64,000 nt of DNA from Planctomycetota bacterium (lineage in GTDB: Bacteria > Planctomycetota > PLA2 > JAEUHO01): positions 1-64,000 of the forward strand of contig CBDCWP010000024.1 of assembly GCA_965223505.1 (NCBI GenBank), given 5' to 3'. Shown here one piece after another: positions 1 through 64,000 of the stretch (its first letter is position 1; every line of letters begins with the position of its first letter). The position numbers and the translations under genes are program-made. The notes under the pieces are model-generated. The model searched no databases and was not told where the DNA came from. It was given only the letters and a program-made list of their open reading frames with translations.

Positions 1-2
1 AC

Positions 3-224
3 GTCGCCGCCTCCTCGACGCCGCCGGACGAGACCGTCGCCTTCGAAGAGGAGCTCCAGCACGTCCTCGGGCGACTCGAACCGGAAGAGCGGCGAATGCT
101 CGAGCTTCGGCTCGAAGGGAAGACGCAGGAGGCGATCGCCGACGAGATGAGTTGCAGCGAACGAACCGTGCGGCGACTTCTACACAACCTGAGCGTCAAG
201 CTGGAGAGCTGGTTCGGCGCGTAG
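3..224 (+). CDS. ECF-type RNA polymerase sigma factor, C-terminal region 4 (5'-partial)
   Basis: Not in the ORF track. Manual translation gives ...PPDETVAFEEELQHVLGRLEPEERRMLELRLEGKTQEAIADEMSCSERTVRRLL...FGA*, a sigma-70 region-4 HTH pattern typical of planctomycete ECFs. TAG at 222-224. Confidence 0.8.
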   Translation, partial: VAASSTPPDETVAFEEELQHVLGRLEPEERRMLELRLEGKTQEAIADEMSCSERTVRRLLHNLSVKLESWFGA

Positions 225-232
225 CGTCGAAC

Positions 233-1411
233 TCAACGCTTCGGGGTCACCGGCACCGAGCGCGACTTGCGCTCCCGCGGCATCTCCCCGCGCGTGGGGG
301 TGTAGGTCGCTCGCGAGAGGAACAACAGTCCGAGCGCCGTCTCGTAGTCGACGGTGATGCGCTCCTCGAACTCCTTGATGATCTCCTCGCGCGGTCCGTG
401 TTGCGCGGGCCACTCGCCGTCCTTGCCCTGGTTCTCGACGAGAAACCGCGCGCCGGCGACGTACCACCCGTTGTCCTTCAGCGCGAGGACGGTGCCGACC
501 CGCTCCGCCGAGTACAGCCAGTAGAAGCCGAACGGAAACAGCGTGTCTTTCGCAGCGGGCGCACCGAGCCGCGGCAAGGTCTTCAGCGCCCTTTGAACCG
601 CGGGATGAGCGCGCGCCCGCTTCAATGCCTGGGGAGCGGGCTGCATCGCGGCTTGGATGTACACGAGCGACACGGCGCCGGCGGCGGTCATCGCAGGCGA
701 TGTATCGTGCCAGGTGCGTCGGTACTTCCACCCGCCGTTCTTCTCCTGCGTCGAGATGTAGTGTTTGCGCGCGCGCTTCCACGTGCTCTTGGGCACCTCG
801 TAGCCGGCGATGGAATACGCGGCCCAGAGCGCCAAGATGGAAAACTGCGTATTGGAATTGTCCGGCAGGCTCGTGACGCCCGGCGGCAGCTTCTGTTCGT
901 GCTTGGCGCTCGTTCGCCCCGGACCGACCCCGTAGCCCCACATCCCGTTGTCGCGCTGACCGGAGACGACGGCGTCGGCCAACACGTGAATGAGCAGCTT
1001 GTGTGCTTTGGCGTCGATGCGGGTGAGCGCGAGGATCGCGAAGGACGCGGCGTAGTTGGTCGGTCCCGGCCCCTTGCGATAGGCGTGGGTGTTGGCCTTC
1101 ATCCACGAGAGCCCCTTCCGGATGGCGGCGTCGTCGGAAGGCACGCCGGACGCGCTGAGCGCGTAGAGGGCGAGCGCGGTCAAGCCGGCGCGTTGGTTCA
1201 GCGCGTAGGGCGAGATCTTGTCGTTTGGCCCGGCTTGGTTGACGAACTGCCAGTAGCCGTCCTGCTTCTGTGTGCGGCGCAGATAGCCGACGGCGCGATC
1301 GATGGCCTTGTCGATGCGCATCTGCAGCGCGGCGGGCGCGACGCGCGCGGGACGATCGTCACCGGCGTGGGCGAGCGATGCGAGCAGGAGGAGGACAACG
1401 AGGCGCCGCAT
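233..1411 (-). CDS. Secreted prenyltransferase/squalene-oxidase-repeat (alpha/alpha barrel) protein
   Basis: Signal peptide MRRLVVLLLLASLAHA. QW-like repeats QKQDGYW, QRDNGMW, QEKNGGW and QGKDGEW, plus DNSNTQF. Start moved to ATG 1411. Confidence 0.75.
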   Translation of the reverse strand: MRRLVVLLLLASLAHAGDDRPARVAPAALQMRIDKAIDRAVGYLRRTQKQDGYWQFVNQAGPNDKISPYALNQRAGLTALALYALSASGVPSDDAAIRKGLSWMKANTHAYRKGPGPTNYAASFAILALTRIDAKAHKLLIHVLADAVVSGQRDNGMWGYGVGPGRTSAKHEQKLPPGVTSLPDNSNTQFSILALWAAYSIAGYEVPKSTWKRARKHYISTQEKNGGWKYRRTWHDTSPAMTAAGAVSLVYIQAAMQPAPQALKRARAHPAVQRALKTLPRLGAPAAKDTLFPFGFYWLYSAERVGTVLALKDNGWYVAGARFLVENQGKDGEWPAQHGPREEIIKEFEERITVDYETALGLLFLSRATYTPTRGEMPRERKSRSVPVTPKR

Positions 1412-1539
1412 TGCTCTAGAAACGCCTCGTGGAGGCCGATGGCGCCCCTCGATTCGAAGATCGATGATGGCACGCCAACCATTGTTCGGGAACCCCGACT
1501 TTACTAGCATCACCACCCATTGGCGTGATGGAGGGGACT

Positions 1540-3738
1540 GTGAGAGCGTTCTATGTGGCATTGCAGGTGTTCGTGCTCGTGTCGGCCTACGTGGGCTGTA
1601 CCGGCCCGATCCTGACGAGCACGTCGTCGGTGTTCAGCACCGAGGGCATCCCGTACTCGCTTCCGAAGACCGTGGTCGAGGCGACGATCACCATCGCCCT
1701 CGCGCCGGATGGCGGCGGCAGTGGGAAGAGTGCGAGCGGAAAGAACAAGACCGATGAGCCTCAGAAATCACCCGCAAGGCCGCCCGCGACGACGGCGGCC
1801 GCAAGCGGCGCGCTGCCTGCTCCGGCCGTGACGAATCCGAACGCGAGCGTCTCCACCATGGGTGGCGGCGACGACGAGGAAGAGGAAGCGTCTCTCGACG
1901 ACGGCAACGACGCCGAACAAAAGACCCCCAACAAAGAGCTCGAGGTGGAAGAGGAATCCCTCGAAGAGGGAACGAACAAGCCGCTCGAGGAGATGCTCGG
2001 CAACGGCACCGAGAGCCCCAAGCTGCCGGATGTATCGGTCACCTTGCGGCTCAAGACCATCACGGTCGCCGACCCCGAGGAACGCTACGTCGTCAAATAC
2101 AACACGGACCCCCATCAGTCGGACGATCTGGACGTCGCCATGTCGAGTATCGGCTTGCTGAAGACCGTGAAGGCCCACAGCAAAGACGAGCTCTTGAACG
2201 CACTCTTGGAAGGGGCGCAGGAGGCCGCGAAGGCGACTGCGCTGTTCCTCGCGAATCAGGCGGGCGGCGGCGCCGTCACGGCGATGACGGGAGACCGCGC
2301 GAAGAAGATTCGCGACGCGAAGCGTCGACTCATGTCCGTCCTGGGTACGCACGTGGTTCACTGGGACCTACCGCGTGATCCCAAGCATCTCGTCGGTAAG
2401 GCCTATCGGCCGTTTCCGGCCGACCCTTCCTGGGTCCTGCACCTCAGCGCAGTCCCCGTAGCACGTTGCAAGGCACCCGTCGGAGGCTGCGCTTGCGTCC
2501 CGAGTGGCCGGCGGGGGCGGAACGTGCGCGCCGGCGGCGTGTATGTCAAGGCAACCGATCCGTACGTCCTGCATGCGCGTTTTGCCTGGAAGCCCTACGA
2601 CGATCTCAAGGGCGCCGCCCTGATGCCGACCATCGACGAGATTCAGGACGCACCGGAGAAGTTCAACCAGACGTCGACGGAGGCGCTCGTACATCTCCCG
2701 GACTACAGCCCGCGTTTCATGATTCCGCTGGATCGGGTCCGCTTCGTCGAAACGAAACACGACCTGACGTTCGACGCGAACGGACGTTTGACGCGGGTGA
2801 CGGCAACTCGTCCGTCCGAATTCAAGGCGGTCGCGAAGAAGCCGTTCGAGATCGCCAAGGAGATCGTCTCGATCCCGGCGCAGATCCTGCAGTTCCGCAT
2901 CAACTACACGACCGGCGAAGCCAAGCTGAAGGAGCAGCAGGACAAGCTCGACGACACGGCGAAGAACCAGGAGAAGCAGGCCACCGCGGCGAACGACCTG
3001 GGCGCGGCCAAGACGGCGCGCGCAGCATTCGACAACGCGACGACCCCGAACGAGCGACACACCAAGTGGGTCGCGTTCGTGAACGCCGCGACGAAGGCCA
3101 ACACGTCGGCGACGCTCGCGGGACTGCCGCAGCCTTACTCCGACGACGACCTCGTCGAGCCGGATCGCGACAGCCAGGTCGCACTCGAGCAAGCGGCGGA
3201 GGCCGCGCGGCGCGACGCCATCAACGCGCGCGCGATCTACGACAGTCTGTCGGGACTGCGGGGGCCGAACGCAAGCGAGCAACGAAGGCAGGCCTGGGCC
3301 AACTTCGTGACGTACGCCAACGCAGCGAACCGTGCGGCGCTCCTCGCGCAGCGGAACACGCCGTTCGCGGCCAACGCGCTCATCGAGCCCGGGCGCGCTG
3401 AAGCAGACAAGCTGCGGTTGGACGCCGAGAACGCGACCGCCGAGGCGCACGGCAAGAAGGACCTGTGGACCCTGTCCAAGGGCGAGGTCGCGCGTGCCAA
3501 GCGGGCGGTCGACGAGGCGAGGGCCGCCGTAATCGCCGCGCCCGACGAGGCGGCGAAGAAGGTCGCCGAAGCCGGTCTCAAGAGCGCCGAGAGCCTCCTC
3601 GCGACGAAGCAAAGCAAGGCATCGAGTGATTGGATCGCGTACGTGACCGCCGCGCGAAAGGCGAACGCGGCGGCCAAGATGGCGCAGATGGCCGCTCCGT
3701 TCGGCGCGGGTTTCGACGCGGGTCCCGCGTACGACTGA
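1540..3738 (+). CDS. Hypothetical lipoprotein (DUF4831-like 'PYSLPKT' N-terminus, acidic linker, C-terminal helical repeats)
   Basis: GTG 1540 preceded by GGAGGGG. Lipobox-like AYVGC, then GIPYSLPKTVV. Three 24-aa W..[FY]V..A..AN...P[YF] repeats near the C-terminus. Confidence 0.65.
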   Translation: MRAFYVALQVFVLVSAYVGCTGPILTSTSSVFSTEGIPYSLPKTVVEATITIALAPDGGGSGKSASGKNKTDEPQKSPARPPATTAAASGALPAPAVTNPNASVSTMGGGDDEEEEASLDDGNDAEQKTPNKELEVEEESLEEGTNKPLEEMLGNGTESPKLPDVSVTLRLKTITVADPEERYVVKYNTDPHQSDDLDVAMSSIGLLKTVKAHSKDELLNALLEGAQEAAKATALFLANQAGGGAVTAMTGDRAKKIRDAKRRLMSVLGTHVVHWDLPRDPKHLVGKAYRPFPADPSWVLHLSAVPVARCKAPVGGCACVPSGRRGRNVRAGGVYVKATDPYVLHARFAWKPYDDLKGAALMPTIDEIQDAPEKFNQTSTEALVHLPDYSPRFMIPLDRVRFVETKHDLTFDANGRLTRVTATRPSEFKAVAKKPFEIAKEIVSIPAQILQFRINYTTGEAKLKEQQDKLDDTAKNQEKQATAANDLGAAKTARAAFDNATTPNERHTKWVAFVNAATKANTSATLAGLPQPYSDDDLVEPDRDSQVALEQAAEAARRDAINARAIYDSLSGLRGPNASEQRRQAWANFVTYANAANRAALLAQRNTPFAANALIEPGRAEADKLRLDAENATAEAHGKKDLWTLSKGEVARAKRAVDEARAAVIAAPDEAAKKVAEAGLKSAESLLATKQSKASSDWIAYVTAARKANAAAKMAQMAAPFGAGFDAGPAYD

Positions 3739-3758
3739 CCACCGCCCCGAGGAGACGA

Positions 3759-5051
3759 ATGCCCAGACGGCTGGTCCTGGCGCGGACGCACGAGCTGCTG
3801 CGCAAGGCTTCGAGGAACCGAAAGTACTTTGGCAAGGCGCTCTTGCAGCTCGAGGCGGACCTGCGCGTGCCCGGCATGGCGCTGGACGAGAAGCGCCGCC
3901 CGGTTCGACACGTCACGAAGCGCAGGCTCAAGCGGGGCTCGAAGAGCAATGCGCGCTACCGCGCTCCGCGCGAGGAGACGTACTGCACGGTTGCCCACTT
4001 TCGGGACGAGGAGGCGATCGCTCGATTCCGTCACGACAAGGCTGACCGAGCACGAGGCGACTTCGCCGACCCGAAGATTCGCATGGTGGCTGTTCCGGGT
4101 GGGAGCAAGGTCTTCGGGAGCGAAAGCGACGTTAGGAAACTGCTTGGGTTCGACGCCCTGCAGAAGGCGAAGTGCACTGGCCACAACGTGCGCGTGGCGG
4201 TCATGGACGCGGGTGTCGACGCGACCAAGATCTCCGTGGCGAGTCGATGGTCGGGCGCACCCGCGAAGTCGCATTGGCACGGGACCATGGTGGCGTACGA
4301 CGCCAAGATCATGGCGCCGAGCGCACGGATCTTCGACTACCCGATCCTGCAAAACCAGGCGACGTTGCGTGCGTTCGCGTCCGACGCCGTGCGCGCGTTC
4401 ACGCGCTTGCTAGAATTGGTACGAGCCGACGATCGGCCGCTTGTCGTCGTCAACAGCTGGGGACTCACGAACCTGACCGGCGACGATCCGATCGGCGCGC
4501 CGGGCAACTACTCGGCGAACCGCAACCACCCGTTGAATCGCGTCGTTGCCGATCTCGTTCGCGCAGGCGCTGACGTGCTGTTCGCCGCCGGGAACTGCGG
4601 AACGTCCACGCCATACCCCGGCTGCGGAGCGCAGTCAGGGCCTGCCAAGAGCATTCATGGAGCGGGATCGCTCCCGTCAGTCACCTGCGTCGGCGCGGTG
4701 ACGTACCAAGACCGGCGACTCTCCTACTCGGCGCAGGGACCGGGTTTCATGGAGTACCTGAAGCCCGATCTCTGTGCCCCCAGCCACTTCAAGGGGAGCG
4801 GTGTGAAGGTATCCGACCAGGGCACGTCGGCCGCGTGTCCGGTCGCCGCGGGTGTCGTCGCGGCACTGCGCACCAAGTTCTCCCGAAAGGCCGTTTCGCC
4901 GTTCCAAATGAAGGCGTTGCTGCTGCGAACGGCCAGAAACCTCGGTAAGGCGGGCTGGGACGCCGGTAGCGGCTACGGCCGCATCGACGCGGCAAGGGCG
5001 TTGGCGGCGGCCCAGTCTCCCGGCGGCGGCGCGACGACAGCTCAGCTGTAG
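3759..5051 (+). CDS. Subtilisin-like serine peptidase (S8)
   Basis: Catalytic triad motifs VAVMDAG, HGT and GTSAACP, oxyanion motif AAGN, and C-terminal GYGRIDA. GAGGAG RBS before ATG 3759. Confidence 0.88.
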   Translation: MPRRLVLARTHELLRKASRNRKYFGKALLQLEADLRVPGMALDEKRRPVRHVTKRRLKRGSKSNARYRAPREETYCTVAHFRDEEAIARFRHDKADRARGDFADPKIRMVAVPGGSKVFGSESDVRKLLGFDALQKAKCTGHNVRVAVMDAGVDATKISVASRWSGAPAKSHWHGTMVAYDAKIMAPSARIFDYPILQNQATLRAFASDAVRAFTRLLELVRADDRPLVVVNSWGLTNLTGDDPIGAPGNYSANRNHPLNRVVADLVRAGADVLFAAGNCGTSTPYPGCGAQSGPAKSIHGAGSLPSVTCVGAVTYQDRRLSYSAQGPGFMEYLKPDLCAPSHFKGSGVKVSDQGTSAACPVAAGVVAALRTKFSRKAVSPFQMKALLLRTARNLGKAGWDAGSGYGRIDAARALAAAQSPGGGATTAQL

Positions 5052-5055
5052 AACG

Positions 5056-6309
5056 CTACCGCGGCGTGACCGCCGCTTGGGGTGACTTCGCCGGCGGCTT
5101 CGGCATGAGCTTCGGCCACGTGCGGTCCAAGAGCAGGATCAGCACGTGCATCGAGCTCACATAGGCGTCCGTTCGGTTCGCGAAGAACCCCGCGTTGCCG
5201 CTCCCGAGCCCCTTCGAGTCGTTCGTCGATCCGAATGCCTTGTTCTGGCAAATGCACTCGAACGAACCGTTCTTCCGTTGGCCGTCCACGAGGCGCCGGA
5301 AGAAGGTCTCCTTGAACGCGCCCCACGCCTTCGGACCGCGCAGCCGCTGCAGCAACGCCGCCAACATCAGGTTGAACGTCGAAGAGCCGTGGCCCTCGGA
5401 GAGGTACTCGATGTGCTCGTCTACGAACTCGAGCGCGCGAGACATGCCGATCTCCTCCCAGTCGACCTCGAGGAGATGCATGGCCAACACGGCTCCCGCC
5501 GCGCGACTGACGCCGGTCATGTCCATGTGCGCGGATCTCTGACTCGGGTCGTACGGGAAGTTGCCGTTCGAGTGCTCCGCATACTCGTAGTACGCCAACG
5601 CGCGGTCGAAGAGGTCCTCCTTCTCCGGCGGCGCGATCGGCTTCACCAGGGCCAGGCTCGCCGTCACGAGATTCGAGCTGGCGAGCAAGGTGTCCGGATA
5701 CCCGCCATAGCCGTCCATCTCGCTCGTTCCGCGCGGCTTGCCCTTCTCGCGCGTCTGGGCGTGGCCCCAACCGCCGTTGGGCGCCTGCGCGGCCGCGAGC
5801 ACGTGCACGATCGACCGCAACGTCTTCGCCGCGCTTGCCTTGTGCCGGCCGCGCGCGTGCAACTCGCCGTAGAAGAGCGCCGACATCCCGAGCGGCCACG
5901 TGTACTGCATCACGTGCTCGCTGTTGAATCCGTCCGACGTCGGAGGCAGCTGGCGTGGATCGGCCGTGCGCTTGGCCACCTCGGCGACGTAGCCGTCGAG
6001 GTACTTGCGCGCCTTCTCGACGAAGCGGTATTTGCTGCGAGCCGTCTTGCTGCGCGCGTCGCCGGCCAGCAGCCCGACCAGCCCGGTCACCGCGACCGTG
6101 AACTGCTTGCGCGGCGTACCCGCGGCGTCGTGCATCGCGAACACCGTCTTGTCGAGGTACGCGAGCCCGCGCTCGATCGCTTCGTCCCGCTCTTCGAGGG
6201 TGACGGGCTTCGAGGCGCGGACGTCGGGCTTCTTCTCCTCGGCGCGGACGACCCCGCCGCCGAGCGACACGAGCGACACGATCAGAACCGCCGGTGCGAA
6301 CGCCCGCAT
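5056..6309 (-). CDS. Secreted prenyltransferase-repeat / DUF6288-like protein
   Basis: Signal peptide MRAFAPAVLIVSLVSLGGGVVRA. Repeats QAPNGGWGH, EHSNGNFPY and QRKNGSF. AGGAGG RBS. Confidence 0.65.
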   Translation of the reverse strand: MRAFAPAVLIVSLVSLGGGVVRAEEKKPDVRASKPVTLEERDEAIERGLAYLDKTVFAMHDAAGTPRKQFTVAVTGLVGLLAGDARSKTARSKYRFVEKARKYLDGYVAEVAKRTADPRQLPPTSDGFNSEHVMQYTWPLGMSALFYGELHARGRHKASAAKTLRSIVHVLAAAQAPNGGWGHAQTREKGKPRGTSEMDGYGGYPDTLLASSNLVTASLALVKPIAPPEKEDLFDRALAYYEYAEHSNGNFPYDPSQRSAHMDMTGVSRAAGAVLAMHLLEVDWEEIGMSRALEFVDEHIEYLSEGHGSSTFNLMLAALLQRLRGPKAWGAFKETFFRRLVDGQRKNGSFECICQNKAFGSTNDSKGLGSGNAGFFANRTDAYVSSMHVLILLLDRTWPKLMPKPPAKSPQAAVTPR

Positions 6310-6469
6310 GCACGACCTCCTAGACACCTTCTTACGTCGCCCCCTGCCTGACGTTGGCGCCGTCACCGGCAACTTTCGTCCCTTCGATTCGAAAAGCACC
6401 GCCCCAGTCGCCAACTTCCGCCCCATCCCGACGTACGCCATGGCAGAGACTGCCTGCAGGAGGAGCCCC

Positions 6470-8305
6470 ATGCGCGTCGCAACCCTTCTGATCGTCTTGT
6501 CGTCTGCGCTTGGGCCGGTGAGCTCGATCCGAACGGCCCTAGCCGGCCCGGCTGAAGCGGCGCCCGAGGCCCGCCATGTCGTCGTGAGGCGATCGAAGAG
6601 CCTCGAAGCCGCCATCAGCGCGGCCTTTGGATCGCGCGACGGCCGTTCCGAGGGCATCGCCGCGCTGGTCATCGACGTGACGCCTCACACGCGCGAACAC
6701 GCCGCGGACATCGCGGCGGCGCTTCGGAAGCTCGCCGCCGATCCCGAGCTGCCGACGACCTGGACAGTGGCGCCGTTGGGCCGTCCGTTCTCCGACCGGG
6801 CGGATGCCACGACGATCGCCCAGCGGATCCATCAGGTCGTCGCCGCGGAGACACCCGCGCACGACACGATCGGCGCCCTGCGTGCGACCGTGAAGAGCTT
6901 CAAGGGGCGCGGCGGGACGGTCATCTACCTCGCCGACTGGCGCTTCGAAGACGAACACGATCTCGAGAAGCTCCTGCGCTTGCTCGAGTCGAAGCAGCTC
7001 GGATTCGGCGTCGTGGGATCGGAGGCGGGATTCGGCCGGGCCTGGAACGACGGGGTGCTCGACATGCGCGACCGCATGCAGAACGGCGTCCTCTCGATCA
7101 AGGACGCGTCGAAGCAGAAGCGCTACGACGAGACGATCGGACGGCGACCGTTCGGCCCGTTCGACCGCAAGACACCCTGGCACGGCGGCGAGACCGCCTA
7201 CCCGCACGTCCCCTACCGCTTCGCCGACCGACTTTGGAAGACGACGTTCGACGCGGGCATGCTCGGCTTCGGAAGGAAGGACGACGGCGGGCCGAAGAAA
7301 CTCGAAGATCTGCTCGAGCGGTTGGGCCGTGATCGAGAGGTGTTCGAGTCCGCGTCGGGTCGCAAGGCCGCGCTCCCGTCCGCTTACGGCCCACACGGCT
7401 TGATGCGTGCGGCCGCCGAGCGCGGCGGTCGCTACGTCTTGTGGTCGTGGAACCCGGATCACCGCGCCTCGCTCGTCTACGACTACGCGCGCTGCGACCA
7501 GTTCGGGCCCGATCTTCGAAGCCGGTCTGCGATTCGCGCCGACGCGTCCCGCCGGCCGCTCGCACGCGCCCTGCTCAAGTCGTGGGACGCGATCGGGTCG
7601 AAGTTCAACGCGCTGGCGAGCCACACGTCGCCGCTCGACAAGAGCGGCACGCGTCCGCAGTCGATCGACCTGCTCGAGCGCTCCGCCGCGTCGCTCCCGA
7701 CGATGTGGATGGACAGGAATCAGCACAAGGAGTTCCTGCGCAAGGCGACGCACTGGCGCGACGCGGCGCGCTCCGTCGACAAGCTGCTCACCAAGGCGCT
7801 CGACAAAGCGGCCGGCAAGGAGCTCGACGCGCCCGACCGACGGTACGCCGCCGACGCGGCGCTGCTGCGCCACATCGCGAACGTGCTGCACTTCGAGCTC
7901 AACGAAGCGCTGGCGGCCGCGGCGACGATTCCGGACGACGCGTGGAAGGACGAGGAGGCGTACCCCGGCATCCGCCCCGCCGTCTGGATCCAGCGCGGCG
8001 ACGACGCCGAGAACATCCGAACCACGGACGTACACGTCTTCGACGAGGCGTTGGGCAAGGCGCTGATCGAGGCACGCAGCGAGCAGCTGCGCAAGTTCGG
8101 CGGCACGCCGTTCGGCATCCAGGTCGCTGCGAACACGGTGGAGACGTGGACCGTGAGCTACGGCAAGAAGATGAAGCCGACGCCGGGCCGGGTGCAGCCG
8201 CCGGGCCGAACGCCGAGCGAGTCGGACGGCAACACGCCGTCGCCGTCGCCGCGGCCGCCGGGCGGCGGATCCTCCGGCGGGAGTCCGAGCACGGGCGGCG
8301 GGTAG
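6470..8305 (+). CDS. Secreted hypothetical protein, possibly a degenerate vWA-like domain
   Basis: AGGAG RBS and signal peptide MRVATLLIVLSS. vWA-like strands ALVIDVT and VIYLADW. Pro/Gly/Ser-rich tail. Confidence 0.55.
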   Translation: MRVATLLIVLSSALGPVSSIRTALAGPAEAAPEARHVVVRRSKSLEAAISAAFGSRDGRSEGIAALVIDVTPHTREHAADIAAALRKLAADPELPTTWTVAPLGRPFSDRADATTIAQRIHQVVAAETPAHDTIGALRATVKSFKGRGGTVIYLADWRFEDEHDLEKLLRLLESKQLGFGVVGSEAGFGRAWNDGVLDMRDRMQNGVLSIKDASKQKRYDETIGRRPFGPFDRKTPWHGGETAYPHVPYRFADRLWKTTFDAGMLGFGRKDDGGPKKLEDLLERLGRDREVFESASGRKAALPSAYGPHGLMRAAAERGGRYVLWSWNPDHRASLVYDYARCDQFGPDLRSRSAIRADASRRPLARALLKSWDAIGSKFNALASHTSPLDKSGTRPQSIDLLERSAASLPTMWMDRNQHKEFLRKATHWRDAARSVDKLLTKALDKAAGKELDAPDRRYAADAALLRHIANVLHFELNEALAAAATIPDDAWKDEEAYPGIRPAVWIQRGDDAENIRTTDVHVFDEALGKALIEARSEQLRKFGGTPFGIQVAANTVETWTVSYGKKMKPTPGRVQPPGRTPSESDGNTPSPSPRPPGGGSSGGSPSTGGG

Positions 8306-8329
8306 CCGCGCACGTTGAACCAGGCGGGC

Positions 8330-11300
8330 TTAGTCGGGAAGGCCCCAAAGCACCCAGGCCGCCCAGTAGTACGGATGCGACCACTTTTCCTGGGCGCGAA
8401 TGAACGCCTGCGCCTTGCGCAACGCCGCCGCCGCGCCGACGCCGACCCCGTCTTTCGGGTTCCATAGCTCGTAGAACTTGATCATCAAGGCGCGCGTCGC
8501 TTCGTCGTCGACCTTCCACAGACTCGTGATGACGCGCGGTGCGCCGGCGTACATGAACGCGCGTGTGAGCCCGATGATGCCCTCGCCGGTGACGACCTTG
8601 CCGGTCCCCGTCTCACACGCGGACAGCACCGCGAGATCGGCAGGCACACGCATTCGCATGACGTCGAGCACTGTGAGGAACCCGTCGTGTTCTTCGTCGG
8701 GCGTCAACGCCAGGGCACACAGCGTCGGCTTGTCGCGGTCGATCCGCCCGTGGCAGGCGAGATGAACCGCGCGCCAGGAGCGTTGCTTGGTGATGGCACT
8801 GCGCAGTCCCTGCTCGCTGGCGTCCTTCCCGAGCAGGACGAGGTCCCCGACCTTCTGTACCTCGACGCGCGTCGCCGGAAGCGCGAAGAGCCGATCGCCA
8901 CGCGTATACACCCCGCCCGATCCGCCCGCCTGCGCTCCATACGAAGGATCTCCCAGCGCGAGAACGCCCTTGGCCCCCCTACGGCGCTCCGTGGAGAGCA
9001 GCGCATGGGTCGAGGCGGACGGCGTCAGCGCGACGGTTTGATCGAACAGAGCCCCGAACGGGACGTAGCACAACGGGCCGGCAGGTGAGACGAGCACCTC
9101 CGTCGTGGCGCCGGGGAGCTTCAGCGGCGTGACGAGGAGCTCGCGCAGGCGCCCCAGCGCAGGACCCACGTCCTTGCGGGCTTCGACCCGCCCGAGCGCT
9201 TTGAAGGCGTCGTCCACCCGCGCGGCGGGCCCCAGATTGATGGCTCGCACCCAGTCCAGATCGAAGACGACGGCGATCGTCGTCTCGGCACAGAATCCGT
9301 AGAGCACCAACACCTGATTCGGCCGCAGATGTCGCTGAATCTCCGTGAGCCCGAGCGGGCGTGGATACACCAATCCTGCCTGCGCCTTCGCCGTGCGCTG
9401 GATCTTCGCAACGACGTCCCGCAGCCGATCCGTCGCGTCCACGAGCGCCTTCTTCGCGACTCGAAGCTCCGCGAGCTCTCCCGCACGCAACGCCCGACGG
9501 TATCGCGCCGCCGCCTTCGCCTCGGCAATCCGCGCGTCCGCTTCCGCCTGACGCAACGCGCCGGGAAGCTCGACGAAACGGAGCGCGTCGCGTCCGCCGA
9601 GGGACTCGAGCAGCGAGCCGGCCCGGCCCGCCTCGAGGAACTTCATCACCTTGCCCGCCACGCCGATCCGCGCCGCGGCCAAGGCGCCGAGCTCGTAGAT
9701 CGACGCCCGCTGCGTGCGCACCCGTGCCGCCGCGACTTCGCTGAGACCTCCGAGCAGGTGCTCCATTTCCCTGAGCGCCCGCTCGGCGACCTCCAGCGCG
9801 AGCTTCGGGTTGTTCATCTCCAAGTGCGTGAGCGTGAGCGTCGACAGCGTGTAGAGCTCCAGCTGCGGGCTGCGTAGGGCCTCCACCTCCTGCGCCGCGT
9901 GCACGACGAGACGAAGCGCCTCGTCGTGCTCGCCGTTCATCAGGTGCACGTAGGCCAGATTGGTCATGGTCTCGACGAAACCCGCGCGATCCGCCGCCTC
10001 CTTGCGAATCTTCGCCGCCTCGCGGTACAGGCGGATCGCCTCCGCGTAGTTGGTTTCCCAAACGGCGGCAGACCCCAGTGCCGAGAGCGCAACGGAAATG
10101 CCGCGTTGGTCGCCAAGGTCTTGACGAACTCGAAGGGAGCGCTCGAGGAGCGCCGTGCCCTCCTGACGTTCGCCGCGCAATAGAAGAAGCAGACCGAGAT
10201 TGCTGCACGCGCTGGCAATTCCCTTCTTGCCTTCGACCTCCTCGAACAGCTTCAATGTCCGACGCAGGGTACGTATCGCGCGATCGTCGTCGCCGATGGC
10301 GTTGTAGAGCACGGCCAGGTTGTTGAGATTGCCCGCGATGCGCGGCGTGTCGTTCTTCGACTCGTCGTATTTCAGCGAGGTGTGAAAAGCGTCGAGCGCC
10401 TTGGGGTACGCGCCGAGCATCTGGTACGTGACGCCGAGGTGCGAGAGCGCGCGAGCGTGGAAGTACGCCAGCCCATGCTGAAGGCAGTAGCGCACGGCCC
10501 GCTCTAGAAACGCGCGCGAGCGCTCGTACTCACTGGTCGCTTCGAAGTAGGACCCGAGCGCGATCAGGGCATCCGCGACCCCCTTGGCCTCGCCGAGACT
10601 CTGGAACGCTTCGAGGCCCGCCCGTGCATGTTCGATCGCGACTCGGATGTCGCCGAGCTCTTCCGAAACAGCCGCCATGAGCATCGAGGTCTTGGCGGCC
10701 GTCTTGTCGTCACCAGCGCGGCGTGCCGCCGCGACCGCGCGCTCGAACGCGGCCAGCGCGGCCAGGGGCCTTTGCGTCGCCTGCAGGGCCTTGCCGAGCG
10801 CCATCCCGGCATCCGCGAGACGGTCGGGACGGTCGAGCTCGGTCTCGAGCAGGACGCGTTCCTGCGCGAAAGCGACGGCGGTCTGCTTGTCGTCCTGAAC
10901 GGTTGCCGTCTGAACGATCCACTGCAGCGCCTGCCCCCGCGCGGTCACCCAGCCGACGCGAAGCGCGTGCTCCGACGCGGCCTTGAGCGATGCCATGGCA
11001 TCGTCGTAACGCCCGTTCATGTAGGCCGCGACGCCGCGTACGTAGAGGACCTGGACGGAAACGACGTTCGCGTCGCCGCACACCAACGGCTCGAGGATCG
11101 GGTACGCATCCTTCAGCTTGCCCGCCTCGGCCACGGCACGAGCGCTGCGCAGCGCAGCGCGCGCCTTCTCTTCCTTCTTGCGGCTTCTCTTCGAATCGAC
11201 GTAGACCGCGAGCTTCGCCGTGGCGGGCCGCTTGACGGCGCGAGCGAGCGCACCAGCCGCCGCCAGCTCCTCTTCCATGATGAGCCAATCGGCGATGAGC

Positions 11301-11491
11301 CACGGATCGGGGTTGTCCCTCGACGCAATCTCGACGAGCGACTTCTGGTCCTTGGCCTCGACGGCGCGAAGCACTTCACGCGCGGCCTTCACCTCGGGGT
11401 AGCTGTCGTTCGCTTCGTCGGCGGCGGCGCCCGTCAGGAGCAAATTCGTCAGAGCGAACGCACAGAGGCACTGCTTGGCCCATCTCGGCAT
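8330..11491 (-). CDS. TPR-repeat + CHAT (caspase-like) domain protein, secreted
   Basis: Multiple TPRs (e.g. LNNLAVLY, CSNLGLL). CHAT motifs HLACHG, LSACETG, SLWKVDD and HPYYWAAW. Signal peptide after MPRWAKQ; start is approximate. Confidence 0.88.
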   Translation of the reverse strand: MPRWAKQCLCAFALTNLLLTGAAADEANDSYPEVKAAREVLRAVEAKDQKSLVEIASRDNPDPWLIADWLIMEEELAAAGALARAVKRPATAKLAVYVDSKRSRKKEEKARAALRSARAVAEAGKLKDAYPILEPLVCGDANVVSVQVLYVRGVAAYMNGRYDDAMASLKAASEHALRVGWVTARGQALQWIVQTATVQDDKQTAVAFAQERVLLETELDRPDRLADAGMALGKALQATQRPLAALAAFERAVAAARRAGDDKTAAKTSMLMAAVSEELGDIRVAIEHARAGLEAFQSLGEAKGVADALIALGSYFEATSEYERSRAFLERAVRYCLQHGLAYFHARALSHLGVTYQMLGAYPKALDAFHTSLKYDESKNDTPRIAGNLNNLAVLYNAIGDDDRAIRTLRRTLKLFEEVEGKKGIASACSNLGLLLLLRGERQEGTALLERSLRVRQDLGDQRGISVALSALGSAAVWETNYAEAIRLYREAAKIRKEAADRAGFVETMTNLAYVHLMNGEHDEALRLVVHAAQEVEALRSPQLELYTLSTLTLTHLEMNNPKLALEVAERALREMEHLLGGLSEVAAARVRTQRASIYELGALAAARIGVAGKVMKFLEAGRAGSLLESLGGRDALRFVELPGALRQAEADARIAEAKAAARYRRALRAGELAELRVAKKALVDATDRLRDVVAKIQRTAKAQAGLVYPRPLGLTEIQRHLRPNQVLVLYGFCAETTIAVVFDLDWVRAINLGPAARVDDAFKALGRVEARKDVGPALGRLRELLVTPLKLPGATTEVLVSPAGPLCYVPFGALFDQTVALTPSASTHALLSTERRRGAKGVLALGDPSYGAQAGGSGGVYTRGDRLFALPATRVEVQKVGDLVLLGKDASEQGLRSAITKQRSWRAVHLACHGRIDRDKPTLCALALTPDEEHDGFLTVLDVMRMRVPADLAVLSACETGTGKVVTGEGIIGLTRAFMYAGAPRVITSLWKVDDEATRALMIKFYELWNPKDGVGVGAAAALRKAQAFIRAQEKWSHPYYWAAWVLWGLPD

Positions 11492-11761
11492 CTGGATCAA
11501 ACCCGGGCACCCCCACAGCACTGAGGCCGGGTCCATCATTGCGGCGCCGGCGCCCTGGTGTCCACGGAAACGAGGCTCATCGACCAGGGCCGGACGAATC
11601 ACGCGGCATTTCACGTAGAAGCCTGAGTGCACGATCGATGAAATGAGTGTGCTCCGGATGCGCCTAGGGATGCGAGCCCTTGTCGGGAGCGATGCTCTCT
11701 ACGTATCATGGGCACAGGGAGTCCACACTCGATGACGAGCTTGGACAGGAAGGTGCAGGAA

Positions 11762-12337
11762 ATGACTCGTATTGATCGCGCGGCACACCCGCGTTTCGTC
11801 GCGGCGCTGAGCCTCTTCGTTCTCCTCTGTGTCGGCTTGACCGGCTGTTGCTGTCCGAAGCCCGAGTGCCCGCGAAACGGCGGCACCAACGGGAACGGCG
11901 AGGACAACGAGAACGGAGGAGGTGAGGACGAGTTCACTCCCGGTGACGGCCCCCCCGGCCCGTCGGCCATGCGGCGCGTGCGCCTGCTCAACACGAGGGC
12001 GGACCGCATGGGGAACTTCCGCGCCGTCTACAAGATCGGTGGAGCGGGAACGCCGCAGCCGATCGCATTCCAGACTTGCGAGGTTCACAACAACGAGGCG
12101 GCGTTCGCCCTGATTCCACAGAGTGCCACGCACGTCATGGCCGAGTTCGACGTCGATGTAGACGGTACGTACGAGTACACGGGCAACTGGCACACGCTTG
12201 ATCCCAACGCGCCGTTCATCGAGTGGTTTCTCGGCATCAGCGAGGGACCGCCCACGAACGATTCGCACGAGTGGCTCGTCCACTGGTACTACCAGAACGG
12301 CGTCTGGGAGGCGCACTGCGCCCGCTGGGGCGGCTAG
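11762..12337 (+). CDS. Hypothetical Cys-rich lipoprotein
   Basis: Hydrophobic stretch and lipobox LTGC followed by CCPKPEC, a Gly/Asn/Glu linker and a beta-rich C-terminal domain. AGGA RBS. Confidence 0.65.
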   Translation: MTRIDRAAHPRFVAALSLFVLLCVGLTGCCCPKPECPRNGGTNGNGEDNENGGGEDEFTPGDGPPGPSAMRRVRLLNTRADRMGNFRAVYKIGGAGTPQPIAFQTCEVHNNEAAFALIPQSATHVMAEFDVDVDGTYEYTGNWHTLDPNAPFIEWFLGISEGPPTNDSHEWLVHWYYQNGVWEAHCARWGG

Positions 12338-13467
12338 ATCGGAACCGGCTCGATCGTTATGCAGGGCTCGTCGACGCGCTTGACCGTCACGGGCGTCTGA
12401 AGACACGACTCTGCGGCGAGACGAATCTGCTCGTAGTGCTTCGCTTCGGGTTCGCCGCCGTAGCGGTGCATGACGTTTCCGTTCGGATTGTCGATGAAGC
12501 TGAAAGCGAGTCCGGCACAGTCACCGCAGGCGACGGAACCGTACTCGTCGCAGTTCCCCAGCATGTGCCCGAACTCGTGGACGGTGGCGTCATCACCGTC
12601 CGTCGCGGGCCAGTTCGTCAACGTGGGCGTACCGGTCGGAGTCGCGGCTGTGACGGTGATGTCGTAGTGCTGCCAAGTCAGGTCTTCCGTGTCGCGCATG
12701 TTGACGCGGAAATAGATCTGGTACCCGTCTCCACACTTCGACTTGGAGCCGGAACAGAGTTTGAACCGGCCGCCCCAGTAGCACTCGATCTTCGCCTTCA
12801 CCTGCCGCGCCCACTCATCTGGATCGATGCCGATGACGTTGTAGAAGTGGTAGTAAATATTCACGTCGACAAGCGCAATGCAGAGCCTGTAGTCGATCGT
12901 CAGCTTGAAGCGTGACTCCCACGGGTAGCACGTGCCGTTCAGTTTCTCCTCGTGCTCGGCCACGTGGTGTTTCGTGCAGGTGCACCTTTCCCACCCGCAA
13001 CACCATCGGCAGCACCACCACCAGAAGCGTTTGTACCAGGGGGGAATCGCGATCTCCGGCAGCGCGCCGATGTGGGCGATCTGAAAGCTCGCCCACTCGC
13101 TCTTCACCGGCGGCTTCTTCTCACCATCCACGTACGGGTGGGCTACGAATCGGACCTGATAGACGCCCGCAGGCATTCGGTAGTCAAGAAAGCCGATGTA
13201 CCGGACCGCGACACCGTCACCGTCCACGTCGGTCCAGGGCGAGAGCTTCTCTTCCTTGCGGAGAGGCCCGGGGCCCGGCGCCGGAGGGGGAATGTCGAAG
13301 GGCTTGCCGTTCGGATCGAGAATCTCGAGTGACGTGCCGACGAATCCGAGGTCGAATCGGTTGAGTCGGAACGGGACGGTGCCGTCGTTCTCGATCTTGA
13401 CCCTGACGAGAACTTCCGACGCCCGCAGCGCCCCTTCAGGCGTCTGTATGTGCAGTGACAGGCCCAT
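12334..13467 (-). CDS. Putative zinc metallopeptidase (metzincin-like) with an N-terminal beta-sandwich
   Basis: HEFGHMLGNCDEY (HExxHxxGxxD) and a downstream NVM Met-turn. Central WWWCCRWCCGWERCTC segment. Confidence 0.65.
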   Translation of the reverse strand: MGLSLHIQTPEGALRASEVLVRVKIENDGTVPFRLNRFDLGFVGTSLEILDPNGKPFDIPPPAPGPGPLRKEEKLSPWTDVDGDGVAVRYIGFLDYRMPAGVYQVRFVAHPYVDGEKKPPVKSEWASFQIAHIGALPEIAIPPWYKRFWWWCCRWCCGWERCTCTKHHVAEHEEKLNGTCYPWESRFKLTIDYRLCIALVDVNIYYHFYNVIGIDPDEWARQVKAKIECYWGGRFKLCSGSKSKCGDGYQIYFRVNMRDTEDLTWQHYDITVTAATPTGTPTLTNWPATDGDDATVHEFGHMLGNCDEYGSVACGDCAGLAFSFIDNPNGNVMHRYGGEPEAKHYEQIRLAAESCLQTPVTVKRVDEPCITIEPVPI

Positions 13468-13561
13468 CGAATAGCCCCCAGCGAAACAACGGCGGCTCAG
13501 ATCCTAACGATTCGGAGCCCCCCGTGAAATAGCGCCGCCTGCATTCGGCTACCTTGGGTGA

Positions 13562-16210
13562 ATGGGTCGTTTCGCAGGCACGTTGCCGCTCGTCTTCACG
13601 GCGCTTCTGGCGCTGCTGGGGGGTCTGCCGGAGGCCTACGGCGATGACGAGACGGATGCCAGACGAGCCGTCGCGATCCAGTTCTTCGAGGACGGACGGC
13701 GGCTCGAGCAGGACGGATTACCCGACGAGGCACGCGACAAGTTCGAGAAGGCGGCCAAAGCGGCCAAGGAAGCCGGCGAGCTCGACGCGGAGGCCGCCGC
13801 TCTGAGGGGACGACTGCGGTGCCAGTTTCTGCAGCACGACTTCAAAGGCATGATCGCGACCCTTGAGCGGCTCCTCGAAGTGGAGACGGAACTCGGAAGA
13901 ACGGTCAAAGCGATCGAGACGGAGTCGGACCTCGGCGCAATCCTCATCGAGCTCGGTTCGTTCGACAGCGCCAGAAAACACCTCGAGAGCGCCTTGAGCG
14001 GACTCCGGCGACAGAAACAGGCGCTCGACCGCGCACTCTCGGTCGAGGCGACGGAGGATGCCAAGAAAGACCTCGCAAATGACCTCGGGAAGAACGCAGT
14101 CGCTCGGGCATTCACACTTACGCACCTGGCGGACGTCTCAGCACGACAGCGGAGCTACGCGACAGCACTGGATCTGGCAGAGGCGGCGGAACGGCTCTTC
14201 AGAGAGGTGAAGAACGACCAGGATCGATGGTACGCGCAGGAGCTCATTGCCGGCATCCATGTCGAGCTCGGCGCCTATGAGCGAGCGGAGGCGCTCCTCA
14301 ACAACATGGTCGAGGAACAGGCCGCCGGCAGCGCGCATCGTGCGTTGGCGCTGGGCAACCTCGGATTCGCTCAGTACCGCATGGATCGCCTCGACGCCGC
14401 GGCAAGCTCTCTCGACAAGGCGCTCGCGATATTCCGGAAGACGGACGCGCGGGTGGACATGGCACGCGCTCTCATTCACCGCGGCGAGGTCGAAGAGCGT
14501 CGCGGAAACGCCGCGCGTGCGCTTGCGACGTATCGAGAAGCACTCAAGTTCGAGCCGGGAAACCGCGAGATCAACGTCAAGATCGGTGACGCCCTGCTTG
14601 CCCTTTCTGAGCCGGACGTCGACGGCGCGCGGGACAACTACGCCCTGGCGCTGTATGAGTCGTCCGCGGACCTTCAGATCCGAACGGATGCGTTGCGAGG
14701 CCTCGCCCACATCGCGCTGCTCGAACACGCGCCAAGAACTGCGCTGATGCTGGCAAACGACGCCCTGACGGCGCTCGAGACGTTCAATGTCGGACTTGCG
14801 GACGAGCAGACCGCGTTCGCGCAGGCCCACTTTCCCAAGGTGCTCTCCATCGCGCTTCGCAGCGCGGTCGAGGTCGGAGAGCCGCATGCGATCAGCGAGG
14901 TCCTCGAGCGGACGCGCGCGGCAACCGCGCCCCACGATCCCGGCGTAGCGGACGTATCCGCAGCCGATCGGGAGCGCGAATTCGAGGCGCGCGAGGCCGT
15001 CGTCAAGGCGCAGATGCGCTACTACGACGCGCAAGATGAAGGACTGCTGAAGACGATTCGTGAGCGCCGGGCGCAGTACAACGCGGCGGTCGGCGCCTAT
15101 CGCGACGTGCTGGAGTCGATCGAGCGGGCGAGCAAGCGCGTCGGCACGCGCCGCTTGGCGCACATCCATGCGCACGTGCTGCAAAGAGAGCTCGACGAGA
15201 GCTCGGCGCTCGTACAGTACGTCCTACGGGACGGAATCGCCGGCGCGCTGGTGGTCACGCAGGAAGAGATACGCTGGATCGAGCTCGACGACGTCGACCG
15301 CATTCGATCTACGTGCGAGGAGCTCTGGACCGACCTGGTCGAGGGCGCTCCTTCCTCGTCCTCGGCGATCCTGCAGCGCGCGAAGAGACAGCTCGTAAAG
15401 CCACTCGGGCTACCGTCGAGCTTGACGAGGGTGTACGTGAGTCCGGACGACGGTGTTGCCAAGGTCCCGTTTGCCTTGCTGTTGCCCGACCACGTAGCGA
15501 CCTCGTTCGTGCAGTCGGGAACGGTGCTCGCGCAGCTCGTTCCCGCGCGTCAGATCCGCGGCGAGCACGCTCTCCTCGTCGCCGACCCCGAGTACTCCGT
15601 CGGCGGAGAAGGCAATGCAACCCGTGTGTACGCCGGTGGCACGCGCCTCTCGCCACTGCCGCACTCGCGTAGGTCGGCGGTGGCCGTCAAGCGTCACGGC
15701 GATCGCCTGCTACTCGGGCGAGAGGCCTCTGAGACGCAGGTCCGACGGTTGCTAGATGAGATGGGACGGATTCGGGTCATCCAGTTCGGATGCCACGGCA
15801 TCTTGAACACCGAGTCACCGAATCTCTCGTCGTTGGCGCTGTCCCCCGATTCGAGTCACGACGGGTTCCTGAACGAGGTCGAGCTACCTCGGCTCGACTT
15901 CGATGCGGACTTGGTCCTGCTGTCCGCGTGCAACACGGCCCGTGGACGTTCGCTGCAGGGTGTGAGTCTCCGAAGCCTCGCCCGCGCGTTCATGGCAGCC
16001 GGGGCGCCGCGCGTGATCGCCAGCCTTTGGCCCGTCGACGACGCCGCGACCTCCGCTCTGATGATCAAGCTGCACGAGGAGCTGCGAAAGGACGGCGTCT
16101 CGACCGCCGAGGCGCTTCGCCGCGCCCAAGACCACGTTCGCTCGAAGAAGAAACGCTGGAAGGCGCCCAAGTACTGGGCGGCCTGGGTCATCTGGGGCCT
16201 GCCCGACTAG
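13562..16210 (+). CDS. TPR-repeat + CHAT domain protein, secreted
   Basis: Signal peptide MGRFAGTLPLVFTALLALLGGLPEAYG and TPRs. CHAT motifs FGCHG, LSACNT, SLWPVDD and PKYWAAW. Confidence 0.88.
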   Translation: MGRFAGTLPLVFTALLALLGGLPEAYGDDETDARRAVAIQFFEDGRRLEQDGLPDEARDKFEKAAKAAKEAGELDAEAAALRGRLRCQFLQHDFKGMIATLERLLEVETELGRTVKAIETESDLGAILIELGSFDSARKHLESALSGLRRQKQALDRALSVEATEDAKKDLANDLGKNAVARAFTLTHLADVSARQRSYATALDLAEAAERLFREVKNDQDRWYAQELIAGIHVELGAYERAEALLNNMVEEQAAGSAHRALALGNLGFAQYRMDRLDAAASSLDKALAIFRKTDARVDMARALIHRGEVEERRGNAARALATYREALKFEPGNREINVKIGDALLALSEPDVDGARDNYALALYESSADLQIRTDALRGLAHIALLEHAPRTALMLANDALTALETFNVGLADEQTAFAQAHFPKVLSIALRSAVEVGEPHAISEVLERTRAATAPHDPGVADVSAADREREFEAREAVVKAQMRYYDAQDEGLLKTIRERRAQYNAAVGAYRDVLESIERASKRVGTRRLAHIHAHVLQRELDESSALVQYVLRDGIAGALVVTQEEIRWIELDDVDRIRSTCEELWTDLVEGAPSSSSAILQRAKRQLVKPLGLPSSLTRVYVSPDDGVAKVPFALLLPDHVATSFVQSGTVLAQLVPARQIRGEHALLVADPEYSVGGEGNATRVYAGGTRLSPLPHSRRSAVAVKRHGDRLLLGREASETQVRRLLDEMGRIRVIQFGCHGILNTESPNLSSLALSPDSSHDGFLNEVELPRLDFDADLVLLSACNTARGRSLQGVSLRSLARAFMAAGAPRVIASLWPVDDAATSALMIKLHEELRKDGVSTAEALRRAQDHVRSKKKRWKAPKYWAAWVIWGLPD

Positions 16211-16270
16211 GCGCGGTGATCGTCCGATGACCACGGCGTCCCTAGGATCCCGGGTCCAGGGAGGGCAGTC

Positions 16271-17047
16271 GTGGTCGGCACGAGGTGGGCAGCTCTCATT
16301 GTCACGGTGTGTGCGTTCGGGTTGGCGGGCTGCCAGTCCCGCTCCCTGTTCTGCAAGGAAGGCGAGTGGCAGTTCTCCGCGTACACCGGCAAGGCGCACA
16401 CCTTCAACAGCGACATCAGCCTGCGTCACCCCGCCGCCGGCACCGACCTAGAGGTCAAGGACGTCGGGTTCGACGACGAGTCTCTCACCTTCCACCCGCC
16501 GCCCAACTACGGCGCGCGCATCACCTACTGGACCGGCAAGCACAAGCAGCAGGGCATCGCAGTCGATTTCCACCACCCCAAGGCGATCGCGCGCACCCAC
16601 GAGGTGAAGGAGATCACGGGCGTGAAGAACGGCGTCCCCGTGGCGAGCCCCGCGCCGATGTCGACCGCGATCGAGCGCTGGCGGGTGGCGTTCGGCCACA
16701 ACATCCTCACGCTCAACTACATGCACCGCTGGTTTCCCAAGGGACGCCGCGACGAGACGCTGCTCGGCCGCATGCAGCCCTACGCCGGCATCGGCGTGGG
16801 CGTCGCGATTCCCAGCCCGCTCATTCAAGTGGACGGCGTTCGCGTCGCCGACGGCTACCGCATCGCCGGTCCGGCCGCGACGGCGATCCTCGGGCTCAAC
16901 CTCGACGTCTGGGGCCCCTTCTCCGTCTACGCGGAGGGCAAGCTCAACTGGACGGATCTCAACCTGCGCTTCAAGAGCGGTGTCGGCGAGTCGAAGACCG
17001 AGCTCTGGACGACCAACATCCTGGTCGGCGCGTCGGTCAGGTTCTAG
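16271..17047 (+). CDS. Outer-membrane beta-barrel, lipid A oxidase LpxQ-like
   Basis: Signal or lipobox FGLAGC. Motifs PPNYGARITYW, DFHHPK, GHNILTLN and PYAGIGVG resemble the LpxQ family as I recall it. C-terminal Phe (…GASVRF). Confidence 0.6.
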   Translation: MVGTRWAALIVTVCAFGLAGCQSRSLFCKEGEWQFSAYTGKAHTFNSDISLRHPAAGTDLEVKDVGFDDESLTFHPPPNYGARITYWTGKHKQQGIAVDFHHPKAIARTHEVKEITGVKNGVPVASPAPMSTAIERWRVAFGHNILTLNYMHRWFPKGRRDETLLGRMQPYAGIGVGVAIPSPLIQVDGVRVADGYRIAGPAATAILGLNLDVWGPFSVYAEGKLNWTDLNLRFKSGVGESKTELWTTNILVGASVRF

Positions 17048-17836
17048 CTACCACTCGCCTCGGATGCCCAGCTCGAGCGCAGCGCCGCCCTGTCGCGAAC
17101 CGGCGTTGACGTACACGATCGGCCGGCAGTATCGGCCCACGATCAACTCGTCGGCCAAGACACCGATGAAGTTCCCGATCGAATGCCCCACCAACGTGTC
17201 GGTTGGATAATGGCGTTCCGACTCGATGCGATTCCAGGCGTTGAGCCAGGGCATCGCTTCGAACCAAGCCCGGCCGACCCACTGCGCACGACCGGACAGC
17301 GTTCCTCGAGCAACGTTTCGTTTGCCGACGGCGCAAGCCGCCGCGACGACGGTCGCATGTCCGGACGGCATCGAGTCTCGGGTTTCCCCTTTCGGGCGCT
17401 TGCGACCGATGGCGTCCTTGATCATCGGTGAGACGACAGCCGCAGATCCGATGCCGACGACGGCCGCGTTCACGCGATCGATCCTGCGCCATGGATCGGG
17501 ACTTGGAATGCGCGGCGCATACGGATCTCCCGCGGTGGCGGCCGCGGCAGCGACGGTCATTCCCAACATGACGTCGCCGGTGATCTCCGCATCGCCGAAG
17601 TCGAAGATTCCGATGCCGCTCGCCCACTCGGAGATGTCCTCGTCGGCATCCGCTACGGCGATCGCGCCGGCAGCCACCAGCGGCACCCACGTGTGCGGGT
17701 CCACCGCCGCCGTTCGCACGCCTCGGCGGAATCGATGCTCGCCCGGGGACGTGCAGCCGGTCGTCACGAGCACGAACAGCAGCAATACGGCCCAACGACC
17801 GTTCAGCACCCGCAGCCGCCCTGCCTCGCTACCCAT
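17048..17836 (-). CDS. PAP2-family phosphatase (LpxE/PgpB-like)
   Basis: All three PAP2 motifs: KDAIGRKRP (C1), PSGH (C2) and RIESERHYPTD (C3). Start is approximate. Confidence 0.82.
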   Translation of the reverse strand: MGSEAGRLRVLNGRWAVLLLFVLVTTGCTSPGEHRFRRGVRTAAVDPHTWVPLVAAGAIAVADADEDISEWASGIGIFDFGDAEITGDVMLGMTVAAAAATAGDPYAPRIPSPDPWRRIDRVNAAVVGIGSAAVVSPMIKDAIGRKRPKGETRDSMPSGHATVVAAACAVGKRNVARGTLSGRAQWVGRAWFEAMPWLNAWNRIESERHYPTDTLVGHSIGNFIGVLADELIVGRYCRPIVYVNAGSRQGGAALELGIRGEW

Positions 17837-18029
17837 GCCCGCCCGCAGCCTAGCCGGGCCCTTAGATCTGGGTCCAGCGGCGGATTCGGCATTCGTCGGA
17901 CGGCCATCGGGTGTCGAGATCTTTGGACACGCCGGACGACTGAATCGACCGTCCATCTCACCGGCTCCGATTGCCTGCTCCACGGCCAATTGTTAACCTT
18001 TCCCTCACGTGTGTGTGGGAGGTGGATAG

Positions 18030-18698
18030 ATGATCCGCGCAGTTTTGTTCGCCACGTTCGTCGTGGCAATTCTGATCGCGACCGCCGGGGGCGCGCAGGC
18101 CGAGTCCTTCGAAGTCGGCTTCGAGGTGCTCGAAAACAACTCGGGCGAGAACGCGCCCGGTGATTTCACCCTGAAGGTCAGCAACGACGCCGGCGACCTG
18201 ACCGGCAGCTACAGCGGCTCCGACCTCGTCTTCATCCTGACGAACAATCACGGCGGAGGCGAGATCTTCGAGTTGTACTGGGACACGAATGCCGGCGCCG
18301 CGGGCGACGACTTCATCACCACGATCGTCCACGAGAGCGACTGGGGCGAGCCGCCGAGCCCGCCGGGTCTGCCGGGAGGCGGCAACCTCACTCCCAAGTT
18401 CGCGGTGGACTTCGGCTCCGACGGTGACAAGGGCTTGGTTTCGGACGGACTCGACGACGGTGATACGGGGACCTGGGGCTTCGATCTGCAGGTAGGCCAC
18501 ACCTTCGCCGACATCAAGCAGGCCTTCATGGACGGCGATCTGCGCTTCGGATTCCACATCCGGTCTGTCGCCGCCGACGGCTCCAAGAGCGACACGTACA
18601 TCACCACGAACGTCACACCCGAGCCGGGAACGCTCGGCTTGCTCGGCCTGGCAATCGCGTCAGGTGTGGTCGTCAGGCGACGTCGGCGCAGCATCTGA
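18030..18698 (+). CDS. PEP-CTERM exosortase substrate
   Basis: Signal peptide, acidic Gly-rich body, and C-terminal TPEPGTLGLLGLAIASGVVVRRRRR. GGAGG RBS. Confidence 0.9.
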   Translation: MIRAVLFATFVVAILIATAGGAQAESFEVGFEVLENNSGENAPGDFTLKVSNDAGDLTGSYSGSDLVFILTNNHGGGEIFELYWDTNAGAAGDDFITTIVHESDWGEPPSPPGLPGGGNLTPKFAVDFGSDGDKGLVSDGLDDGDTGTWGFDLQVGHTFADIKQAFMDGDLRFGFHIRSVAADGSKSDTYITTNVTPEPGTLGLLGLAIASGVVVRRRRRSI

Positions 18699-18857
18699 TC
18701 GGGCCCCCCGGCGCTGGGTGAGCGGACTCTCCTCGAATTGTGAAGCGTCGAAAATTCGTCGTCGTTGCAACCATGACGCGTAGAGCCGCGTGCCAGTCTT
18801 CGACGGCCCCCGCCCTTCCGGGGTAAGCTCCGGCCGGTGTGGCGGCCGGAGTTCTTC

Positions 18858-20087
18858 ATGCGCTCTCTCGTTTTCGTGTTCGCCACGGCACTGATCTGGC
18901 TTCCCTCGGCTTCCGCGGACGACGGCCCGTTCGAGGCAGCCCCCGCCGTCAATGCCACCGACGTTCTGACCGCGGCCCAAAGAAAGGGTCCTGACCACGT
19001 CGTGTCCGACGAGGTGGGCACGCGCCGGTTCATGCACATGTTCCGGATCGACTCCACGTACGGTCGGTACGACGTCGTCTCCAAGCGCCTGCTCGAGATC
19101 CGGCTGCGCGAGATCCAGACCATGGCCCGGGTGGTCGGGATGGACGAGGTGCCCGAGTTCCTCCGGTCCCTGGGCGGACGGCTCGCCCAGATCCCCACCG
19201 CGGCCGTCGAGATCATCGTCGACCCCCGCGACTCCTTCCGCAAGATGGGCGACGAGATCGAGCGGTCGTTCCAGCGTCTGAAAGACCTGTTCGGCGACCG
19301 CAAGGGCAGTCAGTACGAGGACTCCAAGGTCCGGGGCGCGCTCATCGGCTCGGAGAAGCGCCGGCTCGCCGCGCAGCTGGGCCTGGACGTTTACTCCACC
19401 AACCCGAAGGTGCAGGAGTTCCTGAACGACATCGCCACTGCGCGAACGGCGGGGTCGGCGGGCATCGATCTCGCCAGCTACGCGTTGCCGGTCGTCGGCT
19501 ACCTCGCGGTCTCGACGGCGCGCCTGCGGGCCGACGTGACGCGGCTCCTGCGCGACAAGACGCCGACCGAGCTCGAGCGGCACAACGACAGCCGGCTAAC
19601 CGAGCTGGGCATCGCCGCCGACGTTCGCGCGCAGTTCCTGCGGCATGCCTGGCTCTCGCCCCGCCATCAAACCGTGATTACCGCAGCGACGCGTGAGCTC
19701 GGCGGCCTCGAGGGTCTCGACGCCGTCGTGCGCGCGGCCGGGATGGCGCGTGACGAAGTCGGTGCGCTCTACCACGAGCAGCAAGCGGTCATGCTTGCGC
19801 ACTTCCATACGGAGATGCAGCCGCTGAAGAAGCTCGAAGCAGTCGAGCACGTCGTCCTGGCGCGCACCGACACGGACGCCGTCATGGTGATCCTGCCCGC
19901 CGACCAGGTCTACGCACTCGAGTCGTTCCTGGTCTTCGCGAAGAGCTGGCGCGAACGGCCGATCGCGAAGGACGCGACCGCGTTTCGCATCCTCGTCACG
20001 GGACGCGTCACCGAGAAGGCGAAGGCCGCGTTCGCCGAGCTCGGCATGGAAGTGGGTTCCGGCTACACCCCGCAGGCGAAGCGCTAG
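18858..20087 (+). CDS. Secreted hypothetical protein
   Basis: Signal peptide MRSLVFVFATALIWLPSASA and a long ORF with typical codon bias. No motif recognised. Confidence 0.65.
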   Translation: MRSLVFVFATALIWLPSASADDGPFEAAPAVNATDVLTAAQRKGPDHVVSDEVGTRRFMHMFRIDSTYGRYDVVSKRLLEIRLREIQTMARVVGMDEVPEFLRSLGGRLAQIPTAAVEIIVDPRDSFRKMGDEIERSFQRLKDLFGDRKGSQYEDSKVRGALIGSEKRRLAAQLGLDVYSTNPKVQEFLNDIATARTAGSAGIDLASYALPVVGYLAVSTARLRADVTRLLRDKTPTELERHNDSRLTELGIAADVRAQFLRHAWLSPRHQTVITAATRELGGLEGLDAVVRAAGMARDEVGALYHEQQAVMLAHFHTEMQPLKKLEAVEHVVLARTDTDAVMVILPADQVYALESFLVFAKSWRERPIAKDATAFRILVTGRVTEKAKAAFAELGMEVGSGYTPQAKR

Positions 20088-21013
20088 CACCTGCTTGCCG
20101 CACGCGGCAAGAACACCTCGGCGAGCATGCAGCGCGCACTTCCGCCGCCGTGGGCCTCGATGGTACGCAGGTCGCACGTGACGAACGTCGCGTGTTGCTC
20201 GATTCGACGACGCTGGTCATCGCGCAGGGCGTCGTGGGCGCGCGTGGACGCGACGACCAGCGCGCGTCCGTCGCGGCTGCGGACCTCCAGCATGTTGCCG
20301 GCGAAGTTCCCCATCTGGCCGGTGTCGATCTCGACGACGTCGCGGCCCGAGTGCGCCAGACGCGCCAGCACGGCTCTGCGCGCGACCTCGTCGATGACGT
20401 CCGCGCAGACCACGGCGAACGAGGTCCCGATGCACATGACGACGTTGGTGTGGTAGACGGCGCCCGCGGTGCCGAAGCACAGCGGCTCGTATCCGGTCTC
20501 ATCGCAGAAACGGTCGACCGCCGCGGCGTCGGTGCGAGGCGAGAGCGCCGCGTACGCGACTCGGTGAAGATGATCGAGCACCAGGCTTCCCGTGCCCTCC
20601 AGGTACACGCCGTCTTCGGTCAATCCGGAGAGATCGACGACCCGCTCCACACGAAAGCCGTAGTCGTCGACGAGCCGATCGACGACGTCTCGTCGCACCT
20701 CGGCACGACGACTCTTCGGCTGCATGGGATAGAGGAACACGTCGCCGTTCTGGTGGAGCGAAATCCAGTTGTTCGGGAAGACCGCATCCGGCGTAACGGG
20801 ATCGGGCTCGTCGTCGATGACGACGACGTCGACGCCGACGTCGCGCAGGACCGAAACAAGCGCGTCGAACTCGGCGAGCGCGCGCTCGTGCACGTGGTCC
20901 GGGGGATCCGACGCCGGCGTCTGAAACGCGTTGGTCTCAGCCGTTTCGGGATTCGATCCGAACGCGGAAGGTCGAATCATCAGAAGTGTCTTGCCGGTCT
21001 GCAGGACGTCCAT
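20084..21013 (-). CDS. Amidinotransferase / arginine-deiminase-superfamily hydrolase (CtlX-like)
   Basis: Motifs MIRP..F..N.ET..N.FQ, TPDAVFPNNW, LEGTGS, YHTNV and GGGSARCMLAE (catalytic Cys). Confidence 0.88.
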   Translation of the reverse strand: MDVLQTGKTLLMIRPSAFGSNPETAETNAFQTPASDPPDHVHERALAEFDALVSVLRDVGVDVVVIDDEPDPVTPDAVFPNNWISLHQNGDVFLYPMQPKSRRAEVRRDVVDRLVDDYGFRVERVVDLSGLTEDGVYLEGTGSLVLDHLHRVAYAALSPRTDAAAVDRFCDETGYEPLCFGTAGAVYHTNVVMCIGTSFAVVCADVIDEVARRAVLARLAHSGRDVVEIDTGQMGNFAGNMLEVRSRDGRALVVASTRAHDALRDDQRRRIEQHATFVTCDLRTIEAHGGGSARCMLAEVFLPRAASRC

Positions 21014-21072
21014 GAGCGAGAGAATAGCCGACGGCCGTTGCTCGAGCGGAACGGTATCACTACGCTTCGACG

Positions 21073-21819
21073 ATGAACGAGCACCCGGATCCCGCGGCCT
21101 CCCCGCCGCCGTACGCTCTCCACTCCGCGGGAAACGTGTACTTCGGAAGCCTCGGCACTGCCGTCGCAGGTTGCGTGCTGCTCGCCATCAACTTCAGTCG
21201 TCTCGGCCGCAAAGGCGCCGCATGGCTCAGCGTGTTGACGGGTGCGGCTGTCACAGCCGCCGTCGTCATCTGGGTCATCGAGCACGGATGGCAGACCGGG
21301 ATCCTCCTGGCGCAGGGCGTGGCGATGTGGCTCATCGCCAAGCAGACGCAGGGAACCGCCATCGCATTCCACGCGGCCTCGGGTGGACGGCTCGTTTCCT
21401 GGGTGTGGGCCGTGGCGTTGGGCGTCGGCACCCTCGCATGCGTCCTCGCAACGATGTACTTCGTCGGCGTTGAACGCCTGATGTCCCAGTACGTCGAGTT
21501 CGGACCGAACCAACGCGTCGCATACCTGGATGACGCGACCGAAGCGGACGCGCGCCGACTAGGCGAGCACCTGCGGGGAATGGGCTACTTCGTCCCGGGG
21601 CGCGACACACACGTGCTCGTGAGAAAGACGGCGGATGATGTGGAGGTCACGTTCGTCGTCGTTGAAGACGCCTGGACCAAGCCGGAGGCGCTGACGTTCT
21701 ACCGGCTGATCGGCGAGAGCGTGGGATCGATGCTGGGCAAGGCGATCGTGGTGCACCTCGCCGACGCTCGGCTCGAAACGCGCCATACCATCGACCTCAG
21801 AGGACGGGCCCCGCCCTAG
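21073..21819 (+). CDS. Hypothetical membrane protein
   Basis: About 4 hydrophobic segments followed by a small soluble C-terminal domain. Confidence 0.65.
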   Translation: MNEHPDPAASPPPYALHSAGNVYFGSLGTAVAGCVLLAINFSRLGRKGAAWLSVLTGAAVTAAVVIWVIEHGWQTGILLAQGVAMWLIAKQTQGTAIAFHAASGGRLVSWVWAVALGVGTLACVLATMYFVGVERLMSQYVEFGPNQRVAYLDDATEADARRLGEHLRGMGYFVPGRDTHVLVRKTADDVEVTFVVVEDAWTKPEALTFYRLIGESVGSMLGKAIVVHLADARLETRHTIDLRGRAPP

Positions 21820-21935
21820 CTGCCGCGTCCGCCGGCACGCCGAGGCCCTTTCGATCACCCAAACATCGGGCAGCGAATCGAATAGAATTGGCATTCGGCC
21901 GAAAGGCCCTACGAAAGTACGTCGATAGGTTTCAC

Positions 21936-22676
21936 GTGGCCGCATTCCTCTCCGACATCCTCGACCGGAACCTCCCGGAGGAGACCGAGGCCTATCTGCG
22001 CAAGCTGCTCGGCGGCACCGTCCCTCTCGTCGGTGACGGCAACCGCTACCAGATCGCCGCTTGCGGCCGGTTCCGTGGAGCGATCACCGCCGACCTGCTG
22101 ACGTTCGCCAAGAACAACACGCTCGACGCGGCCTTGGTCATCGTCGAGCACGAGACGGAGCGCGTCCTGTACTTCGAGGGTGGCCTGATCGTCGGCGCCG
22201 CTTCGAACGTCTTGTTCGAGCGTCTTGGACGTGTGCTCTACACCGCGGAGGTCGTCAGCCACGAGGACTCGGGCACCCTGATCGACCTCGAAGAGCGAAA
22301 GGGCGAGACGGCACTACTCAGCCTCCTCCCGGAGGAAGCGATCTCGTGGGCCGCCGAGAAACGGATCTGGGACGTGGGCGCGGCGCTCTACTTCGTCACC
22401 AAGGGACACTTCATGTTCATCGAGGGGCCCCCGGAGCTGTCGATCACAGCGGCGACACTCGACCCGATGGCGGTCGCCCTCGAAGGCATGCGGCTGCACG
22501 ACCAGTGGCGCAACAAGTCGTCGAAGGACGCAGGGCCCCGGAAGAAGCCGGTAGGCGGCATGCAACGCAAGCCACCGGCGCCCATCGAGGGTCCACTGCA
22601 GTCGACCGAGATGAAGCAGGAACAAGTGGAAGCACTGTTCAAGAAGATCCGCGAAGCGGACATCGGCTACCGCTAG
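21936..22676 (+). CDS. DUF4388 (PatA-N-like) domain protein
   Basis: Motifs DLLTF, VLYFEGGLIVGAASN, ERLGRVL, GHFMFIEG and LEGMRLHD. GTG start assumed. Confidence 0.7.
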   Translation: MAAFLSDILDRNLPEETEAYLRKLLGGTVPLVGDGNRYQIAACGRFRGAITADLLTFAKNNTLDAALVIVEHETERVLYFEGGLIVGAASNVLFERLGRVLYTAEVVSHEDSGTLIDLEERKGETALLSLLPEEAISWAAEKRIWDVGAALYFVTKGHFMFIEGPPELSITAATLDPMAVALEGMRLHDQWRNKSSKDAGPRKKPVGGMQRKPPAPIEGPLQSTEMKQEQVEALFKKIREADIGYR

Positions 22677-22770
22677 ACCCGCTCGACCCGCCGTCGATCT
22701 GCTCACGACCTTCGGCTTGCACTTGGGCAGCACGCCCTCACCATGCCCGGCTCCGAGGAGCCTTCCGAGC

Positions 22771-25050
22771 ATGGTCATCGCGGTTCTGGCAGTACTGGCC
22801 GCAGGCGGCGCGTTCGCGGCCGGTCTGTACCGGCACACGCCGATGTTGCGCATCCGGAGGGCGCTTCGCCGCGTCATGGGCGACATCGATCGCGAGCTCG
22901 ACGCGTCGGATGAGGTTCTGCGGGCGCCCATGACGGCACTGCGCACGTCCGCGTCCGCGTTTGCCGACGAACAGGTCCGGCGGCGCCGTCGCGACGTCGA
23001 CCTCGAAGGACTGAAGGAGGCCGGCGCGAAGAACGTGCAGTGGAGCGCTCTGCGCGACGCCGGCCTGGCGACGCTTCAGGACGTCTACGAGAAGTCGGAA
23101 GCGGCACTCATCGACTTGCCTGGGGTCGGCCCGACTTCAGCGAAGCGCGTCGTCGACGCGGCGGCGATCCTGAACCGCAAGATCACATCCGAGCCGACGG
23201 AGCTGCCGAAGCCCGATCTCCCGGATCGTTCGGCGGAGCACGTGGCGGCGCGCGCCCTCGACGCGCTCTTCGCGCGCGACGCGCTCGGCGGCATTCCGCG
23301 CGAGCTCGTCAGGCTCCGAAAGAGGTTGCAGGGCGAGGTGGGGCAGATCGACGCGCACCGCAGCTTCTGGCGTTGGCTCTTCGGACGGCGTTCGATGGGA
23401 CATCTGGTCCCCGCCTATCAGGAAGCGTTCGCCGCCCGGCGCAGGGTCGTCGCCGAGCTCGAGGGCGGCCTGGTCGAGGACTTGCGCGCTCGTCGGGAGC
23501 AGATCCCGGGTCTGCCGGCGATCGACATCGATCGCGTCGACATTCGATCGCGCTTTCGGTCACGCTACGCCGACGCGTGTGCGCTGATCGACTCGGTTCT
23601 GCCGGGCCGTTCGACCGGCGCCGACGCAACGAGCCACGCGGAGGTGCACCCGCTTGCGAGCCGGCTGCCGCTCGAGATTGCGCAGGCCGTGGCGGCGTTT
23701 CCGCTCTCGGTCGACGGGCTCGACGTCACGCTTCGCCGCTATCAGGCGTTCGGCGCCAAGTACCTGCTGCACCAACGACGCACGATCCTCGGCGACGAGA
23801 TGGGCCTGGGCAAGACGATCGAAGCGTTGGCGGCGATCGTCCACCGGAACGAGGTCGACGGGTCCAAGCACTTCCTGGTCGTCGCCCCGGCGAGCGTGGT
23901 GCGCAATTGGATGCGCGAGATCGAGACACGCACGGATCTGTCGGGGCACCTGCTTGCAGGGAGCGGACGCGCGGAGGCGACCGAGGCGTGGATTCGCGAC
24001 GGCGGCATCGCGGTCGTGTCGTACGCGACGCTACGCGCCGCCGAGCTCGATCGGCACATCCGGGGCGCCGGCATGCGCGTCGGTTTCCTGATCGCGGACG
24101 AGGCGCACTATGCCAAGAACCCGGCTGCGGGACGAAGCCGCGCGCTTCAAGGCGTCATCGAACACGCGGAGCACGTGTGCTTGATGAGCGGCACGCCCCT
24201 CGAGAACCACCCGGACGAATTCTGCAATCTCGTGTCGCTGGTGGCCCCGGCGGTTTCCGCCAACCTGCGCCAAGGCGGCGCGATCATCGAGCAGGTCGTG
24301 GTCGAACCGGCGCGCTTCCACGCGACCGTGGCCCCGGTCTACTTGCGGCGCAACCAGGAGGACGTGCTGCGCGAACTACCGCCCAAGGTCGAGTTCGAGG
24401 ACTGGGTCGAGATGAAGCGCGACGAGCGGGCGGACTACCGCGCGGCGGTGACGAGCCGCAACATGATGGCCATGCGCCGCAGCGTGACCGTGTCGACGCG
24501 AGGCGGGACGTCGGCGAAGATGGCGCGGCTCTCGGAGATTCTGGAGGAACACCGTGAATCGGGCCGCAAGGTGCTCGTGTTCTCGTTCTTCCTCGACGTC
24601 ATCGACGAGGTCGCCGCACGCTTCGAGACGCTCGGCACGATCACGGGCGACGCGCCCAGCGATCGTCGCATGGACCTCGTCGATCGATTCCAGCAGGCCG
24701 ACGGCCACGCGCTGCTGGTGTGTCAGATCCAGGCGGGCGGCATCGGCATCAACCTGCACGCGGCGTCGGTGGTGGTGCTGATGGAGCCGCAGTGGAAGCC
24801 CTCGACGGAAGAGCAGGCGATCGCGCGGGCGCACCGGATGGGCCAGACGGAGACGGTGCTGGTGCACCGGCTGTTGACCCGCGACAGCGTGGACGAGCGG
24901 CTGGTGGAGATCCTGGACGGCAAGCTGCAGCTCTTCCAGGCGTACGCCAAGGAGAGCCTGATCAAGAAGGTCAGCAGGGAAGCGACCGAGGCGGCGATGT
25001 CGGATCTGGTGCTGGCGTACGAGCTCGAGCGCCTGCGCGACGCGGGCTAG
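22771..25050 (+). CDS. SNF2-family helicase with N-terminal hydrophobic anchor and HhH motif
   Basis: Motifs LRRYQ, GDEMGLGKT, DEAH, SGTPLEN, GIGINL and QAIARAHRMGQ. HhH motif LPGVGPTSA. Confidence 0.9.
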   Translation: MVIAVLAVLAAGGAFAAGLYRHTPMLRIRRALRRVMGDIDRELDASDEVLRAPMTALRTSASAFADEQVRRRRRDVDLEGLKEAGAKNVQWSALRDAGLATLQDVYEKSEAALIDLPGVGPTSAKRVVDAAAILNRKITSEPTELPKPDLPDRSAEHVAARALDALFARDALGGIPRELVRLRKRLQGEVGQIDAHRSFWRWLFGRRSMGHLVPAYQEAFAARRRVVAELEGGLVEDLRARREQIPGLPAIDIDRVDIRSRFRSRYADACALIDSVLPGRSTGADATSHAEVHPLASRLPLEIAQAVAAFPLSVDGLDVTLRRYQAFGAKYLLHQRRTILGDEMGLGKTIEALAAIVHRNEVDGSKHFLVVAPASVVRNWMREIETRTDLSGHLLAGSGRAEATEAWIRDGGIAVVSYATLRAAELDRHIRGAGMRVGFLIADEAHYAKNPAAGRSRALQGVIEHAEHVCLMSGTPLENHPDEFCNLVSLVAPAVSANLRQGGAIIEQVVVEPARFHATVAPVYLRRNQEDVLRELPPKVEFEDWVEMKRDERADYRAAVTSRNMMAMRRSVTVSTRGGTSAKMARLSEILEEHRESGRKVLVFSFFLDVIDEVAARFETLGTITGDAPSDRRMDLVDRFQQADGHALLVCQIQAGGIGINLHAASVVVLMEPQWKPSTEEQAIARAHRMGQTETVLVHRLLTRDSVDERLVEILDGKLQLFQAYAKESLIKKVSREATEAAMSDLVLAYELERLRDAG

Positions 25051-25096
25051 GTACTCCGCCTTGCTTCCTCGGGCAGTTGACGTAGCGTTTGCCGCC

Positions 25097-26671
25097 ATGC
25101 GCGTCCTCGGCAAAGCCCTCTGCATCCTGGCGCTCCTCACCGCGCCTGCGAACGCGAGCGAGGTCGCCGAAGGCGTGCACGCCGCGCGCGTCCAGCTGGT
25201 CGAGGATCTCGAAGCCGTGGCCCGGTGGTGCGCCGGCAAGAAGCTGTTCGGCAAGCGGGACGAGGTGTTCGAGCGGTTGATCGAGTTCGCGCCCGAACAC
25301 GCCGAAGCCCGCAAGCGACTCGGGTACGAGATCGTCAACGGCGAGTGGAAGCGGTCGAAGAAGTACAAGCGCCCGTCCAACTGGAGCAAGGACGCGATTC
25401 CCGAGGCGGATCAGCGACTCGCCGATGCGTTCGAGGCGTACCAGGCGGCGTTGATTCGCATCGCCGACGCCGCGAAGGAACGCAGCGAGCTCGAACAGGC
25501 GTTGAAGATCCTCGAGGGCGTCGAGGCCGACCGGCCCGACGACGACAAGCTCGTGCAGGCGATCCGGCGCGCGCTCATCGCTCACGTGCGCGCCGCCGAG
25601 AAGGAAGACCGCTTCGACCTCGCCGCCAAGTCCAAGGACGAGCTCGCAAGGCGGTTCCCCGACGACCCGGTCGTGCGCGAGCTGGCCGGCGACGTGAAGA
25701 TGGGCGATCGCTGGGTGCTGCCCGAGACGGCGCGCGCCATGAAGCAACGGCAGGTGATCGCCGCCGCGGCCAAGCTGTGCCTGGCGGCCGCCGAGCAGCC
25801 GAAGGAAAGTGAGCTCACCAAGGAGGAAAAGGCCGTCGACATCCCGTGGACCGGCGCGTTCGTCTCACGGCGGATGCGCGTGCTCGGAACGTCCAGCGCC
25901 GAAAGCTCCAAGGCCATCGCCCACGCGTGCGAGGCCGCGGCGCCCTTCTTCCACAAGGTCATCGGGCGCATGGCCGGACGCAATCCCAAGTTCACGTTCG
26001 TCGTGTTCGAGACGCAGGAGCACTGGGACAAGTACATCGAGACGTACGCGAAGCTCAGCGACGCGGAACGCGAGGCCGCCAAGGCCTCGAGGCTCTCCGG
26101 CTTCAGCTTTGCGGACGGTCGCTACGCGATCCGGCACGTCGGCGGGCCCGCCTTCGAGCTCGATATGGCGGTCGACGTCTACTTCCAGCACTTCCTCTAC
26201 AACACGTACTGCAAGTGGGATGCGACCGCCGGTGGCTGGACGCCCCTGCGCGCCTGGGTCAACGTGGGACTGAGCGACTACCTCACGTTCCGGCTCATCG
26301 GAACGCGCCTGCTCACGACCGTCGGCGGCGACTACAACGCGTCGAGCGACAACTACGCCGAGCGCGTCCCCGACCTGCAGCGCAAGTGGCTCCAGAGCGC
26401 GCACGACGTGCTCGAACGCGAGAAGGTGCCGTTCACGACGATGATGCTCGGCCACTACCTCGGGTCCTTCACCAAGAACGACGCACTCGCCGCATACGGC
26501 CTCGCGGGCTACGTCGTCGAGGCGCACCCCGGTCGGATCGACATGCTTCTGCAGTCGGTCGGCCAGAACCGCCCCCCGGAGGAGTCGTTCAGCAAGGCGT
26601 TGCATCTGAGCGTGTCGGAACTCCACGCCCGCCTGGTTCGCTGGCTCGCGGAGGTCGGAGAGGCGAAGTAG
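25097..26671 (+). CDS. Secreted hypothetical protein (planctomycete-type)
   Basis: Signal peptide MRVLGKALCILALLTAPANA. Contains P.H.EARKRLGY...GEW, a motif common in planctomycete proteins. Confidence 0.65.
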   Translation: MRVLGKALCILALLTAPANASEVAEGVHAARVQLVEDLEAVARWCAGKKLFGKRDEVFERLIEFAPEHAEARKRLGYEIVNGEWKRSKKYKRPSNWSKDAIPEADQRLADAFEAYQAALIRIADAAKERSELEQALKILEGVEADRPDDDKLVQAIRRALIAHVRAAEKEDRFDLAAKSKDELARRFPDDPVVRELAGDVKMGDRWVLPETARAMKQRQVIAAAAKLCLAAAEQPKESELTKEEKAVDIPWTGAFVSRRMRVLGTSSAESSKAIAHACEAAAPFFHKVIGRMAGRNPKFTFVVFETQEHWDKYIETYAKLSDAEREAAKASRLSGFSFADGRYAIRHVGGPAFELDMAVDVYFQHFLYNTYCKWDATAGGWTPLRAWVNVGLSDYLTFRLIGTRLLTTVGGDYNASSDNYAERVPDLQRKWLQSAHDVLEREKVPFTTMMLGHYLGSFTKNDALAAYGLAGYVVEAHPGRIDMLLQSVGQNRPPEESFSKALHLSVSELHARLVRWLAEVGEAK

Positions 26672-26697
26672 TCGCGTGTTCACGGAAATCGACACGT

Positions 26698-26713
26698 CGG
26701 AACAGGGGTTGCA
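26698..26713 (+). promoter_or_regulatory. Putative sigma54 -24/-12 promoter
   Basis: CGGAACAGGGGTTGCA has GG-N10-GC spacing with TTGCA, in the intergenic region about 85 bp upstream of the DUF4382 gene. Confidence 0.4.
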
Positions 26714-26796
26714 AAGGGGCAAGTTCGCCGACGGCAACTAGGGTTTCGGCCTGGACCGGCGGCGCCCGACGACTGCCGGCCTGGAGGAGATTCACC

Positions 26797-28236
26797 GTGA
26801 CCCCCCTACGCTTCAGCTTCGCCATATTTGCACTCGCTCTGTTCATCGTACTTCCCGCCTGCGGCGGATCCGGCGGCACGGGAAGCGCCCAGACCGGCGG
26901 CACGCTGCGCGTCTCCATCACCGACGCACCGTTCCCTTCGAGCTTCGTCGAGTCGGCTTCGGTCGTGATTCGTGAAGTCCGCGTACGCGACAAGGACGGC
27001 GGCGGCTGGCAGGTCGTCTTCGACGGATCGGCCACCATCGACCTGGTCCCGCTGACCGGCGGCGTCGAAGCGTTGCTTGTCGAGGCCGACATCGGCCCCG
27101 GCACGTATGACGAGGTGCGATTGATCGTAGACGCCGGCGAGGTGGTGCTCAACGAGGACGCCGTCGTCGACGGACCCGACCACATCTTCAACACGGCGAA
27201 CGGGAACCTCCAGTTCCCGAGCGGCTCGCAGACCGGGATCAAGGTCAAGATCGACAACGACATCGTGGTGACGAGTGAGCTCTCGGGCGATCTCATCCTC
27301 GACTTCGACCTCTCCCGCAGCTTCGTGTTCAACGGCCCCATGACCCACGCCCCGGGCGTGAAGCGGGTCCTGTTCACGCCGGTCGTGCGCGCGAGCAATG
27401 CCTCGACGACGGGCACGCTCGCCCTCGACGTCGCCTCCGACAACGCCACCCCCGGTGACGCAGCGGACGACTTCGCTCTCGAGGGCGCCACGGTGCGCGT
27501 GTTCGACGACACCGACGTCGAGATCGCGATGGGCCTCACGGACGCCGCCGGCCACTTCGAGACCTCGGTGCCGCCCGGCACCTACCGCGTGACCGCGGAA
27601 GCCGCCGCCCACGACACGGGCGAGGTCACCGGCGTGGAGGTCTTCCTGGCGAATCTCACCGACGCGGGACTCGTGACACTCGCAGCAAGCGAGACGGAGA
27701 TCACCGGCGTCGTGCTCAGCGACGGCGCGACGCCGGCGGACACCTCCGACGACACCAATATCGAGAACGCGCTCGTCGAAGCGCGCGCCGCAGGTGACGC
27801 GGTCGTCGTGGCCTCGGCCATGACGGACGCGAGCGGCGCCTTCGCGCTCGCGATGCTGCCGGCCGGCGACTACGACCTCACGATCACGAAGACGGGCTGG
27901 AAGGACGGCGCCGTGACGAACGTGGCGTCGGTACTGGCCGGCGGACCGGGTCAGACCGTGCGGCTTGAGGCGCTGCTGAGCAACATCACCGGAGAGGTGA
28001 CGGACAACGTCGCCGCCGTCGTTCCGAACGCGACGGTCACGGTCGAGAACGCGAACGTGCAGATGATCGCGGGTCCCGCCACGACGGACAGCAACGGCAT
28101 CTACAACATCAACGCGGTGCCGAGCGGCGCGCACATGCTCGTGGTCGACAACGGCGGCGTCGTCACCAAGTTCCCCATCGTCGTGGTCGGTACCGAGCCC
28201 GCCGGCTCACAGACGTTCGACGTCTCGCTTCCGTAG
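26797..28236 (+). CDS. DUF4382 lipoprotein with carboxypeptidase-regulatory-like (beta-sandwich) repeats
   Basis: GGAGGAG RBS, GTG start and lipobox LPAC. Motifs LRVSITDAP, GTYDEVRL and LILDFDLSRSF. Three T(D).A.G.F…PAG.Y repeats. Confidence 0.82.
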   Translation: MTPLRFSFAIFALALFIVLPACGGSGGTGSAQTGGTLRVSITDAPFPSSFVESASVVIREVRVRDKDGGGWQVVFDGSATIDLVPLTGGVEALLVEADIGPGTYDEVRLIVDAGEVVLNEDAVVDGPDHIFNTANGNLQFPSGSQTGIKVKIDNDIVVTSELSGDLILDFDLSRSFVFNGPMTHAPGVKRVLFTPVVRASNASTTGTLALDVASDNATPGDAADDFALEGATVRVFDDTDVEIAMGLTDAAGHFETSVPPGTYRVTAEAAAHDTGEVTGVEVFLANLTDAGLVTLAASETEITGVVLSDGATPADTSDDTNIENALVEARAAGDAVVVASAMTDASGAFALAMLPAGDYDLTITKTGWKDGAVTNVASVLAGGPGQTVRLEALLSNITGEVTDNVAAVVPNATVTVENANVQMIAGPATTDSNGIYNINAVPSGAHMLVVDNGGVVTKFPIVVVGTEPAGSQTFDVSLP

Positions 28237-28250
28237 CACGGAACGAAGAA

Positions 28251-28274
28251 GCGGGCGGCGTTTCCGCCGCCCGC
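28251..28274. terminator. GC hairpin between convergent genes (putative intrinsic terminator)
   Basis: GCGGGCGGCG-TTTC-CGCCGCCCGC is a perfect 10-bp stem, followed by TTCTTC on the minus strand. Confidence 0.55.
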
Positions 28275-28308
28275 TCAGGAGACCCCACGGAACGTCCGCG
28301 GAGCGTAC

Positions 28309-29802
28309 CTAGAACGTTCCCTGCACGCCCAGGTACCAGACGTCGACGTCGTTGTTGGCGCCGGTGTTGTCGATGAAGTCGCTCGGGAAGAAGTGCGCCC
28401 ACTCGACGAACGCGACCCAGTGTCGGTCGATCGCGTACTTGAACATGATGTCCAGCTCGCTACCGATGGCCGTGTCGCTGTTCCCGACCGCGGGGACGCC
28501 GCGCAGCACGCCGCCCGCCGCGTTGTAGACCGCGTCGGTCTCCTCCGCGCGCCAGAACATGTGGTACCAGGTGGTGATGGTGACCTTCTCCCACGGCTTG
28601 ATCGACGCCTCGAGCCGGCCGGCGATGATGTTCTGCCGGCCGATCAGATCGGCGTGGCCGAGGTACTTGTGGCCCAGCGGGAACAGCTGGTTGAACGTGC
28701 CGCGGTCCGTGTCGTTCGGGTCGTCGTCGCCCGACGCGTAGTCGAACCCGACGGCGATGCGCGGATCCCAGCACTTGGTGCAAGGTTTCCAGCCGAACGT
28801 GCCCGAGAACATCCAGGCCGACACGTCGCCCGTGCCGTAGTCGCCGAACTGGTAGGCGGCCTCGGCGTCGTAGTCGAAGCGCGTGCCGCCGATCTTGCCG
28901 TCGATGCGGCCGCCGATGGTGAAGACATCCTGCTCAATGCGCGTCGCGGTCGCGTCATCTTGCAGGCCGAGCAGGTACGCCTCCCAGGTGAGGCACGTGA
29001 GACTCGTGTTCGTGTAGTTCACGCCCCAGAACGCCCGGTCGTCGTCCCAGTCGTCGTCGATCTCGTCGCGCTCGATTACGACGGGCCGCGTGTAGAAGGC
29101 TTCGGCTCGATGGTTGCCGCGCTTCCACCAGGCGCCGCCGCCCTGGAAGGTGCGGCGCGTGTTCGCCCAGTCCAGCGGCGACACGAGGCGCTGCTTGCCG
29201 AGCTGCAGCTCGCGCCGTCCGATCCAGCCGCCGACCTCGCCGCAGCCGAGATTGCCCTTGGCCTCGGCGAAGAGGTTCAAGATGTCGCCGCGGTTGATGT
29301 CGATGGGCCGGGCGCCGAGCTCGCGCTCCTCCCACTGATCCGCGTAGATGCCCTCGATGAAGACGCGGAAGTTGTCGCCGAAGTGGATGTCAGCGTGGGC
29401 ACGGACGCGCATCAGCATCCACGCGTCGTCGGCATCCGCCGGCGCGCCGAAGCCGATGTCGCCGAACGACTCCCAACGAAAGCGAATCTGCCCGCCGAAG
29501 TTCGCCCAGACGTTGCGGCCCATGATCGGCCGCGCCTTGAGCTTGTCCGACCAGTCGCCTTTGTCGCAGCAGTCCACGCACAGGCACGGACGCCAGTTCT
29601 CCATGAACCGCAGGTTGTGGTACTTCGGCGGACACGTGGGGTCCTTCGGCGTGCGGCACTCGCAACACGGATAGGGATCGCAAGGTGGACACGGCGGCGG
29701 CGCACAGCCGCACGGGTCCGGTTCTCCCGGCCCCGCCAACGCAGCCGGCGCGAACGCGACGAGCGCGATCACCGCAACGAACAAGTACGCAAGTCTGCCC
29801 AT
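28309..29802 (-). CDS. Alginate-export (AlgE-like) family outer-membrane porin with Cys-rich N-terminus
   Basis: Motifs GRRELQLGKQRLVSPLDWANTRRTF and DYASGD…TFNQLFPLGHKYLG, with C-terminal Phe. Signal peptide MGRLAYLF and GGAGG RBS. The ORF-track N-terminal extension is spurious. Confidence 0.85.
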   Translation of the reverse strand: MGRLAYLFVAVIALVAFAPAALAGPGEPDPCGCAPPPCPPCDPYPCCECRTPKDPTCPPKYHNLRFMENWRPCLCVDCCDKGDWSDKLKARPIMGRNVWANFGGQIRFRWESFGDIGFGAPADADDAWMLMRVRAHADIHFGDNFRVFIEGIYADQWEERELGARPIDINRGDILNLFAEAKGNLGCGEVGGWIGRRELQLGKQRLVSPLDWANTRRTFQGGGAWWKRGNHRAEAFYTRPVVIERDEIDDDWDDDRAFWGVNYTNTSLTCLTWEAYLLGLQDDATATRIEQDVFTIGGRIDGKIGGTRFDYDAEAAYQFGDYGTGDVSAWMFSGTFGWKPCTKCWDPRIAVGFDYASGDDDPNDTDRGTFNQLFPLGHKYLGHADLIGRQNIIAGRLEASIKPWEKVTITTWYHMFWRAEETDAVYNAAGGVLRGVPAVGNSDTAIGSELDIMFKYAIDRHWVAFVEWAHFFPSDFIDNTGANNDVDVWYLGVQGTF

Positions 29803-29867
29803 CTCATACCCTCCGCGGGTGCGCAGTGCGGTCCTCCCTGCCTGACGCCCCGTCGGCGGGCCCCTTA

Positions 29868-29883
29868 CGCACACCTCATGCCG
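29868..29883 (-). promoter_or_regulatory. Putative sigma54 promoter for the porin gene
   Basis: Minus strand CGGCATGAGGTGTGCG has GG-N10-GC spacing with a GGCATG -24 box, about 65 bp upstream of the ATG. Confidence 0.4.
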
Positions 29884-29979
29884 CATGGCTCCCAAAACCG
29901 GTCGGGCCCAATGGCCCCACCCGGGTGCATATCCACGTATGCCGCGGAGAAATCCGACGGAGGGTCGGGGAATTCCCCA

Positions 29980-30008
29980 CCGCTGATGCGACTGTGCCGC
30001 ATCAGCGG
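29980..30008. repeat. Perfect 11-bp inverted repeat (enhancer site or terminator)
   Basis: CCGCTGATGCG-actgtgc-CGCATCAGCGG lies 10 bp after the upstream gene's stop and has no U-tract. Confidence 0.6.
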
Positions 30009-30017
30009 CGAACGCGG

Positions 30018-31331
30018 TCAGTCGGGGAGGTACGTCTCCAGCCACACGCCCAGCGCCTCCACCTCGTCCTTCGTGCCGACGAGCGGCGGCATGGCCGCCC
30101 AGATCGTCGGCTTGTCGACCTCGGACTTGTGCATCACCAGGAGCATGACGCCCACCTGATTGCGGTCCCACCCGTCCATCAGATCGCGCACGCTCCGGTA
30201 CCCGTCCCGGGTGTGGCACACCGAGCACTGGCGGACGAACATCGCCTCGCCGCGCTCCAGCACCGATGCGTCGGCCAGACGCGCCGCGTCCCGCGTCGTG
30301 CGCAGGTAGCCGCTGGCGCGCAGTTCCTCGACCTCGTCCTTCCGAATTCCGTTCACGTACATCACGCCGCGCACGCCGTACGGCTTGCGCAAGATCTCGC
30401 GCACGTACTCGCCCGACGCGAACCCGAAGAACGCCAGCAGAACGATGCAGAGGCCTGCTGGGAACGGGAACCGCTTCGGCTTCGCCACGCTGATGAACAA
30501 CGTCACCACGAAGAGCAGCACGAAGACGACGCCACCATGCTTCCACATGGCATTGAGCAGCGGCACCGCCCCCTTCTGCGCGTCGAGCGAGCGCTCCAGC
30601 AGCGTCGTCACCTCGGCCGGGAAGACGGACTTCATCCAGAAGAAGCACGGCACGGCGATCGCGATCCCGATGGTCACCCAGCGCGCGGACCGCGCAATGA
30701 GGAGCCGCCGGCTCTCGGCGCTGCCGTGGCGGCCTGCTGTGAGCAGGCCGAAGCAGCCCGCGATCGCGACCGTCATTCCGATGCGCAGGATGCTCGACGG
30801 CACGTAGGTGGGATTGAACAGCCCCGACCAGAAGTTCTTGTTCTCGACCCAAGCACCCGGCGTCAGCATGAAGCTGAGAATCCCGTTGATGATCAACAGC
30901 GTGATGATGCTCGCGATCGCGTAGATCCATCCGACCGTCATGTGCCGCTTGGCATCGATGCGATCCCACGTCTTGTAGTAGACGATCGCGGCCGTCAGCT
31001 CGATGACGAAGAAGCACCACTCGGCCGCCCACGCCCATACGAACGTGCGAATCAGCAGGAAGGTGTTGTCGGGCGAGGCCAAGCCGATGACGAACCAAAT
31101 GCCGACACCGGAGAGCGCGCCGAACACGAGCGTCAGGAGCACGAAGAAACGGCTGTGCCGCTTCGCATGGTCGACGATCTCGGGGAGACGGGCCCTGCGC
31201 CCCCAACGTTCCGTCAGGATCAAGTACAAGCCGCCGCCGACCGCGAAGTGGGCGACGAAGACGTGGGTGACCGCGATGAGCGCGACCCACCCCGGAACAC
31301 CGATGCCCTCGGGTGCGAAGACCGGAAACAC
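30018..31331 (-). CDS. Cytochrome bd subunit-I-like membrane protein fused to a C-terminal cytochrome c
   Basis: HVFVAHFAVGGG in TM1, AAEWCFF, GEYVREILRKPY, about 9 TM segments, and C-terminal CSVCH…MPP. Confidence 0.78.
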   Translation of the reverse strand: MFPVFAPEGIGVPGWVALIAVTHVFVAHFAVGGGLYLILTERWGRRARLPEIVDHAKRHSRFFVLLTLVFGALSGVGIWFVIGLASPDNTFLLIRTFVWAWAAEWCFFVIELTAAIVYYKTWDRIDAKRHMTVGWIYAIASIITLLIINGILSFMLTPGAWVENKNFWSGLFNPTYVPSSILRIGMTVAIAGCFGLLTAGRHGSAESRRLLIARSARWVTIGIAIAVPCFFWMKSVFPAEVTTLLERSLDAQKGAVPLLNAMWKHGGVVFVLLFVVTLFISVAKPKRFPFPAGLCIVLLAFFGFASGEYVREILRKPYGVRGVMYVNGIRKDEVEELRASGYLRTTRDAARLADASVLERGEAMFVRQCSVCHTRDGYRSVRDLMDGWDRNQVGVMLLVMHKSEVDKPTIWAAMPPLVGTKDEVEALGVWLETYLPD

Positions 31332-32377
31332 TACGTCCTCCCGTCCGGATCACGCGCCGACATCGCCGTGCGGATCAGCCAACCCGTGACCGAGACCGCG
31401 ATGACGAGGCACACGGCGAAGAAGACGACCGGCCCGACGTCGGTCGCCGTCTCCGGCGCGGGGATGTCGGCAAGCCTTTTGTCGCGCATCGAGATGCGCA
31501 GGATCGCCTTGCAGACCAGCGTCACGGCGCCGAAGATCACCGCCATCGTCACGAGCTTGCGCGTCGGCTTCTTGTATGCGGCGAGCCACATGTGCCCGAC
31601 GGTCGCGAAGCCGAACAGGATCCCCATCCCCAGCGAGGCGCCCGGCGCGGCGCCACCGACGGCCTTCGGGTCCTTGATGAGCGTGCAGATGCCGCCGAGC
31701 ATGCCGATCGCCGTCATCAGGATCGCGACGTTGGCCGCGCGCTTCATCATCCCGGCGCCGGCCGCTTCGTCCTCGGTGCGCTCGCGGTAGCCCACGACGA
31801 GCAGGTACAGGCTGCCCAAGGCGACGGCGCCGAGCAGCTCGTGGAACCAGCGGGAGATCACGCCGGTCTGCATGACGGCGAGGTTCCAGCCCGTCTCCGT
31901 GAGCCCCTCCATCACCGCGGGTCTCTCGGACAACGCGACGTTGGCCGCCAGCACGAAGGAGAAGACCGCGAGCGAGATCAACAGGCTCCAGCGCATCCAC
32001 GCCGGCGCGTCACGGCCCTTGGACAACCGCGCGTCGCCGGCGTACGCGGCGTAGTAGCCCACCATCAGGACGAGCAGGGACAGCAGCCACGGCCAGGCCA
32101 TGTAGATGGACGAGCTGTAGAAGCGCTCCCCGTGCACGAGCTGCAGGAACAGCAGCGGCGCGACGCCGAGCGTCACCGTGATGGAGAACACGGGCGGAAT
32201 CGCCGCGGCCATGCGCCGTTGGATCGTGACCTGGGACGGCTTCGTGGTCGCCAGATGGAACGCGGATCCCACGAGGACGTTCATCGCCGCCCAATGGAGA
32301 AACAGCGTGAGGACGTGCAGCAAGGTGATGAGCCAGAGCGGCGAGGGCACCGGCTCCGCGGCCGCGAGGGAGTGCAT
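31331..32377 (-). CDS. Polytopic membrane protein, degenerate bd-like subunit
   Basis: Motifs LFLHWAAMN, ITVTLGVAPLLFLQLV.G and RWFH. Many TM segments. Translationally coupled to the downstream gene. Confidence 0.7.
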   Translation of the reverse strand: MHSLAAAEPVPSPLWLITLLHVLTLFLHWAAMNVLVGSAFHLATTKPSQVTIQRRMAAAIPPVFSITVTLGVAPLLFLQLVHGERFYSSSIYMAWPWLLSLLVLMVGYYAAYAGDARLSKGRDAPAWMRWSLLISLAVFSFVLAANVALSERPAVMEGLTETGWNLAVMQTGVISRWFHELLGAVALGSLYLLVVGYRERTEDEAAGAGMMKRAANVAILMTAIGMLGGICTLIKDPKAVGGAAPGASLGMGILFGFATVGHMWLAAYKKPTRKLVTMAVIFGAVTLVCKAILRISMRDKRLADIPAPETATDVGPVVFFAVCLVIAVSVTGWLIRTAMSARDPDGRT

Positions 32378-32416
32378 GGCGGGATCCTACTCGATCCGCG
32401 TACGAGCGTGAGGACG

Positions 32417-33823
32417 CTACCGGACGTCCTGCTTGTACTTCTTCCGGAACTTCTCCTGGATGCGCTTCATCATGTCGGCCGGGAGGCCGCCGCTGCGCCA
32501 TTTGTGCTCAGGCCGCTCGAGGATCTCCTTGACCTTCGCTTCGATCTCCTCGTCGCCTTCGGCCTCGTGATGCACCTCGTCGAGGAACTTGGTGTAGAAG
32601 TTCTCGGCGACCTCGAAGAAGCCGTGCCACTGGGTGTAGTCCGGCCCCTGCATCGACGCGCCGTGGCGCGCTCGGCGCCCCTCGTGGTGCCAGAGGCGGA
32701 ACCAGACGAACTCGATCTCCTCGTCGAAGGGCTGCGGTGTCAGCTTCTCCTTCTTGTAGAGCAGGTTCATGAGCGCCGCGCCCGGCTTGGCGAACTTGGT
32801 GTTGTAGAGCTCCACCGCGCCGTCGAACTGCTTGTAGAAGTTCTCGTAGAAGCTGCGGATGTGGCACGACGCGCACACCTCCTGCATGTTCTGCTTCTTC
32901 TTCTCCCAGTTCTCCTGGCGCTTCGAGATCGGCGGACGCAGCGTCCAGCTCAAGCGCTTGCCGGGGTCGTGCGTGATGGGCTGCGTCTTGGTCGCGCTCA
33001 TGTGGCACGTGGCGCAGGTCGGCGCCGCGTGATAGTCCACGCCCGCGACCCAGTGCGGGCTCTCGAGGTTCATCTTGTCGATGTTGGCGTAGAACGCGAT
33101 GCCGTGCTTCGACTCGTCGTAGATCTCCTTCTGCGGATGGTCCGGCCCCATGTGGCACTTGCCGCAGTTGTCGGGCATGCGCGCCATGCGCCGCGAGAAC
33201 GAGTGGCGGCTGTGGCATGCCGAGCAGGCGCCCTGGGTGCCGTCCAGGTTGAGCCGGCCGACGCCCGTGTTGGGCCACGTCATCGGATCGAAGCGCGGCG
33301 CGCCGCTGTCCCGACGCAGGACCTCGCCGTTCTCGTCCTTGAGCAGCTTGATGGTCGAACCGTGGCACTGCCAGCAGCCGTTGGCGGCCGCCATCGGCCC
33401 TTCCGCGAACTCACCGAGCACGTTGTCGAGCGAGGCCATGATCTCACCGGCGTGTGAGTGGTGGCTGGACTGGAACTCGTCGACGACCTCCTTGTGACAG
33501 CGCGCGCAGTCGGCGGGCGTGACGATCGTGGCGATCGTGTAGCCCTCGTGCCGGAACGCGTCGAGGTCGCCTTCCTCGGCCTGGTGGCACTCGATGCAGC
33601 CGACGCCCTTGATGCCGTGCGTGGAGTGCTCCCATTGCTGCACGATCACCGGCGTCTGGACGCGGTGGCAGTCCGTGCAGCCCTTGTTGTGCTCGGTGAT
33701 GACCGCCGGCGGCTCCGCCTCTTCGCGAATCGTGGCGGCTTCTCGATAGGACACGACGAGCAGCATCCCGAGGAGCAGCAATCCGAGGATCGCGATGACG
33801 ATGTTCTTCTGATTCAACGACAT
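32417..33823 (-). CDS. Octaheme hydroxylamine-oxidoreductase (HAO)-family cytochrome c
   Basis: Eight CxxCH motifs (CTDCH, CIECH, CARCH, CWQCH, CSACH, CGKCH, CATCH, CASCH). Also GPDHPQKEIY..SKHG and WHHEGRRARHG…PDYTQWHG, with an N-terminal TM. Confidence 0.9.
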   Translation of the reverse strand: MSLNQKNIVIAILGLLLLGMLLVVSYREAATIREEAEPPAVITEHNKGCTDCHRVQTPVIVQQWEHSTHGIKGVGCIECHQAEEGDLDAFRHEGYTIATIVTPADCARCHKEVVDEFQSSHHSHAGEIMASLDNVLGEFAEGPMAAANGCWQCHGSTIKLLKDENGEVLRRDSGAPRFDPMTWPNTGVGRLNLDGTQGACSACHSRHSFSRRMARMPDNCGKCHMGPDHPQKEIYDESKHGIAFYANIDKMNLESPHWVAGVDYHAAPTCATCHMSATKTQPITHDPGKRLSWTLRPPISKRQENWEKKKQNMQEVCASCHIRSFYENFYKQFDGAVELYNTKFAKPGAALMNLLYKKEKLTPQPFDEEIEFVWFRLWHHEGRRARHGASMQGPDYTQWHGFFEVAENFYTKFLDEVHHEAEGDEEIEAKVKEILERPEHKWRSGGLPADMMKRIQEKFRKKYKQDVR

Positions 33824-33845
33824 GCGGACTGTCTCCGAGCAGGCG

Positions 33846-34907
33846 TCAGGAGAACGCCTCCCAAACTGTGAGCCAGACGAGAATGACGACCACCGCGCAG
33901 CCGATCCACACGGAGATCTCGGACGACGGGTTCTTCTTGCGAATGCGCCCGTCGATGAACGGCCAGACGGCGACCAGGAAGCCGAACAGGCCGAGGGTGA
34001 TCATGGCGGCCGTGAGGCCCATGAGCTTGAGCGTGCGGAACGTGAAGAAGAGGTACCACTCGGGCTTCACGTGCGCAGGCGTCGTCGTCGGGTCGGCCGC
34101 CTCGCGCAGCGGCGCGGGCACGAGCAACGCGAGAGCGCAGAGCAGAATCGTGACGACCATCGCGATGATCAGCTCGGTCTTCACGTGGCTCGGGAAGAAC
34201 GGATATGTCTTGCTCGGCACGCCCGTGTCCCAGCGGCGCACGTCCGCGACGCCGTGCAGTCGAATGAGCGCGAGGTGCGCGATGAGGAGCAGGAACATCA
34301 GCGTCGGCAGCACGCCGATGTGGAAGACGAAGAGGCGCGAGATGGTCGCGTCGCCGTTCTCGGGCCCCCCCAGCACCAGCTCGCGCAACCCCTCGCCGAC
34401 GACCGGCGCCTGCGACATGAGCTCGCCGGCGACGTTGACGCCCCAGAACGTGTTCTGATCGCGGATCAGCGAGTAGCCCGTGAAGCCCATCATCATCGTG
34501 ATGAAGAGCAGGCCGCAGCCGATGATCCACGAGAGCTCCCGCGGCTTGCGATACGCGCCGGTCACGAAGACGCGCACCATGTGCATCAGCACCGTGAGGA
34601 TCATCAGGTGGGCGGCCCAGTGATGCAGCGACCGCAGCCACCAGCCGTAGGGCACGTCGTTCGTAATGCGCGCCACGCTCTCGTAGGCCTGCGCCGAGTC
34701 GGCCCGGTAGTGGAACGTGAGCATGATCCCGGTGATGACCTGCACGAGCAGCAAGAACAGCGGCGTACCACCGAGGCAGTACCAATAGCTGTGTAGGTGG
34801 TCCGGAATCGCTTCGTTCAGGCCCGACTTGATCTTGGTCGGGTCGACGGGAATGCGCGATCGGAAGAAGCCCTTCACGCCCTTGGTTTCCGGGGTCTCGC
34901 TGCTCAC
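33846..34907 (-). CDS. Cytochrome b of a Rieske/cyt b complex (fused b6 + subunit IV)
   Basis: Heme-ligand helices SLHHWAAHLMILTVLMH and FHIGVLP…AH, plus FTGYSL and the PEWY motif. Confidence 0.9.
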   Translation of the reverse strand: MSSETPETKGVKGFFRSRIPVDPTKIKSGLNEAIPDHLHSYWYCLGGTPLFLLLVQVITGIMLTFHYRADSAQAYESVARITNDVPYGWWLRSLHHWAAHLMILTVLMHMVRVFVTGAYRKPRELSWIIGCGLLFITMMMGFTGYSLIRDQNTFWGVNVAGELMSQAPVVGEGLRELVLGGPENGDATISRLFVFHIGVLPTLMFLLLIAHLALIRLHGVADVRRWDTGVPSKTYPFFPSHVKTELIIAMVVTILLCALALLVPAPLREAADPTTTPAHVKPEWYLFFTFRTLKLMGLTAAMITLGLFGFLVAVWPFIDGRIRKKNPSSEISVWIGCAVVVILVWLTVWEAFS

Positions 34908-35404
34908 GAGACACGCTCCGTCCAGCGGACGTAGAGCGCGCCCTCGCGCAGCACGAGATCGACCCGGGTGAGGGACTGGCCGGCGTCGGCTGGGGGTCCC
35001 GAGAACGCCTTGCCGTCGGGTCCGAACAGGCCTTCATGGCAGGGACAGCGGAAGTAGCCGTCCTTCTTGCGCTCGTCGGTCTCGCCCTCCTTCGCGGCCT
35101 CCCACGAAACGCGGCAGGCCAGGTGCGGACAGACGTTCGAGAAGCCGGCGTACTCTTCGCCCAGCTTCTTCACCTGGACCCTCCGCTTGTCCGGCAGGAC
35201 GACCTCGAGCGTGCCGCCGTCCGGCACCTGGCTGGTGAACGCGAGGAAGGTCTCCCGCTCGCGCACGCGCTCTTCCGGCACGATGTACGCGGCGATGTGA
35301 TGGACCCCGGCGGCGGCGCCGGCACCGATGGCGCCGACAGCCAGCCCGGTCCCGATGACGTCTCGGCGCGTCTTGCCCTCGTCGCCCGCTCTATCGTCCG
35401 GCAA
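34904..35404 (-). CDS. Rieske 2Fe-2S protein (Tat-exported)
   Basis: CPHLAC and CPCH boxes, and twin-arginine TRRDV followed by a TM. TTG start at 35404 inferred from the upstream GGAGG. Confidence 0.88.
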   Translation of the reverse strand: MPDDRAGDEGKTRRDVIGTGLAVGAIGAGAAAGVHHIAAYIVPEERVRERETFLAFTSQVPDGGTLEVVLPDKRRVQVKKLGEEYAGFSNVCPHLACRVSWEAAKEGETDERKKDGYFRCPCHEGLFGPDGKAFSGPPADAGQSLTRVDLVLREGALYVRWTERVS

Positions 35405-35438
35405 AGGATGCCCCTCCGCTTCCAAGCCTCGAACCTTC

Positions 35439-35454
35439 TGCCAATGCCGTGCCG
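35439..35454 (-). promoter_or_regulatory. Putative sigma54 promoter of the Rieske-cyt b-HAO operon
   Basis: Minus strand CGGCACGGCATTGGCA has a near-consensus GGCACG -24 box and GG-N10-GC spacing, 35 bp upstream of the TTG start. Confidence 0.5.
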
Positions 35455-35786
35455 CACAAGCTATGCACCCGCGACCGTGAAAACTCAAACGCTATGTCGT
35501 GAACGGGCGCGTTTCCCGGTCGGCGCGTCCGCATCCTGCGGACGGTTCCCCACCGGGTGCGCGACTCCCCTCCCCCCCCCGCTGTGGGCGAGCGGGCGGC
35601 TGAAGGCGCGGCGCACGCCCCAGCCGTCGGGACGCGCCGGCCCCCGCGACCCGCGTGGCGGAACCGCCTACCTTCGCACTTACGCTCGGCCGTTTGAGCC
35701 CCAGGAAGGGTGCGGGATCAGCCGACCAATGAGAGGATCGTCGCCCGCCCGGCGGGCGCCGGGCCGCCCCGAATCGGAGACTCCCC

Positions 35787-36632
35787 ATGGCGCCTCGCAC
35801 CAGTTGGAAAGGACACGTGCAGCTGGGCCTGGTCTCGGTGCCCGTGAAGGCGTTCACGGCGAACAACACGAGCGAGACCATCCGGCTCAATCAGCTGCAC
35901 AAAGAGTGCAACCAGCGCGTGCGCTACAAGAAGGTCTGTCCGGAGCACGGCGAGCTCAAGCAGTCGGACATCGTCAGCGGGTATGAGTACACCAAGGACA
36001 GCTACGTCATCATCGATCCGGACGAGTTGGCCAAGATTCGCAGCCAGTCCGACCGCTCCATCAGCGTCGAAGGTTTCGTGAAGTCGGAGGAGGTCGATCC
36101 GATCTTCCACGCCGGCAAGACATATTACCTGCTGCCCGACGGCGTGGCCGGCAACCGCCCCTACGCGCTTCTGGCGCGCGGCATGTCCGAAGCGGGCGTG
36201 AACGCGATCGCGCGGATCGTCATCTCTCGCCGCGGGCAGCTCGTGCTGCTGCGTCCGTCCGACGGCATGCTCGTCATGACGATGCTCAACTACGCGAAGA
36301 CGGTGAAGGCGGCCGACGAGTTCAAGAAGGAGCTCTCGGCGGAAGAGACCACCGACGACGAGATGGCGTTGACGAGCACTCTCATCAAGGCCTCCACCAT
36401 CGACGACTTCGACATCGAGAATTACGAAGACGCGTACGCCGAAAACCTCAAGAAGCTGATTCAGATGAAGCTGGACGGCGAAGAGATCGTGCAGGCGGCC
36501 GAGCCCGAGGAGCCGAAGATCGTCAACCTCATGGAGGCGCTCAAGCAGAGCGTCGCCGAGGCGCAGGCCCAGCGGAAGATGGCGCCGTCGGTCAAGGGCA
36601 AGAAGAAGAAGTCCGCCAAGAAGACCGGATAG
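35787..36632 (+). CDS. ku: NHEJ Ku protein
   Basis: SWKGHVQLGLVSVPVK, RVRYKKVCP, YYLLPD and IVNLMEALKQS motifs with a basic tail. GGAG RBS. Confidence 0.95.
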   Translation: MAPRTSWKGHVQLGLVSVPVKAFTANNTSETIRLNQLHKECNQRVRYKKVCPEHGELKQSDIVSGYEYTKDSYVIIDPDELAKIRSQSDRSISVEGFVKSEEVDPIFHAGKTYYLLPDGVAGNRPYALLARGMSEAGVNAIARIVISRRGQLVLLRPSDGMLVMTMLNYAKTVKAADEFKKELSAEETTDDEMALTSTLIKASTIDDFDIENYEDAYAENLKKLIQMKLDGEEIVQAAEPEEPKIVNLMEALKQSVAEAQAQRKMAPSVKGKKKKSAKKTG

Positions 36633-36641
36633 CGCGCGCAC

Positions 36642-37529
36642 GTGTCACCGGACACGCCCTCCCTGCCGGACTTCATCCCGCCCATGCTCGCCAAGATCGG
36701 TGAGCCGTTCGACTCCGGTGAGCACCTCTTCGAGCTCAAGTGGGACGGCTTCCGCGGGCAGGCGCTCATCGAGCACGGGGGGTACCGGCTGCTCAGCCGC
36801 CAGCGGACCCCCTTCACGCTCACCTATCCGGAGCTCGGCTTTCTGCACGCGCTCCCGTCCGGCCTGGCGCTCGACGGCGAGCTGGTGCTGCTCAAGGACG
36901 GTAGGCCGAGCTTCGAGAGCATGCTGCAAGGCGACCAGGGACCCGTGACGTACGTCGTCTTCGACGTCATGTACCGCGACTTCGACTCCCTGATGGACCG
37001 GCCGCTCTCGGAGCGACGCAAGCACCTCGTCGAGGTCGTCGAGGCGGCCGACAACCCGCGCCTGGTGCTTTCCGACGGCGTCGTCGGCGACGGTCTCGCG
37101 TTCTTCGAGCAGGTGCGCGAGCGCCGGTTCGAGGGCATGGTCGCCAAGCGGCTCGACAGCACCTACGAGTGCGGTCTGCGAACGGGCGCGTGGACGAAGA
37201 TCAAGGAGACGAAGACGATCCTCTGCGCGATTCTCGGCTACGCCGTGGACGACGCGGGCGGACTCAAGAGCCTGATCATCGCCACGAACGACGAAGAAGG
37301 CCTGCGGTGCGTAGGCAAGGTCGGCTCGGGGCTCTCGCTGGCCATGGTGGAGAAGCTGAAGTCGTTGTGCGACGCGCGGCCCGCCGAGGAGCCGCTGGTC
37401 GCGTGCGACATGGAGGGGCGCTGGGTTGCTCCGGGGCTCTACTGCAAAGTACGCTACAACGAACGCACCTCGACGGGCATGCTCCGGGCGCCCGTCTTTC
37501 GCGAGCTGATCACCGACGAATCCGAATGA
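36642..37529 (+). CDS. Stand-alone ATP-dependent DNA ligase (LigD ligase-type domain + OB fold)
   Basis: PMLA, ELKWDGFR (adenylated Lys), LDGEL, VFDV, EGMVAKR, WTKIK, VGKVGSG and LRAPVF. Confidence 0.9.
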   Translation: MSPDTPSLPDFIPPMLAKIGEPFDSGEHLFELKWDGFRGQALIEHGGYRLLSRQRTPFTLTYPELGFLHALPSGLALDGELVLLKDGRPSFESMLQGDQGPVTYVVFDVMYRDFDSLMDRPLSERRKHLVEVVEAADNPRLVLSDGVVGDGLAFFEQVRERRFEGMVAKRLDSTYECGLRTGAWTKIKETKTILCAILGYAVDDAGGLKSLIIATNDEEGLRCVGKVGSGLSLAMVEKLKSLCDARPAEEPLVACDMEGRWVAPGLYCKVRYNERTSTGMLRAPVFRELITDESE

Positions 37530-38386
37530 GCGAAGAACCACGGCTCTTTACGACGGCCCAGCTCAGCCGCATTCTCGACGTCCCGGCGGCCATGGTTCGT
37601 TCGTGGACGCGTCAGGAGCTGATCGAGCCCGCCAAGCGCGTCGGTCGGCTGTGCTTCTACGACTTCCGACAGCTCACGAACGCGCGCGCGCTGCAACGAT
37701 TGCGTGACGCCGGGGTGCGCCCGCGCCGCATTCGCCAGGCGTTGGAGCACCTGCGCAAGTGGGCGCCGGACGCGGAAAACGCGCTCGCGCAGCTCGAGGC
37801 GCTGGAAGCGGGCGGCCCGCTCATGGTCCGCACGGACGCGGGGCGCCTCGCCGAGACATCCGGTCAAATGCGCATCGAGTTCGACGCCGAGGACGACCCC
37901 GTCCACGAGGCCCTGCCGTCCCTGCGCGCGTTGCGCGAGCCGGCGCCGTCGTGGTTCGAGCACGGCGTGATCGCCGAAGACGAGGGACGGTTGGACGAAG
38001 CGGCGAAGGCGTACGAACGGGCCATCGCACTCGAGGGTCCGGAGGCCGAGCTCTGTTTCAATCTCGGCAACGTGCTCTACGCACTCGACCGGAAGACCGA
38101 AGCCGCGGCGCGCTTCCGCGAGGCGGTCGCGCTCGAAGCCGACTACGCCGAGGCGTGGAACAACCTCGGCAACGCGTTGAGCGACGTCGGGGAGTACGAG
38201 CCGGCGCGGGCGGCGTTCGAACAGGCGATCGCGTTGGCGCCGGGCTACGCGGACCCTCATTACAACCTCGCCCAGACCCTCGCGGCGACGGACCGCGGCG
38301 ACGAGGCGCGCGCACACTGGCGCCGGTACCTGCAGCTCGATCCGAACAGCCCCTGGGCCGACGAGGCGCGGAAGCAGCTGCAATGA
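37526..38386 (+). CDS. MerR-type HTH + TPR protein
   Basis: N-terminal FTTAQLSRILDV…VRSW…LIEP…YDFRQL. C-terminal TPRs FNLGNV, WNNLGNA and HYNLA. ATGA overlaps with both neighbours. Confidence 0.82.
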   Translation: MSEEPRLFTTAQLSRILDVPAAMVRSWTRQELIEPAKRVGRLCFYDFRQLTNARALQRLRDAGVRPRRIRQALEHLRKWAPDAENALAQLEALEAGGPLMVRTDAGRLAETSGQMRIEFDAEDDPVHEALPSLRALREPAPSWFEHGVIAEDEGRLDEAAKAYERAIALEGPEAELCFNLGNVLYALDRKTEAAARFREAVALEADYAEAWNNLGNALSDVGEYEPARAAFEQAIALAPGYADPHYNLAQTLAATDRGDEARAHWRRYLQLDPNSPWADEARKQLQ

Positions 38387-39048
38387 AAGAGCTACGGTTC
38401 CTGGCGACCGAGAGCCGTGGTGACGTCTCCGCGCTCCTGAACCGGCCGCGCGGTGCGAAGGCGCTTTACGTCCTGGGGCACGGCGCCGGGGCGGGCATGC
38501 GCCACGCGTTCATGGAGGCGATCTCCGAGCGGCTGGCGAAACGCAGAGTCGCCACGTTTCGGTATCAGTTTCCGTACATGGAGAAGGGCAAGCGTGCGCC
38601 CGACTACCCGCCCGTGCTGATCAAGACGGTACGCTCCGCCGTCGCCGCTGCTCGCAAGGCCGTGCGCGGCCTGCCGTTGATCGCGGGCGGCAAGTCGATG
38701 GGCGGTCGCATCACGTCGATCGCCGAAGCCAAGGAGCCGCTCGGTGTCGCGGGACTCGCGTTCCTCGGGTTTCCGCTCCATCCGCCTGGCAAGCCCGGCA
38801 CGGAGCGGGCCGCGCATCTGCCGGACATCGAGGTGCCCACGCTGTTCGTACAAGGCACGCGCGACAAGCTCGCCGGGCTGGAACTGCTGCGGCCCGTGTT
38901 GACGAAGCTGCGGCAGGCGTCGATCCACGTCGTCGACGGCGGCGACCACTCGTTTCACGTGCTGAAGCGTTCGGGCCGCGACGACGAGGAGGTGCTCGAC
39001 GAGGTCGCCGACGCGGTCACGGCGTTCGTCGATCACATCGTCGGATAG
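38383..39048 (+). CDS. Alpha/beta hydrolase (KANL3/Tex30-like)
   Basis: HGAGA, FPYM, GGKSMGGR (nucleophile), GFPLHPPG, QGTRD and GDHSF. Confidence 0.88.
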   Translation: MKELRFLATESRGDVSALLNRPRGAKALYVLGHGAGAGMRHAFMEAISERLAKRRVATFRYQFPYMEKGKRAPDYPPVLIKTVRSAVAAARKAVRGLPLIAGGKSMGGRITSIAEAKEPLGVAGLAFLGFPLHPPGKPGTERAAHLPDIEVPTLFVQGTRDKLAGLELLRPVLTKLRQASIHVVDGGDHSFHVLKRSGRDDEEVLDEVADAVTAFVDHIVG

Positions 39049-39060
39049 CGCCGTTCCTGC

Positions 39061-41796
39061 TCAGCGAGAGGCCGCGTCGTCGAGAGCGCCTCGAACGACG
39101 TAGAGGCGATCCGGCGCCGTCCCCTTCACCTCGAGCATCAGGAAACGACCGTCTTCCGACACGTCGTAGTGTTGGTGCCCGCCGGGCTCCACGTCGTAGC
39201 GATTCGTGAAGAGGTATTCGGTCTGGTCCACCCGGGGCTGATCGTCGAACGGCACGAAGTACATCGCCCCGTCCTTCTGGCGGTAATGCAGTCCGTTCTC
39301 GCGTTTCGACCAGAGCGGCTCCCCGCCACCGCCCTTCGAGATCATGATCGGGCGGTCGAGCGCCGGGTACGGCCGAACGAACACCTCCTTCACACCGTCG
39401 AACTCGTCCACGAACGCCAGCCACTTGCCGTCGGGCGAGATCTGCGGAAAGCGCGCAGTCGTGCTGTTGGGGAGGATCCGCTTGCCGCCTTCGTCGCCGA
39501 CGCGCCAGGTCCACATCGAGAGCGCGGTCCCCCCATTCTCGACCGGTACGCGCTGCGTCAGAAAGAGCGTCTTGCCGTCCGGCGCCCAGCAGTCGGCGTA
39601 CAGCATGCCGCCGCCCGGAAACTCGACCAAGGCCGTGCCGGCAACGCCCGGTTTCGTGAAGGTCCGCAGCCGGCTGCCACCGAGCGGGGTGGAGCGCACC
39701 GTCAGCTCACCGGAAGGCGTCCACGCGCTCATGAGGCTCATGCCGTCCGTCGTCACGGGGTACGGCGTCTTGTCCTCGAAGTTGCAGAGCCAGACGTCCT
39801 TCTTGCCCGTCTCGTCGAGCAGGTCGAACGCGAACCGCTCGCCGTCGGGCGACAGCCGCGCATGGCGCCAGATGCCGCCGGCCGACGCGATGGGCTCGCC
39901 GACGCCTTTGCCGTTTCGATCGACCCAGTGCGCGACGCTCTCCTTGCGCGCTTCCGCAGCGGGCGCGTACACGAGTGTCCCGTCCCGGCTCATCGCCACG
40001 TGGGAGGTGACGCTCCCGCCGGGGCTCGGGGTCTCGTAGATGCCGTCGCGAACGTGCCGGGTTTCGCCGCCTTGCTCGATCGAGCTCGACGTGAGGCGAA
40101 GCACGTGAACGCGTCCGGCACGCAGGAACGCGACGACGCCCGCACGTACATATCGAGCGTTGGTGCCGTCGAGCTCGACCACCCGCCGCTCGAGCCCGTC
40201 CAACATCAGCAGCTCGACGTGCGCATGGGTGCCCGTCGAGACCGTGAAGATGACGTGGCTGCCGTCGGGGGAGACGGAAGGCGCGAACAGGGCGACCTGC
40301 CCGCCCTCGGACTGCGGGCCGGCCAGGAACTCGGGCGTGGCGCCCGGTCGGTGCGCCACGCGCCACAGGCCGTCGTTGTCCGCGTAGACGATGGTCTTAC
40401 CGTCCGGTACGAAGCAAGCGGAAAAGGTCTCCGAGTCCACGCGGCAGATCTCCCGCGGTGCGCCGCCGTCCACGGCGACGGTCTGGATGTGGCTGTCGGC
40501 GAAGAACCCGACCGTCGATCCGTCCGGTGAGAAGAACGGACCACGGGCATCCTCCGTCTCGGGCAGGCTCTTCGACGCGAGCTGCAAGACGTCGTGGATG
40601 TGCAGATTGCTGCGGTCACCGTGATCGACGCAGTACGCGACGAGTCGCCCGTCGGGCGAGACGTCGAGGAACGGAGAACCGCGGCCGAGGCGACTCAGGT
40701 CGACCGACGTGCCCTTCCAACCCAGCTTCGAGCCGGGCGGCAAGGCGAGCGCCCACTCCTTCAAGGCGGCGCGCTCGCGTTGTTCGGCGGTCGGCGCCAT
40801 GAGCGAATGGAGGAAGGCGCCGGCCAGGAGCGCCGCGACGACCGCCAGCGCGAAGAAGTACACCAAACGGACCTTGCGCGCGGCCGGCGCGGGACTCGCT
40901 TGCGGTAGCGGTGGGAACGCGGCCATGGAGGACGCGAGCCCGTACGAACCGAACAGGGTCCCGGCGGTTCCTTCGAGCAACAGCTTGATGTCGCCGAAGC
41001 CGCTGAGGCGCTGGTTCTTGTCTTTGGCCAGGCAGCGGCCGAGCAGCACGCGCACGACCGGCGGTGTGCTGGGCGGAAGCACGGTGAAGTCGGGATTCGA
41101 CTCGAGCATGGAGCGCAGCCGCTCCCCCGGCGACGCGCCGCCGAACGCGAGCTTGCCGGTGAGGCACTCGTACACGATGCAGCCGAACGACCAGACGTCG
41201 GCGCGGCGACCGGCGGGCTCGCCGCGCGCTTGTTCCGGGCTCAAGTAGCCGGGCGTTCCCAGGATCTGGTAGCCGGTGGTGAGCGCCTCGCCCCCGTCGG
41301 TCGCAGCCGCCGTCGGCTCGTTGCGCCGAGCGAGGCCGAAGTCGAGCACTTTCGTCGTGCCGTCCGAACGCACGATGACGTTCGCCGGCTTGAGGTCCCG
41401 GTGAACGATGCCGGCCTCATGCGCCGCCTCCAGTCCCTCGGCGATCTGCCTCGCGATCGCGATCGCTTCGTCGACGGGCAGCGCGCCGCGCGCGAGCCGC
41501 TGTTGCAGGCTCTCCCCTTCGACCAGCTCCAGCGTCAGGAAGTGGATGCCGTCCACCTCGTCCACGCCGTGAATCATGGCGATGTTCGGGTGATTCAGCT
41601 TCGCGAGGAGCTTGGCCTCGCGCTCGAAACGGGCGAGCGCTTCGGGATGCTCGACGAGCGCGTCGGGCAGGACCTTGAGGGCGACCTCCCGATCGAGCCG
41701 GGTGTCGCGCGCGCGATAGACCTCCCCCATCCCGCCGGCGCCGATCGGACCGATCACCTCGTAGAAGGACAGGCGCTGGCCTTCGCTCAGGGACAC
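39061..41796 (-). CDS. Ser/Thr protein kinase with TM and C-terminal TolB-like (PD40) beta-propeller
   Basis: GAGGMGEVY, VALK, HRDLKPAN, DFG and GTPGYLSPE, then a TM and repeated SPDG motifs. GTG start assumed. Confidence 0.9.
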   Translation of the reverse strand: MSLSEGQRLSFYEVIGPIGAGGMGEVYRARDTRLDREVALKVLPDALVEHPEALARFEREAKLLAKLNHPNIAMIHGVDEVDGIHFLTLELVEGESLQQRLARGALPVDEAIAIARQIAEGLEAAHEAGIVHRDLKPANVIVRSDGTTKVLDFGLARRNEPTAAATDGGEALTTGYQILGTPGYLSPEQARGEPAGRRADVWSFGCIVYECLTGKLAFGGASPGERLRSMLESNPDFTVLPPSTPPVVRVLLGRCLAKDKNQRLSGFGDIKLLLEGTAGTLFGSYGLASSMAAFPPLPQASPAPAARKVRLVYFFALAVVAALLAGAFLHSLMAPTAEQRERAALKEWALALPPGSKLGWKGTSVDLSRLGRGSPFLDVSPDGRLVAYCVDHGDRSNLHIHDVLQLASKSLPETEDARGPFFSPDGSTVGFFADSHIQTVAVDGGAPREICRVDSETFSACFVPDGKTIVYADNDGLWRVAHRPGATPEFLAGPQSEGGQVALFAPSVSPDGSHVIFTVSTGTHAHVELLMLDGLERRVVELDGTNARYVRAGVVAFLRAGRVHVLRLTSSSIEQGGETRHVRDGIYETPSPGGSVTSHVAMSRDGTLVYAPAAEARKESVAHWVDRNGKGVGEPIASAGGIWRHARLSPDGERFAFDLLDETGKKDVWLCNFEDKTPYPVTTDGMSLMSAWTPSGELTVRSTPLGGSRLRTFTKPGVAGTALVEFPGGGMLYADCWAPDGKTLFLTQRVPVENGGTALSMWTWRVGDEGGKRILPNSTTARFPQISPDGKWLAFVDEFDGVKEVFVRPYPALDRPIMISKGGGGEPLWSKRENGLHYRQKDGAMYFVPFDDQPRVDQTEYLFTNRYDVEPGGHQHYDVSEDGRFLMLEVKGTAPDRLYVVRGALDDAASR

Positions 41797-41854
41797 GCAC
41801 AAACGATAGCGGAACCGCGGCGCCGAGGGGAGTCGCCGACCCGTTCGGCCGTGG

Positions 41855-43084
41855 CTAGCGTTCCGTCGATGTCTCGGTTCGCCCGTAGCCCGGCGGGCGC
41901 GCCAGCAACACGATGCGCCCGCTGTAGCCCGACGCCAGCAGCTCTCGCGTCCCGTTGCGACCGTCCAACTCGGCGGCGGCGAGCCAGTGGCCCTTGTCGA
42001 GATCCTCGAAGAGCGTCTCTGCGATCCAGCCGTTGGGGCCGCGCGCCAACAGCTCGACCGTCTTGCTGTAGCCGAACACCGCAACCGTTTCCTCCGCCGC
42101 GCTCTTGCCGAACGTCCCGGCCGCGATGCCGCGCGGGCCCTGGGGTCCGAGATAGATCGTCTCCGTGCGCCAAGCGCCGTCGCTCGCCTCCTCGTGCCGA
42201 AGGATGCGGCCGTCGTCGTGTGTCGTGTAGAGCACGACCGGCTCGCCAGGCGCGTGCGGCTTCATCGCGATGCGGCCCTTGCCCATCGGCGCGCGGTAGA
42301 TCGTTTTCCACACGGGACCGTCCGGCGTGATCGTCAGAAGCTCCAGCTTGCCGGTCCGCGAAACGGTCGCGATCGGACGCGTGCCGTCGTGTCTCGAGGG
42401 CAGCGCAAGCGCGTCGCGTACGCGACCGCTCAGGTTCATCAGCTTCGTGATCGCGAAGCCGCCGTGTTCCGCAGTCGGCGTCAGCCGGTAGAGGCCGCCC
42501 GGACGCGTGAACACGAGGACCTCGTTTCCAGGCGTTCGCGGGTCGAGGTCGCCGGCGACGAGCGTGTGGATCTCGCGCCCCTCGATGCGCGCGATCAATC
42601 GTCCGTCCAGAAGCGTGTGCCCGTAGGCACGCACCTGGTAGATGTTGCCCTTTTGGCTTCCGGTGTAGATCTCGCTGCCCTCGACACGCGGATCGACGTC
42701 GCCGTGGGTCAAGCCGCCGAGCCATTTGCCGTCGTTGAGCAACGTGATCGGCGTCCAGCGTCCGCTGTACGACATGAGCACGTGGCAGCGTCCCTTGTCG
42801 TCGAGTCCAACGACCTCCGGACACCCCAGGTGGTCGAAGACCTGATAGGACTTCACCGTCCAGATGCCGACGCCGTCGTTGTCGATCACGAGCGACGCGT
42901 GCCAGCCCCCGGAGGCCGGCAGCGGCGCCTCGCCTTCGCGCGGATCCCGGTTCGGGGGGGCCGTCTCGGCCGCCGCGGGCTGCGCCACCGGCGTCGCCTC
43001 GTCCTTCTCGGGCTCTTCCGCCCGCAGCGGCGCCGCCGTCAGCATCAGGGTTGCGAGCAAGGCAAGTGTGCGAGCCACGTTCAC
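41855..43084 (-). CDS. Secreted beta-propeller (FG-GAP/VCBS-like) protein
   Basis: Signal peptide and repeats HGDVDP…EI, AGDLDP…EV and AELDGRNG…EL. GAGGAG RBS; coupled to the TonB-dependent receptor gene. Confidence 0.65.
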   Translation of the reverse strand: MNVARTLALLATLMLTAAPLRAEEPEKDEATPVAQPAAAETAPPNRDPREGEAPLPASGGWHASLVIDNDGVGIWTVKSYQVFDHLGCPEVVGLDDKGRCHVLMSYSGRWTPITLLNDGKWLGGLTHGDVDPRVEGSEIYTGSQKGNIYQVRAYGHTLLDGRLIARIEGREIHTLVAGDLDPRTPGNEVLVFTRPGGLYRLTPTAEHGGFAITKLMNLSGRVRDALALPSRHDGTRPIATVSRTGKLELLTITPDGPVWKTIYRAPMGKGRIAMKPHAPGEPVVLYTTHDDGRILRHEEASDGAWRTETIYLGPQGPRGIAAGTFGKSAAEETVAVFGYSKTVELLARGPNGWIAETLFEDLDKGHWLAAAELDGRNGTRELLASGYSGRIVLLARPPGYGRTETSTER

Positions 43085-43087
43085 TCC

Positions 43088-45193
43088 TCAAAGATCCACG
43101 TTCAGATCGATCGAGACGTACCCCTGCCGCGGCGGCCCCGCGACGATCCCTCCGCCGAAGAATCCGCCGCGCGAATGCACGAGCCAGTCGTTGTCGAAGA
43201 GGTTCGTCACACCGACGGCGAGCTCGAGCGACGCACGGCGGCTGAACCGCCGCTGCTTGGCCAGCCGCGCGTCCCACAGCGTCACGGCTGGATTGATGCC
43301 CAGGTTGCCTTCGGCATTCTCGATTCGCGTGTTGGCGTCGTCGGAGAAGGACTCGCCGACGTACGTCCCGCCCAGCGACGCATGCCAGCCGCAGCGTTCG
43401 TAGCGCACGCGCCACGCGGCCTTCCGTTCCCAGGCATAGGGCGTCTCGTTGCCCCGGTTCGGACCGCTACGAATCTCCGAGTGCTGAAACGTCAGCGAGG
43501 CGTCACAGGACAGTCCGCGTAGCGCCGGGACGCATTCGCCGACGTCCCACGAAGCCTGGAAGTCCACGCCGCGCGCCTCGATGCGTCCCAGGTTCTCGTA
43601 GAAGCCCGTGTAGAAGACGCCGAAGTCGTCGTACTCCGTTCGCCACGCCGTCACGGAGCCGTTCAGACCGCGCCAGTCCTTCAGCCGGAGGCCGGCCTCC
43701 ATCGAGCGGCCGAGCTCGAAGTCGAGCGCGTCGCTTCCCGTCGTGAACGCGTAGCCCCAGACCTGGGGCGCCCGGAAGCCTTCGAAGTAGTTCGCGAAGA
43801 CGGCGGTGTAGGGCGACAGCTCGTAGGAGACGCCGACGCCGGGCAACACGCGGAAGAAGTCGTCGTCGAACGACCAGCCCCCGATGGGGTCCCGGCCTTC
43901 GGTGTTCGGAATCCACTCCATGCGCAGTCCGGCCTGCACCGTCAACCGCGGCAGAGGATGGAACGTGTCATCGATGTGCGCCGAGATCGTGTCGGTCTCG
44001 TAGCGCGCATCTTGGGTGAGCGTTCCGGCGCCGCCGGGGAAGGGCTCGCTACGCAGCTTCCAGCTCGGAATCCACTCCCGCTGGTAGCGCAGCCCGCCGT
44101 ACAGCTCGTGGCGGCATCCCGCGATTCGCAACGTCTTCTGGAAGCGCGCGCCAAGACCGACGAACCAGCTCGCATCCGTCCAGTCCGTGATCGTCGTGGC
44201 CATACCGAAGTGGGGCCGCTGCGCGCGCAAGTTGCGCCACGTTCGCGACGCGTATCCGAACGCCTCGAAAAAGTCGCCGCAGCCCTGATCCAGGTGCACG
44301 ACGACGTCGGCGACCTGGCGGTCCCCGTCGAATCGGTTGAACGGCCGCGCGTTGCCGAACCGGTCGGCGGCGAACTGGGCCTGCGTGAGTCCACCAGGCG
44401 CCTTGTGATCGCTGTCCATCGCGGACAGCGACGCCGCGATCCAGCTCTTCCGGCTCAGGGCGTAGCGCAACTTGAGGTTCACGTCCTGCTGGTCGAAAGC
44501 GCCGTCGTCGCGATAGCCGTCTCCGCGACGATCGACGAACGTCGCCAGGTACCCCCAGCGACCGTGGGTACCGCCGACGCTGCCCAGGAGACTGCGGTAG
44601 CCGAACGTGCCGGCGGTTGCGCGCGCATGGAACGTCGGGCACGCCGGAATCGGCTCGGTGATGAAGTTCAGGATGCCGCCGACGGTGTTCGGCGAATAGC
44701 GCACGCTGTGCGCGCCGCGCACGTAGTCGAGCGCGTACACGCGATCGGTCGTGATCGGCAGAAACGAGAACGCGGTCCAGCCGTAGGGCAAGGGACTGGC
44801 CGGCACACCGTCGATGAGCACGTGGACGTACTCGGTCAAGCCGTCGTCCGGCAGACCGCGCATCGAGAAGCTGGGCGCCGCGGCCTCGCCGCCGTTGTAG
44901 GGACGCGACGACAACGCGGGCAGATGGTGAACGAGATCGTTGAGGTCGCGGGCGCCGGTCTCGCGCACTCGCTTCGGGCCGAACACGTCGCGCGATCCGA
45001 TTGCATCGAGCGGCACCTCTGGCACTGCGCGCTCGCTGTCGGCCGGACGCGCACGCGACATGGAGAGCCTCGAGCCCGTGACGACGACGCCGGGCAGATC
45101 CGGCATGTCGACGGCGTCGGGCTCCTCCTCGTCGGCGCGCGCGGCGTCGCAGACCAAGACCAAAAGCGCGAAGAGAACGATCCACGGCTTCAT
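43088..45193 (-). CDS. TonB-dependent receptor (FecA-like)
   Basis: TonB box VVVTG and plug motifs SMRGL…LIDGVP, VRGAHSVRYSPNTVGGILNF. C-terminal GVTNLFD…GPPRQGY. Confidence 0.9.
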   Translation of the reverse strand: MKPWIVLFALLVLVCDAARADEEEPDAVDMPDLPGVVVTGSRLSMSRARPADSERAVPEVPLDAIGSRDVFGPKRVRETGARDLNDLVHHLPALSSRPYNGGEAAAPSFSMRGLPDDGLTEYVHVLIDGVPASPLPYGWTAFSFLPITTDRVYALDYVRGAHSVRYSPNTVGGILNFITEPIPACPTFHARATAGTFGYRSLLGSVGGTHGRWGYLATFVDRRGDGYRDDGAFDQQDVNLKLRYALSRKSWIAASLSAMDSDHKAPGGLTQAQFAADRFGNARPFNRFDGDRQVADVVVHLDQGCGDFFEAFGYASRTWRNLRAQRPHFGMATTITDWTDASWFVGLGARFQKTLRIAGCRHELYGGLRYQREWIPSWKLRSEPFPGGAGTLTQDARYETDTISAHIDDTFHPLPRLTVQAGLRMEWIPNTEGRDPIGGWSFDDDFFRVLPGVGVSYELSPYTAVFANYFEGFRAPQVWGYAFTTGSDALDFELGRSMEAGLRLKDWRGLNGSVTAWRTEYDDFGVFYTGFYENLGRIEARGVDFQASWDVGECVPALRGLSCDASLTFQHSEIRSGPNRGNETPYAWERKAAWRVRYERCGWHASLGGTYVGESFSDDANTRIENAEGNLGINPAVTLWDARLAKQRRFSRRASLELAVGVTNLFDNDWLVHSRGGFFGGGIVAGPPRQGYVSIDLNVDL

Positions 45194-45909
45194 AACGCCC
45201 TCCTGTCGAGTCGGAAATGGACCGGAAGCCGCGTGCGCCGGACGGCGCCCGCCGGTCCGAAGCGATACGCGCGCGCCAGCGCGAGCGCCGCGCGATCGAG
45301 CCGGCTGTCGCCGCTGCTTCGGTCCACCAGTGCGTGGGTGACGCGGCCCTGCTCGTCGATCGTGATGCGCACCCAGACCGATCCCGACCGTCCCTCGCGA
45401 AGCGCCGGCAGCGGGTAGTAGCGGCGAGGATCGGGCGCGAACAAGACGCGCAACGGCTGCGGCGCAGAGCGGGCGTGCGGGCGCGTCACGGGCCACGCGG
45501 GCTGCGGCTGCACCGGGGGCGGTCTCGCCGTCGCCGGAGCGGGAGGCGGCGCCGCCGAGCGCCGGCGACGAAACAGCGAAACCGGAATCTCGATGCCTTC
45601 GAGCGGCGCCGCGACGGGCTTGGCGATCGGCGCGAGCTCGATCACGGCCGCCGGCGGATCCACTTCGACGACGTCGTCGAGGAACGGCGCGGTGTCGTCG
45701 ACCGTCGGAAGCGCCTCGGGGAGCGTCTCCGCGGTCGACGGGAAGACGTCGGACGACGGCGCCACTCGAACCGCAGTGAACGCTCGACGTTCCGGTCGCG
45801 GTGACGTCGTCGTAGCCAGGATGATCGCCAGCAACGCACCGCCATGCAGCGCCACCGAGGCGATCCAGGCCCAGCGCACGCGTGTGTCACCCTGCCGATG
45901 CATCGCCAT
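45190..45909 (-). CDS. tonB: TonB energy transducer
   Basis: TM with S…LH, Pro-rich linker, and C-terminal YP..A..EG.SG.V…G.V…SSG…LD.AA. Confidence 0.85.
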   Translation of the reverse strand: MAMHRQGDTRVRWAWIASVALHGGALLAIILATTTSPRPERRAFTAVRVAPSSDVFPSTAETLPEALPTVDDTAPFLDDVVEVDPPAAVIELAPIAKPVAAPLEGIEIPVSLFRRRRSAAPPPAPATARPPPVQPQPAWPVTRPHARSAPQPLRVLFAPDPRRYYPLPALREGRSGSVWVRITIDEQGRVTHALVDRSSGDSRLDRAALALARAYRFGPAGAVRRTRLPVHFRLDRRAL

Positions 45910-46027
45910 GACACGCGCAATTGGTGTTCCTCGAACGGGGTCTGAGGAACAGGACGCAACGGCGCCATCAAACGCTTCGAAACCTGCGCACGCTGCCGCA
46001 GAACGCCGTTTTCGGGGTTACACCGCG

Positions 46028-48073
46028 CTACCGCTGCATCATGTCTTGCAACGCTTCGATCGCCGGCATGAGATCCTGCCGGTCCTCGAGCAGCGGCGCG
46101 AACAGATCGCCGCGGGCGTCGAGCCGGGGCGGCACCGTCTGGATCGTGAACTGCGACGGATGCAGATCCTCGGCCAGCTCGTCCCATTCGAGCGGCGTCG
46201 AGACCGTCGCGCCGCGCACCGGGCGGACGACGTACGGCGGCACGATCGTCTGCCCGCGCCGGTTCTGACCGAAGTCGACGTAGACCCGTCCTTCGCGCTT
46301 CCCGATCACCCGCTCGACGGTCGCGATGTCGCTCGAGTCGCGCGCGACAACGCGCGCGACGCCCTCGCAGAACATGCGTGCCTGGTCGTACGAGTAGCCC
46401 GGCAACAAGGGTATGTGAATGTGCAAGCCGGTCGCGCCCGAGGTCTTCAGCAGCGGCCGCAGCCCGACGTCGTGCAGGATCTCCCCCACCTTGCGGGCGA
46501 TCTCGATCACGTGGTTGAAGGGCGCCTCCTTCGGATCGAGATCGATGACCGCGTAGTCGGGCGACGCGAGCGAGCCGCGCCGCGACATCCAGGGATGCAA
46601 GTCGATGCTCCCGAGATTGGCGAGCAGGCGCAGCGTGTCGCGCTCGTTGCAGAGCATGTACTGCGCGCCCTCCTCCTTGTCGTCGCCTTCGATCGGAACG
46701 GTCTCCACCCAGTCCGGTATCAGGTCGCGCACGTTCTTCTGATAGAAGCTCTTGCCCTCGATGCCGTCGGGGAACCGGTTCATGTGCAGCGGCCGGTCGC
46801 GCAGGTACGGCAGGATCACGTCGGCAACGCGCTCGTAGTACGCGATCAGATCGCCCTTCGTGAAGCCCTCCGCGGGCCAGTAGACCTTCTCGAGATTCGT
46901 GTACTTCACGCGCGAGCGTCCCTGCGAGGGTCGAATGCGCGTCAGCGCCTCGCCGACATGCAGGCCGTCGGCGGCGGCACCCGCAACGGGAATCTCGCGC
47001 CACGCGTCCGAAGGACCGGCCTCGTACACGCTGTTCGCGCGCTTTGCGACGACCGACGGCAGGCCTGCCGCCTCGACGGCGTTGGCAAGCTGCTCGCCGT
47101 TGCCCGGAACGTGATCGACGAAGAGGACGTGCGCCGACGGCGGCAGGACGGCCCGCAGCGCCGCCTTGCGGTCCACCAGCGGCAGCGAACGCAGGTCGAA
47201 CTCGTCGAAGTACAGCAGATCGAACGCGTAGAAGTGGACCGCGCGGTCGTTCTCGCCGGCCAAGCGGCTCTGCAGGAGCGTGCTCGAAGGACGGCCGGCG
47301 TCGTCGGGGACCACGAGGACGCCGTCGAGCAGCGCGCGGTCCGCTCTGAGCGTCGCGCCGTCGTTTCGGATGTCGGACAGCTCGGCGCCGACGTCCCTCA
47401 GCGACACGTCGCCGCCGCGCTTCTCCAAGAACGCGCGTCGGCCCACGAACCGCATCTCGAACAGCCACGCGGGATCCGAGAACGGCTCGCTGTTCGCGCC
47501 GACGCCCATGGGTTCGACCACGTCGGGCATCGGCGCGCGCTCGGCGCGCTCGATGTCCACGCCCAGCACGGAGCTGCGCGGCGTCCCGCTATAGCGATCC
47601 TTCGACTTGAAGAGGAGCCAGTCGCGCTCGCCCTGCTTCGTCTTGACCAGGTGCCACTCCCCGCGCAACTTCCGTCCGCGCAGGATGATCTTGAGCTCGC
47701 CGCTCTTCACCGCCTCGGGACCGCTGTCGGCCAACACGACCTCGTAGACGCCGCGATCCCAGATGGTCATCGTCCCCGCGCCGTACTGGCCCTTCGGAAT
47801 CACACCGGAGAAGTGCTCGTACTCGAGCGGATGGTCTTCGGTCCGAATCGCGAGGTGCTTGTCGGCGGGGTCGTAGGAGAAACCCTTCGGCACGGCCCAG
47901 GAGCGCAACACGCCCTCCATCTCCAGGCGCAGGTCGTAGTGGAGCCGCGTCGCGTCGTGGCGGTGCACGACGAAAACAGGCTCGTCGCCGCGGACGCCGG
48001 CGTCACCGGGAGCGGGCTCCGGCGTACGCTCGAAGTCGCGCTTCTTCCGATAGTCGTCGATCGAGTCGCCCAC
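46028..48073 (-). CDS. ligD: LigD-like NHEJ protein: phosphoesterase + degenerate ligase + AEP polymerase
   Basis: PE domain: YRKKRDFERTPEP, H.ATRLHYDLRLE, SWAVPKG, EDHP. POL domain: RFPDGI, DLDP, KTSG..GLH, VDFGQN. Ligase motifs are degenerate (EMRFVG). Confidence 0.9.
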   Translation of the reverse strand: MGDSIDDYRKKRDFERTPEPAPGDAGVRGDEPVFVVHRHDATRLHYDLRLEMEGVLRSWAVPKGFSYDPADKHLAIRTEDHPLEYEHFSGVIPKGQYGAGTMTIWDRGVYEVVLADSGPEAVKSGELKIILRGRKLRGEWHLVKTKQGERDWLLFKSKDRYSGTPRSSVLGVDIERAERAPMPDVVEPMGVGANSEPFSDPAWLFEMRFVGRRAFLEKRGGDVSLRDVGAELSDIRNDGATLRADRALLDGVLVVPDDAGRPSSTLLQSRLAGENDRAVHFYAFDLLYFDEFDLRSLPLVDRKAALRAVLPPSAHVLFVDHVPGNGEQLANAVEAAGLPSVVAKRANSVYEAGPSDAWREIPVAGAAADGLHVGEALTRIRPSQGRSRVKYTNLEKVYWPAEGFTKGDLIAYYERVADVILPYLRDRPLHMNRFPDGIEGKSFYQKNVRDLIPDWVETVPIEGDDKEEGAQYMLCNERDTLRLLANLGSIDLHPWMSRRGSLASPDYAVIDLDPKEAPFNHVIEIARKVGEILHDVGLRPLLKTSGATGLHIHIPLLPGYSYDQARMFCEGVARVVARDSSDIATVERVIGKREGRVYVDFGQNRRGQTIVPPYVVRPVRGATVSTPLEWDELAEDLHPSQFTIQTVPPRLDARGDLFAPLLEDRQDLMPAIEALQDMMQR

Positions 48074-48768
48074 TAGGTGAACCGCTTCGCGAACGCCTCG
48101 GCGACGAGAGGTCCGGTGGCCTCGTCCTCGTGCTTGAAGAACACGTGTACCGCCTCCCAAGGCAGGTCGGAGATGGCGGCCTCCCAGGCATCGAGCTCCT
48201 TCTTCGCATACTTTTCTTTGCGAAGCCGCAAGTAGCCGTACGACGCCGTCGCGACGACGGGCGGCGTCAGCTCATCCGTCTCCGAGATCACGAGCGCGAC
48301 GTCGTGAGCCTTGAGCACGTCGTACGTCTCTTCGTCGAACCAGCTCTCGTGCCGAAACTCGAACGCCGACCTCCACCCCGCGGGTAGAATCCTCAGGAAG
48401 GCCTTCAGACGATCGATGTCCTTGCGCAGGTACGGCGGCAGCTGGAACAGCATGGGCCCCTGCTTGTCGCCGAGCTCCTTGGCGCTACGCACCACCCAGC
48501 CGAGCGGCTCTTCGGCGTCCTTGAGGCGCTTCTTGTGGGTAATCCGCATCGAGGCCTTGAGCACGAACGAGAAGCCGTCCGGCACGGCGTCGGCCCAGTT
48601 CCGGACGACCTCCCGCTTCGGAACGCGGTAGAAGGTGTTGTTGATCTCGACCGTGCGAAGCCGGCTCGCGTAGTACGCGAGGAACTTCTTCTGCACCAGA
48701 TCGTCCGGATAGAACTTCCCCTTCCACTCCTTGTAGGCGTAGCCGCTCGTGCCGACCCGGACGTCCAT
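48073..48768 (-). CDS. DUF72 (YecE-like) protein
   Basis: VGTSGYAYKEW.G.FYP, VEINNTFY, LFQLPP and EFRHESW. Stop overlaps the ligD start (TAGTG). Confidence 0.9.
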   Translation of the reverse strand: MDVRVGTSGYAYKEWKGKFYPDDLVQKKFLAYYASRLRTVEINNTFYRVPKREVVRNWADAVPDGFSFVLKASMRITHKKRLKDAEEPLGWVVRSAKELGDKQGPMLFQLPPYLRKDIDRLKAFLRILPAGWRSAFEFRHESWFDEETYDVLKAHDVALVISETDELTPPVVATASYGYLRLRKEKYAKKELDAWEAAISDLPWEAVHVFFKHEDEATGPLVAEAFAKRFT

Positions 48769-48814
48769 CCCGAGAGGATACCGGTACGGCCAAGCGGGCG
48801 TGTAGGGTCACGGC

Positions 48815-49846
48815 GTGCACATCGACGACCTGGACTACGAGCTACCTGACGAGCTGATCGCGCAGGAGCCGGCGGCGCGCCGCGACGACGCGCGCATGCT
48901 CGTGTTGGACCGCGCGAAGGACGCGGTCTCCCACGCGGGCGTCCGCGATCTACCGGCGCATCTGCGCGCGGGGGACCTCTTGGTGCTGAACGACACACGC
49001 GTCCTACCCGCTCGTGTCTACACGATGCGTTCGACCGGCGGCCGCGTGGAGCTGCTCTTCCTCGAGCCGCAGGGCGAAGGATGGCTCGCCCTGGCCCGCT
49101 CGGGCGGCCGGTTGCAAGCGGGCGAGCCGCTCACGGTCGACAACGCGACGCTTCGACTCTCGGCCCGGCACGCGGGCGGCCGGTGGCTCGTGACGTGCGA
49201 CGGGGACGTCGAACGGGTCATGGCCGAGCACGGTCGCATGCCGCTGCCGCCGTACATCCGGCGCGACGTCGACGACGGTCGCGCGGCCATGGATGCCGAG
49301 CGCTACCAGACGCTGTACGCCGCGCACGAGGGCGCCGTAGCCGCGCCGACCGCCGGACTGCATCTGACCCCCGCCGTCTTCGACGCACTCTCCGCCGAAG
49401 GCGTCGAGAGGGCGTTCGTCACGCTACACGTGGGACTGGGCACGTTCGAACCGGTTCGGTCCGAACGGCTCGAAGATCACGACATGCACATGGAGCGATA
49501 TGCCGTTGCCCCGGAGACGGCGGACGCCGTCCGCCGCACGAAAGCGCGGGGCGGCCGTGTCGTCGCCGTGGGCACGACGTCGGTTCGCGCGCTGGAAGCG
49601 GCCGCGTTGGCCGCGCCGGACGGACTGCCGCTTCCGGGCTGGGGCCACACGGACCTCTTGATCGCCCCGGGCTTCACGTTCCAGGTCGTGGACGCGCTGC
49701 TGACGAACTTCCATCTGCCCAAGTCGACGTTGATGGCGCTCGTGTCGGCCTTCGCCGGACGGGAGCGCATCCTGGACGCGTACCGCGCAGCCGTCGCGGA
49801 ACGCTATCGCTTCTACTCGTACGGCGATGCGATGCTGTTGCTGTGA
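48815..49846 (+). CDS. queA: S-adenosylmethionine:tRNA ribosyltransferase-isomerase
   Basis: DYELPDELIAQEP, NDTRVLPAR, PLPPYI, YQT, AAPTAGLH, TLHVG.GTF, VGTT, TNFHLPKS and YRFYSYGDAM. Confidence 0.97.
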   Translation: MHIDDLDYELPDELIAQEPAARRDDARMLVLDRAKDAVSHAGVRDLPAHLRAGDLLVLNDTRVLPARVYTMRSTGGRVELLFLEPQGEGWLALARSGGRLQAGEPLTVDNATLRLSARHAGGRWLVTCDGDVERVMAEHGRMPLPPYIRRDVDDGRAAMDAERYQTLYAAHEGAVAAPTAGLHLTPAVFDALSAEGVERAFVTLHVGLGTFEPVRSERLEDHDMHMERYAVAPETADAVRRTKARGGRVVAVGTTSVRALEAAALAAPDGLPLPGWGHTDLLIAPGFTFQVVDALLTNFHLPKSTLMALVSAFAGRERILDAYRAAVAERYRFYSYGDAMLLL

Positions 49847-50955
49847 CGGATCCGTTGACCACCGTTTTCGAGACCGCCGCGTCGTTCGGCTTCGACGTGG
49901 TCGGCGTCACGTCGGCGGCGCCGTTGGACGAAGCGCTGGTGAAGCTCGAGTCCTGGACGTCGGCGGGACACGGCGCGGACCTCCACTACATGACGCGCGA
50001 CCCGCCGCAGCGCGCCGACGCGCGCACGTTGTTGAAGTGCGTTCGCTCGGTGGTCACCGTGGCGGTCAACCACTGGGTCGACGCGCCGGCGTTCGAGGCC
50101 GAGGGCCGCTATGGCCGTATCGCCCGCTACGCCTGGGGACGCGACTATCACGACGTCGTGATCCCGCGGCTGCGTGAGCTCGGTGAGGCACTGACCTCGA
50201 CGTTCGGCGGCGCCGAGGCCAAGGTGGCGTGCGATCACTCGCCGTTCCTCGAGCGCGCGGCAGCCGTGCGGGCGGGGTTGGGGTTCTTCGGCAAGAACAC
50301 CTGCCTGCTGCTGCCGCGCAAGGGATCGTGGTACTTCCTCGGCGAGGTGCTGCTGGACGTCGAGCTGCCGAACACCGAGACCGACAACACCGATCACTGC
50401 GGAACGTGCACGGACTGCCTCGTCGCTTGTCCGACGGACGCGTTTCCGGAGCCGTACGTACTCGACGCACGGCGTTGCATCTCGTACTTGACGATCGAGC
50501 ACGATGGACCGATCCCGCGCGAGCTGCGCGAGCGCATGGGCGCGTGGATCTTCGGATGCGACGTCTGCCAGGACGTGTGCCCGTTCAACCGTTTCGCGAC
50601 GCCCGCGCCGTGGCCGGAGCTTCGACCCGAAGCCGGGGCCGGCACGCGTCTCGATCTCGAAGCGCTTCTCTCCATCCCCGACGACGCGTCGTTCGACGCC
50701 CGCTTCGAGGGCACGCCGCTGCTTCGGCCGGGTCGCAGCGGCATGCTGCGCAACGCCGCGATCGCGGCACGCAACGTCGGAGCGACGAGCGCCGTACCCG
50801 TGCTCGCACGACTCGTGCGCGAGGACGCGGACGCGACGGTCCGCAGCCACGCGCTCTGGGCGTTGCGCGGCCTCGACGAGGGCCGGGCGCGCGCGGCGGC
50901 CGACATCGCGTTACGCGACCCCGATCCGCTCGTTCGCGCCGAGGCCGCGGTGTGA
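49843..50955 (+). CDS. queG: Epoxyqueuosine reductase
   Basis: IARYAWGRDYH, ER..A..AGLG..GKN, CGTCTDCLVACP, CISY.TIE, FGCDVCQDVCPFN and a C-terminal HEAT repeat. GTGA overlap with queA. Confidence 0.95.
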   Translation: MTDPLTTVFETAASFGFDVVGVTSAAPLDEALVKLESWTSAGHGADLHYMTRDPPQRADARTLLKCVRSVVTVAVNHWVDAPAFEAEGRYGRIARYAWGRDYHDVVIPRLRELGEALTSTFGGAEAKVACDHSPFLERAAAVRAGLGFFGKNTCLLLPRKGSWYFLGEVLLDVELPNTETDNTDHCGTCTDCLVACPTDAFPEPYVLDARRCISYLTIEHDGPIPRELRERMGAWIFGCDVCQDVCPFNRFATPAPWPELRPEAGAGTRLDLEALLSIPDDASFDARFEGTPLLRPGRSGMLRNAAIAARNVGATSAVPVLARLVREDADATVRSHALWALRGLDEGRARAAADIALRDPDPLVRAEAAV

Positions 50956-51941
50956 TCTCGATCCTCCTGCCGGTTCGCAACGGCGGCGTGTACTTCCGAG
51001 AGGCGCTGGACTCCCTGGCCGCGCAGACGCACGAGGACTTCGAGGTGCTCGTTCAAGACGACGGCTCGACCGACGACTCCGCCGAGGTCGCACGCGCGTA
51101 CGGCGCGCGCTTCCGCGTCGAGACCGAGCCCCCGAGCGGCATCGTCAGTGCGCTGAATCGAGCGGCCGCCCGGGCGCAGGGCCGGCTGCTCGTGCGCATG
51201 GACGCCGACGACGTGTGCGCGCCGCGACGACTCGAAAGGCTCTGGTCGGCCGCGCAGGAGCACGCGGATGTCGGGTTCTTCGGTAGCCGGGTGCGCTACT
51301 TCCCGGACGAGCATGTGCGCGCCGGCATGCGGCACTACGAGGGCTGGGTGAACAGCCAGCTCTCCCACGCGGAGATACGCCGTGACCGATTCGTCGAGTG
51401 CCCGATCGTGCACGCGTCGTGGGCGATCCGGCGCGAGACGTTCGACGCACTCGACGGCTACCGGGACGGGCTGTTCCCGGAAGACTACGACTTCTTCCTG
51501 CGCGCGGCGGACATGGACACGCGGTTTCGCAAGCTCCCCGACGTGCTGCTCGAGGTGCGCGAGAGCGGCCAGGGGTTCTCGAAACCGCACGAGCGCTACA
51601 GCCACGACGCGTTCCGGACGCTCAAGCTGAAGCACCTGGTTCCCCACCTCGAGACGTTGGGCAGGCCACTCGCCATCGTCGGCGCGGGCCCGGACGGCAA
51701 GCGCTGGGCGAAGGACCTGATCGCCGCGGGGCGACCGGTGCGGCACTTCGTCGAGGTCCATCCGCGCCGGATCGGAAAGGTCATCCACGGCGCCGACGTC
51801 ATCGGCTACGACCAGCTGGAGCGAGCCGAGGGCTGTTTCCTGCTCGTGGCCGTCGGTCAGAAGGGCGCCCGCGACGAGGTGCGCGGCGTGTTGGCGAACG
51901 CGGGGCTGGAAGAAGAGACGGCATTCCTCTGCGTTCAGTGA
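50952..51941 (+). CDS. GT2 glycosyltransferase resembling QTGAL/B3GNTL1 (GT-A domain + C-terminal Rossmann-like domain)
   Basis: ISILLPVRN, DDGSTD, RMDADD (DxD), YEGWVN, PEDYDFF and a C-terminal IVGAGPDGKR. GTGA overlap with queG. Confidence 0.85.
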   Translation: MISILLPVRNGGVYFREALDSLAAQTHEDFEVLVQDDGSTDDSAEVARAYGARFRVETEPPSGIVSALNRAAARAQGRLLVRMDADDVCAPRRLERLWSAAQEHADVGFFGSRVRYFPDEHVRAGMRHYEGWVNSQLSHAEIRRDRFVECPIVHASWAIRRETFDALDGYRDGLFPEDYDFFLRAADMDTRFRKLPDVLLEVRESGQGFSKPHERYSHDAFRTLKLKHLVPHLETLGRPLAIVGAGPDGKRWAKDLIAAGRPVRHFVEVHPRRIGKVIHGADVIGYDQLERAEGCFLLVAVGQKGARDEVRGVLANAGLEEETAFLCVQ

Positions 51942-51958
51942 GTCCGTATCCTGCGAGG

Positions 51959-53494
51959 ATGCGTTTTGTCGCACCCCTGTTGTTGGCGCTGTTCGTGTTC
52001 CGAGGAGACGTCGTGGCGGACGAGCCAAAGGTTCCCATCGAGAAGCTGACCGTCGCGGAGAAGAGCGACTACGAGGCCACGTCCACGTCGGCCGAGGTCG
52101 TCGAGCTGGTGGAACGCATCGTCGAGGTCTCGCCCATCGTCTCGCGCTTCACGTTCGGCAAGACGGTCGAGGGCCGGGACATGATCGCGGCGGTCGCCGC
52201 GCAGCCCCACGTGACGACGCCGCTGAAGCCCGACGACCACCGGCTCGTCGTGCTGCTGCTCGGCAACATCCACGCAGGCGAGTGCGCCGGAAAGGAAGCG
52301 CTGTTGCGGCTCCTACGCGAGCTCGGCCTGGCCGCCAACCACCCGTGGATGAAGCACCTGGTGATCTTGTTCGTGCCGAACTACAACGCCGACGGGAACG
52401 ACAAGACGGCCAAGGACAATCGCCCCGGCCAGGTTGGTCCCAAGAACGGCATGGGGACGCGGGCGAACGCGCAGGGTCTCGACCTCAACCGCGACTTCGT
52501 GAAGCTCGAATCGCCGGAAGCGCGGGCGTTCGTCAGGTTGATCGACGAGTGGAGTCCGCACGTCTTCATCGACTGCCACACGACGAACGGTTCGCGTCAC
52601 CGCTACGCGCTGACGTACGACGTCCCGCACAATCCCTCGGCGGCGACCGCCGCGGTCGTGTACGCGCGAAACATGATGAAGACCGTGACCGAGACGCTGA
52701 CGAAGCGCGGCCTCGACACCTTCTACTACGGCAACTTCGATCGGGACCACACCCGCTGGTCGACGTACGGGCATCAGCCGCGGTACAGCACCGAATACGT
52801 GGGGCTACGTGGACGCATCGCCATCCTGAGCGAGGCGTACTCGTACATCCCCTACCGCGAGCGCATCGAGGCGACACATGCGTTCGTCTCGGCGTGTATC
52901 GACCACGTCGCGCAGGTGAACGAGACCGTGGCACTGCGCTCGCTGCTCTCGCCGACGACGCTGCCGAGCGAGGTCGCGATCCGCGCCGAGATCGCGCCGT
53001 TCGCCGACAAGGTCGTGCTCAAGGGGTACGAGGCGACGGGCAAGCGCGCGCCCGGGCCGATCGAGAACGGCGTGCCGAAAGACCACACCGTCGAATTCTG
53101 GGGGCGCTTCGACCCCACGCTCACGGCCAAGCGCCCCGTGGCGTACGCCATCCCGCCGACGCACGAGAACATCGTCGAGCACCTGCGCCGGCACGGCATC
53201 GAGGTGACGAAGGCCGAGGCCGATCAAGAGCGAGCGGTGCGCGTCTCGAAGCCGACGGACCTGCAGAAGTCGCCGGCGACCTTTCAGGGACATCAGCTCG
53301 TCACCGTGAACACGACGACGACAGAGGGTCGCAGGACGATTCCGAAGGGCTGGTTCCTCGTGGACGCCACTCAGCGGCTCGGCAATCTCGCGGTCTACCT
53401 CCTCGACCCGCGCTCTGACGACGGGCTGGTCACCTGGAACTTCTTCGACGATGACCTGGAGGGCGAGTTCCCGGTCCTGGAGGTGCTCGACTGA
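51959..53494 (+). CDS. Secreted M14 zinc carboxypeptidase
   Basis: IHAGE (HxxE), NADG, DLNRD and DCH motifs, with a signal peptide. Confidence 0.88.
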   Translation: MRFVAPLLLALFVFRGDVVADEPKVPIEKLTVAEKSDYEATSTSAEVVELVERIVEVSPIVSRFTFGKTVEGRDMIAAVAAQPHVTTPLKPDDHRLVVLLLGNIHAGECAGKEALLRLLRELGLAANHPWMKHLVILFVPNYNADGNDKTAKDNRPGQVGPKNGMGTRANAQGLDLNRDFVKLESPEARAFVRLIDEWSPHVFIDCHTTNGSRHRYALTYDVPHNPSAATAAVVYARNMMKTVTETLTKRGLDTFYYGNFDRDHTRWSTYGHQPRYSTEYVGLRGRIAILSEAYSYIPYRERIEATHAFVSACIDHVAQVNETVALRSLLSPTTLPSEVAIRAEIAPFADKVVLKGYEATGKRAPGPIENGVPKDHTVEFWGRFDPTLTAKRPVAYAIPPTHENIVEHLRRHGIEVTKAEADQERAVRVSKPTDLQKSPATFQGHQLVTVNTTTTEGRRTIPKGWFLVDATQRLGNLAVYLLDPRSDDGLVTWNFFDDDLEGEFPVLEVLD

Positions 53495-53535
53495 CGAAGG
53501 GCGCCGGCCAACCGCAGGCGCGGCCGAGCCCCGCC

Positions 53536-54228
53536 CTACGGCTCCTTCAGCTTCTCCTTGAACACCTTCTCGAACTTCTCGAGCTTCGGGGCAATCACCG
53601 CGCGGCAATAGCCCTGGCTGGGATTGTCGTTGAAGTAGTTCTGATGGTAGTTCTCGGCAATGTAGTAGTTGCCGGCTTCGTACGGAACGATCTCCGTCAC
53701 GATCGGCGCGTCGAAGACCTTCTCGTCCGTCAGCTTCTGCCTGTAGGTCTCGGCCAGGCGCTTCTGTTCGTCGTCGTGATAGAAGACCGCGGAACGGTAC
53801 TGCGTCCCGACGTCGGCCCCCTGTCGATTGAGCGTCGTCGGGTCGTGCGTCTGCCAGAACACCTCGAGCAGCTCGTCGTACGTCACCTTGGACGGGTCGT
53901 ATGCAATCTGGGCGACTTCCGCGTGCCCGGTCGTTCCCGAACAGACTTGCTTGTACGTCGGGCTCTCGACGTGGCCGCCGGCATACCCCGACTCCACGGA
54001 GAGCACACCGTGCAGTCGTTGGAACACCGCTTCGACACACCAGAAACAACCCGCGCCGAACGTCGCGAGCCGACGCTCGCTCGGCGGAACATTAGAAACG
54101 CTCTCATCCTGCTGGCTCGGCAAGGCGGGGTTTTCCACAGCCGTCTCCCTACGGGTCTCGTCACCACAACCCGCGAGTGCCAGCGAGAAAACGGCGAGGA
54201 AAGCGGTTCTGGCGGCGTCACGGATCAT
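53536..54228 (-). CDS. msrA: Peptide methionine sulfoxide reductase A with lipoprotein signal
   Basis: GCFWC, GYAGG, TGHAE, HDPT…RQG.D.G.QYRS and AE.YHQ.Y. Lipobox LAGC. Confidence 0.95.
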   Translation of the reverse strand: MIRDAARTAFLAVFSLALAGCGDETRRETAVENPALPSQQDESVSNVPPSERRLATFGAGCFWCVEAVFQRLHGVLSVESGYAGGHVESPTYKQVCSGTTGHAEVAQIAYDPSKVTYDELLEVFWQTHDPTTLNRQGADVGTQYRSAVFYHDDEQKRLAETYRQKLTDEKVFDAPIVTEIVPYEAGNYYIAENYHQNYFNDNPSQGYCRAVIAPKLEKFEKVFKEKLKEP

Positions 54229-54425
54229 CTGTACGAGTCTACGCGACGAACGGCGACACGCCGGCACGCGCACAGGTGCGAGCAAGCAGCTTCGAGTGGT
54301 ATGCCGGTATTCAGAGCGAACGTCACGAATCCGATGTCAGGAAGGTTGATGCGTCGAGCGCCGCGCGGTAGGTAGGCACGAGGACGCCCCCGACGACATC
54401 CTCGACCTCGTCAGCGAGACCCCGC

Positions 54426-54644
54426 ATGCAACCTGTCATCGGCACCAGCCATCGCTGCCCCCACTGCGGGGGTCAGCTCGACGACTCCGAGGAAGACCGC
54501 AACGGCGCGACGATCTGGGTTCGGATCGTCAGCGACTCGCTGTGGGAGTTCTCCTCGGGCGCCCCGATCGGCGAAGAGAGCGCCGAGCCCGGCACCTTGG
54601 TCTGCCGGGCGTGCGACAAGCCGTTCCACATCGTTCGGCGCTAG
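54426..54644 (+). CDS. Small zinc-ribbon protein
   Basis: 72 aa with CPHC and CRAC pairs, filling an otherwise empty gap. Confidence 0.55.
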   Translation: MQPVIGTSHRCPHCGGQLDDSEEDRNGATIWVRIVSDSLWEFSSGAPIGEESAEPGTLVCRACDKPFHIVRR

Positions 54645-54668
54645 GTCTCCGACAACCCTGCCACGAAG

Positions 54669-55868
54669 CTATCGCAGGACGCGGCAGCGCGGGTGCTCGC
54701 CCGCGAACGCGTCCCTGGCTTCCGGCGTCACCTTCGAGCCGCGCAGATCCAGGAAACGAAGCTCCGGCAAGCCGCGCAGGCGCTGGAGCCCGGCGTCACC
54801 GATGCCGGTGAACTGAAGCTGCAGGAACTGGAGCGACTTCAGCGCTTCGAGATTCGCGATACCGGCGTCGCTGATGCCGGGGTTGCTGTAGAGACCCAGC
54901 CGTCGCAGCGATGTCAGGTTCTTGAGGTGCGCCATGCCGGCATCGGTCATGGAGAGGCTTGCGTTCAGCTCGCGCAGGTCCGTCAGGTCTCTCAGGTGCT
55001 CGAGCCCGGCCTCCGAGATGTTCATGCCGCGAATCATCAGGGACTGAAGCGACTTCTGGGAGGCGACGTGGCGCATGCCGTCGTCGGTGATGTTGGTGTT
55101 GCGGTACAGGCTCAAGAACTTGAGGTCGAACTTCTCGAGGTGGTTCAGACCGACGTCCGTCACCGCTGTCGCACCGATCGAAAGCCCCTCGAGAGGAAGG
55201 TCCTGGAGATACGCCATGCCTTCGTCGGTGATCTTGGTTCCGGTCAGGCGCAGGTCACGGAGCGCTTCGAGCTGCCCGAGACGCTCGAGGCCTACGTCGC
55301 CGATGCCGGTTTGCTCGAGGTTGAGCTCCTTGAGCTCGCTCATGTTCTCCAGGTGCGCGAGTCCGCCGTCCGTAACCAGCGCGCCCCGCAGGTTGAGGCT
55401 CTCGAGCTGCGTCAAGCCGGCGAGCACCGCGAGGTCGTCGTCCGTGATTCCGGTTCCGCCGAGGTCGAGCTTCTTCAGATTGGGCAACGCGGCCAAGAGC
55501 TCGAGGCCGTCGGCATCGACGATCATGCGCGAGAGATCGAGCGAACGCATGCTGCGCAGCTCCTCGAGCGTCATGCCGCCGAACTTCTCGGCGGAGAGCT
55601 CGTGTAGCCACGCCAGAGCGCTCTTCAACGGTTGCAGGCTCTCGGCCGCCTTCCGGGCTTCGAGGTGCTCGAGGGGCTCGCCTTCGTCGTCGGTCTCGGC
55701 CGAACCGCCGCCGCCATGCCCGACCAGCCCTTCGACATCCGTGTTCTCGTCGCCGGACGTTACGGGCTTCTCCGCCACGGGCGATTCATCGACGGGCTTG
55801 AGGAACCACCCCAGTACGAAGCCGACCAGGAGAACGACGACCGCGCCCAAGCCCGCCTTCAGATCCAT
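54669..55868 (-). CDS. Membrane-anchored leucine-rich-repeat protein
   Basis: N-terminal TM, then about 10 repeats of about 24 aa (L..L.L..T.ITD.GL..L), ending HPRCRV. GGAGG RBS. Confidence 0.88.
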   Translation of the reverse strand: MDLKAGLGAVVVLLVGFVLGWFLKPVDESPVAEKPVTSGDENTDVEGLVGHGGGGSAETDDEGEPLEHLEARKAAESLQPLKSALAWLHELSAEKFGGMTLEELRSMRSLDLSRMIVDADGLELLAALPNLKKLDLGGTGITDDDLAVLAGLTQLESLNLRGALVTDGGLAHLENMSELKELNLEQTGIGDVGLERLGQLEALRDLRLTGTKITDEGMAYLQDLPLEGLSIGATAVTDVGLNHLEKFDLKFLSLYRNTNITDDGMRHVASQKSLQSLMIRGMNISEAGLEHLRDLTDLRELNASLSMTDAGMAHLKNLTSLRRLGLYSNPGISDAGIANLEALKSLQFLQLQFTGIGDAGLQRLRGLPELRFLDLRGSKVTPEARDAFAGEHPRCRVLR

Positions 55869-55882
55869 CGGCGCCACCTCCG

Positions 55883-56392
55883 TCAGTCCGGTCGAATGCG
55901 ATTGGCTCCCGTACGCAGCATCGACGGCATCTCGCCCGCGTCCGCACCGGCGCAGATGGTGAACAGCTGCGTGAGGTCGACGGCGAGGTCTACGTCGTAG
56001 ATCTTCGAGTCGCCGGCTTCCTCCTTCATCATCGCCGTGAGCTCGGGGAACCGACCTTCGATCCAGCGCAGGAACGACGTCCGGGTGTGATCGCCTCGCG
56101 CAAGATCCTCGGCGAGCCGCTCCAGCACGCCGTGCATGAATCGGCGCAGCCGCGTGTCGCACTCCGGCGGCACTTCGAGGTCGATGAGGGTGCTCGCGAT
56201 GGAGTCGAAGATGGACGCGCCGCCGGCGGACCACGCCCGCACACTGTCGTGAAACGCGTGCCCCTTGTTCTGCCAGAAGATCAGCGTGCGGTAGAAGTGA
56301 TAGAGCGCCTGGCCGGCACGCCTTCGCTGGTCATTCGTACCGACGATCAGTCTTTCGAGCTCGCGGTCGAGTTGGGTCTTGGCGGTGCTCAT
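55883..56392 (-). CDS. Hypothetical protein
   Basis: ORF from MSTAKTQ with typical codon bias, between co-oriented genes. No motif recognised. Confidence 0.55.
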   Translation of the reverse strand: MSTAKTQLDRELERLIVGTNDQRRRAGQALYHFYRTLIFWQNKGHAFHDSVRAWSAGGASIFDSIASTLIDLEVPPECDTRLRRFMHGVLERLAEDLARGDHTRTSFLRWIEGRFPELTAMMKEEAGDSKIYDVDLAVDLTQLFTICAGADAGEMPSMLRTGANRIRPD

Positions 56393-56433
56393 GGGAACCG
56401 CCGCCAGCCTACCAACAGGCGCAAGCGAGCGAC

Positions 56434-58764
56434 CTAGCGGCGCGGATCGCCCTTCAGCTTCAGACGCTTCACGTCGACCGGCTCGAAGCCCTCGCAGCCC
56501 TCGGTGACGCGGATCGTTCGGTCGAACGGGACCGCGCCGACCGCTTGCGTCTTGCCGGTCGTGGGCCAGAACACCTCGAGCGAGACGACGCGTGACGCGC
56601 TGCCGAGACCGATCGTCTGGCGCAAGGGGTTCGCGCCGAAGCTCCCGCCGCTGTTCACATGGCGGTAGATCGAACGCTGCTTGCCGCCCTCTTCGACGAT
56701 GACGCGAATCCGAGCGCCGATGGCACAACGATTGGACGTCACGCCGACGAGCTGGACGGCGATCCAGCGATGGTCGAATCCCGGATTCACGTACAGCGCG
56801 TCCGCGAACTCGTCGCCGGGAAACGCGCCCCCCATCTGCTCGAAGACGTCCAGGTCGCCGTCGTTGTCGAGGTCGGCGAAGGACACCGCGTGCCCCTTCT
56901 GCAGATGGGCGAATCCACCGGCCATCGTGACGTCGACGAACCGCCGGCCTTCCCGATTCAGGAACATCACGTTCGGCATGAGCGCTGCGTACGTCGGCGA
57001 GCCCGTCCCCAGATAGAAGTCGACGTACCCGTCTCCGTCCACGTCACCGAAGTTCGAGCCCATCGTGAGCATGGGATACACGAGGCCCGCTTCCTTCGTC
57101 AGGTTCTCGAAGTTGCCCTTGCCGTCCCCCCGCCAGAGCGCTGACAGCTCGTAGCGCGGAGGCAAGCCCGTGTAGTGGGCGCCGATGTGTTCGGGCCGTC
57201 CCGTGTAGGCGGACACGAACAGATCCAGCGCGCCGTCGTTGTCGTAGTCCCAGAACCACGCCGGAAAGCTCTCCGTCGGCTCTTCGAGCCCGAGCCTCGG
57301 CGCGACGTCCGTGAACGTGCCGTCTCCGTTGTTGTGGTACAGGCGGTTCGGTCCCCGGTAGTTGGATATGAACAGATCCGGATATCGGTCACCGTCGTAG
57401 TCGCCCCACGTGACGCCCTTGACCCAGCGCTGATTGCCTACGCCCGCGATCAGCGCGACATCGGTGAACGTGCCGTCACCGTTGTTTCGGAACAGCTCGC
57501 AGGGCGCCATCACGGCACCCGTCGTCTCGTTGCCGATATAGAGGTCGAGATCGCCGTCGTTGTCGTAGTCCGCCCAGTCCGCCGTCTGCGTCGGATACGA
57601 CTTCTTGCCGAGACCACTGTCGAACGTGACGTCGATGAAGCGCCCGTCGCCGTCGTTTTGCAGGAGCGAGTTGGGTTGCTTGCCGTGCTCGCCCAACCAC
57701 GCGCCGCGCATCACGAAGATGTCGAGGTCACCGTCGTTGTCGTAGTCGGCCTGCTTGAGATTGAGACCGCCCAGCAGCCCGTCGAGCCCGGCGGCGCTGC
57801 TGCGGTCGTCGAACGTGCCGTCGCCGTTGTTGTGGAAGTAGTGCATGACGCCACGCGGGTCCCACGTAGACGTGACGATGTCGAGGTACCCGTCTCCGTC
57901 GAAGTCGTCGACGACCGCGCCGCCGGCGAGGTTGACGGTCGCCAGCCCGAGCCAGGCGCTCTCGTTGCGGAAGAGAGGAAACTCGATCTCCGACTCGAGC
58001 GCGTCGGGACGGATGCGCTCGTCGAGCGGAATGTCCTCCGGAGACCTCCCGAGCGTCATGTGCGCCACGTTCAGCAGCCACTTGGCCGTCAGGTGGTGCT
58101 CGTGACCCGCAGGTGCGTGCTGCATGACCTCGCGGAAGTACCGAATCGCGCTGGTGGAGCCCTCGACCTTCGTGTGCAGACCGCCGCCGCGAATCGGCAG
58201 CACGCAGCTCTCGGCCGTGTACCGCGCGCAGCAGTTCTCGACCTCCCCAAGGCGCAGATAGGCGATGGCGAGGAGCAACCGGGTGCGGCTCGCGTCGGCC
58301 GGTGACAGCCCGGCCTCCTGGATCAGCGCGTAGGCTCGCTCGTGTTGCTCGATTGCCGCTCGCACGTTGCCCTGCTCGAGCTCTCGCTCGCCGAGTCGCA
58401 CGTGCAAGGCCCAACGCGTCGCTGCGCTCACGCCCACGTCGAGACTCGCAAGGCGAGATCGCAGCTCGCGCGCTTGCTTGTTGCCCAGGTACGCGTTCTC
58501 GTCCGGAGTGCGTCCGGCGATGTCGCGCAGCACCTCCAGCATGCGCGCATGCCCGGGCGTCAGATCTCGCGCCGGCACCGCCTCGGATTCCGCTGTTGCG
58601 CGTTCGGGCTGCGCCTCACCTTCGGAGACCTCGAACCAATCGAAGTGCCGGCGCGTCGTCACGACGGCGACGACCACGATCAGCAGCGCGAGTGCGCCGG
58701 TCAGCGACGATGCGATGCGCGTACGTCTCGACACGTTTCGTTTGCGCGACACGACGAACGCCAT
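56434..58764 (-). CDS. CRTAC1 / ASPIC-UnbV family FG-GAP repeat protein with N-terminal TPR
   Basis: Repeated D.DNDGDLD and NNGDGTF.DV motifs, and C-terminal AIGARI…GGSFG…GLG…WP. GGAGAG RBS. Confidence 0.88.
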   Translation of the reverse strand: MAFVVSRKRNVSRRTRIASSLTGALALLIVVVAVVTTRRHFDWFEVSEGEAQPERATAESEAVPARDLTPGHARMLEVLRDIAGRTPDENAYLGNKQARELRSRLASLDVGVSAATRWALHVRLGERELEQGNVRAAIEQHERAYALIQEAGLSPADASRTRLLLAIAYLRLGEVENCCARYTAESCVLPIRGGGLHTKVEGSTSAIRYFREVMQHAPAGHEHHLTAKWLLNVAHMTLGRSPEDIPLDERIRPDALESEIEFPLFRNESAWLGLATVNLAGGAVVDDFDGDGYLDIVTSTWDPRGVMHYFHNNGDGTFDDRSSAAGLDGLLGGLNLKQADYDNDGDLDIFVMRGAWLGEHGKQPNSLLQNDGDGRFIDVTFDSGLGKKSYPTQTADWADYDNDGDLDLYIGNETTGAVMAPCELFRNNGDGTFTDVALIAGVGNQRWVKGVTWGDYDGDRYPDLFISNYRGPNRLYHNNGDGTFTDVAPRLGLEEPTESFPAWFWDYDNDGALDLFVSAYTGRPEHIGAHYTGLPPRYELSALWRGDGKGNFENLTKEAGLVYPMLTMGSNFGDVDGDGYVDFYLGTGSPTYAALMPNVMFLNREGRRFVDVTMAGGFAHLQKGHAVSFADLDNDGDLDVFEQMGGAFPGDEFADALYVNPGFDHRWIAVQLVGVTSNRCAIGARIRVIVEEGGKQRSIYRHVNSGGSFGANPLRQTIGLGSASRVVSLEVFWPTTGKTQAVGAVPFDRTIRVTEGCEGFEPVDVKRLKLKGDPRR

Positions 58765-58975
58765 GTCGTCGCATCTCTCCGTTACCCCTGGGCAGACCTT
58801 CTGCCGTTCAGACGAGAGAGACGCGCGGCACGTTGTGTGAATTCCCCGGTGAGCGGGACCCGAGACCCGACAACGATGTATGCAAGACCCGACCGTTGAC
58901 AACCGGCTAACCAGGTTCTGTTGCACCCTCAGGTCGTGTCTACACTCCGAGGTCGTGTCCCTGGAGGGAGTCGCA

Positions 58976-60259
58976 ATGATCAAATCGTTTGCTCTCGTCA
59001 TGTGCGTTGCCATGCCCCTTGCGTTCGTGGAGATGACGCAAGCAACAGCGGAGGACAAGGACCAAAGTCGTTCCCTATTGCCGAAGGTGCTGCGCTCGTA
59101 CGGCTTCGGCGATCCGAAGCAACCGATCTATGTCACGTTCACCGGCCGAATCGGGGACGACCCCGTGCTTCCCAGATTGGCGGGGAAGGACGAGGCGCCG
59201 CCGCGCAACACCCTGTGGGTCTTCGAGGATCCCGCCCCGGTCTGGCGGGCGTTGAGCCGCGCGCACACCCGCAGCTTCGCAAAGGACATGTTCCCGGGCG
59301 CGGATGCGCGCCTCGTACTCGCTGTCGGGTCGGAGAAGAGCGGTCGCCGTCTATTCCTGCACTACCGCCAAGGCTGGGGCAGCATCAGCGTACGCAAGGG
59401 ACGCGAGTTCAGCGGCGGCGACTGGCACTTCGACGCGGGCGGCGACCGAGCGCTGATCGAGCTCTTGTCCAAGACCCCGCCGACCGCGCTCGGAGTTCCG
59501 TCACGTTGGACGCAGTACGCCGGGCGTCGAAACGCGCTGAAGCGGCCGACCGTGAACGTGGCCGTCGCCCGCAGCGCCGCGAGCCTGGACCGCCTGTCGA
59601 AGCGCTTCGTCCCGCACTACGCGCACACGAAGTCCCTCGCACCCAGCTCGCACGTGCAGCTGGGGCGCGATGTCGTCGTGGCGACCTGGCTGCCGCCGCA
59701 GAACCAGAAGGACATCCTGCAGTTCGATGGGTGTCGGCTTTGGGACGACAAGCTGCGCTTCGACGTACGTCGGGAGAAGCGCAACGAACGCGCCGTACGG
59801 TGGTCGCCGGGAGCGCTCGTCGCCCTGACCGTACCCGCCGGCGCGCGATTCCTCGAGGTGCGGCTCGACGGCGTCGTGCACACGCAGGTGCGCTTCGCGT
59901 CGGACCCCGATGCCGCCAACACCGAGCTTCTGCACGACGAGGTCGCCTGCCTGATCATCGAGCGCATGCACGACGGCAACGCGTGGATCGACGTCGGTGA
60001 TCTGTACTTCTACCGCGGCGGCACGTACATGTGGATACGGCCGTCCTCGGTGCAAGGATCGCAAGTCGTCGCGTACCAGGGGACCGTTCCGGCGGCCTTG
60101 ACCAAGACGCTGCTCGCCTCGATCGAGGCGGGCGACGGTTTCATGCTGCAGGGCGGGACGCCGAACTACGTTCGGCACATAGAAGACGCGAAGGCACGGC
60201 CGCCCAAGGGGATCGACGAGCTGCGGCGACACGTGTCCGGCGAGCACCCGCTGCGGTAG
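58976..60259 (+). CDS. Secreted hypothetical protein
   Basis: GGAGGGAG RBS and signal peptide MIKSFALVMCVAMPLA. No motif recognised. Confidence 0.6.
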   Translation: MIKSFALVMCVAMPLAFVEMTQATAEDKDQSRSLLPKVLRSYGFGDPKQPIYVTFTGRIGDDPVLPRLAGKDEAPPRNTLWVFEDPAPVWRALSRAHTRSFAKDMFPGADARLVLAVGSEKSGRRLFLHYRQGWGSISVRKGREFSGGDWHFDAGGDRALIELLSKTPPTALGVPSRWTQYAGRRNALKRPTVNVAVARSAASLDRLSKRFVPHYAHTKSLAPSSHVQLGRDVVVATWLPPQNQKDILQFDGCRLWDDKLRFDVRREKRNERAVRWSPGALVALTVPAGARFLEVRLDGVVHTQVRFASDPDAANTELLHDEVACLIIERMHDGNAWIDVGDLYFYRGGTYMWIRPSSVQGSQVVAYQGTVPAALTKTLLASIEAGDGFMLQGGTPNYVRHIEDAKARPPKGIDELRRHVSGEHPLR

Positions 60260-60262
60260 CCG

Positions 60263-62458
60263 CTACTTCACGCCCTCCGGCATCCATGCCGGCAGCGCCT
60301 CGATCGAGGCGAGCGCCTGCTTCGAGACGGGCACGCCCCAGTGTTGGAAGAACGGACCGAGGTTGCGTCCGACCGTCCGCGAGAATCGCATCATCCACTG
60401 ATCGCGCTTCTGCGCATCGTTCTTGGGACGCTCGCGCTGCGGCAGAGCGCGATACTCGCTGAACACCTTCTTGTAGGCGTCCCAGCCGAAGGCTTCTTGC
60501 AGCTGCATGTACATGATCAGCGCGAGGAAAGGCGAGCGTTTCCAGCGCCCGAAGTCCCGGCCGCCCGCAATGTAGTCGCGCGTTGCCTTGGCGCGCGCTT
60601 CGGGCGTGACGGCCTTGTGGTAGCCACCGTCGGAGCACACGGTCTCCATCACGTACAGCGAGAACAGATTGACGGTGACCTCGCCCGTGCCGCCGAAGGT
60701 CCAGTCGCGACTCTGATGGTTGTGCCCCATCTCATGGAACATGCCCCAGTCGCCCTTCGTCGAGAGCGTCTTGCGATCGACGAACCGCGGCGCCGCGTCG
60801 AGGTGCGTCATGATGGGATAGCCGGCGTGCATGTAGCCGGCGGAGATCTGCTCGTCGGCGACGTATCGTTCCGGGCGTTCGCGCTCGCGCGGAATCGTGG
60901 CGAGGTCGGCACAGGCGTCGAGGACCTCGTCCCAGAACGCCATGAGCGGTCCGGGGTCGTCGAGCTCGCGCACGAACGTCGACGGAATCGTGATGACGAC
61001 CTTGTCGGTCTGCAGCTCGGCCCACGGACCGGGGCGCTCCCGAAGGTCGTTGCGCCAGGTCTTCAGCGACGTCGAACCGGCGACATACCAAGGAGACTCG
61101 ACCGCACCCTCGATCTGAACGGCGACAGGCAGGCCGCCCGACTTCTTCGGCACCTCCACGTAGACGAGCCCGCCGAACGCACTGGCCGCCTTCGTACGCA
61201 CGCGGTCGAGCGGCCAGGAGCGGGAGATGTCCGGTGCGCGTCGCCACGCCTTCTTCGTCCAGAGCCGGTCCGTGTGCGCACCGATGCGAAGCCGCAGTCC
61301 CACGCGCGTCGCCGCCTCGGGGATCGACACGATCACGACCTCGCCGGCCGGGGCGTACAAGCCGGTGCTCTGCCAGTTCGGAACGGCCGGGTTGACGGCC
61401 ACGACTGTCGTGACCCGTTCGGCGGACGCGGGTACCGCGCCGGGGAAGTGCGCGGCTGCAGGGTGCGCCGTGATCTCGTCGGGCTTGCGATAGGTGTCGT
61501 CGCGGATCCGGAGCGCCAGCGCGACCTTCGCCAGCCCGGTCGTGTCGGTCAGCGGCTTGTCGGCGCGGGGCACCGCGTAGGCCGCGTTCGCGATCGCCCG
61601 GATCTGCGGTAGGACGATCGGGTCGGTCGGCGGCAGATCGCCGGCGCAGCGCGAGAGCGTCGAGAGCGCAACGACGCGCTGCCGGGCCTCGAGCGGTTGC
61701 GTCGACATGAGCGCGTCGATCGAGAGGCCGGCGTGTAGGAGCAGCGAGGGCACGACCGCCGCCGGCAACCGCCCTTCCTTCGGCTTCTTGATGAGGCCGC
61801 GGCCGAAGACGATGCCGTACTTCGCGAGCAAGCGATTCGCCGGGTTGTCGAGCGAGAGGTCCTTGGCGGGGTTCAGCTGCTGCCAACCCCACCCGGGATG
61901 TCCGGTGACCAGGCCGCCCCCCTTCTGGAGAAACGCATCGACGAGCTCGAGCTCCGCGCTCGAGAACGACGTCGCGGGCGCGAACAGCGTGTCGATGCCG
62001 TCGAGCGCGCGCGTCCAGTCGGCGCCGTCCAGCGGCCGGACGACGAAGCCCGCGTCTTTCAGGTACGCGCGGACACCGGGCTGCTGGCGAATCCCGACGG
62101 TCGGCTCGCTCTTGGCCGCCGTCCAGCGGGCCGCGTTCTCGACCAGCGTGCCCGTGCCTGCGGTCTTCAACATGCCCGCGCCGAAGTAGCCGTTGTGCGC
62201 GAACGCCACGACACGGCCCTTTCCGGTGAAGCCCGCCGCGACGACGGGCGCCGGACGGCCCGCCGACTCCGCCTCGACCACCGGAAACGAGCGATCCCCG
62301 AACACGCTCAGCAGTCCCGGAATGCCCGGGATGCCGATCTCGCCCACGCCGGCCAGCAGTTCCCGCGCATCCGGCTCGTACCAGGGCGGAGGCGGCTCTT
62401 CGGCCCGCACGGTCCCGGCCAGCAGGAACGCAAGTGCGGCGGCGACGAGGGTGCGCAT
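60263..62458 (-). CDS. M60-like metallopeptidase (TCAF/FAM115-like), secreted
   Basis: WQSTGLYAPAG, IGAH.D, FGGL.Y, PWAEL, ISAG.MHAGYP and WG.FHEMGHN…EVTVN (gluzincin). Confidence 0.9.
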   Translation of the reverse strand: MRTLVAAALAFLLAGTVRAEEPPPPWYEPDARELLAGVGEIGIPGIPGLLSVFGDRSFPVVEAESAGRPAPVVAAGFTGKGRVVAFAHNGYFGAGMLKTAGTGTLVENAARWTAAKSEPTVGIRQQPGVRAYLKDAGFVVRPLDGADWTRALDGIDTLFAPATSFSSAELELVDAFLQKGGGLVTGHPGWGWQQLNPAKDLSLDNPANRLLAKYGIVFGRGLIKKPKEGRLPAAVVPSLLLHAGLSIDALMSTQPLEARQRVVALSTLSRCAGDLPPTDPIVLPQIRAIANAAYAVPRADKPLTDTTGLAKVALALRIRDDTYRKPDEITAHPAAAHFPGAVPASAERVTTVVAVNPAVPNWQSTGLYAPAGEVVIVSIPEAATRVGLRLRIGAHTDRLWTKKAWRRAPDISRSWPLDRVRTKAASAFGGLVYVEVPKKSGGLPVAVQIEGAVESPWYVAGSTSLKTWRNDLRERPGPWAELQTDKVVITIPSTFVRELDDPGPLMAFWDEVLDACADLATIPRERERPERYVADEQISAGYMHAGYPIMTHLDAAPRFVDRKTLSTKGDWGMFHEMGHNHQSRDWTFGGTGEVTVNLFSLYVMETVCSDGGYHKAVTPEARAKATRDYIAGGRDFGRWKRSPFLALIMYMQLQEAFGWDAYKKVFSEYRALPQRERPKNDAQKRDQWMMRFSRTVGRNLGPFFQHWGVPVSKQALASIEALPAWMPEGVK

Positions 62459-62472
62459 GGACGTCTCCGGGC

Positions 62473-63720
62473 TCAGGGCTTGGGGGCGAGCTCCTTCTGA
62501 ATGGCGTCTTCGAGCTCGTCAGGTAGGAACTGGAACGGCCCGGGACCGCCGCGGTACGCGATCTTGCCGTCCTTGCTCACCAGGTAGAGGCGGTCGGGCA
62601 TGGCCCGGTAGGCCTTGCCGACGGCATTGTCGATGTCGTCGACGAGGATCGGCATGCCGTGAAGCTGCATGCCGTCGCAGCACTGCTTGGCGACCACCCG
62701 ACGCTCCTCGAGCGTCTTCGGCTCTTCGACGATCGGCTGGTCCTTGTCGGGCATGGGTGCGCGGCCGTCGATGGCGTGGGCCTCGTGGATGTAGACGACG
62801 AAGAACTGCACCCGGTCGCCGTACGTGTGGAAGAGGGACATCAGCCGACCGGCCGCGAAGCGGAAGGGCTGTCAGGTGTAGCTGCCGAAGATGAGCGCGA
62901 CGGGCTTCTCGTCCTTGAAGGAGGAGAGCGTGACGGGATCGCCGCCGTCGGGCGGACGCAGCGTGAAGTCCGGCGCGTCCGTCCCGGGCGCGGGTCCCGT
63001 GACGCGCGGCGGGCCGCTCATGCGCGGTCCCTCCTGTTTCCACACCCCGTCGCCGTCGGGATCGGCGGACGAGAAGAACGCGGCGAGCTCGTCGGCCGAG
63101 ATGCCGTTGCTCCTATCGGCGTCCGCGAGCATCGCAAGCGACTTGAAGCTGCGTACGCCGTCCGGCATGCGCGGGATGCCGGGCGTGATGAGGTCCTTCT
63201 TCTCCCGGCGAACCGTCTCGAGCTCGGCCTCCGTGAGCTGCCCGTCGTCGTCGCGGTCGATCCTCCCGAAGTGCGCGTCGAGCTCTTCGAGCGTGAGCGA
63301 GAGATCTGCGTCCGACTGGAAGTACCGTAGCAGCGTGACCGTCGCGATCATGCGATCCATGCGGGTCGCCTGCTGGAAGTCCTCAGTGGTGAGCTTCCCG
63401 TCGTCGTTCACGTCCAACCGTCCGAACGCGTCCTTGCCGCGCCCGTACTCCTCCTCCGTCACGTCGCCGCTCTCGTCGAGGTCGTACTTGAGGCGGTAGA
63501 AGTCCCACGCCGAGTCCAGGTGGGTCGCGACGATCGTCGTCCGATCCAGCGTCGGCGCCGCGACCTCGGGCTTGGCGCACGGCGGCCTGGAACGGCCTCG
63601 CTGCGGACAGCACGGCTTCGCCCGTACGCAGCAGCGCACGCTGACGGCGCGTCCGTGAGCGCAGCCGGCCAGCAGCGCCGCGGCCAGTGCGGTGAAGACG
63701 ATCGCGATTCGCGCCTGCAT
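62473..63720 (-). CDS. EF-hand + iodothyronine-deiodinase-like (thioredoxin fold) selenoprotein, lipoprotein, with in-frame UGA (Sec) at 62874-62872
   Basis: The two track ORFs are in one frame. Read-through gives APDFTL…KPVALIFGSYT-U-QPF…VYIHEAH…VDDIDN…Y.AMPDRLY, matching the deiodinase GSxTUPxF and EAH motifs. Several DxDxDG EF-hands are present. Confidence 0.85.
62842..62871 (-). promoter_or_regulatory. Putative bacterial SECIS element
   Basis: After UGA comes CAGCCCUUCCGCUUCG-CGGCC-GGUC-GGCUG: a 5-bp stem (one G-U) with a GGUC apical loop starting 22 nt downstream. Confidence 0.55.
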
Positions 63721-63838
63721 GGGGCCTCCCTCCGGTGGCGCGGGATTGTAGCGCTGCGGCGTGCGCCCGCGCCGGGGCGAACGACTTGACTCCGATTCCG
63801 GGTTCGGGGACGGTGCGTCGCGAGGAGAATCGGCGCCC

Positions 63839-64000
63839 GTGGGACAGACGACTCAGGCCTGGGACGCGCTGGCCGGACACCTGTACGGGTTCGTCGAGGC
63901 GTGGGCGAAGAAGACGGCGCCGCCCGACCTGCGCGAGTACCTCCCGCCGGAGGGGAATCCGACCCGGGCGCCGGCGCTGATCGAGCTCATCAAGGTCGAC
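63839..64000 (+). CDS. N-terminus (3'-partial) of a probable planctomycete-type Ser/Thr kinase
   Basis: GAGGAG RBS and GTG start. MGQTTQAWDALAGHLYGFVEAWAKKTAPPDLREYLP…LIELIKVD resembles the 'F..AW…P.L..YL…L.EL…D' leader of such kinases. Confidence 0.55.
   Translation, partial: MGQTTQAWDALAGHLYGFVEAWAKKTAPPDLREYLPPEGNPTRAPALIELIKVD

What the first reader, a model, noticed from the sequence alone, without database searches (positions are those of the whole stretch)
48815..51941. queA-queG-GT2 operon: candidate bacterial queuosine-tRNA glycosylation system (QTGAL/B3GNTL1-like enzyme)
Seen: queA, queG and a GT2 gene are translationally coupled by successive GTGA overlaps (49843-49846 and 50952-50955), placing the GT directly after the last two steps of Q synthesis. 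The GT has a GT-A core (DDGSTD, MDADD), then HYEGWVN and PEDYDFF, a Rossmann-like C-terminal domain (AIVGAGPDGKRW, FVEVHPRRIG) and the end motif GLEEETAFLCVQ. Established: vertebrate galactosyl-queuosine is made by QTGAL (B3GNTL1, GT2); in bacteria the known Q hypermodification is glutamyl-Q (GluQ-RS). From memory, B3GNTL1 has the same motif order (Y..W.N, PED..FF, IW.AG..G.R, DVD..KI, L.EG.DF), but this needs verification. Inference: this may be a bacterial Q-tRNA glycosyltransferase making sugar-modified Q, a modification I do not know to be described in bacteria, and a possible relative of the QTGAL ancestor.
Basis: partly seen in the sequence, partly recalled or inferred. Interest (0 to 1): 0.9.

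Follow-up and report, generated by a model that had tools for sequence, protein, structure and literature searches.

The report
Bacterial queuosine-operon QTGAL-like glycosyltransferase
A soluble two-domain sugar-transferring enzyme sits directly behind the last two queuosine-making genes and has the same build as the animal enzyme that puts galactose on queuosine in tRNA, so some bacteria may sugar-coat this tRNA base, which has not been described.

Summary
queA (48815-49846), queG (49843-50955) and a GT2 gene (50952-51941) are joined by two GTGA overlaps, and every quoted motif is present.

The GT belongs to a large, unnamed bacterial family of about 330 aa. It has a GT-A domain plus a small Rossmann-like C-terminal domain and no membrane segment.

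Full-length eukaryotic B3GNTL1/QTGAL sequences in a paper's supplement show the same motif order in both domains (by eye, no computed score). With the bacterial clusters left out, the nearest named protein-atlas cluster is B3GNTL1-like.

The que linkage is confined to one clade. All 5 of 5 Planctomycetota loci plus the window keep queA-queG-GT tightly coupled while their flanks differ. None of the other 75 loci has queA, queG or tgt nearby.

Best reading, confidence about 0.5: an inverting glycosyltransferase that uses a nucleotide-sugar to modify queuosine-34 on tRNA. I found no paper on glycosyl-queuosine in bacteria.

The parts
48815..49846 (+). queA, tRNA preQ1(34) S-adenosylmethionine ribosyltransferase-isomerase (343 aa, GTG start)
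   Evidence: NF001140 E 1.5e-127, TIGR00113 E 1.8e-112, PF02547 E 5.5e-127. 48% identical to E. coli QueA.
49843..49846 (+). GTGA overlap: queG start GTG and queA stop TGA
   Evidence: Read in the sequence. The same 4-base overlap is possible in L002, L007 and L038.
49843..50955 (+). queG, cobalamin/4Fe-4S epoxyqueuosine reductase (370 aa, GTG start) with a C-terminal HEAT part
   Evidence: TIGR00276 E 8e-98 (327.5 bits, cut-off 200). PF13484 E 1.5e-23, PF08331 E 3.3e-17, PF13646 E 5.2e-6.
50952..50955 (+). GTGA overlap: GT start GTG and queG stop TGA. A GAGG lies 9-12 bases upstream of the start.
   Evidence: Read in the sequence. The junction is equally tight in the 5 Planctomycetota loci.
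50952..51941 (+). Two-domain soluble GT2 glycosyltransferase (329 aa), QTGAL/B3GNTL1-like
   Evidence: PF00535 E 4.4e-31. No NCBIfam model reaches its cut-off. AlphaFold2 model with mean pLDDT 95.5 and pTM 0.93. Family alignments A1 and A2.
50952..51566 (+). GT-A catalytic domain (residues 1-205): DDGSTD 36-41, DxD as MDADD 83-87 (51198-51212), HYEGWVN 128-134, PEDYD 176-180 (51477-51491, the likely catalytic-base 'xED' motif)
   Evidence: R82, D84, D86, D87, W132, E177 and D178 are invariant in 127 sequences. Foldseek finds GT-A GT2 enzymes (WrtF, SpsA, RmlT) at E about 1e-14, with TM-scores of 0.51-0.59 normalised by the length of the query.
51567..51659 (+). Linker loop and long helix (residues 206-236). 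The loop is the least confident part of the model. The window protein has G208 where 96% of the family have Lys/Arg.
   Evidence: pLDDT for blocks 201-210 and 211-220 is 74 and 87. Basic-column census.
51660..51938 (+). Small Rossmann-like C-terminal domain (residues 237-329): GAGPDGK 244-250 (51681-51701), FVEVHPRRIG 266-275, C-terminal GLEEETAFLCVQ. Proposed acceptor (tRNA/nucleotide) binding module.
   Evidence: Weak matches to the N-terminal domain of NeuD/PglB/VioB (TIGR03570 E 1e-4; VioB 7txp E 2.2e-6 and Rex 5zz5 E 1.1e-5 with profile A1). CoA_binding PF02629 appears in several members. Conserved family-wide.
51945..51963 (+). Terminator-like hairpin followed by TTTTGT, just after the GT stop and overlapping the ATG (51959) of the next gene
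   Evidence: Consensus scan: 5 sites found against 3.2 +/- 1.9 in shuffles, so this is weak.

Best explanation
The third gene encodes a cytoplasmic, metal-dependent, inverting GT-A glycosyltransferase. It takes a sugar from a nucleotide-sugar and puts it on a hydroxyl of the cyclopentenediol of queuosine at position 34 of tRNA. It acts after QueA (preQ1 to epoxyqueuosine) and QueG (epoxyqueuosine to queuosine), so gene order follows pathway order. The three proteins are made from one translationally coupled message.

The N-terminal GT-A domain (DxD = D84/D86/D87; PED = E177/D178 as base) does the chemistry. The small Rossmann-like C-terminal domain, which ordinary GT2 enzymes lack and eukaryotic QTGAL shares, holds the acceptor.

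Shown: gene identities, coupling, fold, family conservation, motif collinearity with B3GNTL1, and conservation of the operon in one clade.

Inferred: the acceptor (Q-tRNA), the donor sugar, which tRNAs are modified, and the role of the C-terminal domain.
For: 1. queA and queG are firmly identified, and the GT start overlaps the queG stop.

2. The trio recurs in 5 of 5 Planctomycetota loci among 80 fetched. GT identity is 43-52% and queA/queG identity 60-71%. Apart from the trio, only one of the six flanking genes tested (msrA) matches, in one locus (L002), elsewhere and on the other strand. The queG/GT junction is a 4-base overlap or a gap of 0-8 bases.

3. The family is a full-length unit. 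117 of the 120 best hits cover at least 96% of the query at 310-354 aa. Both domains carry invariant residues.

4. Full-length B3GntL rows in the supplement of PMC7185993 (human, C. elegans, oyster, the oomycete Aphanomyces) show the same order of motifs. In the eukaryotes these are xDxDD, R[YF]T.W.N, PED, FTIW[NGS].G..GK, AFCD[VI][DN]..KI and a C-terminal EG.DF. In the bacterial consensus they are MDADD, RYE.W.N, PEDYD, [WV]GAG..GK, AF.D.DPRKIG and EG.DF..VA (compared by eye).

5. [quoted passage not shown]' (Eukaryota). It scores 0.98 with 206 of 256 features shared; the next two clusters score 0.94 (165 shared) and 0.93 (154 shared).

6. B3GNTL1 is QTGAL, which makes galactosyl-queuosine on tRNA-Tyr (passage in PMC11755703). 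The galactose is beta-linked (abstract of PMC12518689), as expected of an inverting GT2 using UDP-alpha-sugar. That last step is established knowledge.

7. The protein is soluble: the highest 19-residue Kyte-Doolittle mean is 0.9. No polysaccharide or LPS gene family recurs among the neighbours. The gene stands alone in housekeeping contexts.

8. Other contexts also touch translation or modified nucleosides. It follows a class II aaRS gene of LysS size, preceded in 2 of the 3 loci by a release-factor gene, in 3 Xanthomonadales/Lysobacterales loci. It is fused to a TudS/DUF523 thio-nucleotide desulfidase domain in P0150 and P0273. The TudS and RudS roles come from the abstracts of PMC10611767 and PMC11417400 as listed.
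Against: 1. 75 of 80 loci have no queA or queG within 8 kb. None of 82 loci (the 80 plus the two plasmid loci L081 and L082), nor the window, has tgt. In Gemmatimonadota the gene lies between uvrA (39 loci) and gyrA (34 loci).

2. On the tree the que-linked genes are one clade (7 rows, SH-aLRT 100), so the linkage is one event plus retention, not repeated convergence (quick tree).

3. The match to B3GNTL1 rests on a comparison by eye and on a feature search that gives no alignment or E-value. No score was computed.

4. Solved structures show only generic GT-A similarity, and no QTGAL structure is in the PDB copy.

5. The window protein is acidic (pI 6.1). It lacks a basic residue that 96% of the family keep (G208). 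The family's median pI of 8.8 is only mildly basic, and 34 of 115 members have pI below 7.

6. No sugar-modified queuosine has been reported from bacteria in the held library. That is also what absence of the modification would look like.

7. Whether carriers of the family always have the queuosine pathway could not be tested.
Confidence: 0.5

Rival explanations
1. The family is a true relative of B3GNTL1 but works on another acceptor: another modified nucleoside in RNA, a nucleotide-linked metabolite, or a protein of the translation or DNA apparatus. The queA-queG linkage in Planctomycetota is then a lineage-specific accident of gene order that persisted.
For: 75 of 80 loci lack que genes nearby. 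The linkage has a single origin. Contexts differ by phylum: uvrA/gyrA, a class II aaRS gene of LysS size, and others. The C-terminal domain resembles nucleotide-binding modules of sugar N-acetyltransferases and Rex, which bind small nucleotides. Fusion partners are varied: TudS, CYTH, methyltransferase.
Against: Overlapping stop/start codons and retention of the trio while the flanks changed in 6 genomes argue for co-function. The only member of the wider family with a known function acts on queuosine in tRNA. The TudS fusion and the neighbouring aaRS gene also point to RNA and translation.
Confidence: 0.28
2. It glycosylates a free or non-tRNA 7-deazaguanine compound (queuine, the queuosine nucleoside, epoxyqueuosine or a precursor, or deazaguanine in DNA), for example for storage, export or protection.
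For: Same operon evidence as the main reading. The small nucleotide-binding-like C-terminal domain could hold a nucleoside. The window protein is acidic, which is unusual for an RNA binder.
Against: QueA and QueG act on tRNA-bound substrates (established knowledge of the pathway). The eukaryotic relative acts on tRNA. No salvage, transport or DNA-modification (dpd) genes lie in the cluster; the one DpdE match in the window belongs to an Snf2-type helicase about 24 kb upstream, which matched several helicase models below their cut-offs. No full-length relative is in the 50,697 phage records.
Confidence: 0.12
3. It is an ordinary GT2 of cell-envelope polysaccharide or glycolipid synthesis, as automatic names suggest ('glycosyltransferase involved in cell wall biosynthesis').
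For: Source names. Weak sub-threshold NCBIfam matches to EpsE, TuaG, WcaA and similar models. The nearest solved structures are polysaccharide GT2 enzymes.
Against: Every NCBIfam match is far below its cut-off (best 75 bits against 450) and covers only the N-terminal GT-A part. There is no membrane segment. No polysaccharide gene family recurs beside it in 80 loci, and in Aureibacter it is a lone gene. The conserved extra domain and motifs are shared with cytosolic B3GNTL1.
Confidence: 0.07

Closest known systems
QTGAL (B3GNTL1), eukaryotic Q-tRNA galactosyltransferase, CAZy GT2 (group GT2-B3GntL of PMC7185993)
   Same: About 330-360 aa and soluble. A GT-A domain followed by a small C-terminal Rossmann-like domain. 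The same order of motifs in both domains: DxD, R[YF]..W.N, PED, W[GN].G..GK, AF.D.D..KI and a terminal EG.DF. The nearest named atlas cluster. In the window it sits next to the enzymes that make its presumed substrate.
   Different: Bacterial. The published group counted 0 bacterial sequences of 683. Some motifs differ in detail: PEDYD[LF] against PEDL[IL]FF, E.P..HP against GPT.[IV].PTW, and a basic R.SR.D.RY stretch in the bacterial linker that the eukaryotic rows lack. Donor sugar and target tRNA are unknown. No computed score or tree, and no activity data.
QTMAN (GTDC1), eukaryotic Q-tRNA mannosyltransferase
   Same: Also adds a sugar to queuosine-34 in tRNA.
   Different: A different gene and enzyme, giving an alpha-linked mannose on the other hydroxyl. 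Recalled, not tested here: it is a GT4, GT-B-fold enzyme. The window GT is GT-A.
GluQRS (YadB), glutamyl-queuosine synthetase, the known bacterial hypermodification of queuosine
   Same: A bacterial enzyme that decorates the cyclopentenediol of queuosine-34 after the pathway is complete (recalled knowledge; no paper read for it here).
   Different: It is a truncated glutamyl-tRNA-synthetase paralogue that adds glutamate using ATP. It has no glycosyltransferase fold and adds no sugar.
Structurally characterised bacterial GT2 GT-A enzymes (SpsA, WrtF, RmlT, chondroitin and heparosan synthases)
   Same: The GT-A fold and the DxD donor site.
   Different: They match only the first 100-230 residues. 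None has the C-terminal domain or the RY..W.N and PEDYD motifs. They act on glycans or teichoic acids.
N-terminal nucleotide-binding domain of NeuD/PglD/VioB/PerB sugar N-acetyltransferases, and the Rex NAD(H) domain
   Same: The C-terminal domain (residues 240-328) gives weak sequence matches to these small Rossmann-like modules and has a G.G..G-type loop.
   Different: E-values are only 1e-4 to 1e-6. Here the module is fused behind a GT-A domain. Its ligand is unknown.

Membership tests
QTGAL / B3GNTL1 (GT2-B3GntL) | GT2 GT-A fold with a DxD metal and donor site | tested here: met
   PF00535 E 4.4e-31. Model pLDDT 95.5. Foldseek GT-A matches at E about 1e-14. D84/D86/D87 are invariant in 127 sequences.
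QTGAL / B3GNTL1 (GT2-B3GntL) | Family-specific GT-A motifs: R[YF]..W.N after strand 5, and PED (the 'xED' base) before the last helix | tested here: met
   The window has HYEGWVN and PEDYD. The bacterial consensus is RYE.W.N and PEDYD. The eukaryotic rows have RYTRWIN, RYTKWAN, RFTKWAN or HYTAWAN, and PEDL. Compared by eye, no score.
QTGAL / B3GNTL1 (GT2-B3GntL) | C-terminal domain of about 100 residues with W[GN].G..GK, AF.D.D..KI and a C-terminal EG.DF | tested here: met
   The window has VGAGPDGK, HFVEVHPRRIG and an end of GLEEETAFLCVQ. The family consensus is WGAG..GK, AF.D.DPRKIG and EG.DF..VA. The eukaryotic rows have IWNAGKQGK or IWGCGRDGK, then AFCDVDPKKI or AFCDVNEKKIG, then EG.DF. 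By eye only. The window itself has EEETAF where the family has EG.DF.
QTGAL / B3GNTL1 (GT2-B3GntL) | Closer to B3GNTL1 than to any other GT2 group (reciprocal best hit or clade in a GT2 tree) | tested here: inconclusive
   The atlas feature search puts a B3GNTL1-like eukaryotic cluster first once the bacterial clusters are left out (0.98, 206/256, against 0.94 and 0.93), but it gives no alignment or E-value. No eukaryotic B3GNTL1 appeared in the three homology searches, which list at most the best 120 hits. No tree with eukaryotic sequences was built.
QTGAL / B3GNTL1 (GT2-B3GntL) | Soluble, without a signal anchor (unlike Golgi B3GNT enzymes) | tested here: met
   The highest 19-residue hydropathy mean is 0.9. 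The model is compact and confident over all 329 residues.
QTGAL / B3GNTL1 (GT2-B3GntL) | Transfers a sugar from a UDP-sugar to queuosine-34 of tRNA | not testable with these tools
   Needs LC-MS of tRNA nucleosides or an enzyme assay. Only the genomic link to queA/queG is available.
Queuosine biosynthesis operon (queA, queG) | Equivalog-level matches to QueA and QueG | tested here: met
   QueA scores 425 bits against a cut-off of 324. QueG scores 327.5 bits against a cut-off of 200.
Queuosine-linked GT (as a property of the whole bacterial family) | Homologues enriched next to que or tgt genes across phyla | tested here: not met
   5 of 80 loci, all Planctomycetota and one clade. 0 of 75 others have queA or queG. 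0 of 82 loci have tgt.
Envelope polysaccharide GT2 (EpsE, WcaA, TuaG and similar) | Reaches a curated family cut-off, or sits in a polysaccharide gene cluster | tested here: not met
   The best NCBIfam match is EpsE at 75 bits against a cut-off of 450. No recurrent polysaccharide neighbours.

The most novel reading that the evidence does not exclude
Sugar-modified queuosine exists in bacteria and is widespread. It would be made by this large family, found in Gemmatimonadota, Planctomycetota, Myxococcota, Verrucomicrobiota, Bacteroidota, Desulfobacterota, some Pseudomonadota and others. The eukaryotic QTGAL would descend from this bacterial family, so queuosine glycosylation, like queuosine itself, is a bacterial invention. 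The shared C-terminal Rossmann-like domain would be a previously unrecognised module that recognises the tRNA anticodon loop.
Probability: 0.4. Interest if true: 0.85.

Novelty: new variant of a known kind. Interest (0 to 1): 0.75.

Why it matters
Glycosylated queuosine (galQ, manQ) has been treated as an animal speciality, and its writers were named only in 2023. The known bacterial decoration of queuosine is glutamylation.

A bacterial QTGAL-like enzyme encoded in one message with the last two queuosine enzymes would:
- add a new tRNA modification to bacteria;
- give an origin for the eukaryotic enzyme;
- offer a small, well-behaved bacterial protein (model pLDDT 95) for structural work on how this enzyme class reads the anticodon loop;
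- assign a function to a very large family now labelled only 'glycosyltransferase'.

It is directly testable, because cultured carriers exist: Solidesulfovibrio fructosivorans JJ and Aureibacter tunicatorum NBRC 107587.

Tried and rejected
1. Reaching a eukaryotic B3GNTL1 through the protein searches. I tried the plain query, a long fused member used to shift the length window, and a 127-sequence profile headed by that member (its length window turned out to be 166-1290 aa). None of the three listed a eukaryotic B3GNTL1. The one eukaryotic hit, P0339 (a diatom protein, 884 aa), aligns over the GT-A part only (hhalign, probability 98.5%, columns 17-232), so I dropped it as a proxy.

2. Solved structures. 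There is no QTGAL entry, and only generic GT-A matches.

3. Fusion proteins as 'Rosetta stones'.
- P0167 and P0236 have low-complexity N-terminal extensions that look like miscalled starts.
- P0289 is a contig-edge fragment that runs from a GT piece into HEAT repeats.
- An apparent in-frame QueG-GT fusion in L004 is an artefact of a run of 10 N. The true junction is again GTGA.
- Only the TudS, CYTH and methyltransferase fusions look real.

4. A full census of immediate neighbours using a GC-by-codon-position gene caller failed in 29 of 80 loci. I did not use it. I relied on the all-ORF clustering instead.

5. The cyanobacterial 'GT2-B3GntL' entry in the tree of PMC7185993 is an unrelated 1181-aa TPR protein of group GT2-Mix-3.

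6. Phages have no full-length relative: 0 of 100 matching records cover 80% of the query.

7. The paper that named QTGAL (Cell 2023, doi 10.1016/j.cell.2023.10.026) is not held. Whether it mentions bacterial homologues stays unchecked.

8. The careful tree search did not finish. The quick IQ-TREE result was used.

9. No complex prediction was run, because no protein-protein binding is claimed.

Full report
OBSERVATION

The window (67% G+C) carries three genes on the + strand. The first, 48815-49846, is QueA (NF001140 E 1.5e-127, 425 bits against a cut-off of 324). The second, 49843-50955, is QueG (TIGR00276 E 8e-98, 327.5 bits against a cut-off of 200, with Fer4_16, DUF1730 and HEAT_2 domains). 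The third, 50952-51941, is a 329-residue GT2 protein (PF00535 E 4.4e-31 over residues 3-165).

The sequence shows GTGA at 49843-49846 and at 50952-50955, so each GTG start overlaps the preceding TGA stop. The closest homologue (P0005, 79% identical) starts at the same residue.

A weak terminator-like hairpin (51945-51963) follows the GT stop, but the scan found 5 such sites against 3.2 expected. The rest of the window holds no other queuosine gene. The neighbours are a DUF72-like gene and ligD on the other strand upstream, and an unannotated secreted protein downstream.

THE THIRD PROTEIN

No curated NCBIfam model comes near its cut-off. The best is EpsE at 75 bits against 450, and it covers only the N-terminal part.

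A search of 5.8 billion proteins gave 1893 hits at E <= 1e-3 among 8000 scored candidates. Of the 120 best, 117 cover at least 96% of the query and all are 310-354 aa. Where they are named, the name is only 'glycosyltransferase'. A profile search of 1.84 billion cluster representatives gave 26,043 at E <= 1e-30. The best 150 are mostly full-length proteins of 302-387 aa, together with about 20 much longer multi-domain proteins that match the GT-A part only.

Alignments of 36 and of 127 members show conservation in both halves. R82, D84, D86, D87, W132, E177 and D178 are invariant. The consensus motifs are DDGS.D, MDADD, RYE.W.N, E.P..HP, PEDYD, WR....R.SR.D.RY, WGAG..GK, AF.D.DPRKIG and a C-terminal EG.DF..VA.

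AlphaFold2 with alignment A1 gives a confident model (mean pLDDT 95.5, pTM 0.93). It has a GT-A domain (1-205), a loop and long helix (206-236), and a small alpha/beta domain (237-329).

Foldseek against the PDB finds only generic GT-A GT2 enzymes (WrtF, SpsA, RmlT, heparosan and chondroitin synthases) at E about 1e-14. Their TM-scores, normalised by the length of the query, are 0.51-0.59, so they cover the first domain only. By sequence profile, the second domain weakly resembles the N-terminal nucleotide-binding domain of VioB/PerB/NeuD and the NAD(H) domain of Rex (E 1e-4 to 2e-6). Several members hit Pfam CoA_binding.

There is no membrane segment: the highest 19-residue hydropathy mean is 0.9.

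RELATION TO QTGAL (B3GNTL1)

B3GNTL1 is QTGAL, the enzyme that galactosylates queuosine in tRNA-Tyr (passage of PMC11755703). The galactose is beta-linked (abstract and passages of PMC12518689). The paper that identified it (Cell 2023) is not held, and there is no QTGAL structure in the PDB copy.

None of my three homology searches listed a eukaryotic B3GNTL1; each lists at most the best 120 hits.

Two other lines bear on the question.

First, the protein-atlas feature search. [quoted passage not shown] That cluster scored 0.98 with 206 of 256 features shared. The next clusters were a viral one (0.94, 165 shared) and a bacterial one (0.93, 154 shared). The tool gives no alignment or E-value.

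Second, the supplementary table fig3-data2 of PMC7185993 (read in part; searched) prints full-length sequences of its group GT2-B3GntL. These include human Q67FW5, C. elegans Q19421, an oyster protein and the oomycete Aphanomyces W4GNN4. Read against the bacterial consensus, they carry the same motifs in the same order through both domains:
- [IV]IPV.N;
- DDGS.D, NDGSTD or NDASKD;
- LDSDD, NDADD or QDIDD;
- RYTRWIN, RYTKWAN, RFTKWAN or HYTAWAN;
- PEDL[IL]FF;
- FTIWNAGKQGK or FTIWGCGRDGK;
- AFCDVDPKKI, AFCDVNEKKIG or FCDIDESKIG;
- an end of EG.DF.

This comparison is by eye. The sequences exist only in a paper's supplement, so I sent them to no tool and have no score.

The same supplement counts 683 sequences in the group, with none from Bacteria. 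The bacterial signature strings DPRKIG, DPKKIG, DPRRIG and PEDYDL occur nowhere in its 12 files. The bacterial family was therefore not part of that survey.

GENOMIC CONTEXT OF RELATIVES

A scan of one genome per species matched 576 stretches, of which 492 encode relatives; the best 80 loci were kept.

tblastn with the window's QueA and QueG finds both genes, directly upstream and in the same order, in 5 of 80 loci (L001, L002, L004, L007, L038). These are all five loci labelled Planctomycetota. The other 75 loci have neither gene.

E. coli QueA, used as a sensitivity control, recovers exactly the window and those five loci at 45-57% identity. E. coli Tgt finds nothing in 82 loci (the 80 plus the two plasmid loci) or in the window.

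Of the six flanking genes of the window that were tested, only msrA recurs, in one locus (L002) at another place and on the other strand. So only the trio is kept.

The queG/GT junction is a 4-base overlap in the window, in L004 and in L038. It is a 4-base overlap or a gap of 5-8 bases in L007 and L002, depending on the start chosen. The genes abut in L001.

On a quick maximum-likelihood tree of 85 rows (L049 was left out because its translation held an N), the que-linked genes form one clade with P0005 (SH-aLRT 100). The tree otherwise broadly follows phyla.

Elsewhere the contexts differ:
- In Gemmatimonadota the gene lies between uvrA (39 loci) and gyrA (34 loci).
- In three Xanthomonadales/Lysobacterales loci it directly follows a 505-581-aa class II aaRS gene of the Asp/Lys/Asn type. 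In two of these the aaRS gene is preceded by a release-factor gene; this is the prfB-lysS arrangement as I recall it.
- In the other 16 loci examined the neighbours are unrelated to each other, and no polysaccharide cluster recurs.
- In Aureibacter tunicatorum it is a lone gene between genes on the other strand.

Real-looking fusions have three kinds of partner: a TudS/DUF523 domain (P0150 and P0273, one clade), a CYTH domain (P0195) and a methyltransferase (P0171). TudS enzymes desulfurise thio-uracil nucleotides, and the related RudS removes 4-thiouridine from tRNA (abstracts as listed).

HOW IT MOST LIKELY WORKS

The gene order follows the pathway. QueA makes epoxyqueuosine-tRNA, QueG reduces it to queuosine-tRNA, and the GT follows.

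A GT2 enzyme inverts configuration. With a UDP-alpha-sugar it gives a beta-glycoside, as in galQ.

D84/D86/D87 would hold the metal and the donor diphosphate. E177/D178 (the 'xED' position) would act as the base. The C-terminal domain is shared with QTGAL and absent from ordinary GT2 enzymes, so it is the natural candidate for holding the anticodon loop or the queuosine nucleotide.

I rate this reading at about 0.5. The main rival (0.28) is that the family is related to QTGAL but has another acceptor, and that the linkage in one clade is inherited gene order. Weighing for that rival are the 75 unlinked loci, the single origin of the linkage, the acidic window protein (pI 6.1; G208 where 96% of the family have Lys/Arg) and the lack of any computed homology score. 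Action on free deazapurines (0.12) and an envelope role (0.07) are less likely.

NOVELTY

Searches of the held library found nothing on sugar-modified queuosine or QTGAL homologues in bacteria. The searches were:
- B3GNTL1 + queuosine;
- QTGAL;
- galactosyl-queuosine + glycosyltransferase + bacteria;
- B3GNTL1 + bacterial;
- queuosine + glycosyltransferase + queG;
- four spellings of glycosyl-queuosine
. For these searches I saw the listings and, in the papers I opened, the passages only.

I class the finding as a new variant of a known kind: a QTGAL-type enzyme in bacteria, built into a queuosine operon.

Noticed in passing
window 62473-63720 (- strand); in-frame TGA at 62872-62874: Two adjacent ORFs both match the NCBIfam 'deiodinase family protein' model, over different parts of it. 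Read through, they form one 415-codon frame with a single TGA inside FGSYT*QPF. As I recall, iodothyronine deiodinases carry selenocysteine at that position. This is a candidate bacterial selenoprotein.
   Followed up: partly
L003-L080 (Gemmatimonadota loci); P0278: In Gemmatimonadota the GT gene is held between uvrA (39 loci) and gyrA (34 loci). One database protein (P0278, 1283 aa) joins UvrA domains and the GT in one ORF. Whether this is a true fusion or a read-through was not checked.
   Followed up: partly
L051 5736-9781, L053 4669-7427, L064 5432-9832: In three Xanthomonadales/Lysobacterales genomes the GT directly follows a class II aaRS gene of LysS size. A release-factor gene precedes the aaRS gene in two of them. 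A carbon-nitrogen hydrolase follows the GT in two.
   Followed up: partly
P0150 (489 aa), P0273 (463 aa): Natural fusions of a TudS/DUF523 thio-nucleotide desulfidase domain to the N-terminus of the two-domain GT. In P0150 the Cys-containing stretches are present. The two fusions form one clade.
   Followed up: partly
L004 1598-1607: A run of 10 N inside queG makes queG and the GT read as one 695-codon frame. The real junction is a GTGA overlap at 1761-1764. An automatic pipeline could miscall this as a fusion.
   Followed up: yes
window 51567-51590 (residues 206-213 of the GT): The window protein and its 79% relative P0005 have SGQGFSK where the family has a basic R.SR.D stretch. Position 208 is Gly against Lys/Arg in 96% of 127 sequences. 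This is also the least confident part of the model.
   Followed up: no
window 35787-36632 (+) and 46028-48160 (-): A Ku protein (TIGR02772 E 4.9e-78) and a multidomain LigD (phosphoesterase, ligase and polymerase parts): a non-homologous end-joining pair about 10 kb apart.
   Followed up: no
window 51959-53494 (+): The gene 17 bases downstream of the GT encodes a protein with an N-terminal hydrophobic leader and no NCBIfam match at E <= 1e-10. From recalled motifs it looks like a zinc carboxypeptidase; this was not tested. It is not conserved beside the trio in the other Planctomycetota loci.
   Followed up: partly
L081 (Aureibacter tunicatorum pAT1, 615 kb) 6995-7987; L082 (Persicobacter sp. 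JZB09 plasmid 2) 7001-7993: Full-length family members (31% and 26% identity) lie on large secondary replicons of cultured Bacteroidota. These are handy organisms for a tRNA mass-spectrometry test.
   Followed up: partly
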